This document shows positions 1-64,000 of a stretch of 64,000 nt of DNA, in pieces. Positions within the stretch are counted from its first letter, which is position 1. Each line of letters starts with the position of its first letter. Made by a program: the position numbers and the translations under genes. Source of the stretch: Squalus acanthias (taxonomy: Eukaryota); assembly GCA_030390025.1 (NCBI GenBank), contig CM059431.1, positions 110,176,001 through 110,240,000 on the forward strand, given 5' to 3'. The notes under the pieces are model-generated. The model did no database searches. It saw nothing but the letters and a program-made list of their open reading frames with translations, and had not been told where the DNA came from.

Positions 1-252
1 TGCTTCAAGTAGAGCCGAAGGTTCTTATTTGCATTCTGCAAAATTTACATTCTAATCTGATTGTTTATTTCACAAATGCATCTTAAGCTGGATGAGAGCC
101 AAATCATATTAAGGCCTGTATGATGTAGTACAAATCTCATTAATTGGCACATAGTGGCAATGATAGTCTCAACAGGTGAAATGCAATATGCAACCAGAGT
201 CTTGAGATTCACTATATTTTGTTTCTGCTCCTCTTCAATGATCTCAGCTCCT

Positions 253-585
253 CAACAACAACTTGCATTTATATAGTGCCTTTAATGTAGTAAAACATCC
301 CAAAGTGCCTCACAGGAGTGTTAGCAGACAAAATTTGACACCGAACCACATAAGATATTAGGACAGGTGACCAAAAGCTTGGTCAAAGAGGTAGGTTCTA
401 ATGAGTGCCTTAAAGGAGGAGAGAGAGGCGGGGAGGTTTAGGGAGGGTATTCCAGAGCTTGGGGCCTAGCAGCGGACGGCACAGCCACCAATGGTGGGGC
501 GAAGGAAATTGTGGATGCACAAGAAACCAGAATTGTAGGAACGCAGAGATCTCTGAATGGAGGAGGTTACAGAGATAGGGACTGG
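253..585 (-). mobile_element. L2-type LINE 3' fragment
   Basis: Minus-strand translation contains SPYLCNLL...LGPKLWNTLP. Same 3' tail (ACTATATAAATGCAAGTTGTTG) as copies at 6445 and 49050. Confidence 0.75.
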
Positions 586-799
586 CGAACAATCTTCTCG
601 CTAAGCTGGGCATCCGCGCTGGCCACTCACAAGCTTTTCCATTGGGAATACTGCGCATGAGCAGAAATTTAAAGGGACCGCGCAGTGAAATACACAGGCT
701 GCGCACAACAAAGCGCAGCTTAGAGGGAACATTGGTGGTGAGCCCATGGAGTTGATTTGAACACTTCTGAAGGCGCTGAGACATGCTTGGGTTTTGTTT

Positions 800-1130
800 T
801 CATGGACACGGGTCACCCTCCAGTACTTCAGCCCAGTAGACATTCTTCACACATGAGCCTAGACAGAGTATCAGTAGGACACTCAACCATGTACAGCTTG
901 TGCCTGATCTCACCCGACACGCACATCCAGTCGGAGTGACCAAATAGCACTCGAGAGGGCATTTCCCTTCTGTAACCCGGGGTACTGAGGCCAATTATAA
1001 CATCTCCAATGCCAACCATCTGAGATCAGGTAGCTCAGCACGGACCTCAAAGTTGAACCTGAGACTTTTACAATCTGTATAACCCAGTTTGCCAGTAAAC
1101 ACTGCACTTAGAACTAAAGCATGGAAGGAG
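800..1130 (-). mobile_element. decayed tRNA-derived SINE, LF-SINE-like
   Basis: Minus strand has B-box-like GGTTCAA followed by GTCCGTGCTGAGCTACCTGATCTCAG and AATTGGCCTCAG. These motifs are shared with 50825-51160 and 55110-55300. Family name from recall. Confidence 0.4.
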
Positions 1131-1313
1131 TTTCAATTTACTGTATTTTGGTGCTGTTTTTATTTTGAGAGTGAATTCAGTGTCACATTTTACTATCCAT
1201 TGAAAAGAAACATATCTGTGTGATTGTTAGTAAGAATTCTGGCACTCGTGCTGTAAGTTTTTAATAATTATGCAAATCTATACTTTGTCTGAACTGTAAA
1301 ATTGATTGCTGTG

Positions 1314-2215
1314 TTTTTTTATTCATCCATGTGATTTGGGCGTCGCTAGCAAGGCCAGCATTTGTTGCCCACCTCTAATTGCCCTTGAGAAGGTGGTGGT
1401 GAGCCGCCTTCTTGAACCGCTGCAGTCCGTGTGATAAAGGTACTGTTAGGGAGGGAGTTCCAGTACTTTGACTCAGCGACGATGAAGGAAGGGTGATATA
1501 TTTCCAAGTCAGGATGGTGTGTGACTTGGAGGGGAACTTGGAGGTGGTGGTGTTCCCATGTGCCTGCTGCCCTTGCCCTTCTAGGTGGTAGAGGTCGCAG
1601 GTTTGGGAGATGCTGTTGAAGAAGCCTTGGCGAGTTGCTGCAGTGCATCTTGTAGATGGTACACACTGCAGCCATGGTGCGCTGGTGGTGGTGGTAGTGA
1701 ATGTTTAAGGTGGTGGATGGGGTGCCAATCAAGCGGGCTGCTTTGTCCTGGATGATGTCGAGCTTCTTGAGTGTTGTTGGAGCTGCACTCATCCAGGCAA
1801 GTGGAGAGTATGCCATCACACTGCTGACTTGTGCCTTGTAGATGGTGGAAAGGCTTTGGGGAGTCAGGAGGTGAGTCACTCGCTGCGGAATACCGAGCCT
1901 CTGACCTGCTCTTGTAGCCAAAGTATTTGTGGCTGGTCCAGTTAAGTTTCTGGTCAATGGTGACCTCCCCCCGCCCCCCCAGGATGTTAATGGTGAGGAA
2001 TTTGACGATGGTCATGCCGTTGAATTCATGGGGAGGTGGCTAGACTCTTGTTGGAGATGGTCATTGCCTGGCACTTGTGTGGTGCAAATGTTACTTGCCA
2101 CTTATCAGCCCAAGCCTGAATGTTGTCCAGGTCTTGCTGCATGTGAGCACGGACTACTTCATTATCTGAGGAGTTGCGAATGGAACTGAACACTGCAATC
2201 ATCAGTGAACATCCC
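1314..2215 (-). mobile_element. 5'-truncated CR1/L2-group LINE (RT C-terminus + 3' UTR), frameshifted
   Basis: ORF pieces QQDLDNIQAWADKWQVTFAPHKCQAM, TINILG..TIDQKLNW, LSTIYKAQVSSVMAYSPLAW..LDIIQDKAARLIG. The same 3' end recurs at 19070, 52585, 59108 and 63375. Confidence 0.85.
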
Positions 2216-2238
2216 CCCCTTCGAGAGACCTGGTTGGA

Positions 2239-2500
2239 TTTGATTGTCATGATTGTCTCTCTGCCGAGGTGTGATAAAGGGCAGTTAGAAAGATTAACTG
2301 TAGTCGTCTGGCATTGTTCTCTGCACAGGCATTGTTCTCTGTCTATATATGCTGTGCCCATTTGTATTTCTTCACTTCACCTGACGAAGGAGCAGCGCTC
2401 CGAAAGCTTGTGATTTCAGATAAAGCTGTTGGACTATAACCTGGTGTTATGCGACTTCTCACTTTTGTCCACCCCAGTCCAACAAAGCATCTCCGCATCA
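2239..2500 (+). mobile_element. Penelope-like element pLTR, family A (non-autonomous)
   Basis: Near-identical to 12524-12766, including the hammerhead motif and the 3' tail TTGTCCACCCCAGTCC..CATCTCCGCATC. Confidence 0.75.
2377..2413 (+). ncRNA. minimal type I hammerhead ribozyme (in pLTR)
   Basis: TCAC-CTGACGA-A-GGAGC agc GCTCC-GAAA-GC-TT-GTGA: core CUGANGA/GAAA, stem I TCAC/GTGA, stem II GGAGC/GCTCC, palindromic AAGCTT in place of stem III. Confidence 0.75.
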
Positions 2501-2689
2501 AGGCTTCTGAAAGGGAGAGCGTTTCGGCTCCTGATAAAAGTATTGGTAATTTTTGTGTGTTTAACTATATTTTGTTCCATGAACTAGTTGTTTTTGCTGG
2601 ATAGTCTGCCATTTTTTGCATATTTTTTTTTCACCAGTAATTTCCTTCCTTATTCTCAATTGCTGCTACCATTTGATTCACACCATGCA

Positions 2690-3560
2690 AATGGTGCGGA
2701 TGGGTATTTCTTTGGGGGTTCCAAACTTGCTGCATGATTTGGATGAGGAAGAGGAGGTCATGAGGGGCCCACAAATTCTGGGCAACATCAGCTGAAACAT
2801 TTTGTCTACCCAATCACTTTACCAAGACCCCCGTTTTTAGACCTCTCCACGCATACCTGGACATGATAAAGGAGATCTGCATCTGTTGCCTCTGCTTCAC
2901 AAGGCAGGCTTTCACAGCTGTATCATCTGCTGCAAGATGTCCTGCAGACAACATCTGGAAGAGGGACAGCTCTTCTGGTAATGAACGTTACTACAACATG
3001 CAGCTTTCATGCTACTGATTCTTTCCAGGCCACCTCAGAGGACATCTACCACATCAGGCAATTTGCAGCACGCACATTTATCTTGCAAGTGACAGATGCT
3101 CTGTGCACACTTTCCTTGTGGGAGGGAGGCACCAGTTGGAGCAGGCACAGAGCTTTCACTAGGTGGCAAGTTTTCAGAAGTACAAGGCATCAAATTGGCA
3201 TGCATATGAGCATTGGGGCATCTCTCATTAACCCCATAGCCTATATGGACATCAAGAGTCTGCAATAAATTAATGTTCAAATGGCATATGACCATAGAAC
3301 CATCATTATGCACTCTCCTTTGGTGCACCTCCTGTAGCTGGATTATCAATCCTTCAGCATCAAAGGAAGCGGTGTTTCTGTGCTATTGTGAACAATTAGT
3401 GTGCTTTGTCTGCCGCCCACCATGACTTCCCCTTTAATGCCCAGCTGCAGCCCTTTAAGCACTATTGTTGTTTTGAAGTTTCCGCTGTCCAGCCAAAGGT
3501 GCTACAAGCCAAGCTCTCTGACCAAAGTTTTTAATGGACTAGTAGCTCACACAAATTGAG
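2690..3560 (+). pseudogene. decayed Harbinger (HARBI1-like) transposase remnant
   Basis: NVTTTCSFHATDSFQATSEDIYHIRQFAA..ILQVTDAL matches VKVTVALNFYASGSFQ..WEVTDAL of the copy at 45024. Confidence 0.65.
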
Positions 3561-4901
3561 AGGAACTGTCATCAATTTGATGCAATTGACAACAATGGGG
3601 TTGATGGTAACTGACAGTGAGGAATGTAGTTATTAAATGGGCCATTTTATTTTTCATAGCTACCGCTGAATAAGCAGAAAGTGCTATCACGCTGACCAGA
3701 CGCACAAAAATTGCACAACCTTAAAAGAAATGTCTCAACTTACACATCAAATTCATTGGTTAGTTTGAGGAATACCTGCAAGAAGATTCCTCGGGATAGG
3801 TCTGCCCCTTTTATCTGGAACTTGAGTTGGAACTTTCACCTGGGAGTTGGTGCTGGAATTTCTAACTATGATTGACACACAGTATGTGTGTGCGAGAGAG
3901 AGACAGTGAGGAAAAACATCCCTTGGCAGTGCTACACCAAGGTTAGCTGCATACAGTAATTGCAAATGCGCATAATATTTCAACTTTTAGTCTCACTGAT
4001 GTTTGATAATGTGTCTATTTGATCAGCTTATGTATGTGACAGATCAGAAATTGGCTCCCTTTATTGTGATGCAGTAGAACTTTATATTACATCTTTTTAA
4101 TATAAAAGGCATGGGAGAAATGCACGGTGTTTTGGTTGCCCACATGTGTTTACTGCAAACAGAATCCACATTTAGACTGGTCTGGAATGTAGCCCTAGTA
4201 ACCGTTTGAAGGGACAAGCCTTGCTACTGGGAAGCAGGTCCTTCTGTAGATTCTATGGCGACAGACTGATTTCTTTGTTCTGAAGTTAGTCAATTGAAGT
4301 AAAGGTACTTGAATAGATTTGAGTCCAGCATCTATTATTAAGCTGTCAGGCTAAATGCTAGCCTGTTGCCATTGTACAGACTCAACAGTTAGTAGTATTC
4401 AGGCCTGACAGGCGGAGGACCAACAGAGTCTCTCTGGGGCTCGGGGTTGATTGACAACTCTTTGCCCATGCAGGGAAATGGATTTGGCTGTTTTCCAGCA
4501 GTTCTTACTGGGGCCATTGGGATAAAGATGAATACCTAAAGACTCTGGTGATTAAATTAAACCTCACATAATTATAGGTAATGGTGCAGGTTCAGCAGTA
4601 TTAGGAGAGTTAGTGAAGTATCAAATCTTCTGTTATATTTTTGCATATCCATGGAGATGCACGTTAAAAGTTGTGTAGTGAAATTAAATTTGCTCTACTG
4701 ATTTTCAGCTACAGTCTAACTGTTATTTTTAATAAACTTGGATTGTAGTTTATAGCCTCAATCAAGCAGTCTGATAGTGTTTAATATTCCACTATATGAG
4801 GACGTGGAGAACATGAAATGGCTCATGTCAATTCCAGACAGCTATTACTGTTCTGAGGGGTTTCTGTTCAATCCCTCGTCAATGCTGCTTTACCAGATAT
4901 T

Positions 4902-5593
4902 GGCCCGTAATTTGCGGTCAGCGGCGAAGCGACGGCAATTGCCATTGACCTTGAAGAAAGCTGCCCACAGAGATCTCTGTGGCGAGACCTTTAGCTTCCT
5001 CGGCGTGAAATTCATTGTAGCGCTGTCCAAGGGGAACGCCAGCAAACAGCAGCAGTGATGTCATCAAGCTGTCTAAGCAGCCAATCACATTAAAGAATTC
5101 TCACAGACAGCAAACCAGGAAATAAAAAATACTGATTATCTGCACTTTTAAAAAATGTTACAGGGAGCAAAATAAAGTGTGGGACATTCACATGGGGTTA
5201 GTAGCTTTTATCATAATGGAGAAATTTGACATTCCACAAATTTAAAATTAGTTTTTCAGGGCCAGCACAGTTGTTCAGCAGTCAATACACTGTTAAAACC
5301 CCAGTTACACCTATTCCAACAAGGCTTAACATTTAATGGGGTGTTTAACAGCAATATTAGCATGGAAAAGCTTAAGTTTTCATCAGTTCCACTGATTGCT
5401 GGTGGTGGGATGATGGTGGGGGGGGGGGGGGTGCACAGCGCAGCCTGTAGCGGAGCAGTGAATGACTGACCACAACTTCAAGTTTCCGTGTTTATCTGCG
5501 CATGCGCTAAATCCGAAAGTTACGGTCAATTTCAGAGGGATAATGACGCCGAAGGCTGACAGTTCGCCGTCATTACCACCGCAAGATGAAGTC
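4902..5593. mobile_element. Harbinger-type MITE (same family as 55310-56070)
   Basis: Ends GGCCCGTAATTTGCGGT / ACCGCAAGATGAAGTC form an imperfect TIR. Colinear with 55310-56070. Confidence 0.65.
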
Positions 5594-5636
5594 ACACTCC
5601 AGTTCGTAAGGAATGAAGGCTTTCTTACAGAAGTGA

Positions 5637-5835
5637 GAAGTCGCACAACACCAGGTTATAGTCCAACAGCTTTATTTGAAATCACAAGCTTTCGGAGCGC
5701 TGCTCCTTCATCACCTGACGAAGGAGCAGCGCTCCGAAAGCTTGTGATTTCAAATAAAGCTGTTGGACTATAACCAGGTGTTGTGCGACTTCTCACATTT
5801 GTCCACCCCAGTCCGACACCGGCATCGCCACATCA
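5637..5835 (+). mobile_element. Penelope-like pLTR family A, fold-back insertion with 15-bp TSD
   Basis: TSD TTCTTACAGAAGTGA at 5622-5636 and 5836-5850. 81-bp inverted arms at 5633-5713 and 5716-5796, plus an unpaired tail. Hammerhead at 5711-5747. Confidence 0.85.
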
Positions 5836-6444
5836 TTCTTACAGAAGTGATTTTTCACACTCCAGAGCAAACTAAAAACTTAATAGACTTCAGTGTTTAA
5901 CATGCTACCGTTGTCAAGGTATCAAGCCTATAATTCCATAGTTGCCAACTGCTTGTGTTTAGAATAAGTGATTCAGATTTGTACTCACACCTGTCATAGA
6001 TGGGGTGGGGATGCGCAATATAAGCTCCACCCCCATTTTAAATAGGCTACTAGTACATGAAAAGCTTATCCAGAGAGCTTGGCCTGTGGCACACTTGGCT
6101 GGGGATTACAAAATTCAATGAGGAAGCAGCAAGGGCTACAGTTCACCAAAATAAGGGGAAACTGGGGCAATTTTTCACAATGGCACAGCAGAGACGTGTC
6201 ACACTGCTCTCTTTCATGCTGCAAAAACTACCCAGAAGGACGGTGGCCTCTTGGGACTGAAGAACACCTTGCAGTAAAATCGCAGGTGCCAACTGCATGG
6301 AGGGAGGTCGCTAACTGGGTTAAAGCAGTCACCTATCTCCCACATATCGTAATTGAGGAAGAAGCATGCTGGTATCAGGAGCAATGCAAAAGTAACTATT
6401 CCTTTTTCCTCACATTTCTTGCGGCACTCATCAATCATCTTCAA

Positions 6445-6851
6445 CTTCAACTTGTATTTATATAGCGCCTATAACGTAGTAACAAGTCCCGAGGCGCTTC
6501 ACAGGAGTGTTATAAAAGAAAATTTGACACCGAGCCACATAAGGAGAAATGAGGGCAGGTGACGAAAAGCTTGGTCAAAGAGGTAGGTTTTAAGGAGTGT
6601 CTTAAAGGAGGAAAGAGAGGCTGGGAGGTTTAGGGAGGGCAATTCCAGAGCTTAGGGCCTAGGCAGCTGAAGGCACGGCCACCAATGATTGAGCGATTAA
6701 AATCAGGGACGCTCAAGAGGCCAGAATTAGAGGAGCGCAGATATCTCGGGGGGTTATGGGGCTGGAGGAGATTACAGAGATAGGAAGGGGCGAGGCCATG
6801 GAGGGATTTGAAAGCAAGGATGAGAATTTTAAAATCGAGGTGTTGCTTAAT
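6445..6851 (-). mobile_element. L2 LINE 3' end (continues at 13370-13475 after nested insertions)
   Basis: FKILILAFKSLHGLAPSYLCNLLQPHNPPRYLRSSNSGLLSVP..GGRAFSCLGPKLWN. The upstream part IQNSAAHILTRTKSRSPITPLLADLHWLPI is at 13370-13475. Confidence 0.85.
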
Positions 6852-7784
6852 AAGTACAGAAATAGGAAGATAGAGCAGCTGAATGCGTGGCTGGAGAGAT
6901 GGTGCAGGAGGGAGGGCTTTAGATTCCTGAGGAATTGGAACCGTTTCTGGGGGAGGTGGGACCTCTACAAGCCAGACGGGTTGCACCGCAACGGGAACGG
7001 GACCAATATCCTCGTGGGAGGGTTTGCTAGTGCTGTTGGGGAGGGTTTAATCTAGCTTGGCAGGGGGATGGGAACCTAAGTATAGAGTCAATAGGGAGGG
7101 AAGAAAAACTGGAATTGGAAAACAAAAATGTAGAAAGTAAATTGGAAGGACAGAGGAATCAAGGGCTAGATAGTAGTCAACAAGGAGGTTTGCCTGTACT
7201 AAATGGTATATACTTCAATGCAAGGAGTATAGCGAACAAGGCAGATGAGCTGAGGGCACAGGTAGATACTTGGGACTATGATATTATAGCTATCACAGAG
7301 ACGTGGCTGCAAGAGGGGCAGGTATGGCAGCTCAACATTCCTGGTTACAGGATTTTCAGACGGGATAGAGAGGGAGGTAAAAAGGGAGGGGGGGGTCACG
7401 GTATTGATTAAAGAAACTATTACAGCTGTGAGGAGGGATGATATGTTGGAGGGATCATCAAACTAGGCCATATGGGTCGAATTGAAAATCAAAAAAGGGG
7501 CAATCACACTGCTGGGAGTGTACTACAAACTCCCAAACAGTGAGAGGGAGATAGAAGAACAAATATGTCGACAAATTTCTGAGAAGTGCAAAAACTATAG
7601 GGCAGTAATAGTAGGGGATTTCAACTACCCCAATATTAACTGGGATAAAATTAGTGTGAAGGGTATAGAGGGTGCGGAATTCCTAAAATGCATCCAGGAG
7701 AACTTTTTTAGCCAGTATGTAGCAAGCCCAACAAGGGGGGGGCGGTTCTGGACTTAGTTTTAGGGAATGAAGCTGGGCAGGGGG
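6852..7784 (+). mobile_element. CR1 LINE 'A' 5' part: ORF1 esterase end + ORF2 APE endonuclease
   Basis: NAWLERWCRREGFRFL..LYKPDGLH (SGNH-esterase ORF1); YFNARSIANKADEL..IAITETWL; IVGDFNYPNINW. Frameshifts and stops present. Confidence 0.9.
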
Positions 7785-9808
7785 ACCAACAAGCCCAGGG
7801 AACCCTGGATGTCAAGGGATATACAAGAATGGATTAGGAAAAAAATGAAGGCTTTTGGCAGATACAATAGACTAAAAACAGTGGAAGCCCTAGAGGAGTA
7901 TAGAAAGTGCAGGGGGATACTTAAAAAAGAAATTAGGAGAGCAAAGAGGGGGCATGAAAAAACACTGGCGGGCAAAATAAAGGAAAATCCCAAGGTGTTT
8001 TATAAGTATATTAAGGGCAAGAGGATAACCAGGGAAAGAGTAGGGCCCATTAGGGACCAAAGTGGCAATCTGTGTGTAGAGCCGGAAGATGTAGGTGAGG
8101 TTTTAAATTAATATTTTGCATCTGTGTTCACTATGGAGAAGGGTGATGTAGGCATAGAAATCAGGCAGGGGGATTGTGATATACTTGAACAAATTAGTAT
8201 TGAGAAGGAGGAGGTACTAACGGTTTTAGCGGGCTTAAAAGTGGATAAATCCCCAGGCCCTGATGGGATGTATCCCAGGCTGCTGTGTGAGGCAAGAGAG
8301 GAGATTGCAGGGGCTCAGACACAAATTTTCAGAACCTCTCTGGCCACAGAGGAGGTGCCAGAGGACTGGAGAACAGCTAACGTAGTATCATTGTTCAAGA
8401 AGGGTAGTAGGGATAAACCAGGGAATTACAGGCCAGTGAGCCTAACATCAGTGGTAGGGAAATTATTGGAAAAAATTCTGAGGGACAGAATTAGTCTCCA
8501 CTTGGAGAGGCAGGGATTAATCAGGGACAGTCAGCATGGCTTTGTCAGGGGGAGATCATGTCTGACCAATTTGATTGAATTTTTCGAGTGGGTGACTAGG
8601 TGTGTGGTTGAGGTAGTGCAGTTGATGTAGTCTACATGGACTTCAGTAAGGCTTTTAACAAAGTCCCACATGGAAGACTGGTCAAGAAGGTAAGAGCCCA
8701 TGGGATCCAGGGCAATTTGGCACATTGGATCCAAAATTGGCTTAGTGGCAGGAGGCAGAGGGTGATGGTCGAAGGTTGTTTTTGTGACTGGAAGCCTGTG
8801 TCCAGTGGTGTACCGCAGGGATCGGTGCTGGGTCCTTTGCTGTTTGTAGTGTACATTAATGATTTAGATATGAATGTAGGAGGTATGATCAGTAAGTTCG
8901 CTGATGACACGAAAATTGGTGGAGTGGTAAATAGCGAGGAGGGAAGCCTCAGGCTACAGGACGATATAGATGGGATGGTTAGATGGGCAGAACAGTGGCA
9001 AATAGAATTTAACCCTGAAAAGTGTGAGGTGATGCATTTTGGGAGGACTAACAAGACAAGGGAATACACAATGAATGGTAGGATCCTAAGAAGGACAGAG
9101 GATCAGAGGGACCTTGGTGTGCATGTACATAGATCCCTGAAGGCAGCAGGACAGGTAGATAAGGTGGTTAAAAAGGCATATGGGATACTTGGCTTCATTA
9201 GCCGAAGCATAGAATATAAGAGCAGGGAGGTTATGATGGAGCTGTACAAAACGCTAGTTAAGCCACAGCTGGAATACTGTGTGCAGTTCTGGTCGCCACA
9301 CTATAGGAGGGATGTGATTGCATTGGAGAGGGTGCAGAGGAGATTCACCAGGATGTTACCTGGGCTGGAGCGCTTCAGCTATGAAGAGAGACTGGACAGG
9401 CTGGGGTTGTTTTCCTTAGAGCAGAGAAGGCTGAGGGGGGACCTGATTGAGGTGTACGAAATTATGAGGGGCATAGATAGGGTAGATAGAAAGGAACTTT
9501 TCCCCTTAGTAGAGGGGTCAATAACCAGGGGGCATAGTTTCAAGGTAAGGGGCAGGAGGTTTAGAGGGGATTTGAGGAAAAACTTTTTCACCCAGAGGGT
9601 GGTTGGAATCTGGAACTCACTGCCTGAAAGGGTGGTAGAGGCAGGAACCCTCACAACATTCAAGAAGCATTTAGCTGAGCACTTGAAACACCATAGCATA
9701 CAAGGCTACAGACCAAGTGCTGGAAAATGGGATTAGAATAGACAGGGCTTGATGGCCGGCGTGCAAACGATGGGCCGAAGGGCCTCTTTCTGTGCTGTAT
9801 GACTCTAT
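7785..9808 (+). mobile_element. CR1 LINE 'B', 5'-truncated, nested in CR1 'A'
   Basis: ORF2 pieces PWMSRDI, KSPGPDGMYP, NYRPVSLTSV, SQHGF and a 366-aa RT C-half (8636-9736: DFSKAF, SGVPQGSVLGP, FADD). Tail (TATGACTC)n is split by a MITE. Confidence 0.9.
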
Positions 9809-10551
9809 GGGTTAAAAATTGAGTCGCGCCCCATTTGGGGCGCTAACCTCGCCGGGGCGCTACTTTTAGCGCCCCGAAAAAATTAGCAGCCCCGCGCCGG
9901 AACTTCAGTGGTTGCGCCCCAAGAGGGAAGTGGGGCGCCACTGGAAGCACCCCGCATCCCTCTTGGGGCGCTGCGAGGGAATATCCTGGCGCTACGTGCC
10001 GCGGTATTGCAGGCCTTCCTCCCCTTCTTAAAGGGGAGGGACCCTGCGCAGCGCGAACCGGGGCCCAGCTGGGCCCCCAGGGATCGGGAGTGCCGGCAAA
10101 AGAGCCCGGCACTCAGGAGAAGTGCCGGGCTCTTGGAGCGCAGCCGGCACTTCACGGTGGGGGGGCTTCACGGGGGCCGGGGACAGCAACGGGGGCAGGT
10201 GCTGGCAGGCGGCCAGCAACAAAAATGGCCGCCTGCCACCTCCCCTTTAAATATCGCCGCCCCGGCCGCACGTACGCCTCCCTGAACCCGTCGGACATAG
10301 CTTCTGGCGGTAAATCAGGGGGCGCGACTGAAGATCGCGGCTGGAGCGCGAGCGGGGTGCTGCGCACGGCGATGACGTCATCGCCGGCGGCGCAGCGCCA
10401 CAGGGCGCTACCGGCTGGCGCCGCCGCTAACCTCCCGCTGAATTTTACGGGAGGCGTGGGCGGCGCTGCGCCCGGGCGTTAGCTGCTTTACGCCCCATTA
10501 GCGCCCTCTTAAGGCGCTAACGGGAGGCGCAAGCAGCTGAATTTTTCCCCC
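9809..10551. mobile_element. GC-rich Harbinger MITE
   Basis: TIR GGGTTAAAAATT / AATTTTTCCCCC, 3-bp TSD TAT (9806-9808, 10552-10554), multiple TAGCGCC/GGCGCTA motifs. Related to the ends of 44358-48119 and 48125-48945. Confidence 0.85.
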
Positions 10552-10560
10552 TATGACTCT

Positions 10561-13369
10561 AAGGTGTATCAGTGGGGGAGCATTTTGGAGCTAGTGACCA
10601 TAATTCTGTTAGATTTAAGGTAGTTATGGAAAAGGACAAGGATAGACCAGGAATAAAAATTCTAAGTTGGGGCAAAGCAAATTTTTCTCAGCTCAGAGGG
10701 GATTTAGCCATAGTGGACTGGAAACAGCTACTTGAAGGTAAATCAGTGTCAGGGCAGTGGGAGGCATTCAAGGAGGGGATCCGGAGGGTTCAGACCAAAT
10801 ATGTGCCCTTAAAGAAAAAAGGTGGGACGAACAAATCTAGAGCCCCCTGGATGTCTAGGGACATACAAGGTAGGATAAAGAAAAAAAGGGAGGCGTATGA
10901 CAGATACCGAGGACTAAATACTCCAGAATCTTTAGAGGAGTACAGAAAGTGCAGGGGTGCAATTAAAAAGGATATTAGGAAAGCAAAGAGAGAGCATGAA
11001 AAATTCTTGGCAAGTAAAATCAAGGAAAACCCAAAGATGTTTAATAAATATATTAAGAGTAAGAGGATAACAAAAGAAAGGATAGGGCCTATTAAAGATC
11101 ATGAGGGTAATCTGTGTGTGGAGGCGGGAGACGTTGGTAGGGTTCTTAATGAATACTTTGCGTCTGTTTTCACAATGGAGAGGGGCGAAGCAGACATTGC
11201 TATCGGGGGGGAGGAGTGTGAAATATTAGATGAAATAAACATAGTGAGAGAGGAAGTATAAAGGGGTTCAGCAGCTTTAAAAGTGGATAAATCTCCAGGC
11301 CCGGATGCAATGTATCCCAGGCTGTTAAGCGAAGCAAAAGAGGAAATGGCAGAGGCCCTGACCATCATTTTTTAGTCCTCTCTGGCTTCAGGTGTGGTGC
11401 CGGAGGACTGGAGGACTGCTAATGTGGTACCCTTGTTTAAAAAGGGAGAAAAGGATAGACCGAGTAATTACAGGCCAGTCAGCCTAACCTCGGTGGTGGG
11501 AAAATTATTGGAAAGAATTCTGAAGGACAGGATAAATCTTCATTTAGAAAGACATGGATTAATCAAGGATAGTCAGCACGGATTTGTTAAGGGAAGGTCG
11601 TGTCTGACAAACTTGATTGAATTTTTTGAGGAGGTAACAAGGAGGGTAGATGAGAGTAGTGCATTTGATGTACTTTATATGGACCTTAGCAAGGCTTTTG
11701 ATAAGGTTCCACATGGCAGGCTGGTCACGAAGTTAAAAGCCCATGGGATCCAGGGCAAAGTGTCAAGTTGGATTCAAAACTGGCTCGGAGACAGGAAGCA
11801 GAGGGTAATGGTTGATGGGTGTTTTTGTGACTGGAAGGCTGTTTCCAGTGGGGTTCCGCAGAGCTCAGTACTAGGTCCCTTGCTTTTTGTGGTATATATC
11901 AATGATCTAGACTTGAATATAGGGGGTATGATTAAGAAGTTTTCAGATGATACTAAAATCGGCTGTGTGGTTGATACTAAAGAAGGAAGCTATAGACTGC
12001 AGGAAGATATCAATAAATTGGTCAGGTGGGCAGAACAGTGGTAAATGGAATTCAATCCAGAGAAGTGTGAGGTAATGCATTTGGGGAGGGTTAACAAGGA
12101 AAGGGAATACACATTAAATGGTAGGACACTGAGTCGTGTAGAGGAACAAAGGGACCTTGGAGTGCATGTCCACAGATCCCTGAAGGTAGCAGACCAGGTC
12201 GATAAGGTGGTTAAGAAGGCATACGGAATGCTTGCCTTTATTAGCCGTGGCATAGAATACAAGTGAGAAGTCACACAACACCAGGTTATAGTCCAACAGC
12301 TTTATTTGAAATCACAAGCTTTCTGAGCGCTGCTCCTTCGTCAGGTGAAGTGAAGAAATACATATGGGCACAGCATATATAGTCAGAGAGCAATGCCAGA
12401 CGACTACAGTTAATCTTTCTAACTGCCCTTTATCACACCTCGGCAGAGAGACAATCACGGCAATCAAAGGTGTGGATGGTGTCCAACCAGGTCTGACTGA
12501 CCTGTTTGGACACCATCCACACCTTTGATTGCCGTGATTGTCTCTCTGCCGAGGTGTGATAAAGGGCAGTTAGAAAGATTAACTGTAGTCGTCTGGCATT
12601 GCTCTCTGACTATATATGCTGTGCCCATATGTATTTCTTCACTTCACCTGACGAAGGAGCAGCGCTCAGAAAGCTTGTGATTTCAAATAAAGCTGTTGGA
12701 CTATAACCTGGTGTTGTGCGACTTCTCACTTTTGTCCACCCCAGTCCAACACCGGCATCTCCGCATCATAGAATACAAGAGCAGGGGGGTTATGCTTCAA
12801 CTGTATAAAACACTAGTTAGGCCTCAGCTAGAGTACTGCGTGCAGTTCTGGTCACCACATTACAGGAAAGATGTGATTGCATTAGAGAGGGTACAGAGGA
12901 GATTTACAAGGATGTTGCTGGGAGTAGAGAATCATAGCTATGAGGAAAGGCTGGATAGGCTGGGTCTGTTTTCCTTGGAACAGAGGAGGCTGAGGGGAGA
13001 CCTTATTGAGGTGTATAAAATTATGAGGGGCCTAGATAAAGTGGATAGAAAGGACCTATTTCCCTTAGCAGAGGGGTCAAAAATCAGGGATCACAGATTT
13101 AAAGTAATTGGTGGAAGGTTTAGAGGGGAAATTTCTTCACCCAGAGGGTTGTGGGGGTCTGGAACTCACTGCCTGAAAGGGTGGTAGAGGCAGGAACCCT
13201 AACCACATTTAAAAATTACTTGGATGTGCACTTGGGATGCTTTAACCTGCAGGGCTACGGACCAAGAGCTGGGAAGTAGGATTAGGCAGGATAGCTCTTT
13301 GTTGGCCGGCGTGGACATGATGGGCCAAAATGGCCTCCTTCCATGCTGTAACTTTCCATGATTCTATGA
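10561..13369 (+). mobile_element. CR1 LINE 'A' 3' part (ORF2 RT, disrupted; contains Penelope insertion)
   Basis: GEHFGASDHNSV, NYRPVSLTSV, DLSKAFDKVPH, FSDD, YKTLVRPQLEYCVQFW. Premature stops. Tail ATGATTCTATGA. Confidence 0.9.
12264..12766 (+). mobile_element. Penelope-like pLTR family A, long fold-back insertion with 13-bp TSD
   Basis: TSD CATAGAATACAAG at 12251-12263 and 12767-12779. 233-bp inverted arms at 12261-12493 and 12499-12731, 5-nt loop, 35-nt tail. Hammerheads at 12644-12680(+) and 12312-12348(-). Confidence 0.9.
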
Positions 13370-13499
13370 TTAATCGGTAGCCAATGTAGGTCAGCGAGCA
13401 GAGGGGTGATGGGTGAACGGGACTTGGTGCGAGTTAGGATATGGGCAGCCGAGTTTTGGATGACCTCAAGTTTACATAGCACAAACCCAAGTTTGGAAC

Positions 13500-14350
13500 T
13501 CCCATTTCTTCTCAAGAGTGCCATTTAAAGCATTGCACACCAACCATTGATCTTTTTCACACACTCTTTCATTGTGCCTAATGTACAGTGGCACAGCTTG
13601 AAGGTGGAATGACAGGTGAGGCTCAGCAAATAGATGCTAAGGCATCCAGACTGAAGTCCTCTGATGTGAAGAGATTTCTTAGTGGGGTCAGCCTTCGAGG
13701 ATGCCGAGGATAACTCTTTTTTCCTTAAAGCCATGCACGTGGTTGACGTAAGAAAACTACTAGGCACTTGGTGTGAGCGTTAAACAAAGCTTTAATCAAC
13801 TGTTTTACAACATGGAGGTCTAGTTGTGTCCTTCACTAGTTCCTGTTAAGAATGTCCTGCGCAAGCTGGGCCCGTGCCCGAGTATTTATACTCTCCCTGG
13901 ACAGCGCCACCCGCAGGCCACTCAGTATTATTTCATAAGCCTTTCTTTCATGAATGACAGATTCATGTCAGTGGTGTTTCTCCTTATTATGCAGACATTG
14001 TGGATTGGCAGATAATGAAGACATCATGGGTGCTTCCTGGACAATGGCTATTGATGTATATAATGATGTTTCTGTGATCAGTTACCACCTGAATATTAAT
14101 GGAGTGCAAACTCCTTTTCTTCATGAAGGTCTTGGGTTGATGAGAAGTGGTCTGATGCCCACACGGGTACAATGCCTGACTCTTTACACTCGAGAGAACT
14201 CTGTCAGCTGTGTGCTCTGCCCAACTGATGCCTTCTTTCCACAAGGAAAGTGATGAAGGTGGTGACCCCTACCCCTTGTAAACATAGCAGCTGTGCCCTC
14301 TTTGACTCATGTGTGCACTCATGGTAGATGTTTCCTGGAAAGCGGGGTGT
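13500..14350 (-). pseudogene. decayed Harbinger transposase remnant
   Basis: FMKKRSLHSINIQVVTDHRNIIIYINSHCPGSTHDVFI corresponds to the [24 protein letters not shown] motif. Confidence 0.75.
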
Positions 14351-14456
14351 GGGGGGGTGGAGTTTGTAAGGCTGCAGTAGCATGATATTAAGGGGAACTG
14401 ATAGAGAGAAACTACTTGTGCTAGTTGGGGAGTCTCGGACTAGGGGACATAAAGAA

Positions 14457-14910
14457 GGACTTGCATTTATATAGCGCCTTTCACGACCACCGGATGTCTC
14501 ATAGCGCTTTACAGCCAATAAAGTACTTTTTGAAGTGGAGTCACTGTTGTAATGTGGGAAACGCGGCAGCCAATTTGCACACAGCAAGCTCCCACAAACA
14601 GCAATGTGATAATGACCAGATAATCTGTTTTTGTTATGTTGATTGAGGGATAAATATTGGCCAGGGACAACTCCCCTGCTCTTCTTTAAAATAGTGCCAT
14701 GGGATCTTTTACGTCCACCTGAGAGAGCAGACGGGGCCTCAGTTTAGCATCTCATCCGAAAGACAGCACCTCCGACAGTGCAGCACTCCCTCAACACTGC
14801 ACTGGAGTGTTAGCCTAGCTTTATGTGTTCAAATCTCTGGAGTGAGACTTGAACCCACAACCTTCTTGACTCAGAGGCAAGTGTGCTATCAACTGAGCCA
14901 CAGCTGACAC
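14457..14910 (-). mobile_element. tRNA-derived Deu-domain SINE (SacSINE1-like), full length
   Basis: Minus strand: GTGTCAGCTGTGGCTCAGTTG (A box)..GGTTCAAGTCTC (B box), central domain, tail GTGAAAGGCGCTATATAAATGCAAGT similar to the L2 3' end. More than 8 copies in the window. Confidence 0.8.
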
Positions 14911-14924
14911 TACAGTCTAACAAT

Positions 14925-15200
14925 TAGAGCCAGGCCTTCCAGGAGTGAAGTTAGGAAACACTTCTACATGCAAAGGGTGACAGACGTTTGGAACTCTCTT
15001 TCGCAAATGGCAGTTGATGCTAGGTCAATTGTTAATTTTAAATCTGAGATTAATAGATTTTTGTTAACCTAAGGTATTAAGGGATATGGGGAAAAGGCGG
15101 GTATATGGAGTTAGGTTACAGATCAGCCATGATCTCATTGAATGGCGGAACAGACTCGAGGGGCTAAATAGCCGACTCCTGCTCCGATGTTCCTATGCTA
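14925..15200 (+). mobile_element. CR1 3' fragment
   Basis: RKHFYMQRVTDVWNSL-like end and 3' UTR ending TGTTCCTATG. Confidence 0.7.
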
Positions 15201-15638
15201 TGGTAACTTTCACTTCTATGGGAGAGCCGTCCCTGATCCAGATATTGTATGTAGATCATTGTATCAGAGATTGTACAACTCCGTACAACCTGTCTTGTGA
15301 AGCAGAGGGGTGAAGACAGGTTGCTGCTGACACGTCAAGGTACAGCTCCACGAGAGTAACGGGTGCGGCCAAAATGCCTCAGGGTTCATTTACACTTGCA
15401 TTGATTCGCTCCTCATTTCAATTATGCAGTAACTTTGGAACCCGCAAAAGAAAGCCTTTTTGTAAGGTAAGCAAACAGAAACCAAGAATAATAAAACTAG
15501 TGGTGGAGAGGGGAAAAAACATAAATGGAGGCTGACTCAGCAAAGCCAACTAATGTATAGAGCAAAATGCAACCACGGATACATGAAAAGGCAGGCAAGC
15601 AAACGTAACCATTTCCCTTATTAAACACGATAGCAAAA

Positions 15639-15720
15639 TTCTAGCCAACATTTTCGCCTTAGCCGACTGACGACAGACTCAAAATAAGGTTTGTAACACA
15701 GTATTATTTCACAATAACAA
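15639..15720 (+). repeat. 82-bp exact duplicate of 16972-17053, flanked by 15-bp TSD-like repeat
   Basis: Direct reading of both copies. TCCCTTATTAA(A/G)CAC at 15614-15628 and 15721-15735. Confidence 0.85.
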
Positions 15721-15799
15721 TCCCTTATTAAGCACTTCGGTGTGCCCAGTTATTTTAGGCATCCTTGCCCAGACTTAAAATTGCTATCCAAACTTGACT

Positions 15800-15970
15800 T
15801 CAATATTTACAGCTCCTCTAGACCCGTCTTTTGTTTCTTTTATTGTCCCATTACCGCCCGCTTTTGTCTTCCACCATCATCCCTGTTGTCATTTAATCTC
15901 TCCTGCCTTCCACCCTATCACAGGCCTTCCCTTTTGTTCTTTCCTCCCCTGCCCCCTTTCCCTGCCTCTG
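15800..15970 (+). mobile_element. Penelope family B 3' UTR fragment
   Basis: Reverse complement of 20780-20950. Confidence 0.6.
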
Positions 15971-17270
15971 GACTTGCTTTTTGCAGGAGCCTCGTCGATA
16001 GCCTGATTTGGGTTTTTAAAAATGTAAACGGCCGGGAATGGGGTCGGGTCGCTTGATCCCGATATTTTAAACCCCCTCGACCCTCTCCCGCCCATCGGTG
16101 AGGGTTAAAATGTTTCCGCAGATTAGTTTTGAATTTACTCCTCTTCAAGCGCAGGCCGTGTCCTCTGGTTCTACTGTTCTGGACAAGGTGAAATAGCTTG
16201 TCATGGTCGACATTATCTAGTCCCTTTAGAGTCCAAAAAACGATATTCCAATTTAAATTAATAGCCATAAATCAGACTTGGACATTCAGCCCATTTTTCC
16301 ACTCAAAATAAAATCTCTTTGCCGTAACTTGCATTTATTTTATATTCCTGCTTACTTAAACACTAGTAATTTTTTAACAAAACCGAGAATATTAGTTCCA
16401 GAGCTAGCCATATTATAAAATTATTGATTACTAAATTGTCATTTTATATGTATCATTGATTTTAAAGCTTTTGATTTTAAAAAAAACAAATATATCAAGG
16501 ACTCTTCTGCACAATAGGCTTTTCTAGTAGAGATACAGGCACATTTTTGTCATTTAAAAGGCACTTCAAGCATGTGCTGTTGAGTAGTATATTCCAATAT
16601 CTCATTAAAAATAAGTTTTTTTAAATTAACACCTTAAGGTCAGGTGGTTAAATAATTGCATACTTATATCTATTCAGCCATTCATCTATCGTTATTATAA
16701 CATTATTATAAAAACAAAATCTCTCATTTCCATTTTGTTTACATCACACTGTCAGACTTAATCATGGTCAAAAATATTCCAATCCAGTGAACATTTCTGA
16801 CTCACACTTACAGCTGGGCTCTTATTCAAATTTCTCTCACCTCAATTCAAATTTCTTCCGTCTGGTTGGCTGATAATATCAAATTTGTAATTGTGATTTT
16901 CTCAAATGCGACTTTCATAGGCAAGACAATGCAAAGCGATCAAATCACTCAAATACTTTTTTGATTTATTTTTCTAGCCAACATTTTCGCCTTAGCCGAC
17001 TGACGACAGACTCAAAATAAGGTTTGTAACACAGTATTATTTCACAATAACAAGATTAAACTTACCGATAAAAGTGCCTTTTGATTATTTTAAGTACCCT
17101 TCATTAACGTTTTTACTCTGAAGCCTTCCCTAAAAAGCCAAAGGTTTGAGTCTGTAATTTTCCCAGACTCTGTCAGCTGAAGAGATTTAACAGCTACACC
17201 TGTTCCTTCAATTCCCAGAATGATGTTATTGGAGAATGACAAGCAGGCAAAGAAAGAGAGAGAGAAAGAA

Positions 17271-17719
17271 AGACTTGCATTTATATAGCGCCTTTCACGA
17301 CCACCGGATGTCTCAAAGCACTTTACAGCCAATGAGGTACAGTCACTGTTGTGATGTGGGAAACACGGCAGCCAATTTGCGCACAGCAAGCTCCCACAAA
17401 CAGCAATTTGAAAATGACCAGATAATCTGTTTTTGTTATGTTGGTTGAGGGAGAAATATTAGCCAGGACACCAGGGATAGCTCCGCTGCTCTTCTTCGAA
17501 ATAGTGCCATGGGATCTTTTACGTCCAACCTGAGAGAGCAGACGTGGCCTCAGTTTAACGTTTCATCCGAAAGACGGCACCTCTGACAGTGCAGCACTCC
17601 CTCTGCACTGCACTGGAGTGTCAGCCTAGCTTTATGTGCGCAAGTCCCTAGAGTGGAACTTGAACCCACAACCTTCTGACTCAGAGGCGAGAGTGCGACC
17701 AACTGAGCCACAGCTGATA
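17271..17719 (-). mobile_element. Deu-domain tRNA SINE, full length
   Basis: Colinear with 14457-14910. Confidence 0.8.
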
Positions 17720-18049
17720 CTTCCTAAGAGAGATATATACTGCGAGAAAGGGATGTAGAAGGAGAGATACTGAGACTTGAGTCCTTTGAATGAGGGAAAC
17801 TGTGGAAGCTGAATTTGGAGGAACGATGCAACTATGCAACAAGGTTCCTCCTTTCTTTGACACCTTTCCCACATTCCCTGCCTTCTCTCCTGGGGCAATA
17901 CATATTAAATAACTGGACATTTTTCAAGTTTTGACCTATGCTTGAAGGTATTGCCTTGGGGATGCATCACAACTGGCTGCCCTTTTCTCTTCTGTCGGCT
18001 TTTCCCAAGATTATGGCCCAGGACAAAGTCCTACCTATGACTCCCTGAA

Positions 18050-18450
18050 ATCTTGGGAATGCTTCCAGTTGGATAAAGGTCTGGGTCCAGTCCAGTTACT
18101 GTCTTCTTTCTCCTAGAAAGGATCAAGTGATTTTCCTTGGAAAACATGACACCAAGTGACTTGCTTGATGCAGTTATGAACTGCAGACTGGCTAATCTAC
18201 CAGACGTCCCCTGCGGTGGCCTGGAAGGATCCTGTGGCACAGAAGCTCCATGCAATTGTCAGCTTCACAGCAACAGGAAGAGCTCCTCTGATGCTTGCCA
18301 TGTTCTGCAGCTCAGACTGTCGCAGACGGCATAGCTTTGTTATTGCATCAGCAGAAACATTTGACATGCTCTGGTCATGGTCTGTCGGCCTAGGTCCTGG
18401 GGTAGTGGCAGATCCACAGGCAACATCTGAGATGTCTTTGTACCTGCAGA
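18050..18450 (-). pseudogene. decayed Harbinger transposase remnant
   Basis: ITKLCRLRQSELQ..RGALPVAVKLTIAWSFCATGSFQATAGDV. Confidence 0.7.
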
Positions 18451-19069
18451 TGTTGCCCCACCATAAAATGTTCTGTATCATCCAGATTGTGCGGAAGAAT
18501 AGGAGGTGACAGAGCCAGTCCCAGTCTTCATGAGTGATACTTGAATAGCAGCAGATATTTGGCACTTTAAGAAGTACAGCACAGCCAAAAACATCAGCAA
18601 TAGGGAGCACAAAACATATATGCACAATAATTAAATGCACAACCTTGTAATAGAAAAAAAGCCACAGCAATCTTATGCAGCCAAACACCAGCTTTAAGCA
18701 GGGTTTACCAGCTGTAGGCGATGCTCCCAGTTTTTATGGGTAAGGCTAATGGTGTGGACAGTGCCTTACCCTCACTCAGAATTTGGCATGGGACCCAAAA
18801 TGGTTCAGTTCCGGATGTAAAGAAGGCAAGCAAATGTCAATAATGCGGCCTCATTAAATGGCCCCAAATCACACCTCACAAAATGGAAGACAGAAGTAAA
18901 CTATGACCTCTGCTGGCTGCATAGAAGCATATGGCCTCACAAAAAACACCCTTTTGTGTCAGTACCTGAGCCCTTTTGTAATGTACTCCAGCCTATGTGT
19001 TGCTCACAGCAATAAGATCCAGTTGAGAGATATTGCCCAAATTAGCAGCAAAGTTCAATTCCTTTTTTT

Positions 19070-19525
19070 TTAATTCATTTTTTTTAATGGGATGTGGGCA
19101 TCACTGGCAAAGCCAGCATTTATTGCCCATCCCTAATTGCCCCCTCGAGAAGGTGGAGGTGAGCCGCCTTCTTGAACCGCTGCAGTCCGTGTGGTGAAGG
19201 TACTCCCACAGTGCTGTTAGGGATGGAGTTCCAGGATTTTGACCCAGCGACGATGAAGGATCGGCGATATACTTCTAAGTCAGGATGGTGTGTGACTTGG
19301 AGGGGAATTTGGAGGTGGTGGTGTTCCCATGCGTCTGCTGTCCTTGTCCTTCTAGGTGGAAGAGGTCACGGGTTTGGGAGGTGCTGTTGAAGAAGCCTTG
19401 GCGAGTTGCTGCAGTGCATCTTGTAGATGGTACACACTGCAGCCACGGTACGCCGGTGGTGGAGGGAGTGAATGCTTAAGGTGGTGGATGGGGTGCCAAT
19501 CAAGCGGGCTGCTTTGTCTGGATGG
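19070..19525 (-). mobile_element. CR1/L2-group LINE 3' fragment (family of 1314-2215)
   Basis: Near-identical to 1330-1752. Confidence 0.8.
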
Positions 19526-20170
19526 TTATACATTTCTTATACAAAAAATAAATGTTAACAGTTAATAACTGACTAATGCCTCATACCTGCAACCAATTCT
19601 TTTGGCAAATATATATAAAAGTCTTGTAAATAAACTTCTGACTCTCTGAGAGAAAAGGCAAGATCAAAACTGTAAGAGCAGGCAATCTGAATTCAGCATT
19701 CAAACACCCCCTCAAAATGGAGAAATAAGCATAACATTTGATAAGTAACACGTTAATATCTATTAAAATACTTTCAAATCACTGTTAAAATTTGCTTTAA
19801 CTCTTTCCCAGTATTCATCGGTTTCCCTGTGAATCAGAAGGGAATAGCTTTCCGTTATTTGTTCCATATTCTTTTTCAACTCATATTTATGGTTCTCGAT
19901 ATAGCTTTGGATTGTCTTAAAGCAGATTCAAACTAAGAAATTGTGCACACTATCGTTCATGCTTTTACGTAAACATTGTTGGCATACTTACTGTAGCTCT
20001 GAATCTGCCTTGCTCTTTACCCTTTACCCTTTCCCCTTTCCCAGGCCAAGCAGTGCGACTGACCTGTTCCCATGTTTCTGCCAATGTCTGTCTGGGCCAG
20101 CTGATAGCAGGCACGTACCAGCAGCCCGCCACCATTGGGAATCCACCCGTCGCTGCTGTGATCCACCACA

Positions 20171-20494
20171 AAGCCTCCTTGAAAAAGTGTAACATCCCCA
20201 CCGACACCTGGGAATCCCTGGCCCAAGACCGCACAAAGTGGAGGAGAAGCATCCGGGAAGGCGCCGAACACCTCGAGTCTCTTCGCCGGGAGCAAGCGGA
20301 AGCCAAGCGCAGGCAGCGCAAGGAGCGCACGTCAACCCAAGCACCCCACCCACTCGTCCCTTCAACCTCCTTCTGCCCCACCTGTGACAGAGACTGCAGG
20401 TCCCGCATTGGACTCATCAGTCACCTGCGAACTCATTTTTAATGTGGAAGCAAGTCATCCTCGGTTCCGAGGGACTGCCTAAGAGAGAGAGAAA
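20171..20494 (+). mobile_element. RTE-type LINE 3' end with 11-bp TSD
   Basis: TWESLAQDRTKWRRSI..CPTCDRDCRSRIGLISHLRTH (RTE C-terminal C2H2). TSD GATCCACCACA at 20160-20170 and 20495-20505. (AG)n tail. Confidence 0.85.
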
Positions 20495-20651
20495 GATCCA
20501 CCACATTGCTGCTTTTGATCCCATGTGCACAATTGTCTCTGGGATTAGAGCTCCATACATATCCACAACATTTGTGCATCCTGCATACGATTTTCCTGCA
20601 CTGGCAAAGTTTTCAGATTGCTGACCTGTAACCTCCATATAAATGTTTTTA

Positions 20652-21219
20652 ATAACAACAGAAAATGCTGCAAACACTCAGCATGTCAGGCAGCATCTGT
20701 GGAGAGAGAAACAGAGTTAATGTTTCAGGCCGATGACCCTTCGTCAGAACTGGAAAAGATTAGAGAAGTAACAGATGTAACAGGGAAAGGGGGGAAGGGG
20801 AGGAAAGAACAAAAGGGAAGGTCTGTGGGAGGATGGAAGGCAGGAGAGATTAAGAGACAAAAGGGATGATGGTGCAAGGCAAAAGGAGATGGTAATGGGA
20901 CAAGTTAAGAAACAAAAGATGGCTCTAGATGAGGTGTAAATGGCAATGGCAGAATGATCAACAGCTGCCATGTGAGAGAGAGAGAAAAAAATGATAGGGG
21001 CAGAGGTTATGGTCTGAAATTGTTGAACTCGATGTTGAGTCCATTAGGCTCTAAAGTGCCTAAGGTGACTTCTCTAACCTTTTCCAGTTCTGATGAAGGG
21101 TCATCGGCCTGAAACGTTGACTCTGTTTCTCTCTCCACGATACTGCCTGACCTGCTGAGTGTTTCCAGCATTTTTCTGTTGTTATTTCTGATTTGCAGCA
21201 TCTGCAGTATTTTGCTATT
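20652..21219. mobile_element. Penelope-like element family B, inverted pLTR insertion
   Basis: Minus strand encodes the GIY-YIG C-terminus LGTLEPNGLNIEFNNF*. Inverted pLTR copies. TSD ATATAAAT(G/A)TTTTTA at 20637-20651 and 21220-21234. Hammerhead AGTT-CTGATGA-AGGGTCatcGGCCT-GAAA-CG-TT-GACT at about 21086-21122. Confidence 0.85.
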
Positions 21220-22916
21220 ATATAAATATTTTTACCTGACTAGAATTTTTTTTTTACTTTCTCTAACTGCAACATTTCATTCCACAAGGATTTAAACTTA
21301 CAAAAGCACAAGCGCTAACCCATTTTTTTCCTTAACAATCAACATGCCTTTTGCAATTAAACCGGTTTTGCTCTCTGTCCACCTACTTTGATAACCGACT
21401 TTAAATAAAACATCTGCTGGCTTTCTCTCATCACTTGTTTCAGGTCTTTGATGGTTTATCTGCCTATTCTTGGGGGGGGTGGGGGGGTGGGGGAGAGAAG
21501 AAGGAAGAAGAAGAGGAAGAGAATAGCTTCTGGTTATCCCAACTGTTTATTTTCTTCTGGCTGCCCCTCCACCCAGCTACCCTGCATCCCTCCCCCATTG
21601 AAATGCAAAATTTCCCTACAGAGTGAAGATTAAATGATCTGTTGCCAGCCCAGTGCAACTGTATATTGCAGTCACTAGGAGCTGTGCAAGAGTAGGTTGG
21701 GTTGCCATGACCCGTTCTTTTCCTCTCCCTCCTAGAGGAGCCCCCCCGCCCCACCTTTACTCGGCGCCTCTCCCATGTAGGGATACCCCCAATCCCAATA
21801 GCCCACCGAATTAATGTCAAACTTATGTTACTGGGGCCTACTTTTATAAAGTGAAACTATCAGTACTCTCCAGGCTAGCCATCTGCATACTGTAAATTGT
21901 GTTTCTAGATATTTTATTGGGCATTTTTTTTTGTCCTAAAGGAAAAGCACGACTGGTGAAGCTAAATAATTCATCACTGATCTTTTTAGCCTACTTCTCT
22001 GAAACATGCAGAGCAATGCTTATAAAATGTGATTGTGTCACAGTTGTTCATATGTGTTTGATTGAGGTAATTGAGATGCTAAAATAACCCAGACACAATG
22101 GCCGGAATTTTCTGGGGTGGTAGCTGGTGCGATCGGAGGTGGGTCGGGTGGGAAAGTTGTTATTTTTGGGAGCGGGTCGGGAACCCGCTGTCCTCCTGCT
22201 CCCACGCACCTTTCCCCCAGGCGGGTCTGTCAGCACGGACCTGACCTGACTGGCAGAGGCGGGCGACCCAATTTAAATTATTAGTAACTAGTTGTCAGAC
22301 CCTTAAGAGTGGTTTTAACCTCACCTTTTAAATTTAATTGGATGGCCACAGGAAAACAAGCTGCTCAGGAACCACATCTATGAACCTGAGGCGGGAGTTC
22401 AGTGGCCATTGCTCCAGCTGATTAGTTGACAGCATGAAATGTACTATAAAAGCTCCCACCTGACAAATAATCACTTTTCTCAGCAGAAGCTGTTTCTTAC
22501 TGCATTCCCAGCACAGATTCCGGTGAGGAATCTATAATACTGTCCCTGTCTCCACCATCTGCTTTTGCTCACTTGTGACTTGTGACGGACGCGGTGACAA
22601 CACTACTCTATCTCACGTTGCACCCACGCTGGTGCTGGGTGCGCTTATGTCTGGTGACAGTGCGCCTTCAGAGGCTGGAGGTTCCTCTGAGGAGTTGTCT
22701 TCCTCTGCCTCCTGGACAGTGGGAGGGGGCTCTTGATGGACCTGTGGGAGAGTAAAGAGATGAGTTAGATATGTCATATGAAGAATGGGTACAGATACCA
22801 TTATGCATATGATGACAATTCAGTGACTGCTGACATCAGTGCCTATATGAGTGACTGATGTATGCCATGTAGCTGTATGATATGTAATTCTGCAACCAGG
22901 TTTCTGAGATGTCCCC

Positions 22917-23110
22917 TGTGGTAACACAATACAGCTTCCTGTGACTCGAACTTTATTACATCACTTCCTGTGATTAGTCCAGGATAAATACTGGGCTGAT
23001 CAGTTGGTTCCTGGAGAGGCATAGAGTAAGACCTCTTTTGTATGTAGCACCTTTTTAGTTGATTAAAGCTTACTTTAAGTTCACCACGCGTAAGGCTCAT
23101 TCTTACGACA
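22917..23110 (+). repeat. 5' LTR
   Basis: TGTGG..GACA; identical to the 3' LTR. GATAAATA at about 22983 and ATTAAA at 23062-23067. Confidence 0.95.
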
Positions 23111-23188
23111 ATTTAATCAACTTTGAAAAACTTCGCACTCAAACTTTTTGGACGAACTCGGAACTAAGGATCCAGGGAATCACCCATC

Positions 23189-26100
23189 ATGGAAAACATC
23201 CTTAAACCATCGCGTCTTGACTTGGACCCAAACACCCCAGCAGCCGGTAAGGTGTGGAAACACTGGTATCGCACGTTTGACAATTTTCTCGAATATTGCA
23301 AGGCTGATGATGACTCAAAATTGCGGATACTCATCAACTGTGTCACCCCGAATGTATTTCAGTATGTCGAGGAATGGGGCAGTTACGAGGAGGCAATTCG
23401 GACGCTTAAAAGACTATATACTAAGACACCGAATGAGGTCTATGCCAGACATCTACTAGCTACAGCCCAACAAGGGCCAGAGGAATCCATTGATAAATTC
23501 CTCCAAGAGCTTCGCAGACTTAGTATGGACTGTAACTTTCAGGCGGCCTCAGCTGAGCTGTACCGTGAAGAAATGATCCGTGATGCTTTCATCTGCGGGC
23601 TTGCCTCCCCATTTATACGCCAGCGTCTACTGGAAAGTAAGACACTTGAGCTTCAGAGAGCTTATGACATGGCTTGCTCTCTAGATCTGGCAAAAAGAAA
23701 TGCAGACCTTTATACAGTGCCCAGACCTCGGTCTGCTGCCTTAACTACAGTCAGGCAATTTAAGAGGCCACAGGTGAACTCTATTAGGGAGGACTTTATC
23801 CCTGACGATCAATCTGATGACTTCACTGATGAAGAGGATGATGACCCCACTGTGGCAGCCTCTTGGCAATCTAAGAAATGCTTCTTTTGTGGTGATGAGT
23901 TTCACCCTCGGAAATTCTGCCCTGCTCGCAATGCGTTTTGCAGTCATTGCAACAAAAAGGGTCATTTTGCAAAGGTTTGCCTATCAAGAGCCTCTACGAG
24001 GGCTTATCAAGCTAAGTCCTACCGAACTGCCCCGGTAAGGGCCTATCAAGATGTTCCGGCTAAAATCTATCGTGCTTCCTCTCGGGTTTTCTCTCGAAGA
24101 AACACACCTAGAGTTTCAGCCACTCTTTGTGCAACGACACCAATTACAGCTGCTTGTCCTCAGAACCTATTCCATGCAGCTACAAAAGCATCAATTAATG
24201 GACATACTTTAGATGCCTTAATTGACTCAGGTAGCACTGATAGTTTCATTAGGGAACAGATTGTTGCAGAGTTAAAGCTACATGTTTTCCCATCGGACCA
24301 GGCAATTGCGATGGCTCAGTCATCACTTAATACCAGAATTTCTGGCTTTTGTATGGTTGAAATAACACTTAATGGTCACAGGTATCCCTCCACCCGGCTT
24401 TCGGTGCTCAAGGACTTATGTAGTGATCTTATCTTAGGGCTAGATTTTCAAAAGCAGCATAAGAAGCTCACCATTGAGTTCAGCGGATCCAAACCTGAAC
24501 TCACTATTTCTAATATACGACCTCGATTACCGTTCTGTGCATTGTCAGCAGCTTCACTGGATGAACCCTCACTGTTTACCAGTATCCCTCCTCGATGCAA
24601 ACCGATTATAACAAAGTCACGACGTTTCAGTCAGGAAGACCAGTCTTTTATTGCGGCTGAGATTTCTCGGCTTTTAGCAGAGGATATCATGGAGCCTTGT
24701 TCATCGCCATGGCGCGCCCAGGTCGTTATTGTTAAGAACCCTCTACAACCTCACAAGAAACGGCTGTGCATTGACTATTCACAGACCATCAATCAATATA
24801 CGGACTTGGACGCATACCCATTGCCGCGCATCGATGATATGGTTAATAAACTGGCTGAGTACACGGTGTTCTCAACATATGATCTGAAAAGTGCCTATCA
24901 TCAGGTACCCTTGAAGGTCTCAGACAAGCAGTATACGGCCTTTGAAGCCAATGGACGGCTGTATCAATTTCGTCGCCTCCCCTTTGGGGTCACTAATGGA
25001 GTGGCTGTCTTCCAGCGAGCAATGGATGACCTGGTCAAACAGGAAGACTTAAAGGATACGTTTCCTTATCTGGACAATATTACTGTCGCAGGTCGCAATC
25101 AGCGGGAACATGACGCCAATCTCCAACGATTTTGGGATGCACTCCAGCACCGTAATTTGACATTAAATGCGGCTAAATCCATTGAGTCACAACCAACCAT
25201 CAACATCCTTGGCTATTGTGTGGGCAATGGCATCATTAAACCTGACCCTGAAAGGCTTCACCCACTCCAAGAACTCCCGCCACCTAAGAATCCGGCCTCC
25301 TTGCGCCGGGCCCTCGGCCTGTTTGCATACTATGCTAAATGGATTCCTAACTTCTCGGACCGAATCCAACCTCTACTGAAGGCCAGCACATTCCCACGAG
25401 ACACAGCGGCTGTTGCAGCCTTTAACCTCCTGAAAAAACAGTTGGAGAAAGCGGCTCTTCACTCCATCGATGAGAGTCTTCCTTTTGTCGTTGAGTGTGA
25501 TGCCTCGGAGGTGGCGATCTCGGCCACTCTGAATCAGGAAGGTCGTCCGGTGGCATTTTTGTCCAGGACTTTTCAAGGGGCTGAGCTACATTATCCTCCA
25601 GTCGAGAAAGAAGCTACAGCCATCATAGAGGCAGTACGGAAGTGGACTCATCTCCTAGCTCGCCAGCACTTTACCTTAATCACGGACCAGCGATCGGTCG
25701 CCTTCATGCTCGATAATCGAAAACGGACCAAAATTAAAAATAATAAAATCCAGCTTTGGCGGCTGGAATTGGCCTCTTTTGGTTACACCATCCACTATCG
25801 ACCTGGCAAGGAGAATGTGGCTCCGGATACCCTCACACGAGCATTCTGCTCCGCCATGGCACCCTCTACGCTCGTAGACATCCATGATGGGTTGTGTCAT
25901 CCGGGCGTTACTCGCATGCTACACTTCGTGCGGTCCCGAAATCTCCCATTCTCTACCGGGGATGTAAAGAAGATGTGCTCGGACTGCAGAGTCTGTGCGG
26001 AATTGAAACCTCAGTTTTTCCGCCCCTCGGGTGGTATACTCATACATGCGACCCAGCCAATGCAACGGCTTAGCATCGATTTTAAGGGGCCGTTGCCCTC

Positions 26101-27139
26101 TTCAACTCGCAACACTTATCTATTGACCATGGTCGATGAGTATTCCCGTTTTCCATTTGCCTTTCCCTGCCCCAATATGCTGACGACCACGGTTATCAGC
26201 TGCCTTGAGCAGGTATTTGCTTTCTGTGGCATGGCATCCTATGTTCATTCGGATCGGGGCCCTTCTTTTATGTCAGGAGAACTCAAGGCCTATCTCTCGG
26301 AACGGGGTATTGCTGCCAGCAGAACGACGCCTTATCATCCGGTCGGGAATGGGCAAGTCGAGCGTTTTAACGCTATCATCTGGAATGCGGTACGTCTGGC
26401 TTTGAGATCTCGGGGCCTACCCAACCAGCAATGGGAAGCAGTACTTCCAGACGCATTACACTCCACACGGTCCCTCCTTTCGACCGCCACAAATACGACG
26501 CCTCATGAACGGTTCTTCCGATTTCAGCGTCGCTCATCCTATGGGATATCTCTCCCGTCGTGGCTGACTGCACCGGGACCAGTGCTACTCCGAAGATATG
26601 TTCGGGCGTCTAAGAATGACCCCCTGGTAGATGAGGTTGAGCTCACTGACGTCAACCCTACCTACGCCTATATTCGGTATCCTGACGGTCGGGAATCTAC
26701 CGTGTCATTGCGGGATCTGGCTCCCTGCCCGCCGAAACATAGAGGGACACCAGGGGATGATATTGTACCAGGCACATCTCTGGGCTCGCCAGGTGCCTCT
26801 CATCACGATCTGGATCTGACGCCGGCTGGTACCTCACTCCAGCGTGCCGACCTGGGGCAGACTGACTATGAGCCCGTCGGGGCTCGCACGCGCAGCCACG
26901 ATCCACCCTGTACCATACGCTCGGAAACGGATCTGCCACAGCCCTGCCCGACACCCGTTCGGGCACCAGTACACAGTCAGGATCGTCCTGACCCCTCACA
27001 GAGCGGGCTGGATCACTCGGACTCTGGTCCACGGCCCGCGGCGGGTAAACGGGCTAGGGGCCCTCTACCGCTACGAGAACCCAAACGGGTGCGGCTCTCC
27101 CTCATCCAGCGGCTACGAAATGGAGGGAGAATGTGGTAA
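23189..27139 (+). CDS. Gag-Pol polyprotein (gag zinc knuckles, aspartic protease, RT, RNase H, integrase), single 1316-aa ORF
   Basis: CFFCGDEFHPRKFC / CSHCNKKGHFAKVC; LIDSGS; RLCIDY, YDLKSAYHQ, LPFGV, YLDN; VECDAS..EKEA..TDQ; HDGLCH..CRVC, IDF..HSDRG..NGQVER. Gypsy domain order. No env or chromodomain seen. Confidence 0.95.
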   Translation: MENILKPSRLDLDPNTPAAGKVWKHWYRTFDNFLEYCKADDDSKLRILINCVTPNVFQYVEEWGSYEEAIRTLKRLYTKTPNEVYARHLLATAQQGPEESIDKFLQELRRLSMDCNFQAASAELYREEMIRDAFICGLASPFIRQRLLESKTLELQRAYDMACSLDLAKRNADLYTVPRPRSAALTTVRQFKRPQVNSIREDFIPDDQSDDFTDEEDDDPTVAASWQSKKCFFCGDEFHPRKFCPARNAFCSHCNKKGHFAKVCLSRASTRAYQAKSYRTAPVRAYQDVPAKIYRASSRVFSRRNTPRVSATLCATTPITAACPQNLFHAATKASINGHTLDALIDSGSTDSFIREQIVAELKLHVFPSDQAIAMAQSSLNTRISGFCMVEITLNGHRYPSTRLSVLKDLCSDLILGLDFQKQHKKLTIEFSGSKPELTISNIRPRLPFCALSAASLDEPSLFTSIPPRCKPIITKSRRFSQEDQSFIAAEISRLLAEDIMEPCSSPWRAQVVIVKNPLQPHKKRLCIDYSQTINQYTDLDAYPLPRIDDMVNKLAEYTVFSTYDLKSAYHQVPLKVSDKQYTAFEANGRLYQFRRLPFGVTNGVAVFQRAMDDLVKQEDLKDTFPYLDNITVAGRNQREHDANLQRFWDALQHRNLTLNAAKSIESQPTINILGYCVGNGIIKPDPERLHPLQELPPPKNPASLRRALGLFAYYAKWIPNFSDRIQPLLKASTFPRDTAAVAAFNLLKKQLEKAALHSIDESLPFVVECDASEVAISATLNQEGRPVAFLSRTFQGAELHYPPVEKEATAIIEAVRKWTHLLARQHFTLITDQRSVAFMLDNRKRTKIKNNKIQLWRLELASFGYTIHYRPGKENVAPDTLTRAFCSAMAPSTLVDIHDGLCHPGVTRMLHFVRSRNLPFSTGDVKKMCSDCRVCAELKPQFFRPSGGILIHATQPMQRLSIDFKGPLPSSTRNTYLLTMVDEYSRFPFAFPCPNMLTTTVISCLEQVFAFCGMASYVHSDRGPSFMSGELKAYLSERGIAASRTTPYHPVGNGQVERFNAIIWNAVRLALRSRGLPNQQWEAVLPDALHSTRSLLSTATNTTPHERFFRFQRRSSYGISLPSWLTAPGPVLLRRYVRASKNDPLVDEVELTDVNPTYAYIRYPDGRESTVSLRDLAPCPPKHRGTPGDDIVPGTSLGSPGASHHDLDLTPAGTSLQRADLGQTDYEPVGARTRSHDPPCTIRSETDLPQPCPTPVRAPVHSQDRPDPSQSGLDHSDSGPRPAAGKRARGPLPLREPKRVRLSLIQRLRNGGRMW

Positions 27140-27202
27140 TACAATACAGCTTCCTGTGACTCGAACTTCATCCTGGCCTCCTAATCTTTTGGGGGGGGAG
27201 AA

Positions 27203-27396
27203 TGTGGTAACACAATACAGCTTCCTGTGACTCGAACTTTATTACATCACTTCCTGTGATTAGTCCAGGATAAATACTGGGCTGATCAGTTGGTTCCTGG
27301 AGAGGCATAGAGTAAGACCTCTTTTGTATGTAGCACCTTTTTAGTTGATTAAAGCTTACTTTAAGTTCACCACGCGTAAGGCTCATTCTTACGACA
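27203..27396 (+). repeat. 3' LTR
   Basis: Identical to the 5' LTR and preceded by the PPT. Confidence 0.95.
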
Positions 27397-28422
27397 TCCC
27401 CCTCTCTCCATCTCCCACCTCTAGCTGCTCGGCAACTCCAGATATTTCTAAAGCAGCCTCCTCTGCTGTTGTAAGGTTTGCAAATGATGGCGGGCCACCG
27501 CCAGTTCTCCCCCCACCCTCTTATTTTGGGCTCTCTTTTCCTGCAAGGAGAGAAAGAAGAGAAGTTTGAGTGAGAGTGATGGAATGAGTGTAAGGAATGG
27601 ATGGGTTAGATCTTTAGAGGGTGACTATGGTGGAGTGGGGTGCCAAAGCCAAGTGGCCTCTTTGTGTGTTGTTAGTTGGTATGATTGATTGAGGGTGAAT
27701 GTGAGGGGTGGTTAGTGAGATGGGGGTGTGATAATGGAGATAGAGAGAGAGGGGTGGGTGGATGTGCAAGGTATGTTGGTGTGAGTAAGGATGTGCAGGA
27801 GTAGGGTAGGGAAGGCAGAGTGATGGGGATGTGATAAGAGGCACAGCAGGACAAAGGTAAGTGTGGCTTTGTACTCACATTTCCTGATCTAATGAGATCA
27901 TTGAAAGGCTTGCGGCACTGCACCCAGGTCCTCCTGACCACATCCCTGCTGGTGACCTCCTCTGCAATCTCCAACCAGGCTGTTTTGGTATCCTGGGGAG
28001 CTCTCTTCCGCTCATTGGAAGGGAAGAGGGCCTCCCTGTGTTTTCTGACTCCCTCCATAAACATATGGAGGGAGTCATCGGAGAACCTGGGTGCAGCCCT
28101 CTGCCTCTGTGCAGTGATTGTCAGTGTTTGCAGCACTCCAATGCTGTAGTGCACTGATAGCACTATGTTAGATTGACATTCAAATCCAATGTGGCCATGG
28201 TCACTTTAAAGATCCCGGCTGAAAATGCGTCATCGATGACGTCACCAGACCTGCACCATTTAATTGGGTCGAGTAACACGCAGGGCGGGCTTAATAGGCC
28301 CTATTAAGGGAAAGTCATTTTCAGCAGTGGGATGGAGCCAGCAGCAGGGTCGCGACCTGTCATGGCCACAGCCCGCACCGGACCTGTGCAAGTAGGCAAA
28401 ATTCCGGCCAATATTCCTTGAA

Positions 28423-28797
28423 TACAAACAGAAAATATTGAAAAAGACTCAGCAGATCAGGCACAATCTGTGGTGAGAGAAACAGAGTTAACGTTTCAGG
28501 TCTGTGAACCTTCGTGATCCACCACCATCGTCCTCCGCCTGGCTGAACTTGTTCTTACATTGAACAACTTCTCCTTTGACTCCTCTCACTTCCTTCAAAT
28601 AAAAGGTATCGCTATGGGAACCCGTATGGGCTCTAGCTATGCCTGCCTTTTCATGGGATATGTAATTAACTGACGAATGGTCACAGAGCAGAAAAGTTAA
28701 CTGTTTCTCTCTCCGCAGATGCTGCCTGACCTGCTGAGCAATTCCAGCATTTTCTGTTTGTATTTCAGATTTCCAGCATCTGCAGTATTTTGCTTTT
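28423..28797. mobile_element. Penelope family B: inverted pLTRs around an RT fragment
   Basis: Plus strand 28520-28664 translates to LRLAELVLTLNNFSFDSSHFLQIKGIAMGTRMGSSYACLFMGY (Penelope RT). pLTR arms are inverted. TSD ACAATATTCCTT(G/T)AA. Confidence 0.85.
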
Positions 28798-29526
28798 ACA
28801 ATATTCCTTTAACCAGTTTTTCTTCTGCATGGCGTTATCACTACAATGCAAGATTGGCTTTATTCTACAAAAGCAATCATTCTCAGAGTTTTAGGTAAGT
28901 TTTATCTGGTACAGACCTAATTCTTTCTCGATTTACCAATGTTTGAGATGCCACAGGGACTGGGTGGGCACAGACGGTTTAGAACATGAGTCTTTCACCT
29001 CTGGAAGCTGGGTTTGTCTTCTCAATGTCCTCCTTACCAACCTCCCATCCTCCACCTTTCACAAACACTAACTTGTTCAAAATTCATCTGCCCGTATCCC
29101 ATCACGCACCAATTCTCACGCATCTATCGCTCCCATTTTCACTGACTTACATCGGTTCTTTGTTCCCCAATGCATTCAATTTAAAATCCTTCCTCTCATC
29201 CTTAATGTCCTCATCCCTCCATATCTCTAGAACCTTCGACAGCCTTGCCTCCGCTCCTGCACCTTTTGATCCTCTGGCCTTTTGAGCATTCCCTATTGGT
29301 GGCAGAGACGTCAGCTGCTTTGACCCTACTCTCTGGATTTCCTTGCCAATACCCCTTTGTCTCTCCACCTCGATCTTCATTTTTTTGACCAAGCGTTTGG
29401 CCGCTTCTCAATTCTAGCACCATGTCTTGACAACCACTCATTTATTCTTTCAATTTTTTTTCTACTTCTTCAATGTAAAGAAGCTGTGAGACATTTTCTA
29501 CAGTAAAGGTGATAAATAAATTCAAA

Positions 29527-31015
29527 GGCCGGAATTTTTCAGCGGGGGCGTTTGGAGGTGGGTCGGCTGGGAAAATGGTTTTCTTTTGACAGCGGGTAGG
29601 GAACCCGCTGCCAATCCGCCTCCACGCTAGTCTCCCAGATGTCGGGTCTGTCATCGCAGAACAGACCCAACACCAAGCGGCGAGGGAGGCAATTGACATC
29701 ATTGGATACATTGTTAAGTGCCAATTAAGTAGTATTTTAAGCTTACCTTTCAATTTTTCATGTTTCCCCATGGCTTCCCCGCTGCTTGGGGATCAGGTCA
29801 GGTAAGGAGGTCGGGTGTTCTGTCAGCATGTGATGATTTCTTTATTTGACAGCTGCAAATGGTCTATAAAAGCTTCCATTTCATAGGTCTTCACTTTGCA
29901 AGGTTAGAAGCTGTTAATTACTGCATTTGGAAGACGTATTGAGCTTTATGCAGCTTGCAAGTGTTTGGAGCTAACTCTCTATCCAGTATCACCTCATTGG
30001 AACAACCTGTCTCACCATTGACAGATTGCTTCTGTCATCTCAACCTCACCTGCCATCTATTCCATCAGCATGGGTGCCCTTTATACTCTCTCACCTTGGT
30101 CCTCAGAATCCCACCACGATCAGCCCCAACACCAGCAGCACCAACAACACCAACCTTCTCCACAATCAGCTGGTGCTGCACAGGACACAGGGCATCAGCA
30201 CCCGACCACATTGCTGCCCGGGATGCCAGGGATGGCCTCACTATGAGCATATTTACTTCACTTGATGCTGTACACCCTGGCTGCCACATGATGCACCAAG
30301 TTGGCGCCACCCCACACCAACACCATAAAGCATCCCTACAATGTTCAAGCCATTCACACTCATCACCATTGCGGGGGGTACCGTTATGTCTCACCATTCA
30401 CTGCAACTCACTAAGCCACTTCCAAAGGTGCACGCAAATCTGTCCAAGAATGCAAAGTGTTGAAAATAAAGGTTTCAATGTTTGACAACATATTAACAGA
30501 AACTTTACATGAACATTGCATAAAACACCCAAGTGCCTACCCTTGTGTGTTGTTAGTTGGTATGATTGCACTAGGATGAGGGTGAGTGTGAGGGGTGGCT
30601 AGTGAAATGGGGAAGTGATAATGTCGATAGAGAGGGATGGGTGGAGGTGCAAGGTAAGTTGGTGAGAGTAAGGATGTGCAGGAGTAGGGTAGGGAAGGCA
30701 GAGTGGTGGGGATGTGATGAGTGGCACAGCAGGATGAAGGTTGAGATGTCTTTGCAGTAACGTTTCGTGATCTACTGAGATCATTGAAAGGTTTGCGCCA
30801 CTGCAGCCTGGTCCTCCTGACCACATCCCTGCTTGTGTCCTCCTGTGCAAGGTGCAACCAGGCTGTGTTGGTGTCCTGGGGAGGTCTCTTTTGCCCATGG
30901 GAAGGGAAGAGAACCTCCCTGCGTGCTGTGACTCCCTCCATAAGCATGTGGAGGGAGTCATGGGAGAGCCTGGGTGCATTCGTGCACCTCAGTGCAGTGC
31001 TTGGCAGTGTTTGCA
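29527..31015. mobile_element. Harbinger deletion derivative (left TIR, transposase N-term stub, Myb exon 1), right end truncated
   Basis: Starts GGCCGGAATTTTT; colinear with 52795-54507. Minus Myb exon APRLSHDSL..RTRLQWRKPFNDL. Confidence 0.8.
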
Positions 31016-31457
31016 GGCCCTTCATTAAATTAGCTTGTAAATCTCAACCCAGTTCCTAGTGAGTGTCTGCTCCCCTGCACAAAAACTGCTCACAAATAAA
31101 TTAGCTGTTTTACTCAGGCCATCAGGCAGCTTATTTAGGAAATGGAACAATTAATACTGGTGCAATAGGGGGTGATCTTCTGTGTTTGGAATTAAAAGAT
31201 CCTGTTGGGGCAAAGCAGTGGGGAGCTTTACCCTGCACTTAGCTGTTCATACCTGTCTTGGGAGAGCTTGATGCTAATACGGGTTGTCAAGGGTGGAGAA
31301 TTTTAACTGGTATTAAAAGCCAACCATGCTGGATAAGTGCTGAGATCACAGGATGAAGAAAATGGGCGGGGAGGGGGCAATTGGGCTGTTGACGTAAATA
31401 CAGTGCAGACTAATTTTGTCTTTTGCAAGGTATGTTATGTTTTGAAACAAATATATA

Positions 31458-32324
31458 GGGCTGGATTTTACCAGCCCTGAGGAGGTGGGACTGGAAGCAG
31501 GACAGCTGGGAAAATCAAAAAGAATGGGAGCGGGTCCCAAACCCACTCCCAACCCGCCTCCAACCAATCTTCCCGGGAGTCGGGTACCCAATTTGCGCAG
31601 GGACCTGACTCCTAGCAGCGGGAAGAGGATTATAACCACTTAACTGCCTGTTAACAGGTAGTTAACAGGCAGTTAAGAGGCTTTTTCCCATATTGAGACT
31701 TCTGCTGCGGGCTTCCCGACATCAGGGAACCCTGCCAGGGTAAGTGAGGCGTGATGTGGGTCTGTTGTGATGTTTGTGTATAGATGACAGCTGCAGAAGT
31801 GGTGTGAAGGATGCAATGGGATACTGGTGAGTATTAGAGGTAAAGAAATGTTGGGAAAGTAATTTTTAATGTGTTTAGATTTTTCTGTAGGTGACAAGCT
31901 TTGAAGTGTTTGTGTGGCCTCACCTCATTGGGAGAGGTGACAGATCGCATCTGTACCCTCACCTGCAGCTGCCATCTGTTTTATCCTAAGGAGAGAGTCA
32001 TTGGAGAGCCTGCGTGCAAGGGCTCACCTTTATACAATGATTGTCAGTGTTTGACAGCACCTCAATGCTGTCAAACACTGACAGATCATCTGACAAAAAT
32101 AAATGGATCATTTCCCTTTAAGAAAACCGGCAGATGAAGCGTCATCAACTGACGTCATCTGACACCGGCTTTCCCTTAATTGGTCAGCAAGCCCGCAGGG
32201 CGGGCTTAACAAGGCCAATCAGGGGAAAGTAGCATCTGTGCATCGGACGTCGCTGGGGGCGGGACTAGAACCCGGAAGGCAGCATTCCCGCCCCCAACTC
32301 GTCTCGGCAGGTAAAATCCAGCCC
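31458..32324. mobile_element. Harbinger MITE/derivative
   Basis: Perfect 15-bp TIR GGGCTGGATTTTACC / GGTAAAATCCAGCCC; TSD ATA. Confidence 0.9.
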
Positions 32325-32703
32325 ATAGAATCACCAGAAATATAACTTTTTCCAATTTAGACGGTGGCAATTTCACAAAGTATTTGTGTTGATCTTTGAC
32401 AACTCAGTTGCGTGATTCACAATAATTTATAAATACGGCAACTTTAAAGGACTTTGTTGCTGAGGTTTTGCACTTTAAGTGCAACCTGAAGACAAGTTTT
32501 GCTTTTAGCACGTGGTTGTTCTGTATCTCCAAATTACACAATCATTAACTAATGCCCCCACTGGAGATTGGGAATGGGACAACATTTTGATTTGTGAAAG
32601 CTATAGTATACTCCTCTTAATTCAAACTTGCTTAGTTCAAATTATCTGATAATTCAATTTTGCTTTAGCATTAAATTACCATTTTGTTGTGTTATTTACA
32701 TTT

Positions 32704-33480
32704 CATAAGAACATAAGAAATAGGAGCAGGAGTAGGCCATTTGGCCCTTCGAGCCTGCTCCGCCATTCAATAAGATCATGGCTGATCTTCTACCTCATCT
32801 CCACTTTTGCGCACTATCCCCATATCCCTTGATTCCCTTAATATTCCAAAAATCTATCGATCTCTGTCTTGAATATACTCAACGACTGAGCATCCACAGC
32901 CCTCTGGGGGAGAGAATTCCAAAGATTCACCACCCTCTGAGTAAAGAAATTTCTCCTCATCTCAGTCCTAAATGGCTGACCCCTTATTCTGACACTGTGA
33001 CTCCTGGTTCTAGACTCCCCAGCCAGGCGAAACATCCTCCCTGCATCTACCCTGTCAAGCCCTGTAAGAATTTTGTATGTTTCAATGAGATCACCTCTCA
33101 TTCTTCTAAACTCTAGAGAATATAGGCCTAGTCTACTCAATCTGTCCTCATAGGGCAATCCCCCCATCCCAGGAACCAGTCTGGTGAACCTTCGTTGCAC
33201 TCCCTCTATAGCAAGTATATCCTTCCTTAAGTAAGGAGACCAAAACTGTACACAATACTCCAGGTGTGGTCTCACCAGGGCCCTATATAATTGCAGTAAG
33301 ACGTCTTTACTCTTATACTCAAATCCTCTTGTAATAAGGCCAACATACCATTTGCTTTCCTAATTGCTTGCTGTACCTGCATGTTAACTTTCAGTGATTC
33401 ACGTACAAGGACACCCAGGTCCCTCTGAACACCAACATTTTCCTATCTCTCACAATTTAAAAAATACTCTGCTTTTCTAA
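32704..33480 (-). mobile_element. CR1 LINE 3' end
   Basis: RPHLEYCVQFWSPYLRKDI..RNFFTQRVVNLWNSLP; tail (TTCTTATG)2. Confidence 0.9.
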
Positions 33481-33551
33481 TTCAAATTATTGTATAAATC
33501 AACATTTTTAGCACAAAATGACTGAATTATTAGAAGTAAAACAAAAAAGAA

Positions 33552-33855
33552 AGACTTACATTTATAGAGCGCCTTTCACGACCACCAGACGTCCCAAAGC
33601 ACTTTACAGCCAATGAAGTACTTATTGAAGTGTACTCACTGTTGTAATGTAGGAAACACAGCAGCCAATTTACGCACAAACAGTAATGTGTGATAATGAT
33701 CAGATAATCTGTTTTAATGATGTTGATTGAGGGATAAATATTGGCCAGGATACGGGGATAACTCCCCTGCTCTTCTTCGAAATAGTGCCATGGGATCTTT
33801 TATGTCCACCTGAGAGAGCAGACGGGGCCTCGGTTTAACGTCTCATCCAAAAGAC
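33552..33855 (-). mobile_element. Deu SINE 3' half
   Basis: Matches 14457-14765. Confidence 0.75.
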
Positions 33856-34156
33856 TGTATTGGGTTACACAAGTTACATAAGTGACTCAACTTATATAAA
33901 ATATGAAACACTGCACTTATAAATGAAAATTTGTAACGTACATGCTAACCATCAGATTTTTAAGCTGACAGTTAGTATTTTTAAGCCATGTATGAGCTTG
34001 TTAGTATTTTGCAAGAAAAATCAGCTTTTTTCCTATTGGGATTAGAAGTTGTCATTATTAACAAATCAAATTGGTTGGATGGTGGGACTGAAGGCCGTTA
34101 AAAGCCATCAATCAAACACAACTTTCATCCCTGTTAGTTGCACACAAATTTGAGGC

Positions 34157-34395
34157 TCCCCTGCTCTTCTTTGAAATAGTGCCGTGGGATCGTTTATGTC
34201 CAGCTGAGAGGGCAGACGGGGCCTCGGTTTAACGACTCATCCGAAAGACGGCACCTCCGACTGTGCAGCACTCCCTCAGCACTGCACTGGAGTGTCAGCC
34301 TAGATATTGTGCTCAAGTCCCTGGAGTGGGACGTGAATTCTAAACCTTCTGGAACTAACAGAGGCAAGAGTGCTCCCACTGAGCCATATGATAAC
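34157..34395 (-). mobile_element. Deu SINE 5' half
   Basis: Matches 14670-14910. Confidence 0.75.
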
Positions 34396-36769
34396 AATCA
34401 ATAAGATTATGATAGATTGCAGACCCCGGATTGGAGGCAGTCAGTCAGGTCCACCTGAGTTGTCAAAGCTCAACACAAACACTTTGTGTGAAATTACAAC
34501 CTTTTAAATTGGAAAAGGCTGTAATTCTGGCGATACAATCAATATACTCTGACCCCCATTCCTGTTTTTACACGTTTTAGGTTTTTTTTTAATAACTGCA
34601 GTGTACAATAGTTTTTTTTTATTTGCAGTACAAGAAAGTAAACCTTTTGAGCAATAAAGACCAGCAAATACTGTTGGTGATAATCACAGATGAATACCCA
34701 GCACTTTGGAATGACTTTCCTCTGTCTGCTATTTTAATGGAGCACATGAACCCATTTATCTTCAATATGTTATTCCCTCTGTTAAGTACAGAGGAATGTC
34801 ATACTAATGCATGAAGCAATCATCCAACCAACAGTAATTTCTATCCTCGTATAAAAAAATGTTTAATTGACAGGTTGATCGACGTCTAAAAGCTGAAAAA
34901 CCAGGTTATGGTTTGGGTGTAGCCTTTCACAAAACTTAGTTCTAAGCCTTCTTTGTTATCAATGATATCAACTCACTCTAGTCCCTCCTGAAGTTACTCA
35001 GCAATAAAAGTTACTTATTTAAAATAGTTAAATCAGCATGTCATACATTGCAACAGTGACTCCACTTCAAAAGCACTTCATTGGCTGTAAAGCGCTTTGG
35101 AACGCCCTGAGGGTCGTGAAAGGCGCTATAGAAATGCAAGTCTTTCTTTTTTTCATGTCCTCAATTTATTTAATCCAGCACCAGTCTCTGAGCTGCTGTG
35201 GAGTCAGGAACAGTTGTGATCATGAGCCAGTTTGTTCTGTGCCTGCAGAATGCACTCCTTCGTAGGATTATTGCCGTAGCAATTCATCATTTGCAATATA
35301 AAAATCAACCTAGAAAATACGCCCTTTTTTGCTTCAGGTGAAATTTAAATCAATGCAATGTTCCTCGGAGCCCATGGAAATGAGTTACAATAGAGATGTA
35401 CAAAGCTACACAGTGAAAACACAAAATACTGCATTAAATCATCACATATTCAAAGCACATCAATGAGTTAATAATTTAAAAGTTCAGCTGAGGTAGGCAA
35501 AGCAACATAAATCAAAATCTCTGTCACAACCTCTGCCGCAATCTTTGTTACTACTTCCATTGAACTGTAAAAGTTCAGAAATCTGGGCCTCAGCCCCAAA
35601 CCACAGTCTCCAGTTCAACCTGGCTGCATGTTTGCCTTCCCACAGAGGCTCAAACACACCTGCCTGTGGGTTCTCACAAACAAGTCCTCTGTCCTTTCAC
35701 ATCACAAAAGAGCAGTCCTCTCTGCCACTGCCTGACTACCTCCTCTTCCGGTCATCCCTTGCGGATTTTTCTTCATGTTCTAACCTCACAGAGGAAGGAA
35801 ACCACAGAGTGATTACTTGGGAATATAACCACAAAAGTGAGGCACAATCAATTCAGAAAATCAATTTGTTCATTCCCTATTTACAACTGAATAGTGAATC
35901 CTGTATAATGCGCCTGTGGCCTCAATAATGGTTGCACTGTGTACAGACTATGCCAGCATTGTCCACCCATGTAGTCTGTGTTCTTTAGCTCTACCTACAG
36001 CATGACAACCATTGTAAGTTAATGGCTCATTTTTATTAAACTTGTTTGAGCTCTGAAAGCTGGAATGAGCAGTAGTTCAGTGCAAACAATGGCTGTAATT
36101 TAACGCTTCAAATTCCATCCGTGTAGGTAATTTATATTGTGTGATCTCAATTACACTCACACAAATAATAGAGGGACGTGTTGGGGTGATTTGCAAATCT
36201 CCCTGAAAAGTGTTGGCTTCCAGCACTTTCCACCCCATCATTTTAAGAACTGTCTGATACCATCAAAAGATAACCTACAAAAACTGGCAATATAATGCAT
36301 GTTGTCCACTGCCGCAGTGCCTCAGTTATAATTATTACAGAGCTAGATGTTTAATTCAGTGAACCTGGCAGTAAGTCCACCAAGTACTTCCTGTGTAAAT
36401 TTCAACAACAAAATAATCACCATCCCAAATTTATGCGGAGACTGGAATGGGGACGTAGACAGTTTACGAGCATATAATACAAGACAATAGATTATTTAAC
36501 AAGATAGAAGTAAATCATCACCGGTCACAACCCATAATTTGCAGCATGCCCTAAGAATGAAACATCAAGACTTCAGCAATCTAAGATTCTCAAGTAGACG
36601 TAAATTCAGGGGAATTTTCCCAGTGTCCTGGCCAGTATTTATCCCTCAACCAACACCTAAAACAGATGATCTGGCCATTTATCTCATTGCTGTTTGTGGG
36701 GCCTTGACGTGTGCAAAATGGCTGCCGCGTTTGCTACACTACAACAGTTATGTAAAGTTGCAGTGAGTC

Positions 36770-37320
36770 TACAGCACAGAAACAGGCCATTTGGCCCAAC
36801 CAGTCCATGCCGGCGTTTATGCTCCACACGAGCCTCCTCCCACTCTTTTTCATCTAACCCTATCAGCATATACGTTTCCTTTCTCCCTCATGTACTCATC
36901 CAGCTTCCTCTTAAATGCATCTATGCTATTCGCCTCAACCACTCCCTGTGGTAGCGAGTTCCGCGTTCTAAACACTCTTCGGGTAAGTAAGTTTCTCCTG
37001 AATTCCCTATTCGTGACTGTCTTATATTTACAACCTCTAGTTTTGGACACCAACACAAGCGGAAACATTTTCTCTATTTCTACCCTGTCAAACCCTTTCA
37101 TAATCTTAAAGACCTCTATCAGGTCAGCCCCTCAGCCTTCTCTTTTCTCGAGAAGAGAGCCCCAGCCTGTTCAATCTTTCCTGATAAGTATATCCTCTCA
37201 GTTCTGCTATCATCCTTGTGAATCTTTTTTGCATTTTCTCCAGTGCCTCTATATCATTTTTATAATATGGAGACCGGAACTGTGCAAAGTACTCCAAGTG
37301 TGGTCTAACCAAGGTTCTAT
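36770..37320 (-). mobile_element. CR1 3' fragment inserted in a + strand Deu SINE (36610-36750 / 37333-37395)
   Basis: TLVRPHLEYFAQFRSPYYKNDI..; SINE sequence resumes after it. Confidence 0.8.
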
Positions 37321-37394
37321 TCAAGCCACCTGACTGACTAGACTTCAAAAATACTTCATTGTCTATAAAGCACTTTGGGACATCATGAAGTTGT

Positions 37395-38267
37395 GTCCAA
37401 TTCTGGGCACCGCACTTTAGGAAGGATGTGAAGGCCTTTGAGAGGGTGCAGAAAAGATTTACAAGAATGGTTCCAGGGATGAGGGACTTCAGTTACGTGG
37501 ATAGACTAGAGAAACTGGGGTTGTTCTCCTTAGAGCAGAGAAGGTTGAGAGGAGATTTTATAGAGGTGTTCAAAATCATGAGGGGTCTAGACAGAGTAGA
37601 TAGAGAGAAACTGTTCCCATCATTTAGAAAGGCACAGATTAATCAGCATGGATTTGTTAAGTGCAGGTTGTGTCTGACTATGCTTGAACTGTATAAAATA
37701 CTAGTTTGGCCACAGCTAGAGTACTGCGTGCAGTTCTGGTCACCACATTACAGGAAAGATGTGATTGCACTAGAGAGGATGCAGAGGAGATTTACGAGGA
37801 TGTTGCCAGGACTGGAGAATTTTAGCTATGAGGAAAGATTGGATAGGCTGGGGTTGTTTTCTTTGGAACAGAGGAGGCTGAGGGGAGACTTAATTGAGGT
37901 GTATAAAATTATGAGGGGCCTAGATAGAGTGGATAGGAAGGACCTATTTTCCTTAGCAGAGAGGTCAATAACCAGGGGGCATAGATTTAAAGTAATTGGT
38001 GGAAGGATTAGAGGGGAGTTGAGGAGAATGTTTTTCACCCAGAGGGTGGTGGGGGTCTGGAACTCACTGCCTGAAAGGGTGCTGTAGGCAGAAACCCTCA
38101 TCACATTAAAAAAGTTCTTGGATATGCACTTGAAGTACTGTAACCTACAAGGATACGGACCAAGAGCTGGAAAGTGGGATTAGGCTGGATAGCTCTTTGT
38201 CGGTCAGCACAGACACAATGGGTTGAATTACCTCCTTCTGTGCTGTAAATTTCTAGAATTCTATGAT
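37395..38267 (+). mobile_element. tandem/chimeric CR1 3' fragments
   Basis: The ERVQKRFTRM..RGDLIEV segment occurs twice, joined by a 60-bp QHGFVK fragment. Tail ATTCTATGATT. Confidence 0.8.
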
Positions 38268-38509
38268 TCACAGGGTGATGTTGATCCCAGGAATTTCAGC
38301 GATAATATTTATCATTTCAGCCTGGAACATCCTAACTAATGCGTATTTCCAATATAGGTACAATGAAAAGTGTTTGTATCTCAATATGTAAGAAAAGAAA
38401 GAGTAGTTTGCACAGGAAATAATGGGTTCTACAGACATTGCTTCTTCCCCTGGCCAGTAAGAGGTACATAAGATTGTCTTAATAGGATTTGGCGCTCTAA
38501 GGGAAAGTT

Positions 38510-40865
38510 CTTGATCTCTGGCGCTCTCCCTGACCTCATGGCTGATTGGCTGCACACCACTTCCACAGCTTTGTCCTCCCCTCAGCCTCCCTCCACTCTG
38601 GCCCAACATCCCAGTAATTTTGCAGTTTTTGCCCCCTTCCCCCCCCCCCCTCATCATCTCCAAGCTCATTTCATCCATGAGATCCACCTCCTCCTCCCAT
38701 AATCCTCTCTCCACCCAGCTTCCCCTTCCTGCCTCCCACTGTGGCCTTCATCAATCGTTCCCTTTCCTCAAACCTCGCCTCTCTCCCCTTCAAAACAACC
38801 CTCCTCAAAAATATCCACCCTGCAACTTGTCAGCACTTTATCATCTCTATACTCATCTCACCAAAACTCCTGCTTGAATCACTCCAGTCTGGCTTCAACA
38901 GCATTCAATACAGCTGATTATGTAGTACATTACAACAGTGACTACACTCCAAAAGTACTTCATTGGCTGTAAAGTGCTTTGGGACATCCTGAGGTTGTGA
39001 AAGGCGCTATACAAATGCAAGTTTCTTTCTTTTCTATGTCAGCTTCCTCCATCGACTCTCCTCCATTGTCCAGCTCTACTCTTGTATGGTACCATTCCAC
39101 CCTATCTGAAAGCAGCCACAGCACCTCAAGCAATGGCTTTTCTTCCTTTTCCCACACTCTAGTAACCCCAAAGATCTGTCTTTTCCTCTTACGTACATGT
39201 TGTGCCTTGGCAACATCATCTCCAGGCATGGGGTCAACTTTCATAATGCACAACGCCACCACTCCGTCACTTCTCTTGATCCCTGACTGCATCCATGCTG
39301 TCAAAATGCTTGTCGGATATAAAGTGCTGGATTAGTCACAACTTCTTCCAGCTCTACATGGAGATGACCAAAGTCATTGTCTTTGGCCCCCACCACAAAC
39401 TCCACTGCCTTGTTACTGACTTATTTTCCCCTTCCCCCCCAATCACTGTCTCAGGCTGAACCAGCCCTTTCACAATCTTACAATCCTTTTCAACCTTACG
39501 GTGAACTTTAAACCCCACATACTATCCATCACCAAGACTGCTTACTTCCACATCACCGTCCCTCCCTCAGTCCTCTCACTGCTGAAGCTGTTATACATAC
39601 ATTTGTCACCCCTAGATTTGACTACTCTTAACACTTTCCTTACTGGCCTCCCATCCTCCATCCTGTATAAACTCTCATTTGTCCAAAGCTTTGCTGGATG
39701 TATCTTATTACATTGTGCCGGAATTTCCTCGATCCGACTTATTACACCGAAATCTACGCTGAAATTTGCACTGACCTTGCTGTCGTCAACTTAAGCCGAA
39801 ATTTCCTGAGAATCTCATTAGCACATGCTGCAATGTAAAAAGTAGTGTAAAACAAGCGGAAATCAATGTAAACAATTGGGGCTCCGAGGAAAGCACAGAA
39901 CATATGCTATATTCCTTCTTTAAGTCACTCTTTATCTTACTGATGTTATGAAAATTAAATTTTGAAGTCATCAAGCCATCAGTATGCACATTAAGCACAG
40001 CATGTTAAAGAAATGCAATTGTGGAAGGTTTTCTCTTTTTAATGTAACAGATTCTGATGCCATAAAAAGCAAACAAAGATGTAAAAAATACAGTTTAGGT
40101 CTCAGTAGGGAGAATTAAACAAATCACAATTAAACACCAGGAACAGTGACTTCAGTTGCTGCTGCGCCTAAAATTTTGAACGTAAACTCATGCACATTCA
40201 GAACTGGCGTAAATGTAGGAAACTCACGTTCTTTGGTCTTTTGCACAGAGGCGGAGCTACGTTAATAAGCTAAGTGGGTTTCAGCAGACCTAACTTGGAA
40301 GACGCAAATGATTAAGGAAACTGGTGTACGGTTCTGGCGTAAAGCCAGAGTAAGTCACCTAAACGCAAATTTCCTTGGAAAAAACTGGTGCAATGTGGCT
40401 CTTACACTGTTGTTGCGCCAAACAATTACAAGGAAATTCCGAGCCATTAAATCCCATTCGCCCATCACCCCCATCCTCACTAATCAATACCGTTTCCCAT
40501 CCCATTCAATTAAAAATCCTTCACCTCATCTAAAACCCTTCATGGGGTCGCCCCAAAGTATCTCTGTAATCTCCGCCAGTCTTAAATCCCCTCACAAAAG
40601 CTCCGTTCCTCTCAATCTGGCTTTCTGTGCCTCTCCCCATCCTTTCACCTTGCTGTTGGTAGCAAAGCCTTCAACTATCTACTCTCTGGGTCTTCCTAAA
40701 CTCTGCCTCTCCACCTTTTAAAAATCTCCTCAAAACTCTTCAAACAAGCTTTGTTATCCTTCCTAATCTCTTCCTTCTTTGCTCAGCATCCAGTTTTTCC
40801 ACACCTATTTGTGAAACTTGGGATGTTTTCGTTGCTTTAAAGGTGCTGCATAAATTGTTATTGTT
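38510..40865 (+). mobile_element. old decayed L2 LINE (with SINE tail and MITE insertions)
   Basis: NFKPHILSITKTAYFH..LDLTTLN..LTGLPSSILYKL; SHSPITPIL; 3' end AAAGGTGCTGCATAAATTGTTATTG. Confidence 0.6.
39715..40445. mobile_element. Harbinger-type MITE
   Basis: TIR core CGGAATTTCCT / AGGAAATTCCG; TSD ATT. Confidence 0.7.
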
Positions 40866-41324
40866 GTTCCTAAGTATTCTAACATGTCGTCTGTTGCCAT
40901 TGTCATGTTGGGGCCCTATTTAACTAAGTCTGACACTTTAACTCCTCAAAGTTTTGACTAATAATTGATCTGTATCTTTAAAGGCTTTCTTACAGAAATA
41001 GAAATGACTTAAAAAATCATTTACCTTGGGAAGAACTTCATTTTAATCTGCAATTTTGCAGAGAGATGAAAACAAACCTTACTATAACTTAATTTATATT
41101 CCCAAACATGGTGTGAAATTTCCTGCAACTCAGTTAGCAAACCATTACCTTATTTTAAATTTACCTCCCTATTCCGTGCCTCATAGCTTGGCTGAGGGAG
41201 GGAGTGAGCAAATCATCGCTTGAGACTTTGATTTGTTGCTCTGTGAGCAGCCACTAGGACGTGCCCAGAGCACACTGGTCATTTTTATTTCTAATTTGTC
41301 CTACTTCCTTGTGAAGAAACACTT

Positions 41325-44300
41325 GGACCTTGTAGTTCGATTGCGCCTGAAAATGGGCACACAGAGGGTGGGGCACAGGGACCACGTGAAATTGGTACGG
41401 CCACCTCATGACAACGCCTCAGGCGTGCAGCCAGTGTTGCCTATCTGTTTGGGGGGGGGCGACCAGAAATCGGGTGTCTCTGATGCCACTTAAAGGTAGC
41501 CAGCATCTCTTAAAGGGGAGGTTCACTCTGGCTGCAGACAGCAGGGAACGCTTGTCAGGAGAGAAATGGCTGCAAGACCTGCAGATCGGGCCCCCAGGTT
41601 CTCCGATGCTGCTTTGGAGGCCCAAGTCCCGGTAATGGAGAGGAGGAGGGAGATCCGGTTCCCCACCGGGGACAGAAAGCCCCCGAGGCAACACCTTCGC
41701 CGACAGTGGGAAGAGGTCGCAGAGAAGGTCAATGCCTGGAGCTCAGCTCCCAGGACATGGCTGCAATGCCGCAAAAAAGTTCAATGACCTCATTAGAGTT
41801 GTCAAGGTACGAATCCTGCTCTCTTACTCTCACCTCCACCAGCTACAGCTCTCGCTGCTCATAATATACCCCTCCCCCACTTTCCTTCACTCTCTTACAA
41901 TCACTGCATGACCCTTCACTCCATCTCCTTCTCCTATGCTCACACGCTCACCATTATTGCAACCCTCACTTCTCCACCTCTGACACACTGCATACCAGCT
42001 ATTCCACCATGATAGGCGCATTCTCTAAACACCTCACCGGGATGTCATAAACAAACTCCCTTCTTTCTTGTAGAAGAAGGTCCTGCACAACCCGAGACGA
42101 CAGGCTGCCGGCAGAGGAGGCCGGGCCCACCTGCACACCCTCTCCCCCATGAAAGAAAACTTGCTGGCCATCATGGGCAGGGGGAGACTCATGGCGGTAT
42201 ACTGGAGGAGACATCACACAGGGCTTCTCCTCTGGTTGCCTTTTTGTTTCTATCTCACCCTACCCACTCTGCATGGCAAACGGTAGCTTCTTTCAGCAGC
42301 CACTTCTCTCGCTGCTCCCCCGTTCACATTAAAAGCTCACCCTTGTCCCCTCCTTTCATTTCAGATGAAACCCTCGCAAGCACCAGCTCAGGGACTGGCA
42401 CCACACGTACTTTAGAGGCTAGGCTAGAGGAGGGGTCTACACGTGGTGACTCACCGGGCACAAGTGGGCAGGAGCTGGGGCAGGAGGATAGGATGCCGCA
42501 GGCGCCAGCTCGCCGGAGGGTGAGATCACATACTCGCTCTGTTACAGAGGACTCAGATGCTGACTTTGAGTGTCCAGGCTGCCGAAGAAGGGCTGATGGG
42601 CATACACCAGGAAATGCTAGGTGCACTGGACAGCCTGACAGGGAGCTTGTGCACGAATGGCTCAGAGCATGGAGGAGTCCAGCTCCAACTTGTCCCAAGG
42701 CTTTGTGCAGAGCACGGAGACCATTCCGTCCAACACAGATCGAGCGGTCAACTCCATGAGCCTGACAGTCGCACCCACTGTGATGGAGCCTCTGCTGACA
42801 GCTGCTAGCCAATGAGGCTCAGAAGGCTGCCATCTTGGTTTTGGGGGCCGGTGTTGACAAGGGTTTTCAGTGCACATAACCAACATAACAAAAACAGATC
42901 ATCTGGTCATTTTCACATTGCTGTTTGTGGGAGCTTGCTGTGCGCAAATTGGCTGCCACGTTTCTAACATTACAACAGTGACTCCACTTCAAAAAGTACT
43001 TCATTGACTGTAAAGCGCTTTGAGACGTCCGGGGGTCGTGAAAGGCGCTATAGAAATGCAAGTCTTTCTTTTCTTGTCCCATCACTCCTGCACTGTGTTC
43101 TCATGCACCGCAGTAGGACTGCTGAGGCCCAGTCCCAGGAGAGTGGCTGTGACTCCATGGGAGAGGCACCCGCTGTTTTCTCAGAATGAAAGCACGCCTG
43201 CTCCCCTGCTACCCACTTTGCCAGTGCCCTTGTTAGTGCCACACAGCCAGCTGGGCCAGACTGCCCCTGACTGAAGGAAAGCAATCAGATGGTGGTAGTA
43301 AGGACGGTGGTGATAGGGATGCCGGGACCATTGGTGTATTGGGGATGGGAGTGGTGGTTCTGCGGTAGCGCTGTTCGAACGGGCAGTGAAAGCGATGCTT
43401 GAGCGTGCCAACTGTCTGCTTAATACATTCGTGGTGGCAGCACGGTTTGTGTGTACGCCAGCTCAGCAGCTCTGGCTGGGTTCCTTACGGAAGCGATGAG
43501 CTACTATAAAGGGCGTATCCTTTGTCGCCCAGTAGCCAGCCTGTGACCTGACAGCCTGGTTGGGCAAAGGCGGCACAGGGGACTGGCGCAGGACAAATGA
43601 ATCATGGTTGCTGCCAGGAAACTGGGCACAGCCCTGCACGATGTGATACCTGTGGTCACAAACAAGCTGGATGTTGAGGGAGTGGAATCTCTTCCTGTTC
43701 CGATTGATGCCAGGTTAGTGGTGGGGAGCACGCAGGCAATGTGGGTGCAGACTATAGCACCTCGCGCTCAGGGAAAGCCACAGGGGTGGGTGAAGCCTAT
43801 TGCGCTCTCGCCCGGCTTCACTCTGTCCATGGGGACAGAAATGTAACTGCTCCGCGTAGCTTAGAAAGCCTGTCTGTGTCCTCCCTGATACGGCAGTGGA
43901 CTGTAAGATGTAGCTGATATCACCTGCTGCAGACTGGAAGGAGCCTGTTGCATAAAAGCTAAGGGCCACGGTGACCTTGACAGCCACAGGGAGTGCTGTC
44001 CATGCCTTAGTACGAGGCTTCAGTTGTGGTTGCAGCGGGTGACATCGCTCAGTGACAGGCTCCTTTGTGCAGTGAAGGCACCTCAGACATTGCTCCTCTG
44101 TGAAATTAAGATAGGCGAGGCGCTCCCTGAAAACCCGCTGTGGGTCTAGCCTCCTGCACAGTGTTCCCTCCTCTGACCTCTGTGAGCTGCTCCTGCTCTG
44201 TCCTCTCTTCCTTGTTACTCCCTCTCATCCTCCAGCCACAAAGACAGCTCTACCAGGCCACCCACGACTGCAGCCAAAAACATTGAAGCACCAGAAAAAT

Positions 44301-44350
44301 CTGCTTAGCAGTCAGAATGAAGGTTCCCCGCCAGAAAACAGGCCAAAAAA
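41325..44350. mobile_element. decayed Harbinger: Myb/SANT gene (+, from 41566) convergent with transposase (-, about 43440-44260)
   Basis: MAARPADRAPRFSDAALE..QWEEVAEKVNA..RTWLQCRKK; AVKVTVALSFYATGSFQSAAGDI. A SINE fragment is inserted at about 42870-43070. Confidence 0.8.
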
Positions 44351-44816
44351 ACACCTAGGGCTAGAAATTCGGTACCTTGGCGCCTCCTGTTAGCGCCTGG
44401 GCGGGGCGCTAATGGGGAGCTAAGTGCTTATCGCTGAGGTGCGGCGATTCCAACCCCGCCCGCAAAATTCAGTCGGCATTTAGCGCCTGGCCCTCTAGCG
44501 CCGCTCAGACCGTGACGTCAATGAGTGTGCAACGCCCCATTAGTGCCCCGGATGTGAAATTCAGTCGCTTCCCCTGACTTACCTCCTGGCGCTGAGAACG
44601 ACAGAAACAGCAGGCGTTGATACTTGGGATTGCCGCTCCCGGGGCGCTATTTAAAGGGATCACTTGCCGGGTCATTGTGAGGTCACATTCATTGCTGGCT
44701 TGTCAGATAGCGTTTTGGCTGCGTTCACATTTTCTCCATTTTTGCTTTGTTGCTGCTCTAACAGTTTCTTCACTTGTATTGCACTGAACATTTCTACCTC
44801 CTCTTTTCTCTCATTT

Positions 44817-45986
44817 ATGGGGGCTGTACTGACGCTCCACCTTGCCCTCTGGCAACTACGTCAGAGGCAGCGGATGCAGAGACAGAGATGTGGCCAGAGG
44901 TAGGAGGAGGGCCGACAGACCTCGCAACAGGAGACCTTACCCTCCAGGGTATTCCGGGAGCAGTTCTCCTACATTCATCTCTCAGAGGAGCAGTGCCTTA
45001 GAAGGCTCCGTTTCAGCAAGGAAGTGGTCACTGAGCTCTGCCACCTCCTGCAGCCAGAGCTCCAGCCTCAGCTCAGGACCAGGACGTCTCTCTCAGTGGC
45101 AGTTAAGGTCACAGTCGCTCTCAATTTCTACGCCAGTGGCTCCTTCCAGGCTTCAACAGGGATATTGCAAAGATTTCGCTGTCCATTGCTGCATCTGGGA
45201 GGTAACAGATGCTCTCTACAGAAGGAGAAGGGAGTACATCTCATTCCCCATCACCAGAGAGAAGCAGGACGAACGTTCATGTGGCTTTGCAAGGATAGCG
45301 GGCTTCCCCATGGTTCAGGGCGCCATTGACTGCACCCACGTGACATTGCGGGCACCTCATCACAATGCTGAAGTGCTCCGTAACCGCAAAGGCTACCACT
45401 CTCTGAACGTTCAGTTGGTGTGCGACCACAGACAGCTCATCCTTGCCGTCAATGCCCGCTATCCTGGCAGCAGCCACGATACATTCATCCTGCAACAGAC
45501 TGGTGTCCAGCATTGTTCCACCCACCACATGAAGCTTGCGGCTGGCTGCTCGGAGACAAGGGTTATCCACTCGCCACCTGGCTGATGACACCCCTCCGCA
45601 ACCCCAACACTCCTGCTCAGCATGCATAGAATGACAGCCATACTGCCACCAGGAACCTGATCAAACAGACTATCGGGGTGCTAAAGCAACGGTTCCACCG
45701 TCTTGACCGCTCTGGAGGAGCCCTGCCGTACTCCCCTGATCGAGTCTCCCTTTTCATTGTTGTGTGCTGCATGCTGCACAACCTGGCCATTCTGAGGGCC
45801 CAGCCATTGCCACCAGGGATTGGAGGTCCACCTCAGGAGGAGGAAGAGGGAGAGGAGGAGGAGGCAGAGGAGGAGGATGAAGAGGAGGAGGAACAGCAGC
45901 AACGGAGGAGGGAGGTACTCAATCTTGCTTCTGCGAGGGCCGTGCGTGATTGCCTCATTAGACAACGCTTCCAATCAATGAGATAG
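44817..45986 (+). pseudogene. Harbinger DDE transposase (HARBI1-like), several frameshifts/stops
   Basis: [72 protein letters not shown]; acidic poly-E C-terminus. Confidence 0.92.
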
Positions 45987-46040
45987 CACATGGCGTTTGC
46001 GCAGCGCAACCACATCATTACATCCAGCTCGCAGTGCCTA

Positions 46041-47763
46041 TCACTGGGCAAAGGCCAAATGAGAAACATCACAAAATGAGGTGGGTGGAGCAGTCTGGGA
46101 TGGCTGTGTTACAGGCTGCGACAAGTGCAATAGCAGAGTGGCAGTGGTGGGAGCAGGAATGCGGTCATCCTGAGAGAGGACAGCACCTTGCTGCTCAACT
46201 GACACACTGCCACTCCCCCGGGGCAGAACCACAGCATCCGGAGCAATCTGCTGGAGCACAGATTGCTGGCCTGCTGCGGCACCGTGAAATGCCCGGTGGA
46301 TTGTGGGCGACCCAGCGACGATGGCAGCAGTCAGCGTTTGCGTGGCATCAATCTGAGATTGCATGAGAGCAGTCTGCGATTGAATGCCAGCAACCGCTGA
46401 CTCCATTACAGCACTAAGCCGTTGCGTTGCTTCATCCTGTGCTGCAATAGCTGCTGCCACCTCACCCATGACACTCGGCATGAGGTCTGGGTCCCCACGG
46501 TCTCTCTGCGAGTCGACCATCCTTTGCAAACTGCCAAGGATGGGCTCGATGGTGTGAGCAGAGCTGAGTGCAATGTTGGAGGCAGATTCCTCCACACTCC
46601 TTGCCAGTGCATCCATGCTCTCGGGCACCCTTGACATTGCACCCATGAGCTCGGTGTGCATGCCCATCACCCATCTGGTCAACGTCTCCACATCGACGTC
46701 CTCATCTGAGTCCTGTGCAGCAGAACTCACGCGCGAACTCACCCTCTGGGGAGATGGACCCCGAGCTTCCCTTTCCCCATGGCGTTGCTGCAGCCCGCTG
46801 GGTCCCGGAGCTTCACCCAGATCAGACCCATCTACTAGACTCTCCTCCAGCGACTGCATCGCCCCATTATCGGACCTAGCGCCTTCGGGAGACACAGGCA
46901 GTGAGGCTCTGACTTGTTCTTCTCCTCCTCTCCCGCATCGCTGCCACTGGGAGGCTGAGGGACAGGCTGGTCAGCTGGTGACTGATTATCTGAAAGCATA
47001 AAGGCACAAGAGTGGGGTTAAGGTCAGGGGAGGGGGGCAGGAAGGGAGCAAGGAATGGAGACAGTATACTTAGACGGAAAGTGGGAAAGGCTTGTAGTGT
47101 GAGGGGGAAGTGGTATGAGAGAAGAGGGAGAGGTGATGAACATACTATTGTTGTCCCCAAGAGGGTTGACTTCTCCGATGGCCACAGCGCCCACGACCTC
47201 CTCCAGGTCTGTAAGGGGGTGCAGGTCTGCCTCACCTCCTCCCGTTCGTACCTGCTCCCTCCTGTTGTGAGCAAGTTTGGCCTCCAAGAAAAAGGAAAGT
47301 GTGTGAGTGAGTGTGCAGCTATGTGTTTGGCAGATGAGTCTACCATATTTGAATAGCTGTTAATGTATGCAAGGCGTGAGATGTGGATGTGACTTTTAGT
47401 AGGTGGGCATAGTTGGTGGGTGAGTGTTGGGGATTTGGCGGTTTACACTGTCTGTGCACAGAGTGAAGTTGAGATGGTGGCTTGGAGAGGTTTTTGAAGC
47501 ATCTACTCACCCTGACCACCCGAGTGAGGTCGTTGAACTTCTTGCGGCACTGGGTGGGAGTCCTGTGGACCACACTTCTGGCCGACACGTCCTGGGCGAC
47601 CTCCCTCCACATCCTCCTAAAGGCCTGTGGCAATGGCCTCCTGCCAGTGTCCAGGAAGAGCACTGCCCATCAGCATTCCACGGCCACGACCAGAGCCTCC
47701 AAAGTGCCTGGTCGCTGAACCGTCTCTCTCGCTCTCTCTCTCTCTGCGCCTCTGATCAGCCAT
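46041..47763 (-). pseudogene. Harbinger Myb/SANT (trihelix) DNA-binding gene, 3 exons (about 47763-47511, 47281-47146, 46989-46041)
   Basis: RRMWREVAQDVSARSVVHRTPTQCRKKFNDLTRVVR|gtgagt; ag|AKLAHNRREQVRTGGG joins in frame; gtatgt donor and tttcag acceptor follow. Confidence 0.8.
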
Positions 47764-48124
47764 GACATCTTTGAGTGAAGGCTTCCAGCTCCTTGCAGGC
47801 GCAGTTCACAAGCAGTAATGATCAGAGTGAGGCTGTGCAGCATGATTAAACCTCCCCTTTAAGAACTGGAAGGCGCCAATCTGTCTGAGGACTCTCTAAT
47901 TGACAGCGCCGGAACTTGATTATCGCTCTGAAGGTAGCGCCCCGCTCTCCGACGTTAGCGCCCTAAGAGAAATGTGTCGCGCTTGATTTAGCGCTCCACT
48001 TCCCTCTTGGAGCGCTAAAACTCAATTTCGCGGTCGCCGGTGCTAATTAACGCCAGGCGCCAAAGTTAGCGCCCAGGCGATGTTAGCGCACCAAAATGGT
48101 CAATACTGAATTTTTTCCCCTACT

Positions 48125-48945
48125 GGGGGAAAAATTCGGTTGGTTAGCGCCTCCCGTTACGCCTCCGGGGGGCGCTAACGGGGCAGTAGGAACTTAGCGC
48201 CCGAGCGCGGCGATTTTAGCACTGCTCGCAAAATTGACCAGTCGTTTTGCTGCGGCGCTAAACACTACCGCCACGATCTCCTGCGCCCGAAGATCGTGAC
48301 GTCAGTCAAGCGTGCAATGGCTGGGTAGCGCCCCGGACTGGATATTGAGTCGCACCCCATGCCTTAGCACCTGCCGCTAGGAACGACAGGTAGAGGGGAA
48401 CGTTTTCAAGTCAGGAAGGGGCTGGGGGAGCGCTATTTAAAGGCGGGCGCTTCCTGCCTTTTCTTGTCGACAACATTTTTGGTACACGCAGGTTGAGAGG
48501 GAAAGAGACGTCTGGAGAGATTTAACGCCCTCAGCAACACTTTTGAGGTTGCTAAGTGCCGAGCTCTTTCCCTGGGCCTATCCATTAGTGCTTCCAACAC
48601 AATTGCTTTAGAGGTCTCTCCAGGCCGAGATTCAAGGCTGCAATGAGCAGGGAGTGGCTGGCCAGCAAGTTGGCCACTCCCCTTTAAGAACTGGATGGCG
48701 CCAGTCTGTCTGGCTTCCATGGTAACTGACATCGCCTGAGCTTCGGTAGCGTTCTGAGGTAGCGCCTCGCTCCCTGACATTAGCGCCTTAAGAGAGGTGT
48801 GTAGCGCCTGATTTAGCGCTCAAATCACCTCCAGGGGCGATAGAGGCGAATTTTGCAGTTGGAGGCGATAATTAGCGCCAGGCGCTAAACTTTGCACCTG
48901 GCCGATATTAGCGCCCCAAAATGGGCGATACCCAATTTTTCCCCC
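48125..48945. mobile_element. Harbinger MITE (deletion derivative of the 44358 family)
   Basis: TIR GGGGGAAAAATT / AATTTTTCCCCC; TSD ACT (48122-48124, 48946-48948). Both ends are colinear with the ends of 44358-48119. Confidence 0.9.
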
Positions 48946-49049
48946 ACTATATTTTGTATCTTTTCAAAAAAGCAAGTAACTTTATCTTTGGTGGGTGAGA
49001 AAAACAACTCAGTAATGGATTGTTAGGGGCATGGCAGAGAAGAGGTAGA

Positions 49050-49410
49050 CAACAACAACAACAACTTGTATTTATATAGTGCCTTTAACGTAGTAAAACG
49101 TCCCAAGGTGCTGCACAGGAGTATTTTAAGACAAAAAAAATTTGACACCGATCCACATAAGGATAAATTAAGGCAGGTGACCAAAAGCTTGGTCAAAGAG
49201 GTAGGTTTTAAGGAGCGGCTTAAAGGAGGAGAGAGAGGCAGAGAGGTTTAGGGAGGGGAATTCCAGAGCTTAGGGCCTCGGCAACAGAAGGCACGGCCGC
49301 TAAAGGTTGAGCGATTATCGTCAGGGATCCTCAAGAGGCCAGAATTAGAGGAGCGCAGATATCTCGGGGGGCTGTGGGGCTGAAGGAGATTACAGAGATC
49401 GGAAGGGGCG
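49050..49410 (-). mobile_element. L2 3' end
   Basis: Matches 6445-6792; (CAA)n tail. Confidence 0.8.
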
Positions 49411-49907
49411 CCTGATCTGCTCGCTCCTTTTACTCGATAACCTCTGCACCTGCGACTGATTTAACATGCAAGCTGCATAAAATGGAGAGAAATCCCAGCT
49501 CCTCAATGCTCATGACAAGGTTGTTTCCCGTTATACTTTGTCTACCTCCTTGTACTCATATATGTCAGAAGGCCTATATTCGGGTCTGTTTTGCAAGCTC
49601 TGTCAGCTTTTTGAAGCTGTTGGCAGCTTTTTAGTCTTTTAGGTTGAACATGTATAATGTGAAAATTTTCAATACAACAGTGAGAGATGTGGAATGTAAA
49701 GGAAGATGCTATTTCTTGTTCAATGTATGTCCTTATAAATCACTTGTGCAAAAAAATTTTAATCTCTACTTCTTGTCACTTGGTTGCTTTTCATTTTCGC
49801 CCTTGATCTGATGATCCTGATACAATTAAGTTCTGAGAAATAGTTTTGGCTAAGGAATCCATTTGACAAATAAATGGATCCATTTTTAATCCCAGTGTTC
49901 ACATTTG

Positions 49908-50240
49908 TGGTGTCAGCTTGGTTCAGTTGATAGCAATGTCACCTGAGTTAGCAGGTCATGAGTTCAAATCCCACTTCTAGGACTTGGGCACCTAACCTAG
50001 GCTGGCACCAGTGCTAAGGGAGTGTTACATTGTCCGAGATGCCATCCTTCAGATGAAACATTAAACTGTAGTCCCATCTGCCTGTTCCTGTGGTTCAGGT
50101 GGATGTTCGTGCTCAATGGCACCATTTGAAAAAGAGCGGGGAGCTCTCCCAGTATCCTGGCCAACATTCCTCCTTCACCCAACACCACCAAAAACAGATT
50201 AACCGCTCACTCATCCAGTGTTTGTGGGATCTTGCTGAGC
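49908..50240 (+). mobile_element. diverged Deu SINE
   Basis: GGTGTCAGCTTGGTTCAGTTG..GAGTTCAAATCCC head plus central domain. Confidence 0.65.
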
Positions 50241-50824
50241 CTACTTTAAAACAAAAATAGCACCTGTCAGGACGGGTAATTTGTTTTCCCTGCAGATTCC
50301 ATATAACTCATAGTTAGCTTATCTCGATAATTTGTTATGTCCGCACCCACCAAAAAAAGCAAAAATGAACAGGCTAGGTTCAGTTGAGCGGTTTCTTTCC
50401 TGGTTGTAAAAATAAAAAATACTACTTCCACTTAGGCCGTCGGCCGTGCCCACACGAGCACACTTATCTTTATGGTCCTGCTAATTCCGTTAAATCTTCA
50501 AAATAGCTAAACATGGAGGCTTTCAAATCAAAGTGGTCACCAGACTTTCTGCAGCTATGAATCTCACTTACAAAGCTGCTGCCTTGGTCAAGAATGCTGT
50601 TGGATGAATCAGAAATGTAAAAAATGTCAAGCATTCCCCACTGTTTTAATAATACTTTTAGCATTAGACGTCAGGTTAGTGATAATGTTAACATTTCATT
50701 GGATAGTACAGTTGCTGAATAGTTACACAAATGACTTCACCTAGCCAATTTGTGGAGTTGTTGAGGTTTAATATGGTAATCACTGTTCATAATATTCATT
50801 CTGTTTATTTAATGAAAAATAATT

Positions 50825-51160
50825 GTAGGGGCTCCCCAATGGCTTAGTTGATGTAAGGGAGTGAACTCCTGAGCAGCGCAGACCAGAAGGACCCAAATTC
50901 AATTAATAGTCTACTGAGTTAGCCTCAGCTGGAATTGTAGGAGGGGCGATAGCACCGATAATTAGTCATGGTCCTGTTTGCTCTCCAGTAGTCTCTGTTG
51001 ACAAGCGCATAGGATTAGCTCAGTGGCAATTCCCCACCCTCCAAGTTGGACATGCCTGCTAATGCTCACTGTCTCAGCTCACATGGCTTCTTGAGCAATG
51101 CACAAGAGACTAACCAGAGCCTGTTGAACTATGCCCAACACTGGTCTGTGCCTTCAGGAC
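50825..51160 (+). mobile_element. decayed LF-SINE-like SINE
   Basis: GGGGCTCCCCAATGGCTTAG..GACCAGAAGG..CTGAGTTAGC; similar to 800-1130 reversed. Confidence 0.4.
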
Positions 51161-51510
51161 TTTAGGGTGGGGTTTGAGATCTTGAAAGCAACAGGAGAAC
51201 TTATTAGTGTGGGGGAATCTTTTGGACATGAAAAAATATAGTAATTCTGCTACTGGATAAGAGGCAGAATTGGCAACGCGAACATGGATGGCACAGAAAC
51301 AATGCTCGCCTGTGATTCAAGCTGAACAAGTACCAATGGAAAAGTACCTTGAGGTGCATTCCACAATCTAGTGGGTTAAATAATAGATTAGTGCTAGTTT
51401 TATTTGTAACGGAAATGTCCTGTTGCGTAAAATGAGGCACTGCAAGTTATTGAATATACTATGAGGACTCTGTGGTAATGCCAGGACAGAGATGATGGTA
51501 TATAGATAGA

Positions 51511-51934
51511 TAGACTTGCATTTATATAGTGCCTTTCATGACCACCGGACATCTCAAAGTGCTTTACAGCCAATGAAGTACTATTTGAAGTGTGGTCACT
51601 GTTGTAATGTTGGAAATGCAGCAGCCAATTTGCGCACAGCAAACTGCAATGCGACATCGACCAGATAATCTTGTTTTAGTGATGTTGATTGAGGGATAAA
51701 TATTGGCCCAGGACACTGGGGATAACTCCCCTGCTCTTCTTCGAAATAGTGGCCATGGAATCGTTTATGTCCACCTGAGAGGGCAGACGGGGCCTCAGTT
51801 TAACATCTCCTCCGAAAGATGACCACTCCTTCAGTGCTGCACTGGGTCTATTTTTGTCAGCTGAGATTAGGCTTGAACTCACAACCTTCTGACTCAGAAG
51901 ACGAGAGTGCTACCAACTGAGCGACGGCTGACAC
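51511..51934 (-). mobile_element. Deu SINE
   Basis: Colinear with 14457-14910. Confidence 0.8.
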
Positions 51935-52265
51935 AACAACGGCGTGGAACTGGAGAGAGGAGTGAAACTGACTTGAGTTGAATGCTGACAAATAATTGTC
52001 AAGTTAATTTTTGTAACCCATTTTCCTGATTTGTAGTTGGCTACATTTTTCATTTCCCTAATAGATGATTCACATTCAGTGTTGGGTGTGACCCATCCCT
52101 CTTGCTAATAGTGGAAGAACACTTGGAATGTATATAAGACACCATCATCATTCAGTCACCTGTTCATTTTCTACAGTATTTTTGTAAGACATTTAAAATG
52201 AGATGTTTCCCTTTTACTTCAAATTACATACATGTATATTATCCCTTTTACTTATTGCATAAAAG

Positions 52266-52416
52266 GGAGAAAATATATGAGTGGAGAATTTCCTCGGGAC
52301 ATCTCCCGTTCCATCACTGTATCTTCGACGGAAACCCAGTGTACGTGGGTAAACACAGTTTCCAGCGAAGTTATGGTGTCAGAGCGGGAGAAGCCCAGAG
52401 GAAATTCACCCCAAAG
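52266..52416 (+). other. candidate host exon (unidentified)
   Basis: Non-repetitive 151 nt between AG (52264-52265) and AAG|GTAT. Two open frames; CpGs retained in an AT-rich context. Confidence 0.25.
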
Positions 52417-52699
52417 GTATCAGTATATAGTATTATATATTGGCACCATGTATATTCTCTGTCTCCCATTGTTTTAATTGAATTAATACAATGTTGGCTC
52501 CTAATAGCAAAAAAAGAGGTTTTTGGGTACATGCTGCATAATTTGATTCACACTGTGTAATACAAGGTAAGATACTGTGGTTTTTTTTATTTGCTTATGG
52601 GATCTGGGCGTCGCTGGCAAGACCAGCATTTATTGCCCATCCCTAAATGATGCTCACAATAAAGGATAAAATACTGTGTAACACACAAAGGTCAGCTAA

Positions 52700-54618
52700 T
52701 ACAAAGGCAAAATACTGCAGATGCTGGAAATCTGAAATAAAAACAGAAAATGCTGGAAATACTCAGCATCTGTGGAGAGAGAAACAGAGTTAACGGGCTG
52801 GATTTTCCGGAGGGTCAGCGGGCGCGATCGGTGGCGGTTCGGGTGGGAGAGTGGTTTTTTTCCCCAGCGGGTCGGGACCCCGCTGTGAACCCACCACCAC
52901 GCGCCTTTTCCCGATGTCAGGTCTGTCAGGGCTGAGCAGACCCGACACGCAGCGGCGGGGGACCCAATTCAGGTCATTATGATCTTGTTTAGAGATGATT
53001 AAGAATACATTTCAGCTCACCTTTTGATTTTATGTGCTCACCCACAGGGTCCTCACTATTCGGGGATCACATCTGTTAAGCTGAGGCGGGAGGTCAGTGG
53101 CCATTGAATCAGCTGTTGAGTTGACAGCTTCAGATGTAAAGTAAAAGCTCCCAGCTTACAGAGATATCGTCACTCAGCCACAAGCTCTTCCTCACTGCAT
53201 TTCCACAACAGATTCACCATGCTGCAAGTCTTTACACAAGTCGCCGTCCAGTCTGACCTCATTACCTCTCTCACCATTGACAGATCGCTTCTGTCATCTC
53301 TACTTCACCTGCCATCTATTCCATCAGCATGGGTGCCCTTTATACTCTCTCACCTTGGTCCTCAGAATCCCACCACGATCAGCCCCAACACCAGCAGCAC
53401 CAGGCACACCAGCAGCTCCAACAACAACACCAACCTTCTCCGCAATCAACTGATGCTGCACAGGACAGAGGGCATCAGCACCCGACCACAGTGCTGCCTG
53501 GGAGGCCAGGGATGGCCTCACCATGGTCAGATTTACTTCACTTGACGCTGTACACCCTGGCTGCCACATGATGCGCCGAGTTGGCACTACCCCACACCAA
53601 CACCAAAAAGCATCCCTACAATGCCCAAGCCATTCCTTTCAACTCATTGCGAGCGGTACCGTTGCAGTGAATGGTGAGACATTTCACCATTCACTGCAAC
53701 GCACTAAGCCAAATGTGCACACAAATCTGTCCAAGGATGCAAAGTGTTGAAAATAAAGGTTTCAAGGTTTGACACCACAGTAACAGAAACTTTGTTGTTA
53801 GTTGGTATGATTGCACTAGGATGAGGGTGAGTGTGAGGGGTGGCTAGTGAGATGGGGATGTGATAATGTAGATATATAGAGAGAGAGAGGGATGGTGGAG
53901 CTGCAAGGTAAGTTGCTGTGAGTAAGGATGTGCAGGGGTAGGGTGGGGAAGGCAGAGTGATGGGGATGTGATGAGAGGTACAGGAGGATGAGGTTGAGTG
54001 TGGCTTTGTACTAACATTTCGTGATCTGCTGAGATCATTGAAACATTTGCAGCACTGCACCCAGATCCTCCTGACCACATCCCTGCTTGTGCCCTCCTCT
54101 GCAATGTGCAACCAGGCTGTGTTGATCACCTGGGGAGGTCTCTTCCGCCCATGGGAAGGGAACAGGACCGCCCTGCGTGCTGTGAATCCCTCATAAGCAT
54201 ATGGAGGGAGTCATGGGAGAGCCTGGGTGCAGTTGTGCCTCTGTGCAGTCATTGTCAGTGTTTGTAGCACCTCAATGCTGTAGAACACTGACAGCACAAA
54301 TGTCAAAATAAAGTTGGCCATGGTCCCTTTAAGGAAATCGGCTGATGACCCGCTTCCTCTAATTGGCCGGCAAACACGCTGGGCGGGTTTAACAAGCCCA
54401 ATCTCGGGAAATTCATTTCAGAGGCCGGGTTGGAGCCAGCAGCGGGGTTGGGACCCACCACCGACGTTGCCCGCCACGGACCTGCCGAGATCGGCAAAAT
54501 CACGGCCAAGGTTTCAGACCGATGACCTTTCGCCTTCGACTTGAAACATTAACTCTGTTTCTCTCTCCACAGATGCTGCCTGACCTGCTGAGTATTTCCA
54601 GCTTTTCCTGTTTTTATC
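52700..54618. mobile_element. Penelope family B inverted pLTR pair (52700-52794, 54508-54618) split by a Harbinger
   Basis: GCAAAATACTGCAGATGCTGG..GAGTTAAC | (AAG)GTTTCAGACCGATGACC followed by the inverted arm. Confidence 0.75.
52795..54507. mobile_element. non-autonomous Harbinger derivative
   Basis: TIR GGGCTGGATTTT / AAAATCACGGCC; TSD AAC/AAG. Q/H-rich MGALY.. stub (+) and Myb exon (-). Confidence 0.85.
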
Positions 54619-55309
54619 GAAGATCATTTAATTTCCTGTTAGAAAATAATAGTTGGACTTTCAAAATTGTGATTGGTTTTATTTTGTTCATCAAAGTGAC
54701 CAACCAGTGTTGACATCAAGCCCTCCAAGGTTAGGTATGATGTGGGTCAGATACAGGCTAAAACTCCCTACACCCTGCCCCAATAATTTGTTTTAAACCC
54801 AACCAAATAACACCCCTGCAGTAAAATTAGATATTTCTATTTTCCACAATGGCTGTTTTTGTGCACTCTCTATGAATACAATTAAGCTGAAATTATGGAC
54901 TATGATACAGTACAGTAGCTTTGCTTTTAGCTTTGGCATTATGGATTATATACTCAGTTCAAAGAGGAAGATTAATAAGGTGTAATAGACTGAAATATTG
55001 GGATGAAAGTGAGGTGGGCATAAGAACATTGCTGAGCTGAGGAGAGAACTTCAAGGCCAACGCAGGGACGATAGTATGGAACCGGAGAAAGGAGTGAAAT
55101 GAATGAATAAAAAGAATGCATATGAAGCAAGTTTGGGGCCCAAGTTAAATCCCTGGTCCATGCTGAGTTGGCTGATCTCATTGAAGATGACCGCCATGGC
55201 TTTAAAATTGGCCTCAGGATCACTATGCTTGGGAGAGATTTTTTTTTTAAGTTAGAGATTCCTGCTATCGAGCCCTCTTCTGGAAAGGCTTGCATGTGAA
55301 TAAGATTAT

Positions 55310-56070
55310 GGCCTGGATCTTGCGGTCAGTGGTGAAGGGGTGGCGCTCGCTGCTGGCCTCGAAGAAAGCTGCCCACAAAGATTTAGCAGGCTCTGCGGTG
55401 TCAATTTCCCCTATTTCAACCTCAATTTCATTCTGGCGCCAACTATAGGGGATCTATGGCGTCCAGGGACAGTGAAGCCATCAAGCAGGCTAAGCAGCCA
55501 ATCAGATTGAAGAATGATCACAGACCGCAATCCAGGAAGTATCATTCACTTTTTAATCATGTTACAGAGAGCGAAATAAAGATTGGAACATACACATGGG
55601 ATTACGGTAGAAGCTGAAATATCAAAAACAAACTTTAAAAAACAAAAATATTTTTTATTAATTTAAAAATCTATGGAATTTTTATCATGGGATGGAAGGA
55701 ATGACATTCCAGACTTATAAAATTAGCTTTTCAGGGCCAGAGAGGTTGTTCAGCAGTAATTATGACTAATTATGCCATTAAAAACTCAGTTACACCTCAT
55801 TCAACAAGGCTTAACTTTTTCAATGTTTTTTACAGCGAGAATAGCGCGTAAAAAGTTGAAGTTGATGTCAAATCGCTGATTCTGTGCTGATTCCATCTCC
55901 GAAGACTGCAACAGCGCACTGTGGAGGAGCAGGGTATCACTGACAGCAACTTCCGGATTTCTGCGTTTAACTGCGCTTGTGCGGTCAGTGGTCAGTTGCC
56001 GTCAGTTTTACACAGTAATGATGGCGAATGCTGACAGTTTTGCCGTCATTACAACCGCAAAATGTGGGCC
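55310..56070. mobile_element. Harbinger-type MITE
   Basis: TIR GGCCTGGATCTTGCGGT / ACCGCAAAATGTGGGCC; TSD TAT. Confidence 0.8.
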
Positions 56071-56541
56071 TATGTTTGCCTTTGACGGCCCCTGGGATTC
56101 ATTAGTCCACTGACGCTCAGATTTGTTTGAGTTAACTACTGAAAAGGGCCATGGTTTATTTTGGTCAGCCAGGTGCCAGGTTTCCTTGTGTGCCAATCAT
56201 GTTTGGAGTATGTCCTTATGTTCTAAGCTACCGTGAGACCTGGGCCTGAGGAATTTCTGTTTGCCTGATTTAGAATGTGCATTTATTTCTCCCTTCCTCC
56301 TCCCCCCCCTCCCTCCCAACCCCCACCCCTCCCCCCATCTCCTCCACATCCTGCTTACCTAGGTCCAGAGAGCTAAGGAGCAAGTTGGCAGAGTCAGTTT
56401 ATGAGCCCCAATTATTTGTTGGGGTACTGCTGAAGTGTAACCAGCTGAAACCTCACTGCGTACCACAGCATGAATAGTTGCTTCCAAGAGAGAAGGAAGA
56501 GTCAGGTGATAAGGAAACGAGAGGAAAAAATACATCACAAG

Positions 56542-56705
56542 CAATGTTTCCTTCAAGCTGCGCGGCTGCACAGCTCTCGGGACCTCCGACGCAGCCGCCT
56601 CGCCGGCTTTCCAATGTGAAAAACCGCACCTGCGCGGTATTTTGAATGGGCCGCGCTGCCCCTTAAAGGGGCCGCGCACCCAAAAAAAAATAAGAGGAAA
56701 CATTG
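56542..56705. mobile_element. short MITE (hAT-like termini)
   Basis: 11-bp TIR CAATGTTTCCT / AGGAAACATTG; related decayed copy at about 590-735. No clear 8-bp TSD. Confidence 0.5.
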
Positions 56706-57347
56706 CAAGCACTGTGATGTAAGCAAATGTATGATAATTTTCCATAAAAGGGTATCACAAGGACTCTTTGTTTGTAATCAGATATCAAACAACTCAATCA
56801 TTTTAGGAACTCACCCATGAGGAGTGAAGCGAGGATAGACAGCGGCTCCTTTAACACAAGCACAGGACAAGGTTGGCAATGACGGTGGTATCATTGAGTT
56901 GATGTCTGAAGTTCTATCTGAGATGGAGTCAGAGGGTTGTCTACAGGCAACTGTGTGTGAAACCAGATTACTTACTATGTATTATATTATCGTCTGTTGA
57001 ATATCAATAATTTCATTTCATAGTGAACTCTGGTTTGATTTGTTAGATTTGTGGTCCACTTGGAGGATTAATACTGGTGCATACAAAAGAACAAGAGTAA
57101 GTTGTATCATTCCTTCCAGTGCATGTTTGTTCCTTGCACTGCACATTTTCTGTTCCTGAAACCAGTTCCACCAAGCTAATATGTGAACCAATTTCTATTG
57201 AACAGAAGGGAACCCAGGTGTGATGCAGGATTCTGTAAGCAGTTATAATCTGTATCTGAGTAGTAATAGCCAAAACCAAATGTCTTCAACGTGCTACTGA
57301 AAGATTGGGTTTCATTTGCACAGAAACTGGATTGGAGTAGCTACAAT

Positions 57348-58111
57348 GGGCCAGAAATTCAGCTTTCAGGCTTCCTGCGGGTGCAAGCATCGCGCGCGTA
57401 CTTGCCTACCGCGCCTGCAGTTGTGCTTTGGGCCCATGAGGACTTCGGGTCCTGGGCCTCCTCCAGCTGCCGGCGCGCAGTGCTTGTGTATCCCAGGGGT
57501 GCAGTTAGTTCGAAGCGTCCCCTGGGATCACGTGGGCCATGGAGAGCCAATCCTAGCAGGGCATTTTCATTCATAGATTTGACAGGAAGACCTGTCAAAT
57601 CTATGAATAGAGATCGGCCCCAAAACCACACTTAAACTTCAAATACATTTTTTTTTTAATCACATTTTTAAAATATCTATAAGTTAAATAAATTAACTAC
57701 TTTAAACAAAAATTTACATTTCTGAAAAAATTAATTATACTTTGTAATGGTGCTAAAAATAAACTTACCTTTCTTTAAAGTATCTAAAAAAGATAAACCT
57801 GTTGAAAAAATTTTTAAATTGTAATTAATTAACCACTTACCTTGTTAAAAACAGGCCTTGCGCCTCCTTTTTAAAAGCGCAGCTTCTCCATACTTACCTT
57901 CCCGGAGAAACCTGAAAAAAAAAATCGAAGTTCGCTGCGTGCACGCAGCCTCTCCCGCGCACGCATTCGACTTCTGAACCTCTTCCTTCAGGGGAACGGA
58001 AGTTCCGGTTTCCCGCGCATGCGCAGTGCATGCAGGAAACCGACACTTCAGATGGCCTTACGGGTGAGTACACAGCGCGTACTCACCCGGCATCAGCCGA
58101 ATTTCTGGCCC
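57348..58111. mobile_element. Harbinger-type MITE
   Basis: Perfect 13-bp TIR GGGCCAGAAATTC / GAATTTCTGGCCC; TSD AAT. A fragment of the same family is at about 60786-60905. Confidence 0.88.
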
Positions 58112-58579
58112 AATACATTCAGAAGAAGAGACAAAATACAATATTTCGATGTGTTTTTCTCACTTTCTGCAGCTGAAGATGCAAACACAAAATACTTAAG
58201 TCCAAATACTTGATTACTCCTACTAACATCTCCTACGTTGTTCGATGTTCATATCTATGGTCATGCACATCTGAAGAGACATTTGTGACTATCTTATGGT
58301 CTTGCAAGAGGCTAGACATTTAAATGCATTTCAGGGCCAATTTTCTGAGTTCCCAACACCATCAGGGAGCTTTCCCTACTGGCCACACACATCAGAAAAT
58401 TGCGGATGTGTGGCCCTTCATTTTCTGTCCATTGAAATGATTGCTGATGATTTGCTGAAATGCGTGGCTGGCAGGTGAGGCTCCCCATCAGCAGTGTAAA
58501 CACAGAGGATTACTACCTTTAGCTACTTTAAATATTTGAAGACATTTTTGGACCAACGTGAGAACGGGGTTTAACTTGG

Positions 58580-60730
58580 TTCAAATCCCGGTGGTCTTGA
58601 TTAAAATTATCCTTCGATACAAAGATTAAAAGATCCCGTTGAATTTCAAATAGCAGGTATTATTAATATTGGAGATAAAAGGCAGTAAAAAGGCTTTCTC
58701 TAAGCACATTAGCAAGGGCACAGTTAAGATACTGGTAGGGTTGCTAAAAGATGGCGGAGGTGGAGAATAAGCAAATGGCAGAGATTTTGCCTCAGTTTTC
58801 ACAAGAGGAGGTGTATAATTTAAGATTGTAGATCCACCAGTGAACAGTGGAACTGTTAGTGGAGGTCACTATTCAAAGAGAAATGTTACTAAAATAATTA
58901 CTCAAACTTAAAGTAGACAAATCATTGGGACTTGACAGTTGTTATCCAAGGACCGGCTAGGGAAGAAATAACAAAGGCTCTGACTATAGTTTTCCAAAAT
59001 TCTGTGGAAATGTCAATTGCGCCAGAGGACTGGGACGTTGAATATGTGACTGTCACCATTAAAAAGAAGGTAAGGATAAGCCAGGAAATTACAGGCCTGT
59101 AAAAATGTTTTTATTCATTCACAGGATATGGGCATTGCTGGCAAGGCCAGCATTTATTGCCCATCCCTAATTATCCTTAACTGAGTAGCTTGCTAGGCCA
59201 TTTCAAAGGGCAGTTGAGAGTCAACCACTCTTTGTGGGTCTGGAGTCATATATAGACCAGACTGGGTAAGGACAGCAGATTTCCTTCCCTAAAGGACATT
59301 AGTGAACCAGATGGGTTTTTTGTAATGACAGTCCAGTAGGTAATAGTCACCATTACTGATAACTGAATTTAAATTCCTCAGCTGCCATGGTGGGATTTGA
59401 ATTCATATCTCCAGATCATTAGTCCAGGACCTCTGGATTACTAGTACAGTAACATAGCTACAATGCTACCGCTCCCTGCTGTTACTGCAATTGTTGGTCA
59501 AGCTACTAGAGTTTGTAACATGGGATGAAATTGCTAAACACTTGCAGAAACATTAGCTAACCAAGGCCAGTCAGCCTAAAAGGCAGGACATGCCTGACCA
59601 ACCTTATGAGTCTTTGAAAAAGTACGAGGATAGATAAATAAGATGTGGTTTACATGGAATTGTCAATTTGCATTTGATAAAGTATCACATTAGAAAATTA
59701 TGGATAAGATAATGGACCACAGACCTAAGGAGAAAGTGATCTCATGAATAGAGAGATGGTTGTAGAGCAGAAAGCATTGGGGTAAAAGGAAGTATCTTGG
59801 ACTAGAAAGGTGTGGCGAGTAGTGTTCCACAGTGGTTTGTGTTGGGGCCACTCTTGTTTACTATATACATAAAATAAGTGCACTTGGGAATTACATTATA
59901 TTGAAATCTCTGCTACCAAGTTGAGGGGTTTGTGATCAGGATTGTGAAAAACTGCAGGAGGATACTAATGGGCTGGCTGGAAGGGAAGATAGGTGAAAGA
60001 TGCAATTCACTATAGAAGAAGTAAGAATAGGGAAAGAAATACACCTTCAATGGAAAGCTTTTATGGAGCAGAGGAGCAAAGCGATCTTGGCTTGCAGCTA
60101 CACAGATCATTAAAAGTAACAGCGCAAGCAGAAAGGCAAATGGAATTATTGGTTTTGTATCTGGAAGCAAGGAGGTGATGTTGAACTTGTTCAAGACCTT
60201 AGTTTGGCCGCAGGTCTATTGTGTGGAATTTTGGGTACCCCATTATAGGAAGGATATAAAACAATGAAGAAGGTGCAGTGTAGATTCACTAGGATGTTAC
60301 CAGGGATGAGGGGTTAAAGTTAAGAACCGAGAATCAAAGTTAGGGCTTTTTTCACTAGAACTGAGAAGGTTAAGGAATGACCTGATCGAGGCTTTCAAGA
60401 TTATGAAGGGTTATGATGAGATTAAAAGTGGTGGATTATTTTCACTGGCTGGCAGGACTTTAACAAGCTGGTGCAAATTTATGATATTGACAAAGAATTG
60501 GACATTAGAAAAAAATATTTACACACAGGGTAGTTACAATGCGGAATTTCCTGCCACAAACTGCTGTTGGAGCAGAGTCCATAAATGATTCTAAAAGCAA
60601 ATTAGAAATGGTTTAATAAAAGAGGGTATGGGTAGTGAACAGGAGAGTGGGATTAGACTAGGCGGCTCAAGTGGAGATAAACACCAGTACAGAATTGATG
60701 GGTCAAATGGCCCGTTGCTGTGTTGGATCA
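58580..60730 (+). mobile_element. old decayed CR1 LINE
   Basis: Degenerate CCAGAGGACTGG, GGAAATTACAGGCCTGT, AGTGTTCCACAG..TTGGGGCCACTC and AGATTCACTAGGATG motifs in CR1 ORF2 order. Confidence 0.7.
59108..59475 (-). mobile_element. tRNA-derived SINE sharing the 3' tail of the 1314-2215 LINE
   Basis: Minus head ..GAATTCAAATCCCACC (B box); tail TTAGGGATGGGCAATAAATGCTGGCCTTGCCAGC matches the LINE 3' end. Confidence 0.7.
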
Positions 60731-61016
60731 TCCAGATTCGATGGACCTTGTTGCTATACCAAGGGGCACAGATTCTTACTCCCATGAGCCAAAAATTGCA
60801 GTCTGACGCTGCGAAGCAGAGGGCAGTGTAATGGCCCACGGATCCCGGGGACGCAGCCTGGGCAGAAGCATACCTGGGATCACGTGGGCCTGGTCCTCCA
60901 ATCAGAAAACAGAATTAGATTTTACATATTTCAGAAGGGAATCCCATAATCAGATTTAATGGAATCCCATAATCAGATTTAATTACAATTTACAGGATTG
61001 GAATTTAATTCCTACT

Positions 61017-61508
61017 TAGCATAGCATAGAAGATAGGAGCAGGAGTAGGTCATTCGGCCCCTCGTGCCTGCTCTGCCATTTAATGAGATCATGGCTGATC
61101 ATCCAAATTCAGTACCCTGTCCCTGTTTTCTCCTCATATCCCTTGATCCCTTTAGCCTTAAGAAATATATCTATCTCCTTCTTGAATATATTTAATGAAT
61201 TGGCCTCAACTGTCTTCTGTGGTAGAGAATTCCACAGGTTCACCACTCTCTGGGTGAAGAAATTCCTCCTCATCTCAGTCCTAAATGGCTTACCCCTTAT
61301 CCTTAGACTGTGACCCCTGGTGATGGACTCCCCCACCATCGGGAACATCCTTCCTGCATCTAGTCTGTCTAGTCCTGTTAGAATTTTATAAGTTTCAATG
61401 AGATCCCCTCTCATTCTTCTAAACTCTAGCGAATATAAGCCTAATCGACCCAATCTCTCTTCATACATCATTCCTGCCATCCCAGGTATCAGTCTGGTAA
61501 ATCTTCTT
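61017..61508 (-). mobile_element. CR1 3' end
   Basis: RRFTRLIPGMAGMMYEERL..NFFTQRVVNLWNSLP; (CTATG)n tail. Confidence 0.88.
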
Positions 61509-62534
61509 AGCTTCATTCCACCAACTTCACTAAAAGTTTAATTTTGCTGATAATTTTGTCGGCATCATTAAACCTCTAACATTTGCAGAAACAAAAAAAC
61601 AAACTCATTTGATACAGTTAAACTATATGATTTCCGAGATGAAAATGTTTAAAACATGCTTGAAGTATCCCCTTACACTGATGCAAACAGGCCCTGAGCC
61701 TGTTTGCATCAACCGTAACATTTCCATACGCATTTGCTGGGCAGTTGGTGGGCAAATAGCCCAACTCTGCACCAGCAATTGCTTTTTCATGGGCCATGTG
61801 GGCGGCCTGTCAATGCGGAAAACCCGAACCTGTGGTGGATTTCAAAGCAGGCATGGCGGCGTAGTCTAAGATTATGTCGCCATACCCACTGCAAAATCTG
61901 GGCTATTATGTTCCACTTGCTTATTTTCCCCATCTGAGCCACCCTATTGAGGTTGGGAGTGGGGGTAGAGAGAAAATGACAAATGGGGATGAGGGGATTG
62001 GCCAGAGATGAGAAAGGTTACAGAAATGACCTGGTGTATTGTCTGCCTGTATTATAGGTTGAAAATGTATCATCCATAGTAACGGAAAAATAACTTGTAA
62101 CGTGCGATACAGACATCGTAAGCTGCAGTTGTGTTGAGTTTAGTTACTGCCTGTTGCTTTCCTTGGGTTCTTGCATTTCATACCATTTTCCACTCACTCA
62201 CTATCATTTTTCTTGGATTTCTAACTTCAATTTTATTCCATTATTTTGGCCTGTCTTTTCCCTGAACCCACTTCCATACCATCTCACAGTAGCAACCATG
62301 AGATAGGCATTGTGTAAATTGTATTTCCATTCTTGACACCCCGATAGATTCCACCGTGCAATGCATGAGATATCACACGGTTTCCATTTATGTTCTTGCA
62401 CTGATTGAAATACACTCTGAGCTGAGAAGGTTATGCATGGCGCTGAATGCTGTCAGTCATTTAAAGTGAAATGAGATCTTTATTAGTCCTATTGCCTACA
62501 GGAGCAGCTACAGTTCGATTTGAATGTACTGTCA

Positions 62535-62985
62535 GTGTCAGCTGTGGCCCAGTGGGTAGCACACTCGCCTCTGAGTCAGAAGGTTATGGGTTCAGTGTCC
62601 CACTCCAGGGACTTGAGCACATAATAAAAGCTAGCTGGCACTCCAGCTGAGGGAGTGCTGCACTGTCGGAGATGCCGTCTTTCAGATGAGACGTTAAACT
62701 GAGGCCCCGTCTGCTCTCTCAGGTGGATGTAAGAGATCCCATGGCACTATTTCGAAGAAGAGCAGGGGACTTATCACCGATCTGCTGGCCAATATTTATC
62801 CCTCAACCAACATAGCAAAAACAGATTATCTGGTCATTATCACATTGCTGTTTGTGGGACCTTGCTGTGTGCAAGTTGGCTGCCACATTACAACAATGAC
62901 TCCACTTCAAATAGTACTTCATTGGCTGTAAAGCACTTTGAGACATCTGGTGGTTGTGAAAGGCGCTATATAAATGCAAGTCTTT
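62535..62985 (+). mobile_element. Deu SINE, full length
   Basis: GTGTCAGCTGTGGCCCAGTGG..GGTTCAG..GGCGCTATATAAATGCAAGTCTTTC. Confidence 0.8.
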
Positions 62986-62994
62986 CTTTATACT

Positions 62995-63830
62995 AGGGAA
63001 TTGGGTAGACAGTTAGCAGAAGAAATTCAATGTAGAAAAATGCAAAATGCTTCACATGGGGGCTAAAAATCTAGGAAGGGACTATTACTTAAATGGAAAG
63101 AAAATAATGTGCATGGAAAATGAAAGGGATCTGGGGGTCCTAATTGACAATAAATTGAAACTATTGCTCAGCAGCAGTGAATAACGCAAACCAGATGTTG
63201 GGATTTATAAAAAGCTCAATATTGAACCGAAATAGCAAGGTGATCCTGCCACTTTATAAATCATTGGTGCAACCACACTTACAATACTGTAAACAGTTCT
63301 GGTTGCCACAGTACAAAAAGGATATGGCAGATATTGAAAGGATATAGAAGCGGGCAATCAGAATTTTTAATTTTTAAAAATTTGTTTATGGGACGTAGGT
63401 GTCGCTGGCAAGGCCAGCATTTATTGCCCATCCCTAATTGCCCTTGAGAAGGTGGTGGTGAGCCACCTTCTTGAACCGCTGCAGTCCGTGTGGTGAAGGT
63501 ACTCCCACAGTGCTGTTAGGGAGGGAGTTCTAGGATTTTGACCCAGCGACGATGAAGGATCGGCGATAAACTTCTAAGTCAGGATGGTGTGTGACTTGAT
63601 TGATTGAGGGGATGGAGGGATTGGATTATGAGGAGTGATTATGTAAATTGGGCACGCTCTCACTGGAAAAGAGAAGGTTGAGAGGTCATATGATTGCTGT
63701 TTTTCGAATTCTAAAGGGACTAGATTATGTCGACCATGACAAGCTATTTCACCTTGTCCAGAACAGTAGAACCAGAGGACACAGCCTGTGCTTGAAGAGG
63801 GGTAAATTCAAAACTAATCTCTGGAAACAA
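62995..63830 (+). mobile_element. decayed CR1 with nested minus-strand LINE tail (63375-63597)
   Basis: ERDLGVLID, YKSLVQPHLQYC motifs. 63710-63825 matches 16110-16230 reversed. Confidence 0.7.
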
Positions 63831-63831
63831 T

Positions 63832-64000
63832 GGCCCCGATATTTAAGGGGAGGGAGCAGGGGGGCAGGGCGGGGGTTGTGCGTGTCAGCGGCCGGGAAGC
63901 CCGGAAATGTCGGGAATGGGGAGGTCCTGCAGAATTTAACTGCGGGACCTCATTCGAATTTTTTACTCCGTTTCCATTCTGACAGACGTTGCCGGGCAGA
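63832..64000. mobile_element. probable left end of a Harbinger-type MITE, runs off the window
   Basis: AAT|GGCCCCGATATTT start followed by GC-rich subterminal sequence; right end not visible. Confidence 0.4.

Follow-up and report, generated by a model that had tools for sequence, protein, structure and literature searches.

How does a Gypsy element that has no TGG behind its 5' LTR begin its reverse transcription? The question is raised by one such element in the window, the whole stretch of 64,000 nucleotides of Squalus acanthias DNA that was analysed. To our knowledge, self-priming is proven only for Tf1-type chromoviruses, and the original prediction was that this element, too, is primed by its own RNA. 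The element has the LTRs, target-site duplication, polypurine tract and PR-RT-RH-IN domain order of a Ty3/gypsy LTR retrotransposon (Table 1). The predicted coordinates are exact: the 5' LTR is followed by a single A and an 11-mer, with no TGG. This 11-mer, TTTAATCAACT at 23112–23122, was confirmed in the sequence as the exact reverse complement of AGTTGATTAAA at 23057–23067 within the LTR (hereafter the arm). The LTR end and the spacer A23111 are placed independently of the pairing, because the two LTRs are 100% identical and flanked by a 5-bp target-site duplication.

Table 1 Features of the Gypsy element and of its putative priming region (positions are those of the window).
Feature	Position	Strand	Remark
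5' target-site duplication TCCCC, 5 bp	22912–22916	.	partner at 27397–27401
5' LTR, 194 nt, TG...CA	22917–23110	+	100% identical to 3' LTR
TATA-like box GATAAATA	22983–22990	+	74 nt upstream of the arm; would underlie a rival upstream start
Initiator-like TTAGTT	23055–23060	+	RNA start predicted at A23057 from the sequence
Putative self-primer (LTR arm)	23057–23067	+	final six bases are ATTAAA
Junction hairpin GCTTA/TAAGT	23068–23080	+	begins at the first base past the arm; candidate landmark for the cut
U5 stem-loop CGTAAG/CTTACG	23089–23107	+	arms 23089–94 and 23102–07
One-base spacer, LTR end to primer site	23111	+	A in 22, T in 2 and G in 1 of 25 families
Putative primer-binding position TTTAATCAACT	23112–23122	+	complement of the arm, not of a tRNA CCA end
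Intact single gag-pol ORF, 1316 aa	23189–27139	+	no chromodomain, no env
Double zinc knuckle, aa 231–264 of the gag-pol ORF		+	from sequence
Protease, RT (YLDN at aa 627), RNase H and integrase domains of the gag-pol ORF		+	from Pfam and sequence
Polypurine tract and first 40 nt of LTR, extra copy	27122–27171	+	provides the ORF stop codon
Polypurine tract	27191–27202	+	directly abuts the 3' LTR
3' LTR	27203–27396	+	arm present, primer site absent downstream

We surveyed copies of the element in the 3.7 Gb genome, scoring 40 candidates out of 900. All 40 match the first 384 nt of the element at ~100%, and the start of the LTR and the junction of the 5' LTR are the same in 30 of 30 fetched copies, with different flanks. 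Thus, the family is young, and the element is a recently amplified, multi-copy Gypsy. A second family of the same lineage is found in this genome (L111, G000:C6, ~147.9 Mb), which has 229-nt LTRs, shares 82% RT-RH identity with the element and carries the same 11-mer plus one extra pair. The duplicated segment at 27122–27171 sits just before the true polypurine tract and is probably family-wide, since an open frame of 1315 aa is kept by most scored copies. The motif in RT reads YLDN and not YXDD (25067–25078), although the family has recently amplified. Among 120 homologues the motif is xxDN in 80, xxDD in 32 and unscored in 8, and a literature search for YLDN together with retrotransposon found no paper. 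The predicted RNase H acidic residues D771, E814, D833 and D880 are invariant across 33 proteins.

The fold predicted for 384 nt is a three-way junction comprised of the 11-bp duplex, the hairpin at 23068–23080 and the stem at 23089–23107. Pair probabilities are 0.84–1.0 for 10 of the 11 duplex pairs and 0.43 for the innermost one. The internal CGTAAG/CTTACG stem of the original prediction is well formed here (pair probability 0.98–1.0) and did not hold as a property of the lineage, since a terminal stem of at least 6 bp is present in 5 of 25 families. A proposed extension of the duplex by TTTTT/AAAAA proved weak, with only 3 pairs in the fold at about -1.2 kcal/mol. A variant LTR contig, for which 11 differences are listed, changes the T run of this extension and has one difference in the hairpin loop and none in the arm or the stems. 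Both the extension and the U5 stem were rejected as essential features of the lineage.

The hairpin abutting the arm, which was absent from the original prediction, has pair probabilities of 0.74–0.96 in this element. Across the lineage, 17 of 25 families have a stem of at least 4 bp abutting the arm; the null is 4.7 +/- 1.8, with a maximum of 11, and the same count at other offsets gives 6–11 families. The abutting hairpin permits G-U, which is found at its first pair in 8 of the 17 families. Side helices of the Tf1 type were not enriched relative to shuffles (p 0.33 and 0.27) in a simple longest-stem test that could miss weak helices.

We compared the pairing across 80 fetched metagenome loci together with the second family of this genome; a generic scan contributed L042 and L078. 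Wherever two LTRs exist, the LTR end was set independently of the pairing; in an anchored test of 29 loci, candidates for the LTR end were picked by a T-rich rule. An anchored duplex (one base past the CA of the LTR end, score at least 8) was found at 24 of these 29 gag 5' ends. Of the five failures, three (L094, L095 and L103) seem to be decayed members of duplex-bearing families; the other two, L089 and an additional L076 site, fail without explanation. As a held-out set we used loci from a scan of prokaryote genome bins, evidently with eukaryotic contigs: 13 were fetched, any CA was allowed, and all five loci with a gag 5' end have 13–15 perfect pairs at +1. In the family counts given here, each family has one representative. 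Redundant sisters (L031, L034, L063, L037, L085, L094 and L147) were left out, as were L089, L095, L103 and the additional site of L076, which failed the anchored test.

Across 25 diverged families, the duplex begins at a fixed distance of 1 nt past the CA of the LTR, and the loop spans anything from 24 to 68 nt. Positions 1–11 of these families (275 positions) comprise 268 Watson-Crick pairs, 1 G-U pair and 6 mismatches. At positions 6–11 of 19 families, 110 of 114 pairs are Watson-Crick, where permutation gives 70.6 on average and 92 at most (0/20000), a value inflated by kinship. Each of positions 4–13 exceeds permutation and no signal is left past position 16 (25 families, again inflated by kinship); as the families are related, all permutation values overstate independence. 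The site hexamers at positions 6–11 are of 13 different kinds in the 19 families, each following its own LTR arm. The pairing reaches 13–19 bp in many families, so the length of the primer is not fixed at 11 nt. None of the 25 families has TGG after the LTR. In 12 non-lineage two-LTR Gypsy elements with TGG-type sites, which served as controls and include a Mag-type element from the same genome, the best self-duplex is 4–7 bp. Compensatory covariation of the two 11-mers among relatives, a check that came with the original prediction, is therefore strong and lineage-wide, and pairing of the LTR arm with the primer site is a feature of the whole lineage.

The right end of an LTR is defined by where the minus strand is initiated. 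A duplex pinned at +1, with a variable loop and outer end, is thus what a self-primer predicts. The covariation, the fixed +1 register, the scarcity of G-U pairs and the TGG-bearing controls without a duplex all uphold the self-priming part of the original prediction, and its further claim of an independent origin did not gain the same support. On these comparisons of sequence, self-priming in some form is very probable.

We propose that the reaction proceeds as in Tf1, in which bases 1–11 of the RNA anneal to the site and RNase H cleaves between base 11 and base 12 (PMC7175516, in the portion sampled; the mechanism is also described in sections of PMC5341516). By this analogy, transcription would begin at or near A23057 and the first ~11 bases would fold back onto 23112–23122. 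A cut at the 3' end of the arm (23067/23068), a point that the abutting hairpin may mark, would then free a 3'-OH, probably through the action of RT/RNase H. From there, RT would copy the 44-nt U5/R remainder and jump to the 3' end of the RNA. We lean towards this exact Tf1 geometry, with the minus strand primed by the element's own RNA, with less assurance than towards self-priming as such.

Plus-strand synthesis would subsequently copy the primer, rewriting the primer site as the exact complement of the arm, and such rewriting could explain why the covariation is so strictly Watson-Crick. Sister copies fit this order of events. L031 has 4 private substitutions in 239 nt relative to three sister copies that are ~98% identical; two of the four are the two sides of one pair, and the change in the arm is present in both LTRs. 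In L037, the arm is changed in both LTRs and the primer site has no matching change. Changes in this order would be expected where the 3' R supplies the LTRs and the primer rewrites the site afterwards. Strict selection for perfect pairing could yield a similar pattern of covariation. The natural mismatched and compensated variants offer a ready test of a primer that templates its own binding site.

The outer edge of the arm resembles an initiator. Arm position 10 is G in 19 of 19 families, preceded by A or T and a T-rich run upstream, and in this element TTAGTT is close to the initiator consensus. The main rival to a start at the arm is a longer leader, in which the RNA begins ~30 nt below a TATA-like box (~23013–23016) and the last 11 bases of a ~50-nt fragment pair with the site. 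Each of the two families of this genome has such a box, at 74 and 90 nt upstream of the arm, which would put the RNA start ~40–60 nt further upstream than the arm, and alternative start sites are documented for Tf2 (PMC5341516, as sampled). However, most relatives have no TATA-like box, with weak TA-repeats instead of the box in 2 of 17 families outside this genome. Conservation peaks at the outer edge of the arm, where G10 is invariant and the T-run lies upstream, and copying of a long primer would create a tail without a pairing partner at the second jump. We consider the longer leader unlikely.

A second alternative takes the primer from the other end of the RNA: the copy of the arm in the 3' R of the same or a co-packaged RNA would pair end to end with the site and be cut at the same bond. 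The arm is present in both LTRs, copies that sequence alone cannot distinguish, and covariation and register fit this arrangement equally well. Yet the local 5' fold forms with a probability of >0.8, the jump would require an RNA start upstream of the arm for homology, and the parts of the literature sampled hold no precedent. Priming from the 3' R is accordingly judged improbable.

It had also been suggested that the duplex buries the ATTAAA poly(A) signal in the 5' LTR only, suppressing premature polyadenylation. In the strongest form of this idea, the duplex is a regulatory hairpin that masks the signal and something else primes. AATAAA or ATTAAA indeed ends 12 of 25 arms, whose AAA-then-RCC context presumably resembles that of retroviral poly(A) signals. 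The canonical hexamer is, however, absent from the other 13 arms, and it is present in the open loop of 4 families and in the loop only in L032 and L036. Masking would need neither the fixed +1 register nor the exclusion of G-U, and no alternative primer site is evident. As only 12 of 25 arms end in the hexamer and 4 families carry one in the loop, masking is not a general function; as the main role of the duplex it was rejected on these counts, and it may be secondary at most, as a side effect or as the origin of the arm. We give little credence to a hairpin that masks and does not prime.

Self-priming has also to be set against a primer supplied by the host: the site would bind half of a tRNA or some other small RNA, and its match to the LTR would be incidental. 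Half-tRNA priming exists in copia elements (PMC6317226, PMC10886601, both as sampled), but the survey in the sampled part of PMC6317226 found it in copia only, and the 13 site hexamers in 19 families each track their own arm, which makes a host primer very improbable. No tRNA gene lies within the 64-kb window, and an Rfam tRNA search for the host listed 63 matches. Chance complementarity, to which the AT-richness of the 11-mer might lend itself, is refuted by the comparison of relatives, which shows conservation and covariation. Shuffling speaks against it as well: 5 of 5000 dinucleotide-shuffled LTRs matched the first 20 nt past the LTR over 11 nt, without the +1 register being required.

We then placed the lineage among Gypsy elements using domains and RT-RNase H trees. 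No Chromo or SH3_Tf2-1 domain was detected in any of 33 lineage proteins at E 0.01, and most of 120 homologues carry the double zinc knuckle. The trees contain 41 and 32 rows out of 57 extracted, with ERV rows omitted and outgroups labelled by domain order, Pfam hits and primer sites, not by named references; Tf1 and sushi are absent from them. The lineage forms one long branch with support of 100/100. Chromodomain-bearing rows together with Ty3-capsid rows form a separate branch (100/99), the two Mag-type rows another (99/96), and CsRn1-type and Gmr1-type rows are also apart from the lineage in both trees. An RT phylogeny thus puts the lineage on its own branch, away from chromovirus-type rows (Tf1 and sushi being absent). 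The backbone of the trees lacks resolution. Sisterhood of the lineage with chromoviruses (p 0.38) or with Mag (p 0.39) is not rejected in AU tests, nor is its joining with one fungal row (p 0.13).

The domains and the tree support the view that this is not a chromovirus. Membership of Tf1/sushi was rejected, given the missing chromodomain, the separate RT branch and the side helices that are not enriched. The gag had been described as Mag-like, with a double zinc knuckle and no chromodomain; the knuckle and, by Pfam, the lack of a chromodomain stand, and the Mag affiliation falls. Identity to a TGG-primed Mag-type element of the same genome is 26%, the lineage has its own branch, and a TGG-type tRNA primer site is found in 0 of 25 lineage families versus 2 of 2 Mag-type controls, so that Mag membership, too, was rejected. 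The proposal of an independent tRNA-free priming lineage therefore holds for a self-priming lineage, and the AU values do not establish its independence. From the sequences, an origin independent of chromovirus self-priming is likely but unproven.

Homologues with names are, among vertebrates, from cartilaginous fishes and otherwise from cnidarians, a mollusc, crustaceans, a moth, nematodes and a tunicate. The ESM Atlas gave only gag clusters without names, the best PDB match is Ty3, and scans of viral contigs with the lineage alignment and a Mag-type protein as queries confirmed no relatives.

The tunicate protein is the nearest non-host row in the lineage tree. Cigr-1 has 245-bp LTRs and one ORF of ~1210 aa. 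These sizes, similar to those of the lineage, and the tunicate row suggest that the lineage may be the Cigr clade, which we compared by description only and offer as a lead. The clade (Cigr-1 of Ciona; Gypsy-Cigr in RepeatMasker) is described as a distinct clade from a tunicate, molluscs and annelids in the parts of PMC6238403 and PMC8556966 sampled.

Comparison with known systems indicates what is shared and what differs. Tf1 and Tf2 of S. pombe, Tj1, Tosmo/Tcry and Tf1/sushi elements are likewise Ty3/gypsy with an LTR segment complementary to a site after the 5' LTR, and Tf1/sushi elements share the ~11 nt pairing and the lack of a tRNA site (PMC7175516, PMC4600332, PMC10085805, each as sampled). 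They differ in having a chromodomain, whereas our lineage has none and has a double zinc knuckle and a separate RT branch. Tf1 requires two side helices in a three-duplex 'pretzel' fold (PMC10085805, as sampled), in place of which the lineage keeps the abutting hairpin. Its hosts include cnidarians, molluscs and arthropods, where chromoviruses are not found according to the sampled part of PMC2774666. In plants, self-priming has been predicted for Tcn1 (gypsy) and TAR (copia) from at least 10 bp of pairing within 0–5 nt of the LTR (PMC6317226, as sampled), a rule to which the element also conforms. Both are plant elements, unlike this lineage, and Tcn1 is a chromovirus related to Tf1/sushi while TAR is a copia. 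A single ORF, two CCHC knuckles and short LTRs are shared with Mag elements (A, B and C clades), represented here by L132 and L190. These two, Mag-type by architecture and not by named references, have a TGGCGACGAGG site, no self-duplex and a separate branch. Skipper of Dictyostelium is also a Gypsy element without a TGG site, but it carries a stretch of pyrimidines and lacks any complementarity to its LTR (PMC5006619, as sampled).

The sources sampled, among them PMC6317226, PMC10085805, PMC13524379 and PMC2864245, connect self-priming among Gypsy elements with Tf1/sushi and Tcn1; among copia elements, they predict it for TAR. For the present lineage, our search of parts of the literature, with subscription papers and Repbase notes outside its scope, found no report of self-priming. 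Some Repbase entries may call certain marine-invertebrate Gypsy families self-primed. The mechanism is a known one, here in a lineage for which it seems undescribed. We suggest only tentatively that tRNA-free self-priming is animal-wide in this lineage, from cnidarians to cartilaginous fishes, is independent of Tf1/sushi, uses a different fold with a site rewritten in each cycle, and is undescribed for the lineage. If true, animals would harbour a second Gypsy lineage that primes itself, one family of which is still amplifying in a vertebrate, and independence from tRNA would have arisen or survived more widely than described. This would also bear on hairpin priming as the ancestral state of LTR elements, as proposed in the sampled part of PMC3601003. 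Such elements would offer no target for silencing by 3' tRNA fragments, and annotation tools that depend on a PBS would under-call them.

Several further elements and features were observed. Searches of this genome with SH3_Tf2-1 and H2C2 returned mostly ERV-like and Mag-type elements, and one with the sushi-type gag domain DUF4939 had no match, nor did its control. The Mag-type family L132 (G000:C1, ~6.13 Mb) is young and multi-copy, its ORF is 1335 aa long and its primer site is of the TGG type. L133–L141 and several of L112–L131 are ERV-like, with gag, pol and downstream frames, most copies seen being interrupted. L192 (G004:C160) is a Ty3-capsid Gypsy without a chromodomain that nests within the chromovirus branch, where it groups with proteins of rotifers and fungi. 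The prokaryote bins of L142–L214 (G001–G004) hold many eukaryotic Gypsy elements, with 115 and 151 RNase H matches in two of them, which indicates host contamination. In L031, L035, L040 and their sisters, the primer site reaches the gag start codon and leaves a leader of 0–5 nt, so the duplex could also affect translation. Downstream of the element, the window contains a repeat with open frames on the minus strand, in two copies that are ~86% alike (27672–28205 and 30537–31043); its open frames look Myb/SANT-like, and the repeat may be of Harbinger type.
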